Shown: piece by piece, positions 1 through 45,036 of the stretch
Layout of the letters: every line of letters begins with the position of its first letter
How positions within the stretch are numbered: the stretch's first letter is position 1
Assembly (NCBI GenBank): GCA_038212375.1
Contig: JBBQUO010000003.1
Coordinates: forward strand, 1 to 45,036
DNA: 45,036 nucleotides
Origin: Minisyncoccia bacterium
Lineage (GTDB): Bacteria; Patescibacteriota; Minisyncoccia; Phycocordibacterales; Zambryskibacteraceae
Direction of reading: 5' to 3'
The notes under the pieces: model-generated
Seen by the model: the letters and a program-made list of their open reading frames with translations, nothing else
What the model was told of the DNA's origin: nothing
Database searches by the model: none
Program-made: the position numbers and the translations under genes

Positions 1-594
1 GAAAAAGGAGTTAGAGTTCTCACTGACCCTGGTAGTTTTACGACTGCCCAAAATGATCTAGAGGACATTGATGCAATACTTATCACTCATGAGCATGGAG
101 ATCATTTTCATATTGAATCTGTCATGAAAATTCTCGAAAAAAACCCTTCTGTACGCATCATTTCAAATACCGCTGTTTCAAAGCTTCTAAAGAATGAAAA
201 TATTGCTCATGAAATTGTCGCTCACAAAGATGAAACTGAAGTCGGTGGCGTCCATATCGAAGGATACGGTGACGTCCACGCAGAAATATACAACACCATT
301 ACTCCTGTAGAAAATACAGGCTACATGATTGGGGGTAGATTCTTTTATCCTGGAGACGCGTTTTATGACCCAGGAATTCCAGTAGATATTTTAGCCCTCC
401 CTGTGGCAGGTCCATGGATGAAGATTAGTGATGCAGTAGATTACTGCAAAGAAATACATCCGAAAGTTGCATTCCCTGTCCACGATGGTATGTACAAAAA
501 CCCAGTGATATTTCAAAGTATGATTTCGAGAGTTCTCAGTACGATCGGACTCGAGATGATAACAATGTTTGACGGAGAAACAAAAGAGTTTTAA
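1..594 (+). CDS. MBL-fold metallo-hydrolase (5'-partial, starts before the window)
   Basis: Frame 1 is open from base 1: EKGVRVLTDPG...ILITHEHGDH (HxHxDH motif), later YPGD and FPVHDG. The ORF track starts it at an internal Met (124). Confidence 0.88.
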   Translation, partial: EKGVRVLTDPGSFTTAQNDLEDIDAILITHEHGDHFHIESVMKILEKNPSVRIISNTAVSKLLKNENIAHEIVAHKDETEVGGVHIEGYGDVHAEIYNTITPVENTGYMIGGRFFYPGDAFYDPGIPVDILALPVAGPWMKISDAVDYCKEIHPKVAFPVHDGMYKNPVIFQSMISRVLSTIGLEMITMFDGETKEF

Positions 595-595
595 T

Positions 596-623
596 TTGAC
601 AAATTTAAAAAAATATGTATAGT
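596..623 (+). promoter_or_regulatory. sigma70-type promoter TTGACA-N16-TATAGT
   Basis: Perfect -35 (596-601) and near-consensus -10 (618-623) upstream of the 663 ORF. Confidence 0.6.
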
Positions 624-662
624 TGATTTTGGATCAACTACCCTTTCCTGCCGGGAGGCAAT

Positions 663-1052
663 GTGGACGACGTTTTGGTGAAATCGAAAGCGGAAAAGAT
701 ACAAAAAGAACTTGATCGTTGGATACGGAAGCAACCTTCCTATCTTCCAGGAGAGAGGCTTATTTTTTCCCTGAGAGTAGAGAGGGTTCTCGTGACGCGG
801 GAGCCTACTTCTGGATTACTGGACATGGATGTGAGGTTGTTCTTTACAAAAGACCGTTTGGTGTCGTGTGGGGCTACATCTAAAGTAGGCATCACAAAAA
901 CTGTCCACTGTATACTGAACTCAACTGAAAAAGGTTCTACGATGCGAGACTTTATCGCGAAATACCCAAGAAATGAAGATCTTTTGTCAATCAACGGAAT
1001 AGGAACGGGACTTGTTCCATTTATTGTTGAGGCATTAAAAGCTGTGCGTTAA
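663..1052 (+). CDS. hypothetical protein with C-terminal helix-hairpin-helix resembling RNA polymerase alpha-CTD
   Basis: TMRDFIAKYPRNEDLLSINGIGTGLVPFIVEALK resembles alpha-CTD/HhH. Has its own promoter, a GGAGG upstream and a terminator. Confidence 0.55.
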   Translation: MDDVLVKSKAEKIQKELDRWIRKQPSYLPGERLIFSLRVERVLVTREPTSGLLDMDVRLFFTKDRLVSCGATSKVGITKTVHCILNSTEKGSTMRDFIAKYPRNEDLLSINGIGTGLVPFIVEALKAVR

Positions 1053-1054
1053 TA

Positions 1055-1085
1055 AAGAGGGTTCCGATTTTATCGGAACCCTCTT
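1055..1085. terminator. hairpin between convergent genes (probable bidirectional terminator)
   Basis: AAGAGGGTTCCGAT-ttt-ATCGGAACCCTCTT, perfect 14-bp stem. Confidence 0.75.
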
Positions 1086-1090
1086 GTACT

Positions 1091-3160
1091 TTATATATCA
1101 AGATTCGCGAGCTTTGCGTTTGATTGGATAAATGACTTTCGAGACGGAACATCAGAACCCATCAGAATTTCAAATACCTTATCAGCGTCTTGCGCGTCAT
1201 CAACATTCACCTGCTTCAATATTCTACGAGCAGGATCCATCGTAGTTTCCCAGAGCTCTTCAGCATTCATTTCTCCGAGACCTTTGTAACGCTGGATGGA
1301 GATTTTCGAGGTTCTTGCTTTTAGCTTAGAGTTGTCAGCTTCATCGGATTCATCTGCTGACTCTTCGGTTTCTTCCACCACAATAGACTCTGAAGTTTCT
1401 TCGACTTCGTCTGGATTTACTTTTCCAACAATCTTATTTTTCTCTTCATCAGAATATGCATAGAAAATTTCTTTTCCTTTTTTGATCTTGTAGAGTGGCG
1501 GCTGCGCGATATAGATATGTCCTGCATCAATGAGCGGTCTGAAATATCGATAAATGAGAGTGAGGAGCAGAGTACGAATGTGAGCACCGTCGACATCCGC
1601 ATCGGTTGCGATGATAACTTTGTGATATCGAAGTTTACTAATATCAAACGTATCTCCGATCGCAGTACCGAGAGCGATGACGAAGTTTTTGATCTGCTCA
1701 CTACCAAGCATTCTGTCGAGGCGAGCTCTTTCGATATTGAGAATCTTTCCTCGCAGCGGCAGGATAGCCTGTGTACGACGATCTCTTCCCATTTTTGCGG
1801 TACCACCTGCAGAATCTCCCTCCACAATGAATACTTCAGACTCCTCTGCAGACTTACTCTGACAGTCAGCAAGCTTTCCAGGAAGGGTCATCCCCTCGAG
1901 CGCTCCTTTTCGAAGCACTGAATCCTTTGCGGCCTTTGCAGCTTTGCGGGCCTTGAGGGCCAAAACTACCTTATTAATGATAGCTCTCGCATCATCAGGA
2001 TTCTCTTCTAGAAAGGCTCCGAATGAGTCATTAAAGACCGATTCCACCATACTGCGAGCTTCTACAGTACCGAGCTTTGCTTTGGTCTGTCCTTCGAATT
2101 GTATCTCTTGGATCTTTACCGAAATAACCGCAGTAAGACCTTCAAGCACGTCGTCTCCAGTGAAATTGTCTTCACTTTCTCTGATCAGGTTATTTTTTCT
2201 TGCATACGCATTGAGCGAACGGGTGAGTGCAGTCTTAAATCCAGTAACATGAGTTCCTCCTTCTGAGTTATAAATATTGTTTGCAAATGGAACGATGCGA
2301 GAAGTAATATCATCAACATACTGAAGAGAAATTTCTACGGATTCGTACTCAGTAGTCTTCTTTTCTATATAGAAAATATTTTTGTGGATCGGCTTCTGAG
2401 TTTGATTATAAAACTTTACAAGAGAAAGCAAACCTCCTTCGAAATAGAAGGACATCGATGGCACATCAAGGCCAAGATCACGAATGTAATACTCTGGATC
2501 GATCTTACCTTTATACTCACGAGCATCTATCACTCCGATACGAAGACCCTTGACCAGATACGCTTGCTGACGAAGGTGATTTACCACTCGGTTAAAATCA
2601 AAGTTTGTATCAGGGAAAATAGTCCCGTCTGGCTGGAAGGTAATGATGGTTCCGTTACGCTTCGATGCTGCTACCTTTTTTACGGGAGCTTTTTTCTTTC
2701 CAATTGCATATTCCTGCATGTAGTGCCCACCATCGCGGTGCACCTCTGCTTTTGTGTAGAGAGAAAGTGCATTTACTACTGAAGCTCCCACTCCGTGCAA
2801 ACCTCCAGAAACTTTGTACCCTTCTCCACCAAACTTTCCTCCAGCATGGAGAGTGGTCATGATTGTTTCAAGAGCAGATACCTTGGTCTGTTTATGAACA
2901 TCCACAGGGATACCGCGTCCGTTGTCTACAACACGAATCTGATTACCCGGAAGAAGCGCTACCTCAATGTCATTTGCATAACCGCCCATCGCTTCATCAC
3001 GGGAGTTATCGAAGACTTCCCAAATGAGGTGATGGAGACCATCGGGACCCGTAGTACCGATATACATTCCCGGGCGTTTTCGTACAGGATCAAGACCTTC
3101 GAGGACTTGGATTTGTTCAGCTCCGTAATTAGACTTCTTTTTTGGTTCTTCTTTTGCCAT
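1091..3160 (-). CDS. gyrB: DNA gyrase subunit B
   Basis: LEGLDPVRKRPGMYIG, GHKL ATPase, VEGDSAGG, PLRGK, DADVDG TOPRIM, QRYKGLGEM. Likely start MAKEE at 3160. Confidence 0.97.
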   Translation of the reverse strand: MAKEEPKKKSNYGAEQIQVLEGLDPVRKRPGMYIGTTGPDGLHHLIWEVFDNSRDEAMGGYANDIEVALLPGNQIRVVDNGRGIPVDVHKQTKVSALETIMTTLHAGGKFGGEGYKVSGGLHGVGASVVNALSLYTKAEVHRDGGHYMQEYAIGKKKAPVKKVAASKRNGTIITFQPDGTIFPDTNFDFNRVVNHLRQQAYLVKGLRIGVIDAREYKGKIDPEYYIRDLGLDVPSMSFYFEGGLLSLVKFYNQTQKPIHKNIFYIEKKTTEYESVEISLQYVDDITSRIVPFANNIYNSEGGTHVTGFKTALTRSLNAYARKNNLIRESEDNFTGDDVLEGLTAVISVKIQEIQFEGQTKAKLGTVEARSMVESVFNDSFGAFLEENPDDARAIINKVVLALKARKAAKAAKDSVLRKGALEGMTLPGKLADCQSKSAEESEVFIVEGDSAGGTAKMGRDRRTQAILPLRGKILNIERARLDRMLGSEQIKNFVIALGTAIGDTFDISKLRYHKVIIATDADVDGAHIRTLLLTLIYRYFRPLIDAGHIYIAQPPLYKIKKGKEIFYAYSDEEKNKIVGKVNPDEVEETSESIVVEETEESADESDEADNSKLKARTSKISIQRYKGLGEMNAEELWETTMDPARRILKQVNVDDAQDADKVFEILMGSDVPSRKSFIQSNAKLANLDI

Positions 3161-3241
3161 TGAGGATCTTCTGAATATGAAATAATTAGACCTTAATGGT
3201 ACCAAAACTAGCGCCTAAAAGATAGGGCTTTGGGGAGAGAT

Positions 3242-3838
3242 TTAACCTATACATATAGCCATTTTTCGCCAATATTTGATGAATTCTTCCAAAGAGATGA
3301 AAAGGTCATTACGAGCTTCTCCTGGTGCATCTGAATCGTGATAATAAAAGCCCGTGAGGGTGGCGTTGTTATCTTCAAAACCAACGAGCAGTATCGTGTG
3401 AAATGACTTCCCTTCTGAGAGACCTGGTAGTACCGATACGATTGGAAGCCCTCCAGTTTCAAGGATTGCAACAATTTTCTTGAGACCATGCTGCAGCATT
3501 TCACCCGCAAACTGACTAGGGCCAATAGAACCATCGAGATTAGCACTCATAGATTTGAATTCTTCTCGATAGGCTGTCACTCCGTAGTTATGTGCCATCA
3601 TAACGATGACATCATGCGGTGAACCATGTCGAAGGGATTCTTCTGAAATGAGACCTCGCCCGAGCATCGAGTTACTATGAATCACTGCTTCATGCAGAAG
3701 ATTGTCTATCGAAGGTGCACGACCTGGTACTAGATAGTCGAGTGCCATTTTGAGACAAACAACGGTACAAGCTTTACTTTGCCATTCTTTTTTCGTGACA
3801 TCGTGAAATTGTGAATAATAGGGAACGTGTAATTTCAT
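3242..3838 (-). CDS. C39-like (papain-fold) peptidase
   Basis: LHVPYYSQ...ACTVVCLKMAL...HTILLVGF...YYHD pattern of Peptidase_C39_2-like proteins. Likely start MKLHV at 3838, 7 nt after the pheT stop. Confidence 0.75.
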   Translation of the reverse strand: MKLHVPYYSQFHDVTKKEWQSKACTVVCLKMALDYLVPGRAPSIDNLLHEAVIHSNSMLGRGLISEESLRHGSPHDVIVMMAHNYGVTAYREEFKSMSANLDGSIGPSQFAGEMLQHGLKKIVAILETGGLPIVSVLPGLSEGKSFHTILLVGFEDNNATLTGFYYHDSDAPGEARNDLFISLEEFIKYWRKMAICIG

Positions 3839-3845
3839 ATGTTTT

Positions 3846-6176
3846 TTATCTAACCTGCCAGCCGTCTTTTTCATTGAGTATCTGAGTAGCTCTTTCTATG
3901 ATTGGATGTATTTCCTCATCTGAAAGAGTTTTGTTCATTGATTGAAATACGAGTCGATACGCATATGAAGTTTTCTTTCCTTCAGGAAAACTTTTTGTGA
4001 ACGTATCGAACAACATGTAGTTTGCAAGAAGCCCTTTAGCCTCAGCTTTTACTACCTGTATAATACCCTGTTTGTCTTGACCTTCTGGAATAAACACCGC
4101 GATATCACGAAGCACCACTGGGTATGGTGAATACGCTTGGAATTTAGTATCTACAAGTTCTTCATGAGAAACATAATCATGCACTTCAGGAAGAGTAGCG
4201 AGGCTATCTGAGAGGTTTGCCTCGAACACACCTTCATGTTCTTTGAAATGAGGTTCGACCCCAAGGTTTTTCAGCTTTTGTATTACCTCATCACTCTTTC
4301 CACCCGCAAAAGCGACTGCCGTATATTCGCCGCCCTTAGTAAACACATTTCCAATTTCAAATATATGCACGTTTGAAAGTCCGAGAAGGTCTACATTGTG
4401 AGTATTAAGAGTGAGCGCTTCAGAAATTCCAAAAGTTAGGTTTGAGCGAAGAAATGCTTTGTCCGATGCAATAGGGTTTGCAAGCTCAACTTCCCCACTA
4501 CAGCGAAATGCGTACGTTATTACTTCAGAATATCCCGCACCTACAAAAAAACTTCGAAGCATGTCTGTGTAGTATTGATTCTTTTCAATAAGAACGGGAT
4601 AACTCCAGGGAGTAATCGGTTTTGCATGCACATTTTCGTAGCCATATATTCTTCCGATTTCTTCTATCAGATCTTCTTTTATACGCAAATCCAAGCGCTC
4701 TACAGGGACGGTGACAACAAATCGTGGCTCAGCAGACAATACCCTTCTATACCCGACAACTTTTTTGAAAGACTCACTCTTTGAAATTTTTTCTTCGACT
4801 ACAACGCCAGTTTTTCTTGTCGCGTGAATGACAAGACCGTCACCCATATAGAGGCCCACATGATCTACCCCTTCTTCTACGATTGTACCCTTTTGCCACT
4901 CAATACTTTCATAAAATATTTTTCCATTATCAGAATTTGAAAATACTAGATCTCCTGGAAGTAAATCTTTCTCTTCGATTGCATCACCAAATACCATTTG
5001 ATCGACAGACATTCGAGGGATTGATACTCCAACTTGAGCACAAAGAAATGCTGTAAATGAAGAACAATCAAAGTAGTTTGGTGCATCAAAAAGCACACTT
5101 GCTCCGTGTTTATAGGGAACGCCAATATACTGTGGAGCACTCTTCACAATAAGCTCTTGTGGATATATATATGCAAAAGTAAATCCTCTATCGAGCAAAA
5201 TCTTTTCCACATCTTTCTGAGAAATGGTTATACCAAGCACCTCACTAATCTGGGAAAGTGATACTCCGGCCTTGAATAGGTTTGCCTTTCGAGGATAGAT
5301 ATCGACAATACCTTCGATCCGAGTCTCACCTGTACCTGCAATATCTCGGATCAAATCGGCCACCATTTTGAGCGACCATGTTGTAAGCTCTGGCGTTATT
5401 TCATTTTCAAATCGTACCGATGCATCAGTTCGAATCCCGAGTCTTTTTGCAGTTTTACGAATATTTACTGATTCGAAATTCGCTGATTCTAAAATAATGT
5501 GTTTTGTATCCTTGGTGATTTCGCTCGCCTTACCACCTTTGATTCCTGCAATACCAAGAACTGATCCGCTTACCCCGTCTGCAACAACGAGAGTATCGGG
5601 AGTAAGTTTGTATTCCTTATTACCGAGCGCAGTAAAGTGCTCCACCTCCTTTGCCTTGCGAACGACAATCTGCCAACCTTCACCTGATTCACTGAGTAAA
5701 TTTCTGTCATAGGCATGGAGAGGTTGGCCGAGCGCAAACATGACGTAGTTGGTTGCATCTACAATGTTATTAATAGATCGTTGACCAATGGTACTGAGTC
5801 TTTCTTTGAGCCACGCAGGACTTTCTTTGACCTCAATGTTTTCAATCACAAGACTACTAAATCTTTTGCAGAGTCCTTGCTCTAATACTTCTACCTTGAG
5901 AACATTTGATTCTGGAGCATCAATACTTTTATTACGATCTTTTTCCTCCTTTATTCTGAGATTGGCATGGATGGAAACCTCCAGAGCAATACCGCGATGA
6001 GAAAGACAGTCATGACTACGATCTGGAAGCACTTTGATATCGAGGAGCGTGTCAGTGCCCTTGTCTTCAATAGACTCAACCTCAAATGAGTGCATCGTCA
6101 AAAGTTCTCCAATCTTTTCTGGAGTTGGAAGTGTTTCTTCAAAATAATCTTGGAGCCAGTTATACGATATTTTCAT
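3846..6176 (-). CDS. pheT: phenylalanine-tRNA ligase beta subunit (lacks B2 OB domain) with inserted NlpC/P60 domain
   Basis: MKISYNWL, PDRSHDCLSHRGIA, B3/4 (INNIVDATNYVM...GQPLHAYD), B5 (DLIEEIGRIYGY), C-terminal FDX-ACB (RDIAVF...YRLVFQS). Residues ~339-480 are NlpC/P60-like. Confidence 0.95.
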   Translation of the reverse strand: MKISYNWLQDYFEETLPTPEKIGELLTMHSFEVESIEDKGTDTLLDIKVLPDRSHDCLSHRGIALEVSIHANLRIKEEKDRNKSIDAPESNVLKVEVLEQGLCKRFSSLVIENIEVKESPAWLKERLSTIGQRSINNIVDATNYVMFALGQPLHAYDRNLLSESGEGWQIVVRKAKEVEHFTALGNKEYKLTPDTLVVADGVSGSVLGIAGIKGGKASEITKDTKHIILESANFESVNIRKTAKRLGIRTDASVRFENEITPELTTWSLKMVADLIRDIAGTGETRIEGIVDIYPRKANLFKAGVSLSQISEVLGITISQKDVEKILLDRGFTFAYIYPQELIVKSAPQYIGVPYKHGASVLFDAPNYFDCSSFTAFLCAQVGVSIPRMSVDQMVFGDAIEEKDLLPGDLVFSNSDNGKIFYESIEWQKGTIVEEGVDHVGLYMGDGLVIHATRKTGVVVEEKISKSESFKKVVGYRRVLSAEPRFVVTVPVERLDLRIKEDLIEEIGRIYGYENVHAKPITPWSYPVLIEKNQYYTDMLRSFFVGAGYSEVITYAFRCSGEVELANPIASDKAFLRSNLTFGISEALTLNTHNVDLLGLSNVHIFEIGNVFTKGGEYTAVAFAGGKSDEVIQKLKNLGVEPHFKEHEGVFEANLSDSLATLPEVHDYVSHEELVDTKFQAYSPYPVVLRDIAVFIPEGQDKQGIIQVVKAEAKGLLANYMLFDTFTKSFPEGKKTSYAYRLVFQSMNKTLSDEEIHPIIERATQILNEKDGWQVR

Positions 6177-6179
6177 ATA

Positions 6180-6980
6180 CTAAAATTGATTGATGAGTCT
6201 CAAATCACCTTCATACAGCATACGAACATCAGGGATGCCGTACTTGAGCATCGCAAGCCTATCGATTCCACACCCGAATGCAAAACCTCGATACATTTTG
6301 GGATCGATCTTCATAGCCATAAGTACTTTCGGATGCACCATTCCAGCTCCCATTATCTCGATCCACCCAGTCCCTTTGCAGGTACTACAATCCTTACCTG
6401 TGCCTCCACACTTAAAGCATGACATATCGATTTCTATTCCTGGCTCAACAAACGGAAAAAAGCTTGGGCGAAATCGTGTCGCTACCTTTGTGCCAAATAA
6501 TTTTTCAAAATATTCTTCGAGTACAAACTTGAGATTTGCAAGTGATGCATCCTTTTCGATAAGTAGTCCTTCGAGCTGAAAGAATTGCGCCTCATGAGTA
6601 GCATCAGTTGCTTCATGACGAAATGTTTTTCCTGGCACAATAATGCGAATTGGTGGGGTATGACTTTCTGCATATCGTACCTGTACAGGAGACGTGTGTG
6701 TTCTGAGAAGTGCTGAGTACCTTGGGACAGACTGCGCATGGCGCTCGTGTATGTTGCTAGTTGTTTGTTGTTGATTACTCACCCCTTTAAGCCAAAACGT
6801 ATCCCACATATCTCTTGCTGGGTGGTGCGCAGGAATATTGAGAGCGTCGAAGTTGTAGTATTCTGACTCGATTTCGGGACCACTTGCCACCGCAAAGCCC
6901 ATTTCACGGAAAATATCTGTCGTTCTTCCAATAACGATATTGAGAGGGTGCATATGGCCTTTTTGTGAGGTGTCTTCCAT
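6180..6980 (-). CDS. pheS: phenylalanine-tRNA ligase alpha subunit (N-terminally shortened)
   Basis: GHMHPL, HPARDMWDTF, LLRTHTSPVQ, FFQLEGL, FRPSFFPFVEP, CxxC...CxxC, GFAFGCGIDRLAML. Confidence 0.96.
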   Translation of the reverse strand: MEDTSQKGHMHPLNIVIGRTTDIFREMGFAVASGPEIESEYYNFDALNIPAHHPARDMWDTFWLKGVSNQQQTTSNIHERHAQSVPRYSALLRTHTSPVQVRYAESHTPPIRIIVPGKTFRHEATDATHEAQFFQLEGLLIEKDASLANLKFVLEEYFEKLFGTKVATRFRPSFFPFVEPGIEIDMSCFKCGGTGKDCSTCKGTGWIEIMGAGMVHPKVLMAMKIDPKMYRGFAFGCGIDRLAMLKYGIPDVRMLYEGDLRLINQF

Positions 6981-7024
6981 GATCAGATTATATACGAGGA
7001 GTGTAGTATTTGCACAGAACAGCT

Positions 7025-7912
7025 TTAGATCGAAACCGAATAGAGATTTTGGCCTTTTTTAATATAAATTAATCCGTTACTTCCAACTCTAAATTCTAGA
7101 TTTTTATCTTCTGCGATTGTTTGAATATTTTGCTCTGATCTGTTGTCGATTTCTATCGCAAAAATACCCGAATCAAGTGAAACAACCAGCAAGTCGTCTC
7201 TCCCGGGAAAGAAATCAAAGTTTTTCACTCTTGATTTAGTGACTATATCGACAGAATCCTTACACGTATCATTTTGACAAAAATAGTAAGGCTCTTCATC
7301 TGCATTTCCTATCCACGAAACCTTAAGTGAATCCTTACTCTCTACGACAACCAGTTTTCTGAGAGTTTTAGTTGTACTTGTTGCGGTAACGAGAAGCGTA
7401 CTTCCATTACTACTCGTTGTGGTTGCGAAAAGATTTTTTACATCAGTGTAGTCGCTACTTATGATGCCATGCTTGGTGGTGGTACCCACAAGATCAGTAC
7501 TTGAAGCATAGTCCCCTTCTACAAAATACGGGAATACTTGCGTGAGAACTGGATTTTGCTTAATCGCAAATGGATGCGCCTCGGTAACACGCTCTGGAAA
7601 TACTAAGAGTTTTTTATTCCATGATTGGTATCCGTCTTTTGTTACCGAAATATCATAGGTAGCTGGTTTTAGGTTTTGAACAAGTGCACTTCTCTGAAAA
7701 AGATTGGTCTTTGTAATAAACTTTCCTGCGACAGAAATATTTGATCCTGAAGAAACGGAGGTAACATAGAATCCTCCAGTATGCGATACCCCGAGGGTAT
7801 TACTCAATCGATAACCCGTTGCGTAGGATACAAGAAAAAGTGTCGCAATGACAAAAATAACCGAAAAAAGAGAGAAGTAAAATATTCTTTTTTTACGTGA
7901 GAGCGGTTGCAT
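7025..7912 (-). CDS. membrane-anchored hypothetical protein with PEGA-like domain
   Basis: N-terminal TM helix ending YATGYR, then TGGFYVTS...NLKPATYDISVTKDGYQSW; Thr/Ser-rich linker. Confidence 0.65.
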   Translation of the reverse strand: MQPLSRKKRIFYFSLFSVIFVIATLFLVSYATGYRLSNTLGVSHTGGFYVTSVSSGSNISVAGKFITKTNLFQRSALVQNLKPATYDISVTKDGYQSWNKKLLVFPERVTEAHPFAIKQNPVLTQVFPYFVEGDYASSTDLVGTTTKHGIISSDYTDVKNLFATTTSSNGSTLLVTATSTTKTLRKLVVVESKDSLKVSWIGNADEEPYYFCQNDTCKDSVDIVTKSRVKNFDFFPGRDDLLVVSLDSGIFAIEIDNRSEQNIQTIAEDKNLEFRVGSNGLIYIKKGQNLYSVSI

Positions 7913-9450
7913 TATTTGTCGTTTCTATGTTTTGGAGTAACCCAAAAACCCATATACTTCCCAAACATAAGTCTCGTTTGTGCATCAAGCCCCGGGATTG
8001 CACCGAAAATAGTAATGGTGAATGGAATCAATACCCACTGCAACACCATTGGGAAGTTCGCAAAAATCTTTTTGTTTTTCGGATGATCAGGAAGAAACGA
8101 AATAAAAATAGCTGCAGAAAGCACAAGACCAAGCATTGCCACAATCATAATATTTCTGGTAAACATTGGAAGATTGTACGAAAGAATTGTTTTATTAAAC
8201 CTACTTCCACCAAGAACGACAGGAAGCCATCCAAGAAGGAAAATCATGATCGGATTTGTAGCGAGTGACCAGAAACCTTCGATCTGCACAATCGATGTGC
8301 GAATTTTCGTCCATAGTGGAATAGACTTGTTCTTAATAAATCCAAACAGAAAATACGGAAGATTTTCAACCCCCCAAGCCCATCGACGATGCTGCTTGTA
8401 GATATTCACCGCAGTTTGGCGGAGTGTAGGAGCAAGGTTTGCATCCATTGATACAGGGTACGAAATGGGAACCACTGCGTAGTCGCCGTTGTGAGCCAAA
8501 AAGAGATTCCAAAATATTCGTGAATCTTCTGAGACCATATTTTTCTGCCAGTATCCAATTTCATATAATGCTTGGAAACTCACAGAATGAGAAGAAAATG
8601 TAGCGAGTTTCTCTGGACGTTCTTGTTGCATCATCTGCCAAAACGTACTCGATCCTGCGGCAACACGAGAAATTGCTGGCGCATTCCAGATATTATTATT
8701 GTAAAACGGCACAGGTTGAAACGATACTTTCATTGGATCTTTCGCGGTGAGAAAATACCAGGTCAAACAAAGAAAATATTGTGTATAGGCAACTGTATCG
8801 ACATCAAATGCAGATACGATTACCGTGTGGTAATCGAGATGCTGTGGATCAAGAATACGAAGCCGAGCCTGTTCTGCAGCATATGCAATGTTTGATCCCT
8901 TACCAGGCATCTCGCCTTCCAGGTGCGCAGGATGAGTGGTATGGATGATGGTTCCAAAGTCGTTACCATATTTTTTCAAGATATAGTTTGCCACTTCTTC
9001 ATTGTGTTTACCTACCGCACCTTCACCAGCTAGCACGAGTATCATCTTTCGCTTATCATACTGAGATGCACGGAGCGACTCCACACTTTGATCCACAATT
9101 TCAATACTTTCTTTATAAAAGGGCAAAATGATCATATGAGTTAGGTGGTCATATTTCATCCCAGATAACTTTTCAGCCCAATCTTCTGACAAATTATACT
9201 TGATACGTTTCCAGTTGTGGCGAAGATGGATTGAAAGGTAAATTGTTTTGAGGAGCCAAAACACATCAAATGCAATGATGAAGTATGCCGCAGCAACTGG
9301 TGCAAAAATAGATAACAAAATTGTTCCAAGAATAGTAACCCAAGACAAAAGCCCTGGCATGATTTCAAGTAGCCTATAGAGTACGCGGTCGTTTCCGCTC
9401 AGGTCGCTTGCACGACCTACCTTAAAGTAAGATGTATCCTGGTATCTCAT
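7912..9450 (-). CDS. membrane glycosyltransferase family 2 (processive synthase-like)
   Basis: ILPFYKE, GKGSN, DVD, SED and QHRRW (QxxRW) motifs with N- and C-terminal TM helices. Likely start MRYQ at 9450. Confidence 0.85.
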   Translation of the reverse strand: MRYQDTSYFKVGRASDLSGNDRVLYRLLEIMPGLLSWVTILGTILLSIFAPVAAAYFIIAFDVFWLLKTIYLSIHLRHNWKRIKYNLSEDWAEKLSGMKYDHLTHMIILPFYKESIEIVDQSVESLRASQYDKRKMILVLAGEGAVGKHNEEVANYILKKYGNDFGTIIHTTHPAHLEGEMPGKGSNIAYAAEQARLRILDPQHLDYHTVIVSAFDVDTVAYTQYFLCLTWYFLTAKDPMKVSFQPVPFYNNNIWNAPAISRVAAGSSTFWQMMQQERPEKLATFSSHSVSFQALYEIGYWQKNMVSEDSRIFWNLFLAHNGDYAVVPISYPVSMDANLAPTLRQTAVNIYKQHRRWAWGVENLPYFLFGFIKNKSIPLWTKIRTSIVQIEGFWSLATNPIMIFLLGWLPVVLGGSRFNKTILSYNLPMFTRNIMIVAMLGLVLSAAIFISFLPDHPKNKKIFANFPMVLQWVLIPFTITIFGAIPGLDAQTRLMFGKYMGFWVTPKHRNDK

Positions 9451-9526
9451 TGGTTTGTAGCCCTTTTTGAACCACCACTCTATCAAAATAAGGGCAATAA
9501 ATCCATCAGGTATTCAAGAGTGTTAT

Positions 9527-10528
9527 CTATTGAGAAAAGAGCCTTTTAGCTTCATCCCAATATTCGGAATGGTTCTGTTTTTTCATAAAGTACCACCACT
9601 CAACCCCCCAAAGATACTGAACATCAAATCCAGTCGTTTTTGCAAACGAAATTGTCTCTTTGAACTTGTGTATATCCATACGTTCAAGCTGAGTTTGGAG
9701 TGGCGCTTTCACAATAGGCTCAAGAAGCCAAGGCTCGAGTGAAAGCTCTATCAGTATATTCTTTTTTTGTCCTGCTATAAGTCCGAGGAAGTTGCTCTTG
9801 GCACGGTATACAGCTGGAGAATACACTGTCTTCACTTGGCCGATTGTGGGGTTCCACAAGTAGAGATAGATACTCGTGCCGAACACATCTCCTGTTCTCC
9901 ACGCTCCGTACCATGTACCAAGATTTCCACTGTCTGTCACCAAAATCTTTCTGTCTGGATCAAGGTTTTTTACGAGCGCAACTTCTTGCTTCAGGAATGA
10001 AGGATCGAGGTCCCCACACTGTTCATGAGCAAAGACAGAAAGATACGGCTCATTTTCAACCTGCCAATAGGTAATATTTGGATAGTCACGATATCTTTTT
10101 ACAACAGCCTCAATATAGGAGAGCACTTCAGCATTTCTATCGGCGACACTCCTTCCTTTGATCCAATCTGGATCATGACATTCCGGCCAACCTGGAAGCC
10201 TTCGGCCTACAGCCAGCACAACATGAGCATCACGCTTTTTTGCTTCTTGCATTTGAAAATCGAGTTCATCGAAATGGTACTCCCCCTGCTTTGGTTCGAT
10301 CATTGGCCAATGAGCAGAAAGACGGAAGTTTCGAACCTTTAGATCATCGAGTGTTGAGATAAACACGTCTTTCCACGAAAGTCCAAGCTCATCTGAATGA
10401 AATTTACTAAATGATACCCCGTAGGTAATATGCTCCGGAATTGTCTTTCTTGATAACAAAAAGAACGCCACAACAAAAAGAAGGAGGATGCTGAGAAACA
10501 CCTTTAAAATCTTTTTGAAATGAATCAT
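9527..10528 (-). CDS. membrane-anchored clan GH-A glycoside hydrolase (GH5/GH42-like)
   Basis: N-terminal TM/signal, RLSAHW..IEP..G.Y.F, WQVENEP (acid/base), IELSLEPW (probable nucleophile). Confidence 0.75.
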   Translation of the reverse strand: MIHFKKILKVFLSILLLFVVAFFLLSRKTIPEHITYGVSFSKFHSDELGLSWKDVFISTLDDLKVRNFRLSAHWPMIEPKQGEYHFDELDFQMQEAKKRDAHVVLAVGRRLPGWPECHDPDWIKGRSVADRNAEVLSYIEAVVKRYRDYPNITYWQVENEPYLSVFAHEQCGDLDPSFLKQEVALVKNLDPDRKILVTDSGNLGTWYGAWRTGDVFGTSIYLYLWNPTIGQVKTVYSPAVYRAKSNFLGLIAGQKKNILIELSLEPWLLEPIVKAPLQTQLERMDIHKFKETISFAKTTGFDVQYLWGVEWWYFMKKQNHSEYWDEAKRLFSQ

Positions 10529-11421
10529 AGGAAAAGTACAAAGAGTCCAGAGATAATAAACATCACTGCCAGAATCTTATGCGCAACATGTCCTGGTCGG
10601 AACTCATGTTCAAACTGAGCAACCATCTTGTGTCTCAGCAAATAAATAAAGAGGAAAATAAAGAGGAATTGTAGCGAGGCAAGAGAGTTAACGAGAGAGA
10701 CGTTACCGAGATGAATTGCATACAGAGTACTGAGAAAAGCGACTCCGCCCAGTATACGATTAAGCACAATAAGAAAGCTTGTTTTGTGCCCGATGGATTT
10801 TGAACTATGGAATACTACATCTCTGCATGGCTTCCATAGTAGGAGTGCGAGTGCTGAAATAACGTTTCCTATACGTGACCAGAAAAATCCATCAACAAAC
10901 GTTGTATGTTCGAACAACACTTTGAGAAGAATTGTCGATGCACCAAAAAGTATTCCTGAAAACACAATTGCAATAAATGATTTAGCATTAAATCTAAAAT
11001 GCCCAACAAGAAGCATGCCTACAATAAGTAAAACAAGAGCAATTGGGAAAGTTCGTGGTAACTGCTCGTGGAGTACGAGTGAGCTAAGAACAAACACCGA
11101 GATAGTTGAGATTGCGGAAAGCCACGGCACCACGTCGGTTGCGCTTGCAATTTTGAGTGAGCTATATAAAAGAATGATGGACACAATGAAGGTCGCCCCT
11201 ACTGCAAGTGACATCAGTGCAACAAAAAGTGTAGGCATGTGGATCACACCAAATGGAACGAGGATGATGACGATGCCCGAAACAAGCCCAACATAGAATG
11301 CATACGCACTTGGTCTGGTAATCACAGTAGAGGTAACAATATACTTGTCGATAAGCACAATCGCAGCGTTAAGTATCTGTGCAAAAACAACAAAAAGAAC
11401 CGAGAGGGTTAGAAATGTCAT
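10525..11421 (-). CDS. EamA/DMT family transporter
   Basis: About 10 TM helices in two repeats, LIDKY motif. Confidence 0.75.
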   Translation of the reverse strand: MTFLTLSVLFVVFAQILNAAIVLIDKYIVTSTVITRPSAYAFYVGLVSGIVIILVPFGVIHMPTLFVALMSLAVGATFIVSIILLYSSLKIASATDVVPWLSAISTISVFVLSSLVLHEQLPRTFPIALVLLIVGMLLVGHFRFNAKSFIAIVFSGILFGASTILLKVLFEHTTFVDGFFWSRIGNVISALALLLWKPCRDVVFHSSKSIGHKTSFLIVLNRILGGVAFLSTLYAIHLGNVSLVNSLASLQFLFIFLFIYLLRHKMVAQFEHEFRPGHVAHKILAVMFIISGLFVLFL

Positions 11422-11435
11422 AAAGTATTGTTACA

Positions 11436-12575
11436 TCATACCTCGTTTTTCAAAATAATCTCTGTGTATCTGTGGGCAGATGGTCGTATCGTTCTTTCGA
11501 GTGTGTTGTAGTCAATCGCAACGAGTCCGAATCTTTTTTCAAATCCGAGTGCCCATTCAAAATTATCAAAAAGAGACCAGTAAAAATATCCTCGTATGTT
11601 CACTCCACTTTCTATTGCTCGTAGGAGACTCTGAAGATAGGTAGCAATGTATTCTCCCCTTTTATCATCAGTAGAGTCTGCAATACCATTTTCTGTTACG
11701 TAGACAGGGAGGTTATATCGTTTGAGTTCAAAAAGAACGGAATAAAAAGCTTCCGGGAATATATCCCATCCCATCTCAGTTTGCACATAAGAAGTGCCGG
11801 TGCCAAATCTTTTGTGAATATAAAAGTTGAGTCCAATAAAATCTTGGTGTCCTGAAATTTTCTTCAAGAACCGATGATTCCAAAACCATCGCATAATCCT
11901 TGCAGAAATAATATTCCAAGGGAATGCATCGGCATCAAAGTACATATTGTGTTTTGCGATCCCAATCTGAATTTCTGGGTGACTACGCTTCATACATGTG
12001 TAGGCAAGATTGTGTGCATTTGCAAGTTTAGAAATTACGCCAATGAATTTCAAAAGATTCTTGTGAAACGGAGGCCAGACACCGCGAAGATGACCTCCTG
12101 ATGCCCAAATCAGTGGCTCGTTCATAGTCATCCAATACGTAGCCTCACTGCCGAGCTCAATGATTACAAACTCACAGTAGCGTGCAAATACCTTTTCTCC
12201 ATCGGGATGCGAAAATCCACCTTTTTCAGAAAACCAAAGAGGTAGTGTGAAATGCCACAAAGTAACAAATGGCACCAACCCACGATCCTTCAGTGCACGA
12301 ATTACATTTCGATAGTGTTCGATTGCCATCTGATCAAATTTTCCCTCTTCTGGCTCGATTCTAGCCCATTCAAGCGAGAATCTATGTGCTGAATGAGATA
12401 AACTCTGAGCAATATCAAAGTCACCTTCAAATCGATTATAGTGGTCGATAGCTTTTCCTGCTTGTGGGACTCTCCCTTGCCCACCAGCCTGTGCCCAATC
12501 GCAATTATCTATTCCACCTTCTACTTGATAGGAAGCAGTTGCAGCACCCCATAGAAAACCTTCAGGAAATTTCAT
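11436..12575 (-). CDS. glycoside hydrolase family 1 (beta-glucosidase-like)
   Basis: FPEGFLWGAATASYQVEG, TMNEP, VTENG, WSLFDNFEW. Confidence 0.93.
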   Translation of the reverse strand: MKFPEGFLWGAATASYQVEGGIDNCDWAQAGGQGRVPQAGKAIDHYNRFEGDFDIAQSLSHSAHRFSLEWARIEPEEGKFDQMAIEHYRNVIRALKDRGLVPFVTLWHFTLPLWFSEKGGFSHPDGEKVFARYCEFVIIELGSEATYWMTMNEPLIWASGGHLRGVWPPFHKNLLKFIGVISKLANAHNLAYTCMKRSHPEIQIGIAKHNMYFDADAFPWNIISARIMRWFWNHRFLKKISGHQDFIGLNFYIHKRFGTGTSYVQTEMGWDIFPEAFYSVLFELKRYNLPVYVTENGIADSTDDKRGEYIATYLQSLLRAIESGVNIRGYFYWSLFDNFEWALGFEKRFGLVAIDYNTLERTIRPSAHRYTEIILKNEV

Positions 12576-12650
12576 ACAAATAGTATAGCAGGAAGAGACT
12601 TGTTTACTTACAGGTACTTTTCAGTCGTTCAACTTTGCTGAGTCTCAATA

Positions 12651-12683
12651 TAAAAACCCTCTTTTTTGAAAAGAGGGTTTTTA
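12651..12683 (-). terminator. intrinsic terminator after tRNA-Thr
   Basis: TAAAAACCCTCTTTT-ttg-AAAAGAGGGTTTTTA inverted repeat. Confidence 0.75.
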
Positions 12684-12690
12684 TGTTTTG

Positions 12691-12763
12691 AGCCACCTGT
12701 CAGATTCGAACTGACGACCCATACTTTACAAAAGTATTGCTCTACCAACTGAGCTAAGGTGGC
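12691..12763 (-). tRNA. tRNA-Thr(UGU), CCA not encoded
   Basis: Minus strand GCCACCT/AGGTGGC acceptor stem, anticodon loop TT-TGT-AA, T-loop TTCGAAT. Confidence 0.96.
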
Positions 12764-12833
12764 ACGCGCAGGAATCTACTATCTAAAATTCCAATCAATA
12801 CAACTTACAACAGTCGGGACAATAATGCAAAAA

Positions 12834-13265
12834 TTAATTCTTCTTACCTCCTACCAATTCACCTTCGTAGAGCGTTATGTTGTCTTCGATCCAGCCTTTT
12901 CCGTCCTTTACTCTTTCCGCGCTAATCGTTTGGAGGAATTCAGATGCGTCTCGGTCTGTTCTCAGCATTCTTACTCCTCGTACGTTTGGAAAGACTGAGT
13001 GATACTTTTTCCATACTGCTTCAACAAAAATATCAATGGCTTGCTTTGAGTGATGAGGCAAGTCTTCTCGTGCAAATCTCGTAGCTCTATGACGCTTTTT
13101 TTGGTATACCTCGTGTATCACCTCGATCTTTCGTTCGACATGATCATCGAACCTTGATAGGAGTTTGAGAGCTAGAACTCTTTCATCTCTCCCAATCTCA
13201 TACATTTTTACTCCAAGAAGTATACCTAGCATACACAAGGAAACAATAAATGTAATGGTGAGCAT
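12834..13265 (-). CDS. hypothetical protein with N-terminal TM helix
   Basis: MLTITFIVSLCMLGILLGVK start at 13265 avoids overlap with tsf. Confidence 0.65.
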   Translation of the reverse strand: MLTITFIVSLCMLGILLGVKMYEIGRDERVLALKLLSRFDDHVERKIEVIHEVYQKKRHRATRFAREDLPHHSKQAIDIFVEAVWKKYHSVFPNVRGVRMLRTDRDASEFLQTISAERVKDGKGWIEDNITLYEGELVGGKKN

Positions 13266-13275
13266 TGAAAAAAAA

Positions 13276-13869
13276 TTAAGAGTTTGTCGAGAACCGCACA
13301 AATCTACGAATCTCTGTTCTTTCACCGAACTTTTGAATCGCACCACTTATGAGATCTTTAATTTTCTTCTCAGGATCTTTGATGAACTGTTGTTCCATAA
13401 GGGTTTGCTCACCGAAGTATGATGCGAGCTTTCCTTCAAGGATTTTTGCTTTCAGTTCTTCCGGCTTCCCCGCTGTTTCTTCTACGAACACCTCTTCTGC
13501 AGCGCGTTTTGCATCTGAAGTAATGTCTTCCATCTTCAAAAACTGAGGGTTACTTGCAGCAACATGCATCGCAATGTCATACGCGAGCGCTTTGAATTCA
13601 TCATTTTTTGCTACGAAATCAGTCTCACAAGAAAGTTCTACAATGGCACCTACCGATCCTGCTCCATGGATATAAGAAGCTACTACACCTGCTCCGAGAG
13701 TGCGGTCAGACTTTTTTGTAGCAACGTTCTTACTCTCTTTTTGCAAGATAACAATTGCCTTTTCAATATCACCACCAGCTTCTTCAAGTGCTTTTTTGCA
13801 CTGCATAATAGAAAGACCAGTTTGGTCGCGGAGCTGTTTGATAAGTTCTGTAGAAATAGGTGAAGACAT
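13276..13869 (-). CDS. tsf: translation elongation factor Ts (short form)
   Basis: LIKQLRDQTGLSIMQCKKAL, CETDFVAK; directly downstream of rpsB. Confidence 0.95.
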   Translation of the reverse strand: MSSPISTELIKQLRDQTGLSIMQCKKALEEAGGDIEKAIVILQKESKNVATKKSDRTLGAGVVASYIHGAGSVGAIVELSCETDFVAKNDEFKALAYDIAMHVAASNPQFLKMEDITSDAKRAAEEVFVEETAGKPEELKAKILEGKLASYFGEQTLMEQQFIKDPEKKIKDLISGAIQKFGERTEIRRFVRFSTNS

Positions 13870-13919
13870 TGTGAGTATCAATTAACAATAAATAAAACCA
13901 CACTTTCCTCTACTAAAAA

Positions 13920-14663
13920 CTATCCTTGTGCAGGAGCTGGTACGACTGCAGCAAGTGCTGCCTTCTTTCCATCTTCAACAGCTGACACAATTTCGTTTAC
14001 AAAAAGCTCAATACTTTTTAGTGACGCATCATTTCCTGGAATCGGGTGCTCTACCTCAAGGAGGTTACAATCTGAGCTTGCAAGTGCTACAACAGGAATA
14101 TTGAGGTTATGAGCTTCTGCTACTGCAATTGCTTCTTTGCGAGGGTCAATAACGAAAAGTACCTTTGGAAGTATACGCATTGGAGAAAGTCCTGAGAAAT
14201 CACGATTGAGTTTTTCAATTTCACGATCAATAAGAAGGCGCTCTTTCTTTGTGTACTTACCAAGCTCACCTTTTTCACGAGCATTTGTAAGATCTTCTAG
14301 CTTTGCGATGCGTTTCTTAATTTCTGGGAAGTTTGTAAGAGTGCCTCCGAGCCATCGTCCTGCAACATATGGCTGACCGACTTTCTGAGCACCTGAGAGA
14401 ATAGATGATCGAGCTTCATTTTTACCACCAACAAAGAGAACCATTCCCCCTGTTGAAACAATAGATTTAATGAAAGTTTTTGCCTCTTCAAGTTTCTCAT
14501 TGGTCTTTTCAAGGTCGAAAATTTCTACCTTATTTTTTACTCCGAAAATGTATGGCTTGGTAGAAGGGTGTCTACGAGATTTGATCAAACCATAATGAGC
14601 CCCTGCTTTAAAAAGGGCTTCAATCGCGGTATTCATGTCAGTTGTTTTTTCTTTTGTTGGCAT
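13920..14663 (-). CDS. rpsB: 30S ribosomal protein S2
   Basis: LFKAGAHYG, RWLGGTLTNF, PIPGND. Confidence 0.97.
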   Translation of the reverse strand: MPTKEKTTDMNTAIEALFKAGAHYGLIKSRRHPSTKPYIFGVKNKVEIFDLEKTNEKLEEAKTFIKSIVSTGGMVLFVGGKNEARSSILSGAQKVGQPYVAGRWLGGTLTNFPEIKKRIAKLEDLTNAREKGELGKYTKKERLLIDREIEKLNRDFSGLSPMRILPKVLFVIDPRKEAIAVAEAHNLNIPVVALASSDCNLLEVEHPIPGNDASLKSIELFVNEIVSAVEDGKKAALAAVVPAPAQG

Positions 14664-14733
14664 TAAATTGTATATAGTTGTCTTCAAAAACACGTGTGGG
14701 AATCTTATCAGAAGAATACCGAGAAGGCAACCC

Positions 14734-15714
14734 TTACTCCAGCTCTACCTCTCCTGCTCCTTCATGAGATTTGCTCTTTAGAGCGTCGATAATGTCATCG
14801 AGTTTTCCCGCAAAAATAGTTGGGATATTGTGCCAAGACTCCTTAATACGGTGATCAGTGATCCGATCCTGAAGGATATTATAGGTGCGAATCTTCTCAG
14901 AACGGTCTGCGGTACCGATCTGATCATTGCGGTTATCAGAAAACTTCTTATGCTCCTCTTCTTCTTTCAACATTTGAAGCTTTGCGGTAAGAATCTCCAT
15001 AGCTTTTTCTTTATTCGCTCCTTGGCTCCGCTGATTTGTTGAGCGCACATCAAGGCCTGTCGGTATGTGCACTACTCTTACCGCTGTTTCAACTTTATTT
15101 ACGTTTTGACCTCCCTTACCCCCCGAGCGTGACGTTTCGATAAGAATGTCACTTGGATTGATTTCAAACTTTACCTTTTTACGGATTGGTAAAATTGCAA
15201 CTGAAGCAGTAGAAGTGTGAACGCGACCAGATTTCTCAGTTGCAGGAATACGCTGAATGCGGTGTACACCCGTCTCATATTTGAGAGCTTCGTATACACC
15301 TTTACCACGTATTTCGTAGGAAACATCCTTATATCCTCCGAGAGAACTTTGAGATTCATCAACGAGTGATACTGCCCAATTGCGAGTTTCAGCATACCGC
15401 TGATACATCTCAGAAAGCTTCTCTGCGAAGAGTGCGGCTTCTTCTCCTCCAACACCAGCTCTGATTTCAAGGACGACTTCATTGACCTCTGTCTGGAGAG
15501 AATCTTTTTCTTCTGCTGCAATAATCTCTTCCATTTGAGCAAGTAGGGCATCTTTTTGAATAGTGATATTTTTCAAATCTTCTTCTGCCATTTCTTTCAT
15601 ACTAGCGTCACTTTCTGAAAGCGCATGAAGACTCGCCTCTTCTTTTTCGAGACGTTGGAATGATTCTGCAAGATATGCAGTTTTATGATTTTCTTTGTAT
15701 CGAGTTAAATCCAT
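14734..15714 (-). CDS. prfA: peptide chain release factor 1
   Basis: EIRAGVGGEEA, PAT (PxT) specificity motif, GGQ, RSEKIRTYN. Confidence 0.95.
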   Translation of the reverse strand: MDLTRYKENHKTAYLAESFQRLEKEEASLHALSESDASMKEMAEEDLKNITIQKDALLAQMEEIIAAEEKDSLQTEVNEVVLEIRAGVGGEEAALFAEKLSEMYQRYAETRNWAVSLVDESQSSLGGYKDVSYEIRGKGVYEALKYETGVHRIQRIPATEKSGRVHTSTASVAILPIRKKVKFEINPSDILIETSRSGGKGGQNVNKVETAVRVVHIPTGLDVRSTNQRSQGANKEKAMEILTAKLQMLKEEEEHKKFSDNRNDQIGTADRSEKIRTYNILQDRITDHRIKESWHNIPTIFAGKLDDIIDALKSKSHEGAGEVELE

Positions 15715-15777
15715 AATAGATACTGCCTAACAACCTATAACCTACAACGAGAAAGGTACAAATTCAACGAATAACAA

Positions 15778-15810
15778 ACGACCTACATCAGAACATCTGT
15801 TGTAGGTCGT
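15778..15810 (-). terminator. hairpin downstream of rpmE
   Basis: ACGACCTACA...TGTAGGTCGT inverted repeat followed by a T-rich tract on the minus strand. Confidence 0.55.
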
Positions 15811-15827
15811 GTATTGCAGGTAGTAAG

Positions 15828-16046
15828 TTATTTCTTTGCTTTCGTCGCGTTCGCTCTCTTTGATTTGAACTTTTCTACGCGTCCTGCGGTATCGAGAACC
15901 TTGTCATTACCAGTATAAAACGGGTGACATGCTGAACAGATTTCTACTTCGATTTTCTCTTTCGTAGATCCTACGGTAAATGTATTACCACACGCACAGG
16001 TAAGGGTTGCGTTTGAAAAATATGTTGGGTGAATTTCTGCTTTCAT
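15828..16046 (-). CDS. rpmE: 50S ribosomal protein L31 (Zn-binding type)
   Basis: MKAEIHPTY...CACG...[12 protein letters not shown]...DTAGRVEKF. True start is 16046, not 16283. Confidence 0.95.
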
Positions 16047-16055
16047 AGTGGCAAT

Positions 16056-16083
16056 ACTATACCAAAGAGTGTAATTTTTGCAA
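16056..16083 (-). promoter_or_regulatory. rpmE promoter TTGCAA-N16-TATAGT (extended -10 TGnTATAGT)
   Basis: Motifs read directly; -10 lies 9 nt before the ATG. Confidence 0.55.
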
Positions 16084-16093
16084 GATAGGCAAC

Positions 16094-16119
16094 AAAAAAG
16101 CCCAACCAAAGGTTGAGCT
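16094..16119 (-). terminator. intrinsic terminator of the candidate ncRNA
   Basis: Minus strand AGCTCAACC-ttt-GGTTGGGCT followed by a T run. Confidence 0.75.
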
Positions 16120-16500
16120 GAACTCCAGAGGAGCAAGTAGCCGAAGCTACTGAAAGAACTACTCCCCTCCCGCCGCCGGACTCGGGCCGACGACGAGAGG
16201 GGCACAACCGTGTACCAGCACTTCATCTCTAACAGCGAACAACACCTACTCCGGTGACCTGATGGTCCCGGACCCGCCGCCACTTTCGTGAGAAAACTTT
16301 AACGATAGCGGAGCGAGTAAGTCGCGATACATAGACCGCGTGATCTCCCACCTTTACCAACACAGTTGGCGATCGATGAGAGTACTGCAAGAAAATGACA
16401 ACTCCCTGTTTATACTACTTCAGGACCGGGAAACGTCCGTTTTCATGATCTCCAAGCCACCGAAGTAGCCGGACCAACCTCTCCCAATGGAGTAGATAGG
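16094..16500 (-). ncRNA. candidate large structured non-coding RNA (about 400 nt), family not recognised
   Basis: Own promoter and terminator, pairing 5'/3' ends, two cUUCGg hairpins, a GAAA-capped stem, and a 16-bp stem whose mismatches are all G-U on the minus strand. No credible CDS. Confidence 0.7.
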
Positions 16501-16507
16501 TATCTAT

Positions 16508-16535
16508 ACTATACACCTAATGAAATATTTGTCAA
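16508..16535 (-). promoter_or_regulatory. sigma70-type promoter TTGACA-N16-TATAGT driving the candidate ncRNA
   Basis: tgtcaa at 16530-16535 and actata at 16508-16513 on the plus strand; same architecture as the 596-623 promoter. Confidence 0.65.
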
Positions 16536-16562
16536 GTAAATTCCTTATTTTCTTATCTTACA

Positions 16563-16596
16563 TCCAAAAAACAGCTCGGTTGAGCTGTTTTTTGGA
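16563..16596 (-). terminator. intrinsic terminator after lytic transglycosylase gene
   Basis: TCCAAAAAACAGCTC-ggtt-GAGCTGTTTTTTGGA. Confidence 0.8.
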
Positions 16597-16604
16597 GTTT
16601 GAAT

Positions 16605-16639
16605 TCTAAGTTAAAAGCTATCAACTAACACCTCTAACC
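16605..16639. repeat. degenerate heptamer tandem repeat (5 units)
   Basis: TCTAAGT TAAAAGC TATCAAC TAACACC TCTAACC. Confidence 0.6.
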
Positions 16640-16644
16640 TGCCT

Positions 16645-18042
16645 CTATATCCCCTTCAAGAAATCGATATTTGTCTGAATAGAATCTGCAGTCTGCATTA
16701 CCTGATCTCCATAAAATACGTTTGCAGGTTTTCGGCCAGGTTTACAATTTGCTCCAGAATAATACTTACATGCGGCATTGCGCTCTGAAGTGTAGCTTGA
16801 GCCACTTGCCCCAAGGTCAGACATGTATATCGCTGTGGCAATGATGGCATGCTGAGGATTCCATGGATCTGCTTGATCTGCACTAATACCCATATCTGCT
16901 CCAATGCGATCCTTGAACAATTCCCATGTAGATGGAATAAACTGTGAAGGTCCCATCCCTCCGCCGTATCCGCGATTTGCAGTATAGGTGTATCCTGGCG
17001 GACACGATACCGCCTGTGATCTCCAATCGAGACCAAGACGAGATGTAATAGCTTGAAATGGCGATGTATCTCTTGGCGCTTTCATTACTTTTTGGAATGC
17101 TGTTCCACTATTTTTTCCTACCCCATCCCCACTACTTATGTCGGTCACGAGGCAAGAGCCCTGATTTTTACCGAGATCTGACTCTTGAGTAAGAATCGCC
17201 AATATAAGTGCTGGCCTTACACCAGTTTTTGTTGAAGCGACATTTGCGTACGCAAGCGCTTGCTCGAAAGAAATACCCTGTGCGTCACGCAGCCTAAAAA
17301 GTGCTGCTCGGATCGCTTCTGCCTTTGCTTGTTTCTGCGCAACCACTTGCTGATATGCATTTGCCTGACTCTGAGTAACAGCAAGGAGCTGCTTCTTCTC
17401 TGTTTGAGTTTGAGTAATAGTTTTTTTTGTAACTTCTACCGCATGCTGAGCATCAGCAGTAGCATTCTTTTTTTGATCGAGCTCTTCTTTGGCTTTTTCT
17501 GTATCACTTTTTGTTTGATCGATGATATTTAAGTGATCGTGCATCGCCCCTTGAATAGATGCAAAAGTATCTAAGTCACTAAAAAAATCTGAAAGATTTT
17601 TCTTGTGGAGTAACACTTGGGGAAGTGAGTACGCATCGATTTCATTTGTTTTTCTAACAAGTTGCCCGAGAGATTGCTTACTCTTATTGATTTTTCCATT
17701 GAGTACATCAATGGCAGCATTTTTGTCACTGATTTGTTTTGAAAGCTGAAGTATAGCAACCTGCTTTTGTTTGATCTCTGCCTGAGCTGCAGAGATTTTG
17801 GCATTGAGATATGTCACATCACCTTTGAGACTTGTAGCTTTTGCCTTGGTATCAGTGAGCACACCTTGCCACTGTACGATCTCTTTTTGTAGTTCATCAT
17901 ACTGGGATTGCAGCTCTGCTTGTTGAGCTGCGGTGTTTGGGGTATCAGCAAATGCAGATGCAGGCGTAAGAAGCCCGCAAATGATGAGAATGGTAAAAAA
18001 TGAGCGCAATAAAAAAGACCTGAGAAGTTGCTGTATAATCAT
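16645..18042 (-). CDS. secreted coiled-coil protein with C-terminal lytic murein transglycosylase domain
   Basis: Signal peptide, long CwlO/PcsB-like coiled coil, ILTQES catalytic Glu, GGMGPSQFIPSTW, DPWNP. Confidence 0.85.
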   Translation of the reverse strand: MIIQQLLRSFLLRSFFTILIICGLLTPASAFADTPNTAAQQAELQSQYDELQKEIVQWQGVLTDTKAKATSLKGDVTYLNAKISAAQAEIKQKQVAILQLSKQISDKNAAIDVLNGKINKSKQSLGQLVRKTNEIDAYSLPQVLLHKKNLSDFFSDLDTFASIQGAMHDHLNIIDQTKSDTEKAKEELDQKKNATADAQHAVEVTKKTITQTQTEKKQLLAVTQSQANAYQQVVAQKQAKAEAIRAALFRLRDAQGISFEQALAYANVASTKTGVRPALILAILTQESDLGKNQGSCLVTDISSGDGVGKNSGTAFQKVMKAPRDTSPFQAITSRLGLDWRSQAVSCPPGYTYTANRGYGGGMGPSQFIPSTWELFKDRIGADMGISADQADPWNPQHAIIATAIYMSDLGASGSSYTSERNAACKYYSGANCKPGRKPANVFYGDQVMQTADSIQTNIDFLKGI

Positions 18043-18133
18043 ATGCGATATCTACTCTATTCTACCCTAGATTTGAAAATAATTTCGTTCGTTAAGCACA
18101 CAAACCTGTGATATAAACTGATCATTGTCACAA

Positions 18134-18163
18134 AAGAAAAGACGCTCTTGAGCGTCTTTTCTT
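18134..18163 (-). terminator. intrinsic terminator after rplY
   Basis: AAGAAAAGACGCTC-tt-GAGCGTCTTTTCTT. Confidence 0.75.
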
Positions 18164-18205
18164 ACGAATTTTTCTTCTTACTTAGAATGAGTGGTTTGTT
18201 GATTG

Positions 18206-18859
18206 TTATTCTTTCGTTTCAGCAACCTCTTCTTCCTTCGGATTCGCATCCTTTCCTTTCTTTTCTACTTCAATAGCAGAGAGATCTACAGGAAGTGCTT
18301 CTTCATCAGTTTCTTCTTTCTGAGCAGATACGAGAGCTACTACTTCTTCTGCGTTTTCTACGAGAGTTACTCCAGCTGGAAGTTTGAGATCTTGAGCCAA
18401 AATCTGTGATCCAATTGCGGTAAGAATTGCAAGATCAACCTCGATATGTGCAGGGAGATTTGATGGAAGAGCCTCGATCTTGATTGCATGGAGCACCTTC
18501 ACAAGTTGTCCGCCAAAATCCTTTACACCAGATGCAACTCCAACATACTCAAGAGGTACATCAATTTCGAGCTTATGAGTTTTGTCGAACACATAGAAGT
18601 CTGCATGACGTGGCATATCAGTTACTGGATCGAAATCTACATCATGAATGAGTACATCTACTGATCCAGCGTCGTGAGTAAGAGTAACCACTGAAGATTC
18701 TCCAGCTTTTCGATATACCTTCATAAATTCCACTTGTGATAGTGAGATAGAAGTAGCTGGTTCCTTTTTCCCATAGAAAACAGCAGGCATCAGGCCTTGT
18801 GCGCGGATGTCTGAGAGATCTACCTTTGAATCCCTCTTTTGTACAGTTAAATTAAGCAT
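18206..18859 (-). CDS. rplY: 50S ribosomal protein L25/CTC
   Basis: IRAQGLMPAVFYG, DPVTDMPRHADFY, CTC C-terminal domain, acidic tail. Confidence 0.95.
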   Translation of the reverse strand: MLNLTVQKRDSKVDLSDIRAQGLMPAVFYGKKEPATSISLSQVEFMKVYRKAGESSVVTLTHDAGSVDVLIHDVDFDPVTDMPRHADFYVFDKTHKLEIDVPLEYVGVASGVKDFGGQLVKVLHAIKIEALPSNLPAHIEVDLAILTAIGSQILAQDLKLPAGVTLVENAEEVVALVSAQKEETDEEALPVDLSAIEVEKKGKDANPKEEEVAETKE

Positions 18860-18947
18860 GAACCACCATTATAGGGATTTCAATGGAAAAGGCAAGAGAC
18901 TTGCCATCCAGAACCCTTCGAACTTTGTATTGAATTCATATTCGAGT

Positions 18948-18981
18948 TGTAAGCTAGAAACTACTACTAATAACTAAAAGC
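18948..18981. repeat. degenerate heptamer tandem repeat
   Basis: TGTAAGC TAGAAAC TACTAC TAATAAC TAAAAGC, immediately after the stop of the oxidoreductase gene. Confidence 0.55.
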
Positions 18982-18986
18982 TTTTG

Positions 18987-20615
18987 TTACTCTCTCGCAA
19001 TATGACTCTTAAGGTATTCAAGGCTTCCATTCACCTTCTTACCAGGGTTAAAGATATTGTGAGGGTCGAAAACTCGCTTCACCTCTGAGAACAGCTCAAG
19101 CATTCGTGGTGTGTACATTTTTCCAAGGTATGGAGTACGAATGATTCCATCATTATGTTCTGCAGTGATCGAACCATGAAACTTTGCTACGAGATCGTAT
19201 ACCTTGTCGCCTACCTCCATAATGACATCAACATTGTGAGCGTCCTTCATATCCATGAGTGGAATGATGTGGAAGTTTCCGTTCCCTGCATGCCCTGCGA
19301 TAGTGTAATTCATCTTGTAGCTATCGAGGATTTCTCGCATTTTCGGGAGAAACTCTGGCATGTATTTTGGATCAACGATCACATCGTCAATAAATGGTGC
19401 AGTTCTACTTCCATGTACATGCTTACGAAGGAGGTTAAAGCTTTCTCTGCGGATCGCCCAATATTTTTCGGCTTCATCTTTTGATTCTACGATATGAGTT
19501 TTGAGATCGAACTGCTTCATCTGGACATCGAGCGCAGCGATCTTTTTATCTACTTCTTCAATCGAACTTTCCGTAAATTCAACAAGAAGGATAAGTTTTG
19601 GAATACCACCAGTCAATATCATTTCAGCTTCTGGGAGAAACTCCCACATAAGCTTGAGGAATCCTGCTTTCATAGTTTTCACCATTTCAGGGAAAAATCT
19701 TACCGCAAGCTTCATGGTTGCGTCGTCGTAACTTTCGATACTTTCTGGATCCAGTGGCAATACAATATTTACAATTTCACTAACCTTCGTAAGATCAGGA
19801 AGAAATACCACATAGAGTTTTGTTTCGTTTTTTACGGGAACAAGCTTTAGTGTTGCTTTTGTAGTAATGCCGAGCGTTCCCTGTGCACCTACAATAAGCT
19901 TGCTCAAATCAAAAGTGGTACCGTTCCACACATTCCAGAGATAGTATCCTGCTGAATTTTTGGAAACAGTTGGTTTATTTTTTATAATTTCTTCTGTATT
20001 TTTCTCTATAAGATCCCAAATACCTTTGTAGATATTTCCTTCATAATCACCTTGAGCGATTTTATGATCGAGCTCAATTTTTGTAAGAGGTTTTACTTCA
20101 TATTCATTACCATCTGCAAACACCACCTTTTGTGACATAACAAAATTTTCCATCTTGCCGTATCGAAGTGTTTTTTCTCCTGCAGAGTTATTACCAATCA
20201 TTCCTCCAATTGCATTGAGGTTCTTAGACGCAGTGAAACAAGGAAGTAAAAGATTTTTCGCAAGTGTTTCCTTTTCAAAATCTCGATAAAATGTTCCCGG
20301 AAGAACGGTCACACTTTCTCCATCAAACCCAAGCACTCCATGCATATGAGACATGAAATCTAAAATGATAGACTCTCCAATTGCTCCTCCTGCCATACAA
20401 GTCCCAGCTGCACGAGCTGTAATAGAAAGACTTGGGTCAATTGCTTTATGTTCTATCACATATTTCACTACAGCCTTTACGTCACTCGCATCTTTAGGAA
20501 AGAGTACTGCAGCAGGCTTAACTGTGAGCAGACTTGCGTCGTGACTATATGCAGTAAGCGTTTCTTCGTCTATATGTATTTCACCGGCAAAGGTAGATTT
20601 TAATGCTTCTTCCAT
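18987..20615 (-). CDS. FAD-binding oxidoreductase (D-2-hydroxyacid dehydrogenase/GlcD-like)
   Basis: RAAGT, IGGMIGNNSAG, GAQGTLGI, GHAGNGNFH, AEHNDG, FDPHNIFNPGK. Confidence 0.88.
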   Translation of the reverse strand: MEEALKSTFAGEIHIDEETLTAYSHDASLLTVKPAAVLFPKDASDVKAVVKYVIEHKAIDPSLSITARAAGTCMAGGAIGESIILDFMSHMHGVLGFDGESVTVLPGTFYRDFEKETLAKNLLLPCFTASKNLNAIGGMIGNNSAGEKTLRYGKMENFVMSQKVVFADGNEYEVKPLTKIELDHKIAQGDYEGNIYKGIWDLIEKNTEEIIKNKPTVSKNSAGYYLWNVWNGTTFDLSKLIVGAQGTLGITTKATLKLVPVKNETKLYVVFLPDLTKVSEIVNIVLPLDPESIESYDDATMKLAVRFFPEMVKTMKAGFLKLMWEFLPEAEMILTGGIPKLILLVEFTESSIEEVDKKIAALDVQMKQFDLKTHIVESKDEAEKYWAIRRESFNLLRKHVHGSRTAPFIDDVIVDPKYMPEFLPKMREILDSYKMNYTIAGHAGNGNFHIIPLMDMKDAHNVDVIMEVGDKVYDLVAKFHGSITAEHNDGIIRTPYLGKMYTPRMLELFSEVKRVFDPHNIFNPGKKVNGSLEYLKSHIARE

Positions 20616-20627
20616 AATACTTTGAAT

Positions 20628-21500
20628 TTACACTATATGATTAAATAACTTCAGTCTTGCTTCGACTACCTTTTCGATTGCTTCTACACCAGGCTTGAGG
20701 AATTTGTACGGAGCAACTTCATCAGGATTATCTAAGAGTGCGGTTTTAATTGCATCTCTGTACGCAACTCGTATTTCAGTATTAATATGGACAATATCAA
20801 TTCCTTGTTTTATACACTCGATGAAATCTTCATTTGCAGTACCAGACCCACCATGGAGAACGAGTGGTACACCTGTCGCCTCACGTATGGCCTTAACCCT
20901 TTCTGGGTGAAGTCGTGGGTTTCCACCCTTTACCATACCGTGAATATTGCCAATGGAAGGAGCGAGCATATCAACTCCCGTTGCATCCACAAACGCTTTT
21001 GCATCTTCTGGGGTGGTCATAGTAGCTTCACTCACCCCTTCAGGAATAGCATCCAAAATTTTTGATGATTTACCGATAAAACCGATTTCAGCTTCTACGA
21101 GAATATCTCTTCCCCTTGCTTTTGAAACTTCACGTGCATATTCAACACATTTCTTCGTAAGTGCTATATTTTCTTCAAGTGGCAGAGTTACTGCATCGAT
21201 AATCACTGCATCGAATCCTCCATCGATTGCTTTTTTCACTCGTTCAAAAGAATAGTGATGATCGGCATTTAAAAATATTGGATAATTGTAAGTATCCCGG
21301 AAACTTTTGACGAGCGCGACTGCCTGCTCGGTACCCACAAAGTCTTCTTCTCCTTCTGATACACCGATAATGACCGGGAGATCCAGTTTTTTGGCCGCAT
21401 TGTAAATGCCCCACAAAGCTTCGAGGTTTGAAATATTAAAATGCCCCACCGCCACCCCTCGATTGTCTGCATCTTGTATATATTCTCGTAAAGTTTTCAT
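20628..21500 (-). CDS. fba: class II fructose-bisphosphate aldolase
   Basis: NADH, VEAEIG, SIGNIHG, PLVLHGGSG, HINTE. Confidence 0.93.
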   Translation of the reverse strand: MKTLREYIQDADNRGVAVGHFNISNLEALWGIYNAAKKLDLPVIIGVSEGEEDFVGTEQAVALVKSFRDTYNYPIFLNADHHYSFERVKKAIDGGFDAVIIDAVTLPLEENIALTKKCVEYAREVSKARGRDILVEAEIGFIGKSSKILDAIPEGVSEATMTTPEDAKAFVDATGVDMLAPSIGNIHGMVKGGNPRLHPERVKAIREATGVPLVLHGGSGTANEDFIECIKQGIDIVHINTEIRVAYRDAIKTALLDNPDEVAPYKFLKPGVEAIEKVVEARLKLFNHIV

Positions 21501-21628
21501 AGATAATATTCTATCACAGCCAAATAGAGCACTGAGCCGAAACCTTGGGATACTGAATTCCGAGATTTCGCCTCTGAGTCCATTCGTTATTCCTTATTTG
21601 TGTTTTTAATCCCTGATATACTAAACGT

Positions 21629-22624
21629 ATGAAAAATTTTGATTTTGTCGCTATCGGCGATACCGTGACTGACGCTTTTATTCGATTACAAGATGCTTCT
21701 GTACACTGCAATGTAAACCATGAAGAATGCACACTCAGTATGCGTTTTGGAGACAAAGTTCCCTATCAATCTGTCGATGTTATCCGTGCGGTAGGCAACG
21801 CAGCAAATGCTGCCGTCTCTGCCTCACGACTTGGGCTTTCTACTGCCCTCGTAACAAATCTTGGAGACGACCAAAACGGAGCAGAATGTCTTGCTACCCT
21901 AAAGCAAAACGGTATCGCCACGGACTTTGTAACGACGAATGCAGGAAAAGAGACCAACTACCATTATGTTCTGTGGTACGAAGACGACCGAACCATTCTC
22001 GTCAAACACCAAGAATATGATTACAAACTTCCAGATGTAGGTCCTCAAAAATGGATCTACCTTTCTTCTCTTGCTCAAAACACGCTGCCGTATCACAAAG
22101 AAATTGCAACATACCTTAAAGCTAACCCTGATACCAAACTCGCATTTCAACCTGGAACATTCCAAATGAAATTTGGTACGGGTGAGCTCAGTGACATCTA
22201 TACACACACCGAAGTCTTTTTCTGCAATGTCGAAGAAGCTCGCAGAATCCTCGGCATCACCGAAGACCTCACTGCGATGGATCTCGCACCGAAGATCGCA
22301 AAGCTCGGACCGAAGGTTGTGGTGATTACTGATGGGCCAAAAGGTGCCCATGTGTTTGATGGCACTGATACCTGGTTTATGCCTACCTATCCTGACACAA
22401 AGCCCCCTCTTGAACGTACTGGAGCTGGAGATGCATTTGCTTCTACCTTCACCGTCGCCCTTGCTCTCGGCATGAGTATTCCACAGGCGCTTTGTTGGGG
22501 ACCAATCAACTCAATGTCAGTCGTACAACAAGTTGGCGCACAACGTGGTCTCCTTACCAAAGCTGAACTCGAAGAATTTCTGAAAACTGCTCCGGAGAGT
22601 TACAAACCACAACTACTGAGCTAG
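21629..22624 (+). CDS. PfkB/ribokinase-family carbohydrate kinase
   Basis: GNAANAAV...RLG, LGDD, ERTGAGDAF. Confidence 0.92.
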   Translation: MKNFDFVAIGDTVTDAFIRLQDASVHCNVNHEECTLSMRFGDKVPYQSVDVIRAVGNAANAAVSASRLGLSTALVTNLGDDQNGAECLATLKQNGIATDFVTTNAGKETNYHYVLWYEDDRTILVKHQEYDYKLPDVGPQKWIYLSSLAQNTLPYHKEIATYLKANPDTKLAFQPGTFQMKFGTGELSDIYTHTEVFFCNVEEARRILGITEDLTAMDLAPKIAKLGPKVVVITDGPKGAHVFDGTDTWFMPTYPDTKPPLERTGAGDAFASTFTVALALGMSIPQALCWGPINSMSVVQQVGAQRGLLTKAELEEFLKTAPESYKPQLLS

Positions 22625-22658
22625 CTTTTAAGTGGTAGCTATTAGGTTTTAGCTTTTA
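22624..22658. repeat. degenerate heptamer tandem repeat (5 units)
   Basis: GCTTTTA AGTGGTA GCTATTA GGTTTTA GCTTTTA, starting at the pfkB stop. Confidence 0.6.
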
Positions 22659-22738
22659 AAACCAAACTTGCAATTAAGGGTATTTTCCTTAGTATTGAGC
22701 TGGGTTATTTTTTCGCACCTTCACACACGGAGATAGTC

Positions 22739-23455
22739 GTGCAAACTGAAACTAAGGCAGATCTCTATCATAGAGAGAAGACTAGAAACATGCTCCACCA
22801 ACTACTGACTGGCTCAGCACTTGGCGAAGCAGCAGAGATGCTAAAGGGTTACAAGCTCCTTATCTTAGCGCGAACAGCGTTTCATAACGCGAGATCTCAG
22901 GTCATTGAATTTGAACATGCATATGCGGCTAAACGTAAAGCATTAGTAGTTGCAGCATGGGAGAAACGCGGAGTTGCATTTTGCACTCAAGGACACCACA
23001 TGGCACCAAAAGACGAGATGCGAATTGTTGCTCTGAAAACATATACCCGTAGGAGTACTGATGAAGGATTTGATTTTAGTCATCGTAAGCACTCAAATAT
23101 ACAACGAATCTGTGGTGCATGCGAAGCAGAACTTCAAACATCTTTTGTCGCAGTAAAAGGAAAAAGCGACGGTCTTTATTTACCACTCAAAGCAGTGATG
23201 GTGAAAGCAGTACGTGTGGAGGAAGCTGGGGTAAGCATCGAGAGTGATTTTGAAGGAGATTGGTCAAAACCAGACCCTACAATCGAAATTCCTGATGCGA
23301 TTCCTGATAGTCATTATGAAAGCTTTCTTGTTGCTGAAGACAACATTCCTCCCACAATGGATCTATGGAGAGCGCTGCATCATAAGGACGAATCGCTGAG
23401 AGTTGGCAACTATATCCTTTCGGACGAAGAATTGTTCGATTCACAAAACGAGTAG
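22739..23455 (+). CDS. hypothetical protein, possible Zn-binding (CxxxH...CxxC)
   Basis: 238-aa ORF with GGAG upstream of GTG and its own terminator; CTQGH and CGAC. Confidence 0.6.
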   Translation: MQTETKADLYHREKTRNMLHQLLTGSALGEAAEMLKGYKLLILARTAFHNARSQVIEFEHAYAAKRKALVVAAWEKRGVAFCTQGHHMAPKDEMRIVALKTYTRRSTDEGFDFSHRKHSNIQRICGACEAELQTSFVAVKGKSDGLYLPLKAVMVKAVRVEEAGVSIESDFEGDWSKPDPTIEIPDAIPDSHYESFLVAEDNIPPTMDLWRALHHKDESLRVGNYILSDEELFDSQNE

Positions 23456-23464
23456 TGGTTACCA

Positions 23465-23502
23465 AAAGAACCCAAATCCTAACGGAAATGGGTTCTTTTT
23501 TT
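23465..23502. terminator. terminator between convergent genes
   Basis: AAAAGAACCCA...TGGGTTCTTTTTT. Confidence 0.65.
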
Positions 23503-23531
23503 GTATAAAACACTGAGCATCGATGCGTTAA

Positions 23532-24521
23532 TTACATTCTCGCGATTACTTTTTTGACTGCGTCGATAATTCCTTGCTCTCCCATATTGAAATGTTCCCA
23601 CAATTCTTCCATAGTTCCTGTCTGTCCAAATTGATCTTTTACTCCGACGAACTCTTGATGAGCTGGATGCCTTTGCGCAAGAAGCTCTGCGATCGCAGAA
23701 CCAAGTCCTCCAGCGACCTGGTGCTCTTCTACGGTCACCACTTTTCCAGTTTTTAAAACAGCATCGAGGATGGTTTTCTCGTCGAGAGGCTTTATTGTCG
23801 CGAGGTTTATGACGATGGACCCAACACCTTCTCCATCGAGCTTCTTGGCAGCAGTGAGAGCCTTGTAAACCAGAGCCCCTGTAGCAATGATCGTCACCCG
23901 TGGCTTTTCTGATTCAAAGAATACTTGTGCTTTCCCAATTTCAAATGGAGTATCAATGGTTGTAATAACAGGAGTTTTTTCTCGTGCGAGGCGAATGTAT
24001 ACCGGAGTATTATTTTTGGCTGCTGCGATAGTTGCTTTCTTTGCTTCGATACTATCACATGGAGAAATGACCACCATACGAGGGATAACACGCATAATAG
24101 CAATGTCTTCGATCGCTTGGTGGGTACCTCCATCAGGACCTACAGAAACTCCTGCGTGGCTTCCCACAATCTTTACCGGCTGATTGTTGTAACAAATAGT
24201 CGTACGGATCTGTTCCCAGTTTCTCCCTGGAGAAAACATCGCATACGAGCTCACAAACGGAATCTTTCCCATTGCCGCCATACCAGACGCTACTCCTGCA
24301 AGGTTTTGTTCTGCAACACCGATTTCGATGAATCGTTCTGGAAACTTTTCTTTAAAAAATATCATCTGCGTAGACTCTGTGAGATCAGCGCACAGTCCGA
24401 CTATATTTTGGTCTGCTTCGCCCACTGCAAGAAGCCCCTCACCGAATCCCTTACGGATCGGCACCTGCTCGACATCAGCGTCAAATAGTTTGGTATTCAG
24501 TTTTGCGTTTGAATTAATCAT
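23532..24521 (-). CDS. transketolase C-terminal subunit
   Basis: ADLTEST, IGVAEQN, GPDGGTHQ, VYIRL, VTVEEH. Confidence 0.93.
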   Translation of the reverse strand: MINSNAKLNTKLFDADVEQVPIRKGFGEGLLAVGEADQNIVGLCADLTESTQMIFFKEKFPERFIEIGVAEQNLAGVASGMAAMGKIPFVSSYAMFSPGRNWEQIRTTICYNNQPVKIVGSHAGVSVGPDGGTHQAIEDIAIMRVIPRMVVISPCDSIEAKKATIAAAKNNTPVYIRLAREKTPVITTIDTPFEIGKAQVFFESEKPRVTIIATGALVYKALTAAKKLDGEGVGSIVINLATIKPLDEKTILDAVLKTGKVVTVEEHQVAGGLGSAIAELLAQRHPAHQEFVGVKDQFGQTGTMEELWEHFNMGEQGIIDAVKKVIARM

Positions 24522-24885
24522 TGCGTAAATAGAACTCTAACCTCGTTCCACTTGGATCATCAAACCAAACGAATTTTCTGCCTCCGACCTTATCGATCTC
24601 TATTCCGCTATTTTTGATATTCGCCTTACCGAGACGACCGAGCACATCTTTGAGTTCCCCTTCAGTTTCTACTGCAAAAGCAAAGTGGTTCATACCACCT
24701 TCATTTCTGTTGTACTCTGCAAATGCATGTTCAGGGAGCACGAACATGAGTTTTGTTTTGCCGATCTCATACGCAATAGATCCTTCAGCTGTCTCTATCG
24801 GACTTCCAAGAAACGATGAATAAAATAATTCTGTTTCAAAAAGATCTTTGACTACTATGACGATGTGATCAAGATTTGAAATCAT
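24514..24885 (-). CDS. VOC (glyoxalase/bleomycin resistance) family protein
   Basis: LDHIVIVV.DL...FY, NHFAF.V, FDDPSGTRLE. Confidence 0.88.
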   Translation of the reverse strand: MISNLDHIVIVVKDLFETELFYSSFLGSPIETAEGSIAYEIGKTKLMFVLPEHAFAEYNRNEGGMNHFAFAVETEGELKDVLGRLGKANIKNSGIEIDKVGGRKFVWFDDPSGTRLEFYLRND

Positions 24886-24886
24886 A

Positions 24887-25756
24887 TTATTGGTGTTCGC
24901 TCATAATTTTTCCTCCGAGAGTCCGCAGCTCGTCGAGAGCCATCTTTGCTTCCTCCTTATTTGGCGGTTTGCCATGCCATTCATACTTTCGCTCAAACTC
25001 TTTCACTCCTTTCCCAGGAATAGTGTGCGCAATGATCATAGAAGGCTTTTCAAATACTGCTTTCGCTTGGTGGATCGCATCGCTAATATCACGAACGTTG
25101 TGTCCATCGATCTCAATGACATGCCAGTTCCATGCGCGCCACTTATCTACAAACGGTTCGAGCGGCATGACATCCTCGGTAAATCCATCAATCTGGATAT
25201 TATTTCGATCGATGATACCAATGAGATTGTGGAGCCTGTTTTTCCCAGCCAGCATTCCTGCTTCCCAGATTGCACCCGATTCTTGTTCTCCGTCTGACAT
25301 GAGACAATAGATATATTTTTGTGATGTTCTTCCTGCATCGATATTTTCTGCGAGAGCCATACCGACAGCTTGTGCGAGTCCTGATGCGAGCGGTCCGGAG
25401 CTCGTTTCAAGAGACGGAAGCCATTCACGATGAGGATGACCTTGAAGTCGTGAACCGAACTTTCGAAGTGTCTTCAATTCTTCTACGGGAAAATATCCTG
25501 CATGAGCCATCGCTGCATACAGCACAGGACATATGTGACCATTTGATAGAACTACTCGATCGCGATCTTTCCAATCCGGATGTTTTGGATCATGCCTGAG
25601 TGCGTGAAAGTAAAGTGTTGCAAAAATATCTGCCATACCGAGTGGCCCAGCAGTGTGCCCACTTTTAGCCTCGAGAAGCATGTCGATAATTGATTCACGA
25701 ATATCGTTTGCTTTCAGTTCAAGTGCTTTGATTTTATCTTCAGTAAGAGTGTCCAT
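24887..25756 (-). CDS. transketolase N-terminal subunit
   Basis: SGH, DRVVLSNGH, LQGHP, SDGEQESG...DRN TPP-binding motif, HTIPGKG. Confidence 0.94.
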   Translation of the reverse strand: MDTLTEDKIKALELKANDIRESIIDMLLEAKSGHTAGPLGMADIFATLYFHALRHDPKHPDWKDRDRVVLSNGHICPVLYAAMAHAGYFPVEELKTLRKFGSRLQGHPHREWLPSLETSSGPLASGLAQAVGMALAENIDAGRTSQKYIYCLMSDGEQESGAIWEAGMLAGKNRLHNLIGIIDRNNIQIDGFTEDVMPLEPFVDKWRAWNWHVIEIDGHNVRDISDAIHQAKAVFEKPSMIIAHTIPGKGVKEFERKYEWHGKPPNKEEAKMALDELRTLGGKIMSEHQ

Positions 25757-25785
25757 ACGATATGTAGATATTGTATCACGCAGAT

Positions 25786-25816
25786 AGAATAACGAATGAT
25801 GAATAGTGAATAATGA
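25786..25816. repeat. degenerate heptamer repeat (NNNGAAT type)
   Basis: TAGAAT AACGAAT GATGAAT AGTGAAT AATGAA. Confidence 0.5.
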
Positions 25817-25894
25817 AAAAGCCTAGGCGAAGCTTCAGAATTCCGAGACGGGTCCTTAGGAATTTACTAAATTCTCTGTACTGAAAAAAACTTA

Positions 25895-26602
25895 CTACCC
25901 TATCGATTCAAACTCTTCTATTGCTGTTCGCATATCGTCACTTTCAAAAATAGCGGAGCCAATGATGAGACGGTCTGCACCTGCCTCAACGAGAGCTTGT
26001 GCATTTTCGAGCGTAATACCACCATCAACACTTACTGGTATTTCTGGATATTCTTCCTTGAAACTCTCAATCCTTTCAAAAACTCTTTCGTCAAGAGGCA
26101 TCCCTTGGGAACCAATGCGTTCAATACCCATAAACTGTACGTACTGAACGTACTCAAGTAGCGGCTCTAGAATACTCACGTCAGTATCGAGATTTATTGC
26201 AATACCAAGATCAACAGTCAGAAGTGAACCTGTTTGACCAAAGTGATCTTGAAAATCTTTTACAAACGTAAGAGCCTTGTCTTCATTTTCAAATGATTCG
26301 AATTGTACTACGATTCTTTTTGCACCTGCAGAAATCCATGATTGCAAATACTCTACCGGATCTTTGACCATTAAATGAAATTCGTATTCAAGTTCCTCCC
26401 AATATGGCATCCCTTCTTCTTCGTGCATAATTTTTTCAAAATCCTCGTCGTGATCGTAGAGATATGGCCAAGAACCCTTTGGGGTGAGCTTGCCATCAAG
26501 AATATCTACTTGAACGAGAGGAACAACTCCCACAATTTTCGAAAGGTGGTCTTCGAGATCACTAAAACTTTGTGGGATGATTGCGGGGATTATTTCGGAC
26601 AT
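25895..26602 (-). CDS. rpe: ribulose-phosphate 3-epimerase
   Basis: IIPAI, QVDILDG, EFHLMV, GSQG, VDGGI, IIGSAIF. Confidence 0.9.
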   Translation of the reverse strand: MSEIIPAIIPQSFSDLEDHLSKIVGVVPLVQVDILDGKLTPKGSWPYLYDHDEDFEKIMHEEEGMPYWEELEYEFHLMVKDPVEYLQSWISAGAKRIVVQFESFENEDKALTFVKDFQDHFGQTGSLLTVDLGIAINLDTDVSILEPLLEYVQYVQFMGIERIGSQGMPLDERVFERIESFKEEYPEIPVSVDGGITLENAQALVEAGADRLIIGSAIFESDDMRTAIEEFESIG

Positions 26603-27024
26603 ACTTTTTGTATAGTGGGTTTTTTATAAATGCTAATATTTTTCTTTATAAGAAAAAAAACTAAAATAACAACTGGAATACCAAGAGTAAAAAGACTGAA
26701 CGTAATAAACAAAAGAAGAATATTCTGAATGAACGCACCTACTACATACACAAAAATTAAAAGCAAAAGAAAACCAGCAATTCTTGCGTATATATCTTTA
26801 GTGGTAAAATACGCATATACAAAATTTGTTTGAATGAGAAGCAAAAGAACAACTATCGCAAATAATGTTGGCCACGTTAAATCAGACAACCAAATATCAT
26901 AATGATATGGTGGCTGGTGACCTCCAAGACCTTCGTAAAGAAAACCCATACCTTGCAGAATATAAGTAACCACAACAATCGAAGAATATGGCCAAGCAAT
27001 TTTTTGTATTATTTCCTTAGTCAT
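26590..27024 (-). CDS. AT-rich hypothetical membrane protein
   Basis: About 4 hydrophobic segments, no recognised motif. Confidence 0.55.
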   Translation of the reverse strand: MTKEIIQKIAWPYSSIVVVTYILQGMGFLYEGLGGHQPPYHYDIWLSDLTWPTLFAIVVLLLLIQTNFVYAYFTTKDIYARIAGFLLLLIFVYVVGAFIQNILLLFITFSLFTLGIPVVILVFFLIKKNISIYKKPTIQKVCPK

Positions 27025-27032
27025 AAACTATA

Positions 27033-27503
27033 TTACTTATCAGCATGATCAAGTTTTACAATTCTTCGCTTGTGACGTTCACTATTTGAAAATGGAGTAT
27101 CGAGCCACTGACGTACTGCTTCTACTGCTTGATCGTCCGAAATAAAGCGAGCACCGAGTGAAAGAATATTGGAATCGTTGTCTCCACGAGCATGCTCAAG
27201 AATAGAGACGTTGTGACTGACTGAAAAGGCATTGCCGTAGTAAACTGCGGCACGAACGTGAGGGAAACGATTTGCAGCAATAGCCTCACCTTGTCCGGAA
27301 CCTCCAAGAATGATGCCTTTTACGGTGTTTGGATTTTGAGATACCGCTTTTGCTACTGGAATAATAAAATCTGGATAATCGTCATTTTCATCATATTCAT
27401 GAGCACCACAATCCACCACTTCATAGGAAGCGTTTTTGAGGAATTCAACAATTCTTTCCTTTTGGGCGAGCCCTGCGTGGTCTGTACCTATATAGATTTT
27501 CAT
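27033..27503 (-). CDS. rpiB: ribose-5-phosphate isomerase B
   Basis: IGTDHAG, DYPD, GGSGQGEAIAAN, NILSLGAR, RHKRRI. Confidence 0.93.
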   Translation of the reverse strand: MKIYIGTDHAGLAQKERIVEFLKNASYEVVDCGAHEYDENDDYPDFIIPVAKAVSQNPNTVKGIILGGSGQGEAIAANRFPHVRAAVYYGNAFSVSHNVSILEHARGDNDSNILSLGARFISDDQAVEAVRQWLDTPFSNSERHKRRIVKLDHADK

Positions 27504-27542
27504 ATATTATGGGTAAATTATACCACATCATTAATTACCTAA

Positions 27543-28082
27543 TTACCTCACAATATAGAAGTTGCAACCCAAAATATTAAATTCAAAAAAAATAGAAAAA
27601 ATAACAGTAGCTAAAGCTTTCTTTACAATAGAGTAGTTTCTATTCCCTATATATATGATACTCAGTACAGTAATTGGGTACAAAATCACCGTTGAAAAAT
27701 TAGAGAAAGAATTATTTTTATGTAAAACATACTCGAACGCAGGATTAAACAAAACAGTAACCCCAATAGAAACAACCAATAAACCTATGACAGTGAGAGT
27801 TGTACCAATTATATTATTTTTTTGAGTCTCGGTAGTTGTGTTTTGATTTCGTCCAAAGGACGGCTTTACAGCTTTGATTATTAATAAAATCCCAACTGTA
27901 AATAACACAGATGCAACTCCAGCATACATTAAAGATTTTGTTGCATCTAAAGCAAAAAGACCTAAAAATACAATGAACGGAGCTAACAATATCAAAATAA
28001 TACCCAAAAAAGCTATTGCAATACGTACAAATGACCAAACAACTTTAGACACTGTTATATTTTGGTCTATATTTTCTTCCAT
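27543..28082 (-). CDS. AT-rich hypothetical membrane protein
   Basis: 4-5 hydrophobic segments. Confidence 0.55.
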   Translation of the reverse strand: MEENIDQNITVSKVVWSFVRIAIAFLGIILILLAPFIVFLGLFALDATKSLMYAGVASVLFTVGILLIIKAVKPSFGRNQNTTTETQKNNIIGTTLTVIGLLVVSIGVTVLFNPAFEYVLHKNNSFSNFSTVILYPITVLSIIYIGNRNYSIVKKALATVIFSIFFEFNILGCNFYIVR

Positions 28083-28083
28083 A

Positions 28084-28386
28084 TCATTTTTCTCCCTTTA
28101 GGATAATTCTCTTAATAAATCCACCTCGCTCCTCTTTCTTTTTTATTCTTATTTCCTCTACATCTTGATATTCAGGGAGAGTTTTCAAAGCCTCAATAAC
28201 CTCTAATATGTCTGCCAACTCTTCGGGACTACCTACTTCAGAAAATTCACGAATCTCTTCTCCAAGCTTTTTGATAAGCTCTACTTTGTATTCTTCTGGA
28301 GATGCAATTCTTTGTTCATACGAAACCCCTTTTTCATCAAGAATTTCTGGAATTTTATCTCTAATGAGTTTATTGTAACTTTCCAT
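28084..28386 (-). CDS. MazG-like nucleoside triphosphate pyrophosphohydrolase
   Basis: YNKLIRDKIPEI, KLGEEIREF, EELADILEV, KKEERGGF. Confidence 0.85.
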   Translation of the reverse strand: MESYNKLIRDKIPEILDEKGVSYEQRIASPEEYKVELIKKLGEEIREFSEVGSPEELADILEVIEALKTLPEYQDVEEIRIKKKEERGGFIKRIILKGEK

Positions 28387-28419
28387 AATACTTTTCTATT
28401 AAATGACTACTTGAACTAT

Positions 28420-29448
28420 TTACTTCTTCCCTGTCTTTACCACATGATCTACAAGAGTGTAGGTGTACCCCATTTCGTTGTCGTACCATGCAAGAACTTT
28501 TACTAAGTTGCCGCCAATAACTCGAGTGAGCGAAAGGTCTGCAATAGAACCAAAACGTGAACCGAGAATATCTGTTGAGACAAGTTCTTCTTCTGTAACT
28601 GAGAATACTCCTGCCCAACGAGGATCAGCTGCTGCTTTTTTTAGTGCCATGTTCACTTCTTCAACTGTGGTATTTCTCTTTGAAATAAACGTTACATCCA
28701 CAATAGATCCAGCAATAACCGGTACGCGCATCGAAATACCATCAAACAGTCCTGTGAGTTGTGTGAAAGCTTTTGTCACCGCGATAGCAGCACCTGTTGA
28801 AGATGGGACAATGTTTGCCGCTGCAGCTCGTCCTTCTCGATATCCTTTTTTAGACGGACCGTCCACAAGCGCTTGAGTACCTGTATATCCATGAGTCGTG
28901 TTGAGTGCCGCTTTTTCAATACCTACCGCCTCATCGAGAATCGCAATGAGTGGAGAACTTGCGTTCGTAGTGCACGATGCATTTGAAGTAATCTGACATG
29001 TCGCGAGCTTTTCTTCGTTTACCCCCATGAGCACTGTCGCTCCCTCTATTCCAGGAATTGGTTCGTCTTTCATTGGCGCAGTCACTACTACTTTTTTTGC
29101 ACCCGCATCAAGGTGAGTACGGGCTGTCGCATATGACGTAAAGAATCCTGTAGATTCTACTACCACATCAATATCCATTGCTCCCCACGGCAAATTCGCG
29201 GGTTCCTTTTCAGAGACAAACTTTACCTCTTTTCCGTCGATAATAAGCGCGGACTTATCTTCCTTTACTTTGATATCAAAGCCTGACTTTCCGTATACAG
29301 AATCGTACTGGAGAAGATATGCAATATTTTCAATATCTCCAAGATCGTTGATAGCGACCACTTCGAGCTCTGGTCTCTCTTTTGCGATTTTATAAAACGC
29401 TCTTCCGATTCTTCCTCCACCATTGATTGCAACTCTGATTTTACTCAT
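28420..29448 (-). CDS. gap: glyceraldehyde-3-phosphate dehydrogenase type I
   Basis: AINGGGRIGR, SNASCTTN, RVPV, WYDNE. Confidence 0.96.
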   Translation of the reverse strand: MSKIRVAINGGGRIGRAFYKIAKERPELEVVAINDLGDIENIAYLLQYDSVYGKSGFDIKVKEDKSALIIDGKEVKFVSEKEPANLPWGAMDIDVVVESTGFFTSYATARTHLDAGAKKVVVTAPMKDEPIPGIEGATVLMGVNEEKLATCQITSNASCTTNASSPLIAILDEAVGIEKAALNTTHGYTGTQALVDGPSKKGYREGRAAAANIVPSSTGAAIAVTKAFTQLTGLFDGISMRVPVIAGSIVDVTFISKRNTTVEEVNMALKKAAADPRWAGVFSVTEEELVSTDILGSRFGSIADLSLTRVIGGNLVKVLAWYDNEMGYTYTLVDHVVKTGKK

Positions 29449-29483
29449 GAGAAATAAAATAATTTGTAAGTCATTCTATTATA

Positions 29484-29515
29484 ACAAAAAGACGGGCATG
29501 TGCTCGTCTTTTTGT
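29484..29515 (-). terminator. intrinsic terminator after nrdB
   Basis: ACAAAAAGACGGGCA-tg-TGCTCGTCTTTTTGT (G-U pair on the plus reading). Confidence 0.6.
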
Positions 29516-29548
29516 ATATTTTGTACTACCTCCTATTCCACGAGATAC

Positions 29549-30592
29549 TTACCCTTCTATCCCTACTGGCATTGCTGGGGTACTTTCTACTGCTAATTCT
29601 TTCTTGGTAACTGCTGCTGAGTGACCGTCAACTTCGTAACTCGTATTCTGAGATTCAAAGAAGTTTACAAGCTCATAAACATCAGTTGCGGTACTCATCC
29701 ACTTTGCAGGATTTGTAGCGTTGTAATGCTTTTCCATACCAAGCTCTTCGAGTCGACGATCAGCAACATATTGCACGTATTGATTTACGTAGTCAGCATT
29801 GAGACCTAGGATTCCGTTCGGGAACAAATCCTTATTGTATGCAGTTTCGAGATCTACACCATCAATAACAATTTGACGTATTTCGTTTGCAAACTCTTCA
29901 GTTAGAAGCTCTGGGTTTTCTTCGAGAATTGAGTGCACGAGATTCATACCGAACTTAAGATGGAGAGACTCGTCACGAATAACCCAGTTTACCATCGAGC
30001 CAAAATTGCGGAGTTGATTTCGCTGACGGAATGAAAGCGCCACCATAAACCCTGAGTAGAACCAAATACCTTCCATGACGATATTGGTTGCTACCAAGTT
30101 TCGGAGGAAATCTTTTTTACCATCAACCGTAGTAATATCGAGCGTTTTTTCAGTCATTCTATCCATATATTTGTTGATGTAGTCCTCTTTTGCCTTCATT
30201 GACGGAACACTCAGGTGGAGCGAGAAGATATTGTCACGGTCAAAAGGAAATGTCTGGAGTACATACTCGAATGCTACACAATGGTTCGCCTCTTCCCACA
30301 TTTGTTTTGCAAGATAGAGATGCGCTTCGGGAGCTTTGAGATATGGGTATACTCCAAGTGCAATAGAACGGTTCACAATGAGCTCTGCGGGATTGAAGAA
30401 TGCCATAAGAAACTTCACCGCATGACGCTCGTCTTCTGTCATTTTTGCCCAATCTTCGAGATCTTCTTTGAGTGCAATTTCGTGAGGAAACCATGTATTA
30501 CGAACAGCTTGATTATACAAATCATAGGCCCACTGATACTTAATTGGGTGAAGATTCATATCGTTTGCATTTACTTTTCCTATGAGTGGCAT
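29549..30592 (-). CDS. nrdB: ribonucleotide reductase small subunit, class Ic-like (R2c)
   Basis: PIKYQWAY, FFNPAE70, E101ANH104CVAF108, MEGIWFYSGF, RDESLH, NFFE...Y. Confidence 0.92.
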   Translation of the reverse strand: MPLIGKVNANDMNLHPIKYQWAYDLYNQAVRNTWFPHEIALKEDLEDWAKMTEDERHAVKFLMAFFNPAELIVNRSIALGVYPYLKAPEAHLYLAKQMWEEANHCVAFEYVLQTFPFDRDNIFSLHLSVPSMKAKEDYINKYMDRMTEKTLDITTVDGKKDFLRNLVATNIVMEGIWFYSGFMVALSFRQRNQLRNFGSMVNWVIRDESLHLKFGMNLVHSILEENPELLTEEFANEIRQIVIDGVDLETAYNKDLFPNGILGLNADYVNQYVQYVADRRLEELGMEKHYNATNPAKWMSTATDVYELVNFFESQNTSYEVDGHSAAVTKKELAVESTPAMPVGIEG

Positions 30593-30675
30593 ATGGTTAT
30601 GTGTTGTTATGTATAAATAGTATTCCTGTTAGGCTTTTACTTTTTCGAACACCTACTTTTTGTATACGAGATTAT

Positions 30676-33261
30676 TTATTGGCAGGAATCGCACTGAGAT
30701 CTTTCTGCTGGATCTATCGGGCACACCTGTATGTTCGACTGAGCACGTATTTTTACTGGTTCTAATAATTCTACACTCATTTCAGAAAGTACGGGGAGTT
30801 GAACACTCGAGAGTATCGGTTCTGGAAGGGGGACACTACTGAGACTACTTACTGCCACATCAGAGAGAATTGGCTGACTTGTTGCACTCGATACTGCACC
30901 AAAACCTTTCCGTCCCATTTTCTGAGCCTTATTTACTGCAACTGTTGACTGTTCGGCAGTATGTCTTGGTTTCATATGAAGATAGTACGTTGTCTTCACT
31001 CCCTTATCCCACGCAGTTTGATAAATTCTCATAGTCTCATCAATGTCGCGGGTTTCGAGATACATGTTTCGAGAGAGCGCTTGGTCTACCCACTTTTGAG
31101 CACGTGCTGCAACTTCGACATACGCATACGGAGAAGTTGTAAACGATGTTTTATAAATATCTTTAATGTGCTGAGGAATTTCTGCAATACCTGATATATC
31201 TCCTTGAAATTCGATGATGAGACCTTTCACCGCATCCCATAGACCCATGTTCTTAAGATCATTTACAAGGTTTGGATTTACGTCGAGATATTTTCCAGAA
31301 ATTTTATTACGAGAGAATACCTGTGCAAACCTTGGATCAATCCCGGGGGTTGTCCCTGCTACGAGTCCAATGTTTGCATTCGGTGCGACTGCCATAAGAG
31401 TAGAGTTACGCATTCCTTTCTTTACTTTCTCCCGGAGGATATCCCAATCAAGTCCTTTGTGGTGACTACTTTTATCGAGGTGAAGTTTTCGTCCACGATC
31501 TTCCTCGAGAACTGCAATGGTATCAAACGGTACCATACCTTGAGCCCAACGTGATCCTGGGAAATGTTTGTAGCTACCGCGCTCCTGAGCAAGACTAGCT
31601 GACGTATCAATCGCAACATAACTAATAAACTCAAACACTCTATCGGCAAAGTTGTATGCATGCTCACTATCATATGAGAGACCTAGTTTCTCGAGTACAT
31701 CTGAGAAACCCATCACACCGAGCCCCATTGCACGATTCTCTTGATCTGATCTCTGAGCCTCAATCAGTGGAAGTTCGTTAATATCGATAAGGTTATCGAG
31801 CTGACGAACCGCGAGACGTACAGATTCTTCGAGTTTCTGCCAATTCACCTGCTTGTCTGACACATGAGCTGCAAGGTTCAATGATGCTAAGTTACATACT
31901 GCAATATTGTCTCTATCTTGTGGAAGGCAAATTTCTGTGCAGAGATTCGACATATGAATCGTACCCGTATTGTTGTTGAGCGCTCTCAAATTGATCGGAT
32001 CCTTCCAGGTAATCCAAGGATGTGATGTTGTCTGGAGTGCGACAAGCATCTTACGGAAGAGCTCACTTGCAGGGATTTTTTTGAAGGTTCGCATTTCTCC
32101 CTTGTCTGCCTTGTCGATATATTCCATATACCGAGTACTGAAGGCTTTTCCATAGAGTTCATTGAGATCTGGCGTTTCCTTTGGATCAAACATATACCAG
32201 TCAGCATTTGTCTCTACTCGTTTCATAAATTCATCAGAAATAAATGATGCAGTATTTGCGGTACGCATACGAACATAGTCATCTCCTGCGTTGTGTCTCC
32301 AATCAAGAAAATCGGGGAAATCAAGATGCCAGTTTTCCATATAAAAGCACAAAGCTCCCTTTTTCTTTCCACCACGCTGAATAGCACGGATCGCAGTATC
32401 GATAATTTTTGCAAATGGAGTAGGACCAGTTGATGTACCATTCGATGCTATAAGTGGAGACCCAGATGAGCGGAGCTTCGTCACTGATGCTCCAATACCG
32501 CCAGATGCTTTTGAGAGGAGCATCACGTCTGCAACAGACTTTGCGATGTGGCCCATATCATCATGGATCTCAAGAAGAAAACAGTTCGAAAGTGCGGGAC
32601 GATTTGTACCTGCTCCGATATTACATGAACCACCTGCAATATATTCCATTCGAGACATTTTCTCGTAAAACTTCTTGGCCCATAGAGTTGGATCTTTTTC
32701 ATTATACGAAAGTCCCATCGCAATGCGCATAAAGAAGTACTGTGGCGTCTCTACAATTTTCTGAGCAATATTTTTTGATGCATATCGATCAATAAGACTC
32801 GATAGCCCTGCGTACACAAAGAGCTCATCACGGGCAATGTCGAGGGTGCTTGCAAGCTCTTTGAGATCAAATTTCTCCCCCATTTTTTTATCGAGCTTAC
32901 CTTCTGCAATTCCTTCATGTATTCGTACAATAAAGGCATCACGGTGCTTTTGTTCAAGATCCTTGTCGTCATCATATTCACCAACAATTTTCTTGTAAAC
33001 AGTCTTGAGGAGAAGGCGGGTAGCTATCTTGTCATACTCAGGATCCTCTTTGATATTTTGGACAGCTGCATTGATCGTAGCTTCATCCATTTCGGCAGTG
33101 GTAATGCCATCATACAAAGTGAGGCGAGTATCAGTCGCTACTTGGGTAACCTTAGAGATTGGATCAGTCAATCCTACTGACGCCCTTTCGATAGATTTGT
33201 TAATTCTATCTGCATTGAATGGCTCTTTGGTACCGTCTCGCTTTGTGATGTGAAGAGTCAT
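30676..33261 (-). CDS. nrdA: ribonucleotide reductase large subunit with ATP-cone
   Basis: ITKRDG ATP-cone, SNCF, SNLCTEI, VCNLAS, KTTYY, C-terminal CDSCQ. Confidence 0.96.
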   Translation of the reverse strand: MTLHITKRDGTKEPFNADRINKSIERASVGLTDPISKVTQVATDTRLTLYDGITTAEMDEATINAAVQNIKEDPEYDKIATRLLLKTVYKKIVGEYDDDKDLEQKHRDAFIVRIHEGIAEGKLDKKMGEKFDLKELASTLDIARDELFVYAGLSSLIDRYASKNIAQKIVETPQYFFMRIAMGLSYNEKDPTLWAKKFYEKMSRMEYIAGGSCNIGAGTNRPALSNCFLLEIHDDMGHIAKSVADVMLLSKASGGIGASVTKLRSSGSPLIASNGTSTGPTPFAKIIDTAIRAIQRGGKKKGALCFYMENWHLDFPDFLDWRHNAGDDYVRMRTANTASFISDEFMKRVETNADWYMFDPKETPDLNELYGKAFSTRYMEYIDKADKGEMRTFKKIPASELFRKMLVALQTTSHPWITWKDPINLRALNNNTGTIHMSNLCTEICLPQDRDNIAVCNLASLNLAAHVSDKQVNWQKLEESVRLAVRQLDNLIDINELPLIEAQRSDQENRAMGLGVMGFSDVLEKLGLSYDSEHAYNFADRVFEFISYVAIDTSASLAQERGSYKHFPGSRWAQGMVPFDTIAVLEEDRGRKLHLDKSSHHKGLDWDILREKVKKGMRNSTLMAVAPNANIGLVAGTTPGIDPRFAQVFSRNKISGKYLDVNPNLVNDLKNMGLWDAVKGLIIEFQGDISGIAEIPQHIKDIYKTSFTTSPYAYVEVAARAQKWVDQALSRNMYLETRDIDETMRIYQTAWDKGVKTTYYLHMKPRHTAEQSTVAVNKAQKMGRKGFGAVSSATSQPILSDVAVSSLSSVPLPEPILSSVQLPVLSEMSVELLEPVKIRAQSNIQVCPIDPAERSQCDSCQ

Positions 33262-33512
33262 ACGCTCAGTAAAAAATTAGAAGTAAAGATAACTTTTTCA
33301 TACTTTTTTCTCATTTTTCATCATTTTTTTCAAAAATACTGTGATTTTTTGCAAAAAAGTAATGAAAAAGTTCAAAAAGTATCAATTCGTTGTGTCTATT
33401 GTAAGAAAAAATGGAGGCTATCGGTATGGGGATAACCATTTCACGAGGTCTCACAAAACAAAAAAATCTTACTGTAAAGATAGGTCTCCAAATGTGGCTT
33501 CACCACGAAATC

Positions 33513-33998
33513 TTAGGGCTTTTTTTCTGGAAAAATGAGGGTGTCACCGAGACTTATTTGGTGAGCTTGAGCAAAGCCTGCCGGTACTTCAAGAATAGTG
33601 CGGATTAGAAGCTCTGGAGTTACAACTTCAGGGAAAGAACTCGGCTGAAAATTCGTTTTTATATATACCACCCTCCCTGCTTCATTGAACCAGAGGACAT
33701 CGATAGGAAAGTTCATATCCTTCATCCATATGCCCCAGTGATCTGAGTGGTCGAAAACAAAATACAATCCGTGATCGGGAGATAGGGTTACTTGCCCCGA
33801 AAGACCTCTCTCTTGAGAAGCTTTAGTACGTGCAACACCAAGAGTAATTGAAGTATTGTGAAGGAGAGCAGGTATCGTGAAGGCAATCTGTCCTGTATTT
33901 TTATGGGAACTAACAGATATAAGAGCATATCCTCCAAAACTACATAGACAGAGGAAGAATATAACAACGATAAATGTGATCATAGATCGAACTCGCAT
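33513..33998 (-). CDS. DUF192 domain protein
   Basis: N-terminal TM, ERGLSG, IWMKDMNFPIDVLW, LEVPAG. Confidence 0.88.
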   Translation of the reverse strand: MRVRSMITFIVVIFFLCLCSFGGYALISVSSHKNTGQIAFTIPALLHNTSITLGVARTKASQERGLSGQVTLSPDHGLYFVFDHSDHWGIWMKDMNFPIDVLWFNEAGRVVYIKTNFQPSSFPEVVTPELLIRTILEVPAGFAQAHQISLGDTLIFPEKKP

Positions 33999-34012
33999 AT
34001 TATAAGCATAGC

Positions 34013-34046
34013 AAAAATCGCATCAAGTTACCTTGATGCGATTTTT
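34013..34046 (-). terminator. intrinsic terminator after RRM gene
   Basis: AAAAATCGCATCAAG-ttac-CTTGATGCGATTTTT. Confidence 0.8.
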
Positions 34047-34070
34047 GAGTACACAGAACGAGTAACTTCG

Positions 34071-34361
34071 TTACCAGTTGTTGTTACTACCCCCTTCTCG
34101 AGGAGCACGAGGCTGCATTGGGCGAGCTTCGTTGACGGTAAGCTTTCGTCCTTGAAAGTCCTTTCCGTTCCACATATCGATTGCCTTCATTGCGTCTTCA
34201 TCATTTGTCATTTCGACAAATCCGAATCCTTTTGATCGGCCACTCATACGATCCATAATGATGGTCGCAGAAGTAACTTCACCACACTGAGCAAACGCAT
34301 CGCGGAGATCAGCGTCAGTACTTGAGTAAGGAACGCCTCCAACATATAACTTCTTTGCCAT
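34071..34361 (-). CDS. RRM RNA-binding protein
   Basis: KLYVGG (RNP2), SKGFGFVEM (RNP1), LTVNEARP. Confidence 0.94.
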   Translation of the reverse strand: MAKKLYVGGVPYSSTDADLRDAFAQCGEVTSATIIMDRMSGRSKGFGFVEMTNDEDAMKAIDMWNGKDFQGRKLTVNEARPMQPRAPREGGSNNNW

Positions 34362-34523
34362 TCTTTTGTATCTTCCTCGTCTCTAAAACTATTAAACGTA
34401 TCGGCGACGAGCACTCTCTTCCTTTTTCTTTTGAAACTCGATGTTTCTTTGGAAATCTTCTGAGAACCTATACTGAAAATCAGTATACATCGAACATAGA
34501 ATTTATCAATCCACCGAACGTTT

Positions 34524-34793
34524 TTAAGTGCGCTTTTCGTCTTGCCAATTCCACCACAATAACTGTTCTTTTTTTGGATGTTTTGTTTCTGCGAAATATA
34601 CAGCACAGCGAAATACATACAAGAGACAGCGATCTTGCGTTACCTAAGTAAACTTATTTGATGCATCATAGATGCTTTTTAGGGTCTTTCCATGCAAATC
34701 AGAGACCTTCGTAATGCCGATGTTCTTTAGATCTTGAGAAATACTTTTTCCAACCCCAGGAATACTTTGAAGAATCTCGCTCTTTATATTCAT
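34524..34793 (-). pseudogene. HhH/Cdd1 ('pathogenicity locus')-like gene interrupted by in-frame TAG
   Basis: Manual translation: MNIKSEILQSIPGVGKSISQDLKNIGITKVSDLHGKTLKSIYDASNKFT*VTQDRCLLYVFRCAVYFAETKHPKKEQLLWWNWQDEKRT. ATG overlaps the upstream TAA (TAATG). Confidence 0.75.
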
Positions 34794-37588
34794 TACAGTT
34801 TCGGTGCTTCTTTTGCAGGTTCTTTCATTGTGAGGAATTTATCCATTACAGTCTTCTCCACCTCTGCTCGGTCTCTCCCATAGGTCATGTAGGAAAGATC
34901 TTTGAGCGTCTCGATGATTTCTTTATTACCAACTGGAGGCGGCATCGCCGTAATATTAAATGGCTTGACCGGACTACCATGTGAGAGCATTTTGATATAG
35001 GCATTTCTATTGTCGATGGTAGCAAGATCCTTTGCGGTAAATGTAGGGAGAAATTGCTTTTCGAGAAATGTAGCATCTTCTGCTCCTACACGATAGACAG
35101 CCATAGATCCTACGTTCCCAAACACTGCATCACGGATTTTTTCTTCAATCTGTCCGATGAACTGATGAGCGATAGTGAGAGATAGCTTATACTTTCGAGC
35201 TTCAGAAAGAATGGTTGAAATAGAATCCGTAGTGACATTTTGGAACTCGTCAATATAGAGATAAAACGGAGGAAAATCTTTATCAATGGAATCCACGCGC
35301 GATAGTGCGGCCATCAGAATTTTCCCCACCACAATGAGACCAATAAGGTTTGCATTGATGTCACCGAGACGTCCCTTTGAAAGATTGAGGAGGAGAATCT
35401 TTTTGTTGTCCATAATCTCACGGAAATTAATGACTGATTTTTCTTGGCCGATAATAGGACGCATGATGTCGTTTGAAAGGAAGATATCAAATTTACTCGT
35501 AATATACGGAACGATATTTGCAAGAGAAGCCTCACCTTGAGCCTTGTCTGCAACCTCTTTCCAGAATTGGACTACGATTGGATTCTTACACTTTGCCAGC
35601 TTCAATTCTCGAAACGCTTTATTTGAAAGAACCCGAGATACTTCCACAAGAGTATTTCCAGATTCCGGATCATCGATCACGAGCATCGTCGCATTACGGA
35701 AGTACTGTTCAAACATAGGACCTCCTGCAGTCTTCATATCAAAAAGCTTGTTAAATATCGAAAGCATTTCGTTTACGACGAAAGTCTTTTGCTCAGGGAA
35801 TCGTACATCGTACTCGAGCATGTTGAGAGCCATTGGACGCGCGGTATATCCGGGATCAAAATAGATCACATCCTTATAACGCTCTGGTGGAATATTGGCC
35901 AAGATATCTTGGATGTCAGATCCGTGCGGATCGATAAAACAAACCCCTTCACCGTTCTTGATATCCTGCACAATCATATTTTTTAGCAGCGTCGTTTTAC
36001 CAGTACCCGTTTGTCCGATTACATACAAATGCCTCAAACGATCCTCTGGAGACATATGAATCTCGGTATCAGTATTTCGATCGGTGTTTATTCCGAGCAA
36101 AACACCTTCTTTCGGAAGCCCTGTTGGTGCGGGCGCACTACCAGATTTTGCGACTTTCAAATGCGGTGCAGAGCGAATGACATTTGCTGGGAAATGGATC
36201 ACGGTCGAAAGCTCATGAATATTAAGAACTACTGGGTTATCTGAAGAAAACAGCCTAAACGTAAAATTATACAAAAAAGACTTTAAGTTCTTTCCAGTTG
36301 GTCTAGTGAATGTAAAGCTGTTGCCTTTGGTATTCGTAAACTGATTGAGGGTTGCCTCAATATCAGAAAGTATTTGTTCAGATTTCACTTCATTTTCAGC
36401 AGAAACAACAATACGAATATTGGTTGCAACACTCGGTGACAGAGCCTTTTGTTTGAGCGTATCGAGAAGAGCTTGATCAAGTTTTTCTGCTCGTTCTTTC
36501 TTACTAGCTTCTGCTCGATCTTTGCTTTCTTGCGAAGAGATGAGAGCATCCACTCCCTTAAAGAGTGAGCTTACGTATTTTGCGACACCCTCTGCATGAT
36601 TATGTACCGCGGTTCCAACACTCTCCCCTTTTACAACATCAGCGATAATCTTTTCAAATCGCTTGGTCTGCTTGGTACCTTGAGGTTTACACACAAGCTG
36701 TATAGAAGCTCCCTCTCCAATTGTTTTAATATTAGAGAAACCGTTGAGAATTAAGTTGAGAGGATCAAGGTCGAACTGCTCATAGGTTTTGATGGGGTAC
36801 ACATCTTCTTTTTCGAGCCTTACCTCTGATGCGAGCGTCACACCCTCTTTGTTAAAAATATTATAATCGTCTTTCTTTTCAGTAATTTTTGCATTATGAA
36901 ATACCGAAAGAAGCATCTTTTCGAATAGCTGTTTTTTAGAATCTTGAACTGCAAGATAAAATACAAAATCGTCTCCAGCATTTGAAACTGAAAGCTCAAT
37001 CGTAAAATACCCCGCCCCATCCTTTTCATCAACCGAAAGCATTCCGGAGTAAAACTGTTCCATGGAAGCGAGCACTTCTTTTAATGGTCTTTCTTGGCCG
37101 TTCTCGATTTTCTCAGGGAGCGTTACTTCAAATAGTGTCATGTTGAGAGCGCGGAATTCTGCAGTCTTTTCAAATGTATCACCAAGCGGATATCCTGCCT
37201 TGAGGTACTGTACAAGGAAACGATCGAAGTCATCAAGTAAATGAGGGTCATCCATTTCCCCTACGACACTGAGTGCATTTTTTACTCCGTGTTCATGCAC
37301 AATGGCGATGAGTTTTGATATCTGTTCATCATGCTCCTCTGGAGCAAGATCGAGCTTTAAGGATTGTATTTCTGTTTCAGGAAGCTGGTATGTACTCGCG
37401 AGCACTCGCTCAGGCGCAACCTGTTTGTATGCTAAAAGAGGATCTTGCATCATTGCATCAGGATTTCTTGCTTGTTTCAATCCTGCAATTTCTTGTTCTT
37501 TACTTGCAAGAAGCTCACGTAAGTAATCGCGCTCTTCTTCAGGAGTACGGAGTTGCTTTTGTTCAATTGGAGTAGGAACGTATTCCAT
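34793..37588 (-). CDS. VirD4/TraD/TrwB-like (DUF87-type) P-loop ATPase
   Basis: RHLYVIGQTGTGKT (Walker A), FIDPHG, LYIDEFQN (Walker B), SEARKY, AHQ. Confidence 0.85.
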   Translation of the reverse strand: MEYVPTPIEQKQLRTPEEERDYLRELLASKEQEIAGLKQARNPDAMMQDPLLAYKQVAPERVLASTYQLPETEIQSLKLDLAPEEHDEQISKLIAIVHEHGVKNALSVVGEMDDPHLLDDFDRFLVQYLKAGYPLGDTFEKTAEFRALNMTLFEVTLPEKIENGQERPLKEVLASMEQFYSGMLSVDEKDGAGYFTIELSVSNAGDDFVFYLAVQDSKKQLFEKMLLSVFHNAKITEKKDDYNIFNKEGVTLASEVRLEKEDVYPIKTYEQFDLDPLNLILNGFSNIKTIGEGASIQLVCKPQGTKQTKRFEKIIADVVKGESVGTAVHNHAEGVAKYVSSLFKGVDALISSQESKDRAEASKKERAEKLDQALLDTLKQKALSPSVATNIRIVVSAENEVKSEQILSDIEATLNQFTNTKGNSFTFTRPTGKNLKSFLYNFTFRLFSSDNPVVLNIHELSTVIHFPANVIRSAPHLKVAKSGSAPAPTGLPKEGVLLGINTDRNTDTEIHMSPEDRLRHLYVIGQTGTGKTTLLKNMIVQDIKNGEGVCFIDPHGSDIQDILANIPPERYKDVIYFDPGYTARPMALNMLEYDVRFPEQKTFVVNEMLSIFNKLFDMKTAGGPMFEQYFRNATMLVIDDPESGNTLVEVSRVLSNKAFRELKLAKCKNPIVVQFWKEVADKAQGEASLANIVPYITSKFDIFLSNDIMRPIIGQEKSVINFREIMDNKKILLLNLSKGRLGDINANLIGLIVVGKILMAALSRVDSIDKDFPPFYLYIDEFQNVTTDSISTILSEARKYKLSLTIAHQFIGQIEEKIRDAVFGNVGSMAVYRVGAEDATFLEKQFLPTFTAKDLATIDNRNAYIKMLSHGSPVKPFNITAMPPPVGNKEIIETLKDLSYMTYGRDRAEVEKTVMDKFLTMKEPAKEAPKL

Positions 37589-37656
37589 GGCTACTTACAG
37601 GATACCACAGCAGAACTTATGAAAGAGATTCCGTAGTGAATAAGGAACGCACACAT

Positions 37657-38016
37657 TTACTGTGCAGGAAGATTGCTTCTTCCAATATCATCCACGAGAG
37701 ATTCAATGTGCGAAATAAGTTCGCTGTCATGTTCTTGATATGCAGCAATTCGAGAGTTTTCAAGCTCCTCCAACGCTTCCTCTTTAAAACCAGCTTCAAA
37801 GTATATACGGGCGAGCTCTACAGAACATTCAATATTTGCAAGACTATTATTTGCTTCATTAGCCTTCCCTTCTTGCTCATCTACAAACTTTAAAAATGTT
37901 TCTTTTGCCTCAATATCTCCACCTCGAAAAGCTCTAAAAGCCTCAACAGCTTCTTGTCTTGATACCTCTCCCTCAGGAGATGGTGATCCTTCAAATGATG
38001 GGACATCGAAATTCAT
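37657..38016 (-). CDS. acidic helical hypothetical protein (TPR-like)
   Basis: ELARIYFEAGFKEEALEELE resembles a TPR helix pair. Confidence 0.55.
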   Translation of the reverse strand: MNFDVPSFEGSPSPEGEVSRQEAVEAFRAFRGGDIEAKETFLKFVDEQEGKANEANNSLANIECSVELARIYFEAGFKEEALEELENSRIAAYQEHDSELISHIESLVDDIGRSNLPAQ

Positions 38017-38030
38017 AGCCCTATCATACC

Positions 38031-38450
38031 TTATATCGATACAAAGTGTGGCAAAAGAGGAGTAATCAGATCTTTAAAGAGGTATACAATAAAAATACAG
38101 AACAAAAGGATAACAAGACTTTGTGGTGAGTCATATATTCCCCAATGAGCGTCTTCTTCAGAAAACAGCCACTTCTCTGTTCCAAAGAGCGGAAGCTCAT
38201 CGACAAAGAGTCCGACCCCGACAGCGAAAACCGTAAGACTTGAAAAAAGAAAAGAAAGCCCTATCAAAATAAGACCGTATATATAGTGATGCACGTGTGC
38301 ACCTCGAACCTTAGGGCTTACGATTCGCTTTCGTGGGAGAAGACACAAACGAGTGATAATGATCGTGATCAAAAATACTGCAAAAAAGTAGCTGCTATTA
38401 TGCAGACTGTTGAGATAATCGAGATATGGTTGAACTTGTCCTTCTGACAT
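38031..38450 (-). CDS. hypothetical membrane protein
   Basis: Hydrophobic helices with HVHHYIYG and GVGLFVDE motifs. Confidence 0.65.
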   Translation of the reverse strand: MSEGQVQPYLDYLNSLHNSSYFFAVFLITIIITRLCLLPRKRIVSPKVRGAHVHHYIYGLILIGLSFLFSSLTVFAVGVGLFVDELPLFGTEKWLFSEEDAHWGIYDSPQSLVILLFCIFIVYLFKDLITPLLPHFVSI

Positions 38451-38480
38451 AAACTTACTGTATCACAATACGATAACAGA

Positions 38481-39035
38481 TTATTCTCCATCAAGTATTC
38501 CCCAGAGGTGAAGTGAAAGTTCTGTGTGACTTCCGTCGTGAGGCTTGGCCAGTCTGCGCATCGTCCGTTCAGACGGCATACTCCTCAGATTAAAAGCTTT
38601 TTGAAAACCTTTGCGAATAGCGAGATCTCCGACTGGCAAAATGTTTGGTCGGTTCAGCGCAAACATGAGAAACATATCTGCAGTCCAGCTCCCAATACCT
38701 TTTACTTGGATAAGGTGCTCCTTGATATCTGTATCGCTCATATTAGGGAACTTCCGAGGACTGAGCGTCTTATCTTCAAATTTCAGCGCAAGATCGCGGA
38801 GATACGATATCTTTTGTGGAGAGACTCCTGCGTTTTTAAAATTGGCATCAGAAAATGTTAGGAGCTTTTTAGGACTTGGTTTTGCTTTTCCAAAAAGCTT
38901 AGAAAATTTTTCGTAAATCGAATTCCCCGCTTTCGTAGAAATCTGTTGGTAGATAATAGACCTTGCGAGTGAAAGGAAGGGATTTGTAGTTGGAGAAAGT
39001 TTCCGAAGTTTTTTGCGATTGATTTTGAGTTTCAT
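38481..39035 (-). CDS. DNA-3-methyladenine glycosylase II (AlkA/HhH-GPD)
   Basis: SIIYQQIS, VKGIGSWTADMFLMF, LPVGDLAIR. Confidence 0.9.
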   Translation of the reverse strand: MKLKINRKKLRKLSPTTNPFLSLARSIIYQQISTKAGNSIYEKFSKLFGKAKPSPKKLLTFSDANFKNAGVSPQKISYLRDLALKFEDKTLSPRKFPNMSDTDIKEHLIQVKGIGSWTADMFLMFALNRPNILPVGDLAIRKGFQKAFNLRSMPSERTMRRLAKPHDGSHTELSLHLWGILDGE

Positions 39036-39045
39036 AGTTAAACCT

Positions 39046-39467
39046 TTACTCTTTTTGAAGGGCGTTAATTTTATCTCTTAGTATCAAAATTATATCTTCT
39101 ACAATATCTGCTGTGTCAGCATCTTCGTTTGGTACTTCCCAATATTCATAATCATAACTCATGAGCCATGGTAGGATAGATTCTTTTTCTGCCATGACTA
39201 TTATTTTGGATACACCTTCTAAGTTTTTCAAATGAAGCTGCTTGCAAAATTCCCCGGATATATCCATACCATGCTTTTTCATAGTTTCCATTAAAACAGA
39301 TAATTGTGAAAAATCACTGAGTTTTTTCCCCTCATAACCTAACTTAGCTACGGAAACTCCGTAGCTCTCTGCTATAAAGCTATCTTTTGCCAAAGTATTA
39401 TATATAGCTTTTGCAATTTGACTGCGAAACATATTTCCATTACAGATAAAATAACTTTCTTATGCAT
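39046..39467 (-). pseudogene. LMW-PTP/ArsC-like gene with 1-nt frameshift before the P-loop
   Basis: ATG CAT AAG AAA GTT ATT TT|ATC TGT AAT GGA AAT ATG TTT CGC AGT. One extra T restores MHKKVIFICNGNMFRSQ (CX5R). Confidence 0.7.
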
Positions 39468-39492
39468 TATTTTCTTGATTAAAATTTTTCTG

Positions 39493-39996
39493 TCATTGAA
39501 AATAATCTTCACTATATGATGGGAAACCTCTTTGCTTTAAACCCGCATTTAAGTTTTTTAAAACTCTTGCATTTTTTGATTGGTCTACTTTTTCAATAAG
39601 TTCTTCTGGTATCTGCTCTCCTTGTATATACAGAAGAGTCCCTTGTATATAAGCCTCCCAAGCTTCTTGACCTTGAGAATTCTCTAATGCCTTTTTGAAG
39701 TGCTCTATGGCTTTTTTTGGATTTTCTGTTGCTTCCCGTTGAGCCACGTGAAATTCAGTAAAACTCAGAAATGACTGATATCTGTCTTTATGTTCAGGAT
39801 GATCATCAATATATGCAACGATTTCTTTATCATATAAAAATACTAAATTTCCTTCAGAACCTTCGCGCGAAAGATCTGCTTGATCTATTTCAAGGAGCCT
39901 GTCTCGAATTTCTTCTAATGAAATTGATCCGTCCAATAAACTGCGCTTTAGATCATTATAAGAACTTCCTCCATTTTCAATAGAAATTTTTTCCAT
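39493..39996 (-). CDS. hypothetical protein (helical, TPR-like)
   Basis: 167-aa ORF, AT-rich, AIEHFKKALE. Confidence 0.6.
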   Translation of the reverse strand: MEKISIENGGSSYNDLKRSLLDGSISLEEIRDRLLEIDQADLSREGSEGNLVFLYDKEIVAYIDDHPEHKDRYQSFLSFTEFHVAQREATENPKKAIEHFKKALENSQGQEAWEAYIQGTLLYIQGEQIPEELIEKVDQSKNARVLKNLNAGLKQRGFPSYSEDYFQ

Positions 39997-40039
39997 AATG
40001 ATAACTATATTAAGATGTAAGACATTTTATTCCCATTCA

Positions 40040-40127
40040 TGGCGGAGGAGACAGGATTCGAACCTGCGGTACCTTGCGGTACACCCGCTTTCCAAGCGAG
40101 CGCATTCGACCGCTCTGCCACTCCTCC
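40040..40127 (-). tRNA. tRNA-Ser(GGA), CCA encoded
   Basis: GGAGGAG/CTCCTCC acceptor, TT-GGA-AA anticodon loop, long variable arm GTACC-GCAA-GGTAC, TTCGAAT. Confidence 0.96.
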
Positions 40128-40166
40128 GCCATACATAGGAGAATTTAGATATTACAATTCTAAATC

Positions 40167-40844
40167 TTAATTGGAAAGCTCTGAATATCTCAGCACCTTA
40201 TTTCTTCCATTCCCTTTTGCTTCATAGAGTGCCTTGTCAGCCCTCGCAAGTGTCTGCTCACCAGTTTCTCCTTCTTCAATATTCGCAACTCCAATACTGA
40301 CAGTGATTGTACGGTCGCCAAGCTCAGCAAAAGAAAGACTTTCAATATGCTCCCTGATTTCCTCCGCTTTTGCTTCCGCTTCTATTTCATTTGCACCATA
40401 GAGAAGCGCTGCCATTTCTTCGCCGCCCCAGCGTGCCACTACATCATTACCTCTTACTTTATCTGTAATGGCTTTTGCTACTGCGGAAAGTACGATGTCC
40501 CCTGCTTCGTGACCAAAGGTATCGTTTACAGATTTGAAGTGATCGATATCGATAAACAACACACTTGAGTGACGATACCCTTCTTTTCTTTGCTCGCTTG
40601 CATGGCTCTCTTGAGATGCAGTATACGTTTCGAGTTCTGTTTGTAAAAATGCTCTTGTTTTAAGTCCCGTCAAACTATCATGAATAAGATCGCGTTCAAG
40701 AGTCTTTGTTTTTTCGAGCAGAGCCTTTGTAAAATCGAGAAGTTCCTCGTGAGTCATAGCCTCAAGATCAATCTCTGCTTCACGAGATTGCCCCTCTTTA
40801 CTGGTCACATCGGTTTTATCAAATTTAGGTATTTCTTCTTTCAT
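40167..40844 (-). CDS. GGDEF-domain diguanylate cyclase
   Basis: DSLTGL, DIDHFKSVNDTFGH, RGND I-site (RxxD), RWGGEEM, AD.ALY.AK..GRN. Confidence 0.9.
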   Translation of the reverse strand: MKEEIPKFDKTDVTSKEGQSREAEIDLEAMTHEELLDFTKALLEKTKTLERDLIHDSLTGLKTRAFLQTELETYTASQESHASEQRKEGYRHSSVLFIDIDHFKSVNDTFGHEAGDIVLSAVAKAITDKVRGNDVVARWGGEEMAALLYGANEIEAEAKAEEIREHIESLSFAELGDRTITVSIGVANIEEGETGEQTLARADKALYEAKGNGRNKVLRYSELSN

Positions 40845-40872
40845 ACAATTCTATCTAATTAATCGTAATCTC

Positions 40873-41784
40873 TTATTCACTTTTTTCTCCCGTTCCCAAA
40901 AGCGCCTTGATTCTGTCCGCAGTCGGAGGATGTGTCATAAACAGATTGGTAATAAAATTCTTTGCTTTTCCTTCAGGACCAAATGGGTTAGCAATGAAGA
41001 GGTGTGAAGTCGTCGAGTTTGCAGTTGCCATTGGTGCACTTACCGCACTTATTTTCCGAAGTGCACTCGCAAGACCTTCAGGATATCGAGTGAGGAGCAC
41101 TCCATCAGCATCTGCAAGAAATTCTCGCTTTCGAGAAATTGCGAGTTGGATGAGTGTCGCAGATATTGGTGCAAGAATAGCAAAAATAATTCCTAGTACC
41201 ATAATAAAAATCCCACCATCACCATCTCGTCTTCGTCCACCACCCCACATCATAGAACGTAAAAACATGTGAGACAAAATTGAAATGAATCCAGCGAGTA
41301 CCACTACAGTTGTCGAAAGCAGAATATCTCTATTTCCAATATGCGAAATCTCGTGAGCGATGACACCCTCAAGCTCCTGACGATTCAAAAGAGGTAAAAG
41401 CCCTGTGGTAACACACACAACAGCATGATCTTTATCTCTCCCTGTTGCGAATGCGTTGGGAGCAGGATCATCCACAACATAGAGCTTCGGCATTGGAAGT
41501 CCTGCTGCGATGCTCATATTTTCAGTCACTGTATACAAATCAAAATTTTGCTCACGGTTTGCAGGGCGAGCGTTGTGCATCTTCAAAACAATAGTGTCTG
41601 AATACCAATAGCTCGCGATGTTGAGCCCAACAGAAAAGATAATGGCACATATCAAGATGGCAGTGTTCTGGTAAAGATATGCAAAGAAATATCCGATCAG
41701 AATAATCATGATAAAAAACACGGTCATCAGGAACCATGTTTTTCGAATATTTTTTCCTTGTTCGGTATAAATATTTTGACCCAT
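40873..41784 (-). CDS. htpX: zinc metalloprotease HtpX (M48)
   Basis: PNAFATG, HEISH (HExxH), SRKREFLAD, THPP. Confidence 0.93.
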   Translation of the reverse strand: MGQNIYTEQGKNIRKTWFLMTVFFIMIILIGYFFAYLYQNTAILICAIIFSVGLNIASYWYSDTIVLKMHNARPANREQNFDLYTVTENMSIAAGLPMPKLYVVDDPAPNAFATGRDKDHAVVCVTTGLLPLLNRQELEGVIAHEISHIGNRDILLSTTVVVLAGFISILSHMFLRSMMWGGGRRRDGDGGIFIMVLGIIFAILAPISATLIQLAISRKREFLADADGVLLTRYPEGLASALRKISAVSAPMATANSTTSHLFIANPFGPEGKAKNFITNLFMTHPPTADRIKALLGTGEKSE

Positions 41785-41786
41785 AC

Positions 41787-42237
41787 TTATTTCATTATCA
41801 CGAGAGTTTTTGCTACCAGATCATGTAAACCTTGTTTCTTTTCAGTGAAGCCAACCATTAAAAATCCAATTCCAAATGTAATACACGAAAGAATTTTTGC
41901 AAAGTGCCTTCCTGTTGCATGAGCAAAAGAAATCCTACTCCCTGCATAATCGGTAACTCATACCAAGAATTTGTTTGCCCAGCGTTGCTTGAGCAACAGA
42001 ACTTTCCATATACGCGAAGTAGAGCCATGATACAAAAGCCTGTACGAGTCCTTGTTGATGTGTGTAACTAGATGAACCAAATATAAATGCGATGAAACCA
42101 GCTACAGTACCCACAACCAAACCATCGATAATAGCAGCGAGTACTCGCTTCCAAAAACCCGAGTATTGAATCTGCGCATTACCCTGTTCTAAAGTTGACT
42201 GAGGTGTAACGACAGTTATTGGTTGTGTTTGTTCCAT
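41787..42237 (-). pseudogene. RDD family membrane protein with frameshift near 41958
   Basis: YSGFWKRVLAAIID...QATLGKQILGM, then in another frame VTDYAGSRISFAHATGR...KKQGLHDLVAKTLVIMK*. Confidence 0.8.
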
Positions 42238-42255
42238 TGCAATTAATATTAAAGG

Positions 42256-42813
42256 TTAAAACTTTACTTCTACTGCATTTCTTTCAACTGCAGAATCGCC
42301 GAGTTCAAAGAATTCCATTTTAGAGAAGTGAAACATCGAAGCGATCATAGACCCTGGGAAGGACTCAAGTCCGATATTGAGATCACGAACATTACCATTG
42401 TAGAAACGGCGTGCAGATTGGATCTTGTCTTCTGTATCTGAGAGTTCTTGCTGAAGAGAGAGGAAATTTTGATTTGCCTTTAAATCTGGATATGCTTCTG
42501 CAATAGCAAATACAGATTTGAGCGCTCCAGTGAGCATATTTTCTGCCTTACCCTTTTCGTCTACTGTTTGAGCACCCATCGCCATACTTCGAGCTTTGGT
42601 TACATTTTCGAAAGCAGTAGATTCATGAGTTGCGTATCCTTTTACGGTATTAACGAGATTTGGAATGAGATCATATCTCCGCTTGAGCTGTATATCAATA
42701 TCTGCAAGAGCTTCTTTTGTTCGGTTCACGAGACGAACAAAACTATTGTATGCAACAATAATCCAAACGACGAACAGAACAATAATGGCAAGTAAGATGG
42801 TCATAAATGACAT
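42256..42813 (-). CDS. lemA: LemA family protein
   Basis: YNSFV, QLKRRYDLIPNLV, EAYPDLKAN, RRFYN. Likely start at 42813. Confidence 0.93.
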   Translation of the reverse strand: MSFMTILLAIIVLFVVWIIVAYNSFVRLVNRTKEALADIDIQLKRRYDLIPNLVNTVKGYATHESTAFENVTKARSMAMGAQTVDEKGKAENMLTGALKSVFAIAEAYPDLKANQNFLSLQQELSDTEDKIQSARRFYNGNVRDLNIGLESFPGSMIASMFHFSKMEFFELGDSAVERNAVEVKF

Positions 42814-42859
42814 GAAATTGATGGGAGTTAAAAAGTAAAAATACACTACTGTCAGTATT

Positions 42860-42905
42860 ATACCACAAAACCCCCGCCGATATATCGGCGGGGGCTTTGT
42901 GGTAT
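42860..42905 (-). terminator. long palindrome/terminator after groEL
   Basis: ATACCACAAA-A-CCCCCGCCGATA/TATCGGCGGGGG-C-TTTGTGGTAT; the single mismatch is G-U on the minus strand. Confidence 0.75.
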
Positions 42906-42918
42906 TCGTCATTCATCA

Positions 42919-44951
<2,033 letters not shown>

Positions 44952-45012
44952 GTATCTATGTATTAAATCTAGTAATAGGCCTTCATTATATACAAAATTC
45001 AAAAAAGAAAAG

Positions 45013-45036
45013 GGGTTCCGTATCGATACGGAACCC
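45013..45036. terminator. perfect 24-bp palindrome at the window edge, probable terminator of an upstream minus-strand gene
   Basis: GGGTTCCGTATC/GATACGGAACCC next to an A-rich run (T tract on minus). Confidence 0.55.

Follow-up and report, generated by a model that had tools for sequence, protein, structure and literature searches.

A predicted NlpC/P60 cysteine peptidase nested in the beta subunit of phenylalanyl-tRNA synthetase of Patescibacteria

Why should a subunit of an essential cytoplasmic enzyme carry, in the middle of one of its own domains, an enzyme domain of the kind found in cell-wall hydrolases? This question is raised by the pheT gene of a Minisyncoccia bacterium (assembly GCA_038212375.1), located in the window analysed here, i.e., the whole stretch of 45,036 nucleotides of contig JBBQUO010000003.1. 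Aminoacyl-tRNA synthetases often gain extra domains; an intact peptidoglycan-type cysteine peptidase nested in a synthetase subunit is apparently undescribed, and a literature search found no publication on an NlpC/P60 domain nested in phenylalanyl-tRNA synthetase (PheRS), in agreement with the initial annotation of this DNA, which knew of no characterised example. The gene encodes the PheRS beta subunit (PheT, 776 aa; 3846..6176, minus strand) in an unbroken reading frame, with pheS (6180..6980, minus strand), encoding an alpha subunit of 266 aa from the longest possible open reading frame (Pfam tRNA-synt_2d, E 1.9e-94), ending 4 nt upstream of it. The 92%-complete genome contains a single B3_4 locus, which makes this protein, adjacent to pheS, its sole PheT. 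A gene for a C39-like cytoplasmic cysteine peptidase (3242..3838, minus strand) and gyrB (1091..3205, minus strand), the conserved downstream neighbour that serves as synteny anchor, follow. Promoter-like and terminator-like sites around this operon are no commoner than in shuffled sequence.

The initial annotation had claimed an in-frame NlpC/P60 domain within domain B5, with an intact Cys371-His439-His451 triad, and had proposed a profile check of PheT. Pfam indeed finds NLPC_P60 (PF00877) nested in B5, at residues 352-477, well above the cut-off (E 7.1e-15; 55.3 bits against 23; profile positions 1-104 of 105), and a genome-wide profile scan, which locates NlpC/P60 at 4746-5123 with 56.9 bits, reports this PF00877 domain as the only one in the 657-kb genome. 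A codon check places the three triad residues at 5064..5066 (Cys371, predicted nucleophile, in FDCSSF), 4860..4862 (His439, predicted general base, in DHVGLY) and 4824..4826 (His451, third triad residue, in VIHAT), all on the minus strand, and their assignment is also based on conservation and on alignment to solved enzymes. Downstream of the insert, Pfam recognises B5 at residues 481-513, matching profile positions 35-67 only (51.8 bits; cut-off 28.6), and in an insert-free relative B5 is contiguous (residues 301-365; profile 2-67). Since alignments with insert-free PheT proteins from the same order cover residues 1-~336 and ~485-776, and since the B5 strands flanking the insert in the predicted model are 333-337 and 485-490, the boundaries of the insert are set at residues ~338-484 (4725..5165, minus strand). 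The span first given (4737-5162, residues 339-480) is correctly converted between coordinates and is revised to these limits, and the motif APQYIG, which had been placed at residue 339, begins at residue 347. On the basis of the model and of the insert-free relative, a complete B5 domain appears to be present, though split, with a first half at residues ~301-337 (strand, two helices, strand; 5166..5276, minus strand) and a second half at residues 485-515 (strand, helix; 4632..4724, minus strand). The first half was placed via Pfam on the insert-free protein, as MAFFT, aligning a 226-aa fragment with complete insert-free PheTs, put it in the wrong position. The insert, of ~147 residues, replaces the B5 hairpin turn between two strands, and the AlphaFold model of the B5a-NlpC-B5b segment is a single compact unit (pLDDT 96, pTM 0.91).

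Insert aside, PheRS is, judged from its sequence, intact and of the normal bacterial type, including the B3/4 editing site. PheT scores above the cut-off of TIGR00472 (pheT_bact; 432.5 bits against 402.65) and contains, besides B5, the B3/4 editing domain (residues 103-281; 5334..5870, minus strand; Pfam B3_4, E 1.4e-58), a CLM domain (residues 532-615; Pfam) and the B8 or FDX-ACB anticodon-binding domain (residues 683-776; 3849..4130, minus strand; Pfam, E 2e-19). It resembles the beta subunit of Thermus thermophilus (2iy5_B/1pys) in having B1, B3/4 with the editing residues, B5, B6/7 and B8, with pheS adjoining, but differs from it in that B5 is interrupted by an enzyme domain and B2 (tRNA_bind) is missing; the alpha subunit, unlike that of T. 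thermophilus, has no N-terminal coiled coil. Residues T142, N143, H154, G211, E219 and E230 align to T249, N250, H261, G315, E323 and E334 of 2iy5_B, the last five of which are named in the literature as editing-site residues (PMC3275996). N143, H154 and G211 are conserved in all 46 sequences compared, E219 in 42/46 and E230 in 45/46. Because these residues are intact, it is unlikely that the insert replaces editing, a role for which it had been a candidate. Nor is it a replacement for peptidyl-tRNA hydrolase, since the genome encodes one.

The class of the inserted domain emerges from profile, triad order and a predicted papain-like alpha+beta fold, which together assign it to NlpC/P60 (PF00877; MEROPS C40). 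It can be aligned over its full length to solved NlpC/P60 enzymes of the cell wall (7cfl_A, E 6.7e-16), with C371, H439 and H451 falling on the catalytic residues of 7cfl_A, 4xcm_A and 8v3w_H in the non-permuted Cys-His-His order. Foldseek retrieves 62 PDB matches at E <= 0.001, and those listed are cell-wall hydrolases of the NlpC/P60 family (autolysins, gamma-D-Glu-diamino-acid endopeptidases, MepS, CwlO, LytE and RipB), with no LRAT-type acyltransferase among them; the top match is 7cfl (target-normalised TM-score 0.89-0.91, rmsd 1.6-2.0 A). The closest known systems are thus the peptidoglycan DL-endopeptidases, e.g., the catalytic domain of the Clostridium difficile autolysin Acd24020 (7cfl), Escherichia coli MepS/Spr, Bacillus subtilis CwlO/LytE and the cyanobacterial gamma-D-Glu-diamino-acid endopeptidases 2evr/2hbw. 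The insert, which is 35% identical to 7cfl, shares with them the motif order PYKxGA, FDCS, PRxSxxQ, GDLVF, HVGxY and IHA, the triad and the fold. In contrast to them, it is nested in a cytoplasmic aminoacyl-tRNA synthetase subunit and contains neither an export signal nor a wall-binding domain, features that are typical of NlpC/P60 proteins but do not define them, and it has an extra loop of 14-20 residues between GDLVF and HVG that the solved enzymes do not have. Sequence and predicted fold suggest that the insert would hydrolyse an amide bond of the gamma-D-Glu-diamino-acid type. A permuted LRAT/YiiX-type identity (PF04970, PF05708) was considered and rejected, the order in the insert being Cys then His; Pfam does not report either family for this PheT, and the NCBIfam YaeF model gives a weak 15.1 bits (cut-off 279). 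In four relatives (the free proteins L020 and L017, L079 and P0228) the scores, e.g., 23.0 for LRAT (cut-off 24.3) and 24.6-26.1 for C92 (cut-off 27), stay below threshold, and a stand-alone relative, P0109, exceeds that of C92 (30.5; cut-off 27), far under its own NLPC_P60 score of 76.8. PADLOC defence models match neither the insert, nor the C39-like partner, nor three relatives.

The initial annotation also proposed to survey relatives, and this survey revealed that the arrangement is no one-off. All 107 PheT proteins retrieved with the insert as query carry PF00877, B3_4 and B5, and among the top 150 representatives clustered at 50% identity, 106 combine the N-terminal part of PheT, the insert and the C-terminal part. 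The architecture is found in more than 100 sequence clusters of tiny-genome Patescibacteria, is widespread in those of the Paceibacteria type, and is already represented in public databases by proteins with automatically assigned names. All 107 proteins have Cys371 and His439, 101/107 also His451 (otherwise Tyr in three, Phe in two and Gln in one), and the insert measures 150-171 residues in 106/107. It is about as conserved as the editing domain (mean pairwise identity 0.49 for the insert, 0.52 for B3/4, 0.48 for B8, 0.42 for B1 and 0.32 for B6/7). PheT is free of the insert in 38 of the 61 genomes of the same order, and the NlpC module is therefore an accessory one. The insertion arose once, in a single, ancient event, and repeated losses seem to have followed. 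This wide distribution, the C39-like partner gene and the stand-alone B5::NlpC unit described below had all been missed initially.

The partner gene lies directly downstream. Its longest open reading frame extends to 3874, and translation likely starts at Met13 (3838), 7 nt past the pheT stop codon; homologues are mostly 198 aa long and start with MKLxVPYYSQ. Pfam assigns the protein to Peptidase_C39_2 (PF13529; 32.4 bits, cut-off 24), its Gln22, Cys36, His159 and Asp180 are invariant in 20 sequences, and its predicted model reaches a pLDDT of 94. A C39-like gene occurs directly downstream of pheT in 14/25 other insert-bearing genomes compared with 0/16 insert-free loci (by sample, in 8/13 insert-bearing genomes of the class and 7/13 of the order, the window's own excluded), and C39-like and NlpC/P60 domains are fused in three proteins (L032, P0228 and P0232). 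The insert thus comes with a dedicated partner peptidase. With C39 and Peptidase_C39_2 peptidases (6mpz, ComA, and the C39-like 3erv of Bacillus anthracis) the partner shares the Gln/Cys/His/Asp set and its nearest folds, double-glycine leader peptidases and other papain-like enzymes, with target-normalised TM-scores of 0.76-0.77, in matches that are weak (E 4e-5; 13-16% identity). Unlike C39 leader peptidase domains, it is a stand-alone cytoplasmic protein of ~198 aa outside any ABC exporter. NCBIfam gives no match, and searching PDB sequences with a profile of the C39-like family brings up nothing significant (best E 0.16).

The explanation we favour, tentatively and on the grounds of sequence and predicted fold, is that the insert is a cytoplasmic gamma-D-Glu-type peptide hydrolase for which PheRS serves as carrier. 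The one ancient insertion put a classical, non-permuted NlpC/P60 domain into the B5 hairpin turn; in this model, the domain would be catalytically active there, Cys371 acting as nucleophile and His439 as base, the latter oriented by His451. In the cytoplasm it would cleave a small peptide at an amide bond of the gamma-D-glutamyl type, possibly a peptidoglycan stem peptide that is taken up or recycled, and the C39-like peptidase would make a second cut alongside it. The beta subunit would mainly be a carrier, setting how the insert is expressed and where it is located, rather than a catalytic partner, and the module would be accessory, PheRS presumably functioning without it in most relatives. 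Of the roles listed in the initial annotation, muropeptide-type hydrolysis fits best with sequence and fold and may be the function of the insert; the data neither favour nor rule out an acyl reaction linked to Phe-tRNA, and PheRS may be a moonlighting enzyme, as that annotation had supposed. If the carrier explanation is true, reduced genomes would secure the expression of an accessory enzyme by joining it to a protein that they cannot do without. Genomes with and without the insert show no visible difference in Mur-ligase matches (2-5 and 0-6 per genome, respectively), so that this count reveals no unusual demand for salvaged peptides. The partner, whose nearest folds match weakly, is no known muropeptidase, which also counts against the favoured explanation; moreover, a pure carrier leaves unexplained why the link with PheRS persists in other architectures.

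These other architectures are what a second, rather unlikely explanation draws upon, in which the chemistry of the insert is linked to tRNA. Papain-like enzymes act via acyl-thioester intermediates, and the NlpC/P60 cysteine would here attack an aminoacyl- or peptidyl-tRNA ester held by PheRS, forming a thioester that would be either hydrolysed, in proofreading or rescue, or used to pass phenylalanine or another acyl group to an amine acceptor, with the C39-like protein processing the product. Free and stand-alone forms would act in trans where PheRS is monomeric and has no editing domain. The B5a-NlpC-B5b unit occurs as stand-alone proteins of 198-233 aa, one of which scores above the Pfam B5 cut-off, an autonomy that speaks for the carrier explanation. 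It also persists as an independent protein where a monomeric PheRS replaces the beta subunit: in L082 its gene lies 86 nt from that of a monomeric, mitochondrial-type PheRS. Besides, the loci of family f24 have a free NlpC/P60 gene immediately upstream of monomeric PheRS in 6/6 cases, overlapping it in three, with a B3/4 editing domain in 0/5 genomes searched, and in family f13 a C39-like gene lies ~2 kb from monomeric PheRS. The association with PheRS therefore recurs beyond the nested form, which also weighs against a carrier-only function. So do the free forms of ~150 aa, which are very basic (12/16 with a net charge of +15 to +25) while the embedded form is acidic; such a charge would suit RNA binding.

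Several observations oppose the tRNA-linked explanation. In sequence and fold the insert is a classical peptidoglycan DL-endopeptidase and not an acyltransferase of the permuted LRAT type, cis proofreading is not missing in the window's PheT, in which the editing site is intact, and peptidyl-tRNA hydrolase is present in the genome. The D-aminoacyl-tRNA deacylase (PF02580) was found in 0/61 genomes of the order; its lack would speak for tRNA-linked chemistry, but as it holds for all of them, whether they carry the insert or not, it is not correlated with the insert. In five genomes of the window's order that have a monomeric PheRS, no NlpC/P60 or C39-like gene lies within ~5 kb of it, and the neighbours of ten free NlpC/P60 genes are unrelated. 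No PheRS was found within ~5 kb of the free genes outside f24 (L019, L023-L025 and L027-L031), and the flanking genes scanned in these nine are unrelated ones for DUF5667, IMPDH, IF-2, a methyltransferase, ribulose-phosphate epimerase, MatE and Bro-N. Moreover, the PheRS associations may be non-independent: the pheS-pheT-(C39)-gyrB synteny is conserved and monomeric PheRS occupies the same position, so the linkage could descend from one ancestral locus. It is thus improbable, though worth keeping in view, that a Cys371 thioester would serve a new proofreading or rescue reaction, or transfer of phenylalanine to a peptide or cell-wall precursor, with the C39-like protein as partner. Were it so, Phe-tRNA synthesis would be joined with peptide or cell-wall metabolism, and a new catalytic class would be added to the aminoacyl-tRNA-dependent enzymes.

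Much less probable is that the insert is a non-catalytic, structural or regulatory appendage, e.g., one that docks PheRS to a protein or the envelope or binds a regulatory peptide. Non-catalytic NlpC/P60 domains exist, RipD being among the fold matches, and B5 and insert form one rigid unit in the model. However, binding-only NlpC/P60 relatives usually lose their catalytic residues, whereas the nucleophile Cys and base His are invariant both in the 107 PheT proteins and in the stand-alone and free forms. In the 107 proteins the same holds for D392 and D409 of the flanking motifs.

That the architecture is an assembly chimera, or that the insert is a self-splicing, intein-like element removed from the mature protein, is scarcely credible despite its oddity and the slightly lower GC content within the insert (0.35-0.38, compared with 0.41-0.43 on either side): the same junctions recur in 106 further PheT proteins in public databases, which come from many assemblies and rule out chance and chimeric assembly, and both the 106 full-architecture representatives and the narrow length range agree with this. 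One Logan contig of run X1 spans the upstream junction, covering 4711-5379 in a 669-nt piece that reaches 14 nt beyond the downstream junction, with 4692-4710 uncovered by any piece listed; this run is probably the source sample and thus adds no independent support. The initial idea of a self-processing insert likewise gains no support, as Pfam reports no Hint/intein family and the insert, in the model, is an ordinary nested domain whose complete NlpC/P60 fold lies between two strands of B5.

By inspection, both free and stand-alone forms start with the domain itself and have no hydrophobic N-terminus. One stand-alone form adjoins a gene for a VanY-type D-Ala-D-Ala carboxypeptidase, a context that speaks for the peptide hydrolase explanation. 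The persistence of a PheRS beta domain as an independent protein is reminiscent of CtdA, a stand-alone relative of the B3/B4 domain with demonstrated tRNA editing (PMC12268091); CtdA differs from B5::NlpC in deriving from B3/B4 rather than B5 and in its activity. As a side finding that bears on the origin of this enzyme form, some bacteria depend solely on a monomeric PheRS of the mitochondrial type, which is absent from the window's own genome. In relatives where it lies next to free or stand-alone NlpC/P60 genes, the enzyme (376-402 aa) resembles mitochondrial PheRS (3cmq; TIGR00469) in having a PheS core followed by FDX-ACB, but it is bacterial and scores below the cut-offs of the pheS_mito (217 < 258) and SrmL (229 < 300) models.

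The two subunits of phenylalanyl-tRNA synthetase (PheRS) are encoded on the reverse strand of the window by pheS (6180-6980; a protein of only 266 aa) and pheT (3846-6176; 776 aa), followed on the same strand by a 210-aa ORF 3' of pheT (3242-3874) and by gyrB (1091-3205). Within PheT, Pfam profiles detect B3_4 (residues 103-281), NLPC_P60 (residues 352-477; E 7.1e-15, with 55.3 bits where the cut-off is 23), a B5 match confined to profile positions 35-67 (residues 481-513), the catalytic-like module (residues 532-615) and FDX-ACB (residues 683-776). Insert-free PheTs of the same order align with residues 1 to ~336 and ~485 to 776 of this protein, and one of them contains a contiguous B5 domain (residues 301-365, profile positions 2-67), which delimits the insert to residues ~338-484 (4725-5165, reverse strand). 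By this alignment, the insert stands in place of a short hairpin turn of B5. The initial annotation, which had described an NlpC/P60 domain with a Cys-His-His triad nested in PheT, is correct; the codons of the predicted triad are located, on the reverse strand, at 5064-5066 (Cys371), 4860-4862 (His439) and 4824-4826 (His451), and a small correction concerns the stretch APQYIG, which starts at residue 347 and not at 339. GC content in the insert is 0.35-0.38 versus 0.41-0.43, a slight dip only.

When the insert region was used as query and matches were limited to proteins of PheT length, 107 sequences were obtained, all of which (107/107) combine PF00877, B3_4 and B5, with 40-67% identity in the insert. 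Their source labels are Yonathbacteria, Paceibacterota or Parcubacteria, and most are named 'C40 family peptidase' or 'PheT-related'. Against 1.84 billion representatives, a search gave 95 matches at E <= 1e-30, and 106 of the best 150 representatives contain the PheT N-terminus, the insert and the C-terminus, the others being 14 apparently truncated PheTs and 30 with the insert only. On the strength of these matches, the insert-bearing PheT is not an artefact and is widespread. It is present in 14 of the 201 genomes of the class sample, the window's genome counted, and in 14 of the 61 genomes of the order sample, the latter further comprising 38 genomes with an insert-free PheT, five with only a monomeric PheRS and four with no match; these counts come from samples of genomes whose relatedness makes them non-independent, and 'not found' holds for the queries used. 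A single PF00877 domain and a single B3_4 locus occur in the window's genome (657 kb, 92% complete), where this protein is both the sole PheT and the sole NlpC/P60 protein. No publication joining phenylalanyl-tRNA synthetase with NlpC P60 was found in full-text searches, and the pairing of NlpC with PheRS returned one unrelated publication only.

Conservation of the insert is high, with Cys371, His439, Asp392 and Asp409 invariant in the 107 insert-bearing PheTs, His451 kept in 101 of them (replaced by Tyr in three, Phe in two and Gln in one) and a length of 150-171 residues in 106. Mean pairwise identity in a 46-sequence alignment is 0.49 for the insert, 0.52 for the editing domain, 0.48 for B8, 0.42 for B1 and 0.32 for B6/7. 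Asp370 and Arg388 are each changed to Ser in 7 of the 107 proteins, and one clade of stand-alone proteins carries the same changes plus Gln393 to Lys, which suggests a sub-variant with a putatively altered substrate pocket.

An AlphaFold2 model of PheT residues 295-520, for which 62 sequences were aligned, reaches a mean pLDDT of 96 and a pTM of 0.91, the high pTM indicating that B5 and the insert form one compact, rigid unit. In this model the first half of B5 (strand 301-306, helices 307-314 and 320-329, strand 333-337) leads into the NlpC/P60 domain, after which the second half follows (strand 485-490, helix 500-515). The PDB matches listed by Foldseek, with 62 matches at E <= 0.001, are cell-wall hydrolases of the NlpC/P60 family, among them the Clostridioides (C.) difficile autolysin 7cfl (35% identity, target-normalised TM-score 0.89-0.91, rmsd 1.6-2.0 A), the gamma-D-Glu-diamino-acid endopeptidases 2evr and 2hbw, MepS, CwlO, LytE, RipB and the B. 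cereus protein 3h41. The sequences of 7cfl_A, 4xcm_A and 8v3w_H align end to end with the insert, motifs FDCS, HVGxY and IHA included; the PheT-type insert differs from these solved enzymes by 14-20 additional residues between GDLVF and HVG. The insert is a conserved, classical and probably catalytic NlpC/P60 domain. A permuted LRAT/YiiX type is ruled out because Cys precedes His; these families are absent from the Pfam matches of the window's PheT and lie below cut-offs in four of the five relatives scanned, and the stand-alone protein P0109 exceeds the C92 cut-off (30.5 versus 27 bits) with a score much lower than the 76.8 it obtains for NLPC_P60.

The PheRS around the insert looks normal and intact. 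PheT scores above the cut-off of the NCBIfam equivalog TIGR00472 (432.5 versus 402.65 bits), and the editing-site residues listed for Thermus (T.) thermophilus in a review (PMC3275996), Asn250, His261, Gly315, Glu323 and Glu334, correspond by alignment to 2iy5_B to N143, H154, G211, E219 and E230, which are kept in 46, 46, 46, 42 and 45 of 46 sequences, respectively. This conservation makes it unlikely that the insert substitutes for cis-editing. The B2 (tRNA_bind) domain is absent from the window's PheT, PF01588 being found in one of the 107 insert-bearing PheTs (P0040, 903 aa), and PheS is without the N-terminal coiled coil.

The ORF 3' of pheT belongs to Peptidase_C39_2 (Pfam, 32.4 bits against a cut-off of 24). 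Its true start is probably Met13 at 3838, 7 nt past the pheT stop codon, since a length of 198 aa and a start at MKLxVPYYSQ are the rule among its 23 homologues. Gln22, Cys36, His159 and Asp180 are invariant across 20 sequences, and the model (pLDDT 94, pTM 0.90) has its nearest folds among C39 peptidase domains of the double-glycine type (6mpz; target-normalised TM-score 0.76-0.77, E 4e-5), with a C39-like protein of B. anthracis and further papain-like enzymes ranking next. This partner gene tracks the insert and is co-inherited with it: among the other insert-bearing genomes, it lies directly 3' of pheT in 8 of 13 from the class sample and in 7 of 13 from the order sample (14/25 combined, because one genome is common to both), and it is found at none of 16 insert-free loci. 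At six of the ten partner-less loci examined (L040-L043, L045, L057) gyrB comes directly after pheT or past one small gene, and at the remaining four (L039, L051, L053, L054) other ORFs lie downstream within the fetched flank. Fusions of NlpC/P60 with the C39-like domain occur in L032, P0228 and P0232, and the two genes are neighbours in L026.

The module also exists outside PheT. Stand-alone proteins of 198-233 aa consist of the first B5 half, NlpC/P60 and the second B5 half and nothing else, are collinear with PheT residues ~301-515 and share 46-57% identity with the insert; in P0170 the second B5 half exceeds the Pfam B5 cut-off (34.3 versus 28.6 bits). A maximum-likelihood tree was computed for 59 NlpC/P60 domains, omitting every second PheT row and L031, a row with a long branch. 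It unites the domains embedded in PheT, the stand-alone ones and the stand-alone-C39 fusions in one group (ultrafast bootstrap 100, not fully settled; SH-aLRT 99). Stand-alone forms are interleaved with embedded ones, requiring six changes, at least three of them forced by well-supported branches, which means that the module has moved out of PheT, or back into it, on several occasions. A PheT tree of 38 rows (insert columns removed, quick search) shows eight changes of insert state, at least three forced by well-supported branches, which with a single origin of the insert implies repeated loss. Outside the group fall more distant, free NlpC/P60 proteins of ~150 aa, present in 17 genomes of the class sample, with 26-37% identity to the window's B5-NlpC/P60 fragment over the alignment (31-43% in local genome matches). 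A third, more distant group of 202-220 aa (L079:3959-4621 and L080:3932-4540, both forward) has flanks resembling both B5 halves by eye and alignment and only NLPC_P60 by Pfam; one protein is from G215, which also has an insert-bearing PheT, the other from G242, whose PheT is insert-free.

Several of these genes lie beside a monomeric PheRS of mitochondrial type (a PheS core joined to FDX-ACB, 376-402 aa), found in L015-L017 and L020-L022 (family f24), L034 and L035 (family f13), L074-L078 (the window's order) and L082. It appears to be the sole PheRS in several Paceibacteria families; in f24, B3_4 is found in none of five genomes and each has one strong PheS-core (PF01409) match. The monomeric protein reaches neither the pheS_mito nor the SrmL cut-off of NCBIfam. 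A 2010 review (PMC3275996) names the mitochondrial enzyme as the only monomeric class II example, and no relevant publication on monomeric PheRS in bacteria or Patescibacteria was found. In f24 a free NlpC/P60 gene is immediately upstream of this PheRS in 6/6 loci, overlapping it in three; a SET-domain protein gene (L020:6703-7221, forward; PF00856, E 3e-13) lies directly 3' of the PheRS gene in one. In L082 a stand-alone gene (6001-6615) is divergent from, and 86 nt away from, the gene of a 391-aa monomeric PheRS (4739-5914); next to it come a gene for a VanY-type carboxypeptidase and then gyrB, a synteny matching the pheT-x-gyrB of the window. The VanY-type D-Ala-D-Ala carboxypeptidase gene (6610-7509, reverse; PF02557, E 5e-15) occupies the slot held by the C39-like gene in the window. 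In f13, a C39-like gene and an adjoining gene for a Cys/His protein (L035:4129-4638, forward; L034:5317-6231, reverse) lie ~2 kb from the monomeric PheRS. The Cys/His protein has no match in Pfam or NCBIfam and aligns with the stand-alone profile at an hhalign probability of 66% (E 5.7e-5), and could represent a strongly diverged partner of NlpC/P60 or CHAP-like type. The interval separating the peptidase genes from the PheRS contains endonuclease genes, GIY-YIG and LAGLIDADG by Pfam in L035 (4638-4928, forward; 5887-6564, reverse) and LAGLIDADG-type, from reading the ORF translation only, in L034 (4029-4760, reverse). Independent origins of these linkages are uncertain, since the monomeric PheRS sits upstream of gyrB where pheST stood ancestrally. 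Five genomes of the window's order that encode a monomeric PheRS without an NlpC/P60 or C39-like gene within about 5 kb, and ten other free NlpC/P60 genes without a PheRS within about 5 kb (flanking genes unrelated at the nine scanned), count against a general NlpC/P60-PheRS link.

In the likeliest, though tentative, reading, the insert would hydrolyse gamma-D-Glu-type peptide bonds in the cytoplasm, with the C39-like peptidase working alongside it and PheRS beta serving as its carrier. The main rival, a tRNA-linked acyl hydrolase or transferase, could draw on the recurring PheRS neighbourhood and on the strongly positive charge of the free ~150-aa forms (L015-L031), 12 of 16 of which have a net charge of +15 to +25 and a pI of at least 9.9, compared with acidic medians of -4 for PheT-embedded and -3 for stand-alone domains. 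It is the less likely of the two, as the insert has the sequence and fold of a DL-endopeptidase, the editing site is preserved and the genome encodes Pth. Between the carrier and the tRNA-linked readings, three further results do not discriminate: D-aminoacyl-tRNA deacylase (DTD, PF02580) was found in 0/61 genomes of the order (the window's genome plus 60), PADLOC gave no match, and Mur-ligase counts do not differ between insert-bearing and insert-free genomes. The window's genome has two Mur_ligase_M loci only.

Follow-up and report, generated by a model that had tools for sequence, protein, structure and literature searches.

What is encoded between the gene of an SLT-domain protein and rpmE in the 657-kb genome (37 contigs, 92% complete) of a Minisyncoccia bacterium, hereafter G000? 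In the window, that is, the whole stretch of 45,036 nt analysed here, the genes around this spacer all lie on the minus strand, in the order L25, a 465-aa SLT-domain protein, the RNA discussed below, rpmE, prfA, rpsB and tsf. An earlier note, made from the letters of the DNA, had proposed that the spacer holds a gene for a large, stand-alone non-coding RNA, read from the minus strand between a dedicated promoter and terminator and possibly representing a new class or a very divergent housekeeping RNA or ribozyme. The upstream neighbour (16645-18042, minus strand), whose C-terminal part is of the lytic-transglycosylase type (SLT_2, PF13406, E 5e-06), is conserved to the left of the RNA in genera g1 and g7, and the downstream neighbour, outside the RNA, is rpmE, coding for ribosomal protein L31 (15828-16046, minus strand; PF01197, E 1.9e-29).

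The signals proposed for such a gene are present. On the minus strand, a TTGACA box, a 16-nt spacer and a TATAGT box (16508-16535) match the promoter consensus at 11 of 12 positions, and an intrinsic terminator (16094-16119) is made up of a stem (16119-16099) and a T run that reaches 16094. With a start inferred from the -10 box, the predicted transcript spans 16094-16501 of the minus strand (~408 nt). Promoter-like sites are by themselves not rare in this region (four found, 2.7 expected from shuffles); terminator-like sites number six, with 0.9 expected. Behind the SLT-like gene, a palindromic, A/T-flanked hairpin of 15 pairs (16563-16596, scored on the plus strand), described earlier as a separate upstream terminator, is terminator-like and reads as a two-way terminator between that gene and the RNA promoter. 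Downstream, rpmE has a promoter of its own, as had been claimed (TTGCAA-16-TATAGT with a TG, 16056-16083, minus strand, 9 of 12 positions); with 9 nt between its -10 box and the ATG, the rpmE mRNA is probably leaderless, and the same layout is found in relatives that do not carry the RNA. The stretch is also GC-richer than its surroundings (0.585 at 16100-16299 versus 0.33-0.42 in the flanks). Judged by its promoter and terminator signals only, the RNA would thus form a transcription unit of its own.

Folding supports the same strand. The minus-strand fold has an energy of -173 kcal/mol (z -6.43), and none of 100 shuffles was as stable, versus -116.9 kcal/mol (z -2.27) for the plus strand. The internal helices named in the earlier note lie at the stated positions of the minus strand: a UUCG-capped hairpin (16470-16455); two local hairpins, CAC-GAAA-GUG (16290-16281) and another at 16272-16250, both predicted and specific to the G000 copy, as a stretch homologous to 16250-16290 is absent from the other copies in a MAFFT alignment; and two hairpins that we call H1 and H2, to which we add a third, H3. 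H1 (16164-16202) is a 16-bp hairpin whose sequence varies among the copies described below while its pairing is kept; its three non-Watson-Crick pairs are all G-U on the minus strand, as had been noticed, and aligning the plus strand to the model turns them into mismatches. H2 (16137-16150, GUAGC-UUCG-GCUAC) has a 5-bp stem that takes the form GURRC/GYYAC in all copies, and H3 (16122-16134, GCUCC-UCU-GGAGU) is the counterpart of a CACUCA...UGAGUG hairpin in four other copies. Between H1 and H2 lies a conserved tract, AGUAGUUCUUUCA (16151-16163, minus strand), with the hexamer UCUUUC at 16157-16152; its predicted partner is a purine-rich tract at 16217-16231 (minus strand), with pairing probabilities of 0.5-0.67. 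The proposed pairing of the two ends of the RNA (16493-16481 with 16133-16122) fared less well: it occurs in one minimum-energy fold, but in a stretch two bases longer it gives way to two local hairpins of equal energy, and comparison lends it no support, the 3' partner forming a local, covarying hairpin instead in homologues.

Does this RNA belong to a known family? Rfam 15 at gathering thresholds recovered only two tRNAs in the whole window, and a lax scan of 16050-16560 gave two chance-level matches, both over the terminator; the Rfam comparison proposed in the earlier note therefore yielded no family match at threshold. The best sub-threshold match was to RF02278, a toxic small RNA of Betaproteobacteria (20.1 bits versus a gathering score of 50, E 0.12, 16092-16143 only). 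Like our RNA, it has a CU-rich stretch ahead of its intrinsic terminator; however, the match covers the terminator and H3 only and does not recur in homologues. Among 11 homologous loci, a lax scan returned 18 sub-threshold matches to 18 different families, none of them recurring.

Particular attention was given to the housekeeping RNAs, whose signatures the earlier note had found missing. Neither RNase P RNA (RF00010/RF00011) nor tmRNA (RF00023) matches at the RNA, and the genome has its own copies of both elsewhere: a full-length type A RNase P RNA at G000:C17:13837-14168 (69.8 bits, E 9.5e-22, against 22.2 bits for the type B model) and, at C18:4393-4800, a tmRNA whose 59.8 bits exceed the cut-off. 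As a side observation, the RNase P RNA score lies below the Rfam gathering score of 100, and standard annotation would miss it. SRP RNA (RF00169/RF01854) has no match in G000 or in five relatives; no Ffh M domain was found in six of six genomes, and no SRP54-type GTPase, neither Ffh nor FtsY, was detected in 41 genomes from 17 families of the order (G000 and 40 relatives), the absence of FtsY meaning here a missing Pfam match only. Loss of the SRP (ffh and ffs) has been reported in Parcubacteria (PMC4508563), and this paper together with the labels of the nearest L31 matches assigns the organism to the Parcubacteria/Paceibacteria-type Patescibacteria. An SRP RNA was accordingly rejected, with neither an RNA match nor a protein partner in the clade; one sub-threshold SRP match, in metagenome contig L134, lies inside the L25 gene. 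A MITE-like mobile element, which would be expected in many copies with terminal repeats, was likewise rejected: the RNA is single-copy in G000 by BLAST and by covariance model R2 (see below) and has no flanking repeats, and a self-match of 26 nt, on C33, was set aside as a chance match that falls within a long reading frame.

Homologues proved difficult to obtain by sequence similarity. The BLASTN and nhmmer searches suggested along with the original claim gave nothing usable: BLAST in 61 genomes returned only matches of 24-66 nt (E 0.001-0.005), two of which later proved to lie inside true homologues, and nhmmer found no match among syntenic RNAs. A search for contigs with L31 led mostly to distant phyla and to no usable locus. 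Homologues were instead recovered by synteny and covariance models, and the failure of BLAST and nhmmer between genera illustrates why such RNAs go unnoticed. When 30 rpmE loci were compared by eye, in about ten the corresponding spacer was long and GC-rich and carried promoter- and terminator-like signals, and in three of the four sister species the rpmE spacer is only 47-143 nt long. RNAs with a clearly related 3' end were found behind the SLT gene in L134 (identical to L144 in the RNA stretch, and counted once), G024 and G028. R1, a covariance model built from the single sequence 16205-16119, next revealed a tandem pair of copies in the sister species G002, upstream of the gmk gene that precedes rpmE.

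A second model built from five sequences (R2) was run over all 86 genomes of the family and matched 12 of them at E <= 0.01, of which 10 were kept after inspection (G000, G002, G024, G028, G072, G073, G033, G066, G012 and G071); G065 is doubtful, and G097 was dropped as a carrier, only a hairpin matching there. With two copies in G002 and the one on contig L134, this makes 12 copies of 211-544 nt. A third model, from 12 sequences (R3), detected no copy in G001, G003, G004, G010 and G011 (best E 0.36), and in the 22 genomes of genus g5 it recovered five strong copies plus weak matches; among the latter, those in G036 and G062 resemble degenerate variants. G068, a genome without a match to the RNA, is counted in both the 86 and the 22. 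An IUPAC pattern of the core retrieved 10 copies in nine of the 86 genomes, with two matches for the reversed control; it missed G012, which has a 5-nt loop. When 401 genomes sampled from the order (118 families) were searched, the same pattern matched G000 and one other genome (control: eight matches), and R3 did not confirm the latter.

The 12 copies share only their 3' ~90 nt. This module comprises, in order, H1, a tract ending in UCUUUC, H2 (GURRC, a 4-5-nt loop, GYYAC), H3 and the terminator, a hairpin and U run being visible by eye after the module in all 12. The claim of a large non-coding RNA thus stands as regards a stand-alone gene, but not as regards a fold of 400 nt conserved as a whole. 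A promoter-like site with a 16-nt spacer and a score of at least 9 of 12 lies upstream of 11 of the 12 copies, and the score is at least 11 of 12 in eight of them. The sense strand is far more stable than its shuffles in 10 copies (z <= -4.6), the exceptions being those of G033 and G066, which are not markedly so (z about -2; 20 shuffles for each copy).

Three hairpins of the module show compensatory changes. In alignment A5, which was fitted to the covariance model and hence favours pairing and inflates the count for H1, 94.5% of 290 cells are paired, versus 56% in shuffles and 34-52% with slid partners, and changes on both sides occur in 23 of 26 pairs. These include all 16 pairs of H1 (93% of cells paired), two of the five pairs of H2, whose other three are invariant, and all five pairs of H3 (92% paired). 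H1 can be described as "any long hairpin", long and free in sequence with its pairing retained. The structure-blind MAFFT alignment A6 gives the same picture for H2, where 60 of 60 cells are paired versus 23-51% when slid, with GC-to-AU exchanges at two positions and three invariant pairs. UCUUUC is invariant in all 12 copies, and everything 5' of it varies. The compensatory changes in H1, H2 and H3, together with the invariant tract, point to selection on structure, and the homologues thus display covarying helices, not the codon-like conservation that would have spoken for a protein. Partition-function folding predicts that the tract pairs with an upstream purine tract in eight of the 12 copies, at a distance of 56-372 nt, and because of this the invariant tract may have a structural role as a paired strand rather than act as a free seed.

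What precedes the module is of a different nature. The 5' body is 150-480 nt long, GC-rich, highly structured and fast-changing; MAFFT aligns the 3' block only, and the k-mers shared among 5' bodies do not exceed shuffle maxima. The separation of the two parts is clearest in G002, where two RNA genes lie in tandem on the minus strand of locus L152 (G002:C4, ~2017-1474 and ~1428-1193; 544 and 236 nt), and each ends in a terminator of its own: their modules are nearly the same and their 5' bodies, of 477 and 165 nt, are unrelated. The occurrence of one module on unrelated bodies in the same genome suggests that the module is what selection acts on. The 12 copies have no reading frame in common, the longest Met-started frames being of 21-56 aa and unrelated, and a protein-coding gene was rejected for this reason. 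In the RNA of G071 (L162), the core also recurs in part (CUCUUUCCGUGACUUC) inside the 5' body, at about position 95-115.

One element of the 5' body is nevertheless common to four copies (G000, G024, G028 and G012). In alignment A7 it appears in G000 at 16423-16438 (minus strand) as a 4-bp stem, GGAC/GUCC, closing the C-rich loop GUUUCCCG; the stem covaries (GAAC/GUUC, GAGC/GCUC), but the minimum-energy fold pairs 16423-16438 otherwise. A CAGGGAG stretch at 16402-16408 (minus strand) is by eye complementary to the loop at 16427-16434, and a pairing of 4-5 pairs between loop and G-rich stretch is possible in all four copies; G028 shows one double change there, from U-A to C-G, and in G012 one C-G pair is replaced by U-G. 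From four sequences, a pseudoknot between 16427-16434 and 16402-16408 is only suggestive. Such a pseudoknot, in a large, GC-rich predicted fold of many helices, is what one might cite for a self-cleaving or otherwise catalytic RNA; most of that fold is not conserved, however, and no Rfam ribozyme family matches even at lax thresholds, so that of the explanations considered here we hold catalysis to be the least probable, with only a slight chance of being right.

The genomic context of the copies bears on whether the RNA serves its neighbour. The order SLT, RNA, rpmE is found in G000 and L134, and the order SLT, RNA, gmk, rpmE in G002 (with the RNA twice), G024 and G028. In G012 and G071 the RNA lies between tatD and rpsF; in G073 and G033 it follows hpf and is succeeded by a convergent formyltransferase-like gene; in G066 it adjoins a divergent recG; and in G072 the contig ends after the RNA, before the next gene. 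Overall, the downstream gene is gmk, rpsF or convergent in eight of the 12 copies. These differing contexts show that the RNA is tied neither to rpmE nor to any single neighbour.

It follows that a cis-acting leader or attenuator, with the terminator as a regulated switch of the downstream gene (here rpmE), is very improbable. Its appeal comes from the position of the RNA, directly upstream of rpmE on the same strand and, in other copies, with gmk or rpsF next on the same strand. Leaders of L31 genes exist in other phyla, where they form Rfam families, and they share with our RNA the location immediately before rpmE. However, no Rfam leader family matches here, the RNA has its own terminator, and rpmE, with almost no leader, has a separate promoter ending 9 nt ahead of the ATG, a layout also found in relatives devoid of the RNA. 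Moreover, the downstream gene changes among rpmE, gmk and rpsF, it is convergent in G073 and G033, and the two tandem units of G002 are each terminated separately. The link of the RNA to rpmE is thus incidental.

The distribution of the module is narrow and patchy: it occurs in two of five species of its own genus, two of three in g7, five of 22 in g5 and the single one in g9. As only 10 of the 86 genomes of the family carry it, the RNA must be either dispensable or quickly remodelled, and the patchiness argues against an essential role. It also limits the generality of our finding. Together with the varying context, it argues against both a housekeeping RNA and an rpmE leader. Of the housekeeping RNAs, the one that deserves most consideration is a very divergent, 6S-like binder of RNA polymerase, given that RF00013 matches neither the RNA nor anything else in G000 and that the promoter of the RNA is strong and its fold stable; like 6S RNA, it would be stand-alone and probably abundant. 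Yet its predicted folds are branched even in the shortest copies (211-236 nt) and not a rod with a central bubble, its length varies from 211 to 544 nt, and the module is missing from 76 of the 86 genomes of the family, including three of the four sister species. With RNase P RNA and tmRNA elsewhere in the genome and SRP RNA deprived of a protein partner in the clade, the earlier suggestion of a divergent housekeeping RNA is not upheld, and we consider it quite improbable, the 6S-like variant included.

A patchy occurrence among close species is also what would be expected of a fast-turnover accessory or selfish transcription unit without cellular function, whose 3' block owes its preservation to recent common descent or gene conversion and not to selection. 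The tandem duplicate in G002 and the unconserved 5' body agree with this, as do the spacers of other genera: between SLT and rpmE, or more generally upstream of rpmE, these hold GC-rich units of ~120-500 nt with promoter- and terminator-like bounds, as judged by eye (L024, L027, L030, L034, L036, L045, L047 and L050), and models R1-R3 and nhmmer do not link these spacer units to the RNA, the best R3 scores being 17.8-22 bits. Four of them (L027, L036, L047 and L050) have by eye a pyrimidine run after a long hairpin and may be diverged relatives. Either the rpmE spacer diverges extremely fast or it has repeatedly hosted RNA genes. A unit without function is nonetheless unlikely, for the module persists in four genera with L31 proteins that are 15-45% different, and its compensatory changes in H1-H3 and invariant tract indicate selection on structure; flanking repeats are absent, the RNA is single-copy in G000, and phage records contain no match to it.

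We therefore favour, as reasonably probable, the reading that the minus strand at 16501-16094 gives an independent non-coding transcript belonging to an uncatalogued, modular family confined to one family of Parcubacteria-type Patescibacteria, and that this RNA most likely acts in trans. The own promoter and terminator, the changing neighbours, the presence of one module on different bodies and the lack of a reading frame all lead to a trans-acting RNA; transcription itself, that action and the kind of partner are what we infer. The functional site would be the 3' module (H1, (Y)UCUUUC, H2, H3 and the terminator), in which the invariant tract and H2 may together be what a partner recognizes, whether that partner is an RNA-binding protein or a set of purine-rich RNA sites, and the 5' body would confer stability or lineage-specific features. 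An invariant pyrimidine tract beside a hairpin with invariant ends does resemble a recognition site for a protein or for purine-rich RNA, and by the rules of base pairing CUUUC could pair with GGAGG or GAAAG. Shine-Dalgarno sequences are, however, seldom used in G000, with GGAGG before three and AGGAG before eight of 384 long frames; the commonest words before these frames are -10-like (TATAA, ATAAT, ATACT), and the genes of G000 appear largely leaderless. This rarity and the predicted pairing of the tract in eight of 12 copies weigh against a free seed. The 3' end of 16S rRNA was not found in the G000 assembly, and its rRNA genes are for this reason probably unassembled.

Among known RNAs, the layout resembles that of large regulatory RNAs with a conserved 3' domain, and the RNA may be seen by analogy as a new family of a known general kind. 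Staphylococcal RNAIII is a large base-pairing regulatory RNA of this sort. Like it, our RNA is several hundred nt long, with many hairpins, its own promoter and terminator, and conservation concentrated in a 3' domain where a pyrimidine-rich element lies beside the terminal hairpins. Unlike RNAIII, it has no embedded reading frame, its conserved element is a UCUUUC tract between hairpins and not C-rich hairpin loops, it belongs to a different phylum, and it has no Rfam match. The large "ornate" bacterial RNAs OLE, ROOL, GOLLD and raiA, conserved over most of their length and represented in Rfam, are likewise large, GC-rich, structured, separately transcribed (as predicted here), lineage-restricted and of a function not evident from context; by contrast, only ~90 nt of our RNA are conserved and no Rfam model matches it. 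The portions of the literature available to us on non-coding RNA in Patescibacteria, CPR, Parcubacteria and Saccharibacteria mention none of this kind.

A genome of about 650 kb thus retains a gene for a 400-nt RNA, headed by a promoter close to consensus, and its relatives keep the 3' module through compensatory changes, which provides a concrete and testable RNA for a group where regulation is a blank. A bolder version of the favoured reading would be a hitherto undescribed modular RNA class in which the ~90-nt 3' "handle" recruits a conserved partner and the diversifying 5' body gives lineage-specific function, as the one species with two bodies on the same handle in tandem (G002) might illustrate. 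We regard this as rather unlikely, though worth stating: if true, it would be a ribonucleoprotein platform in organisms that have no SRP, seldom use Shine-Dalgarno sequences and have few known regulators.

Two further observations were made at the loci compared. In three genomes, a hairpin flanked by CUCUUCUGUA and CUGAGGUUU is conserved before rpsF, downstream of the RNA (L160 ~1640-1720, L162 ~1700-1790 and L155 ~1700-1790). It may be an S6 leader; a lax Rfam scan of these loci returned no S6-leader family. Finally, the rpmE spacers of G005 (L026 ~1250-1300) and G007 (L031 ~1280-1330) share a different conserved, GC-rich stretch of ~40 nt, which adjoins a possible Shine-Dalgarno site and an ATG.
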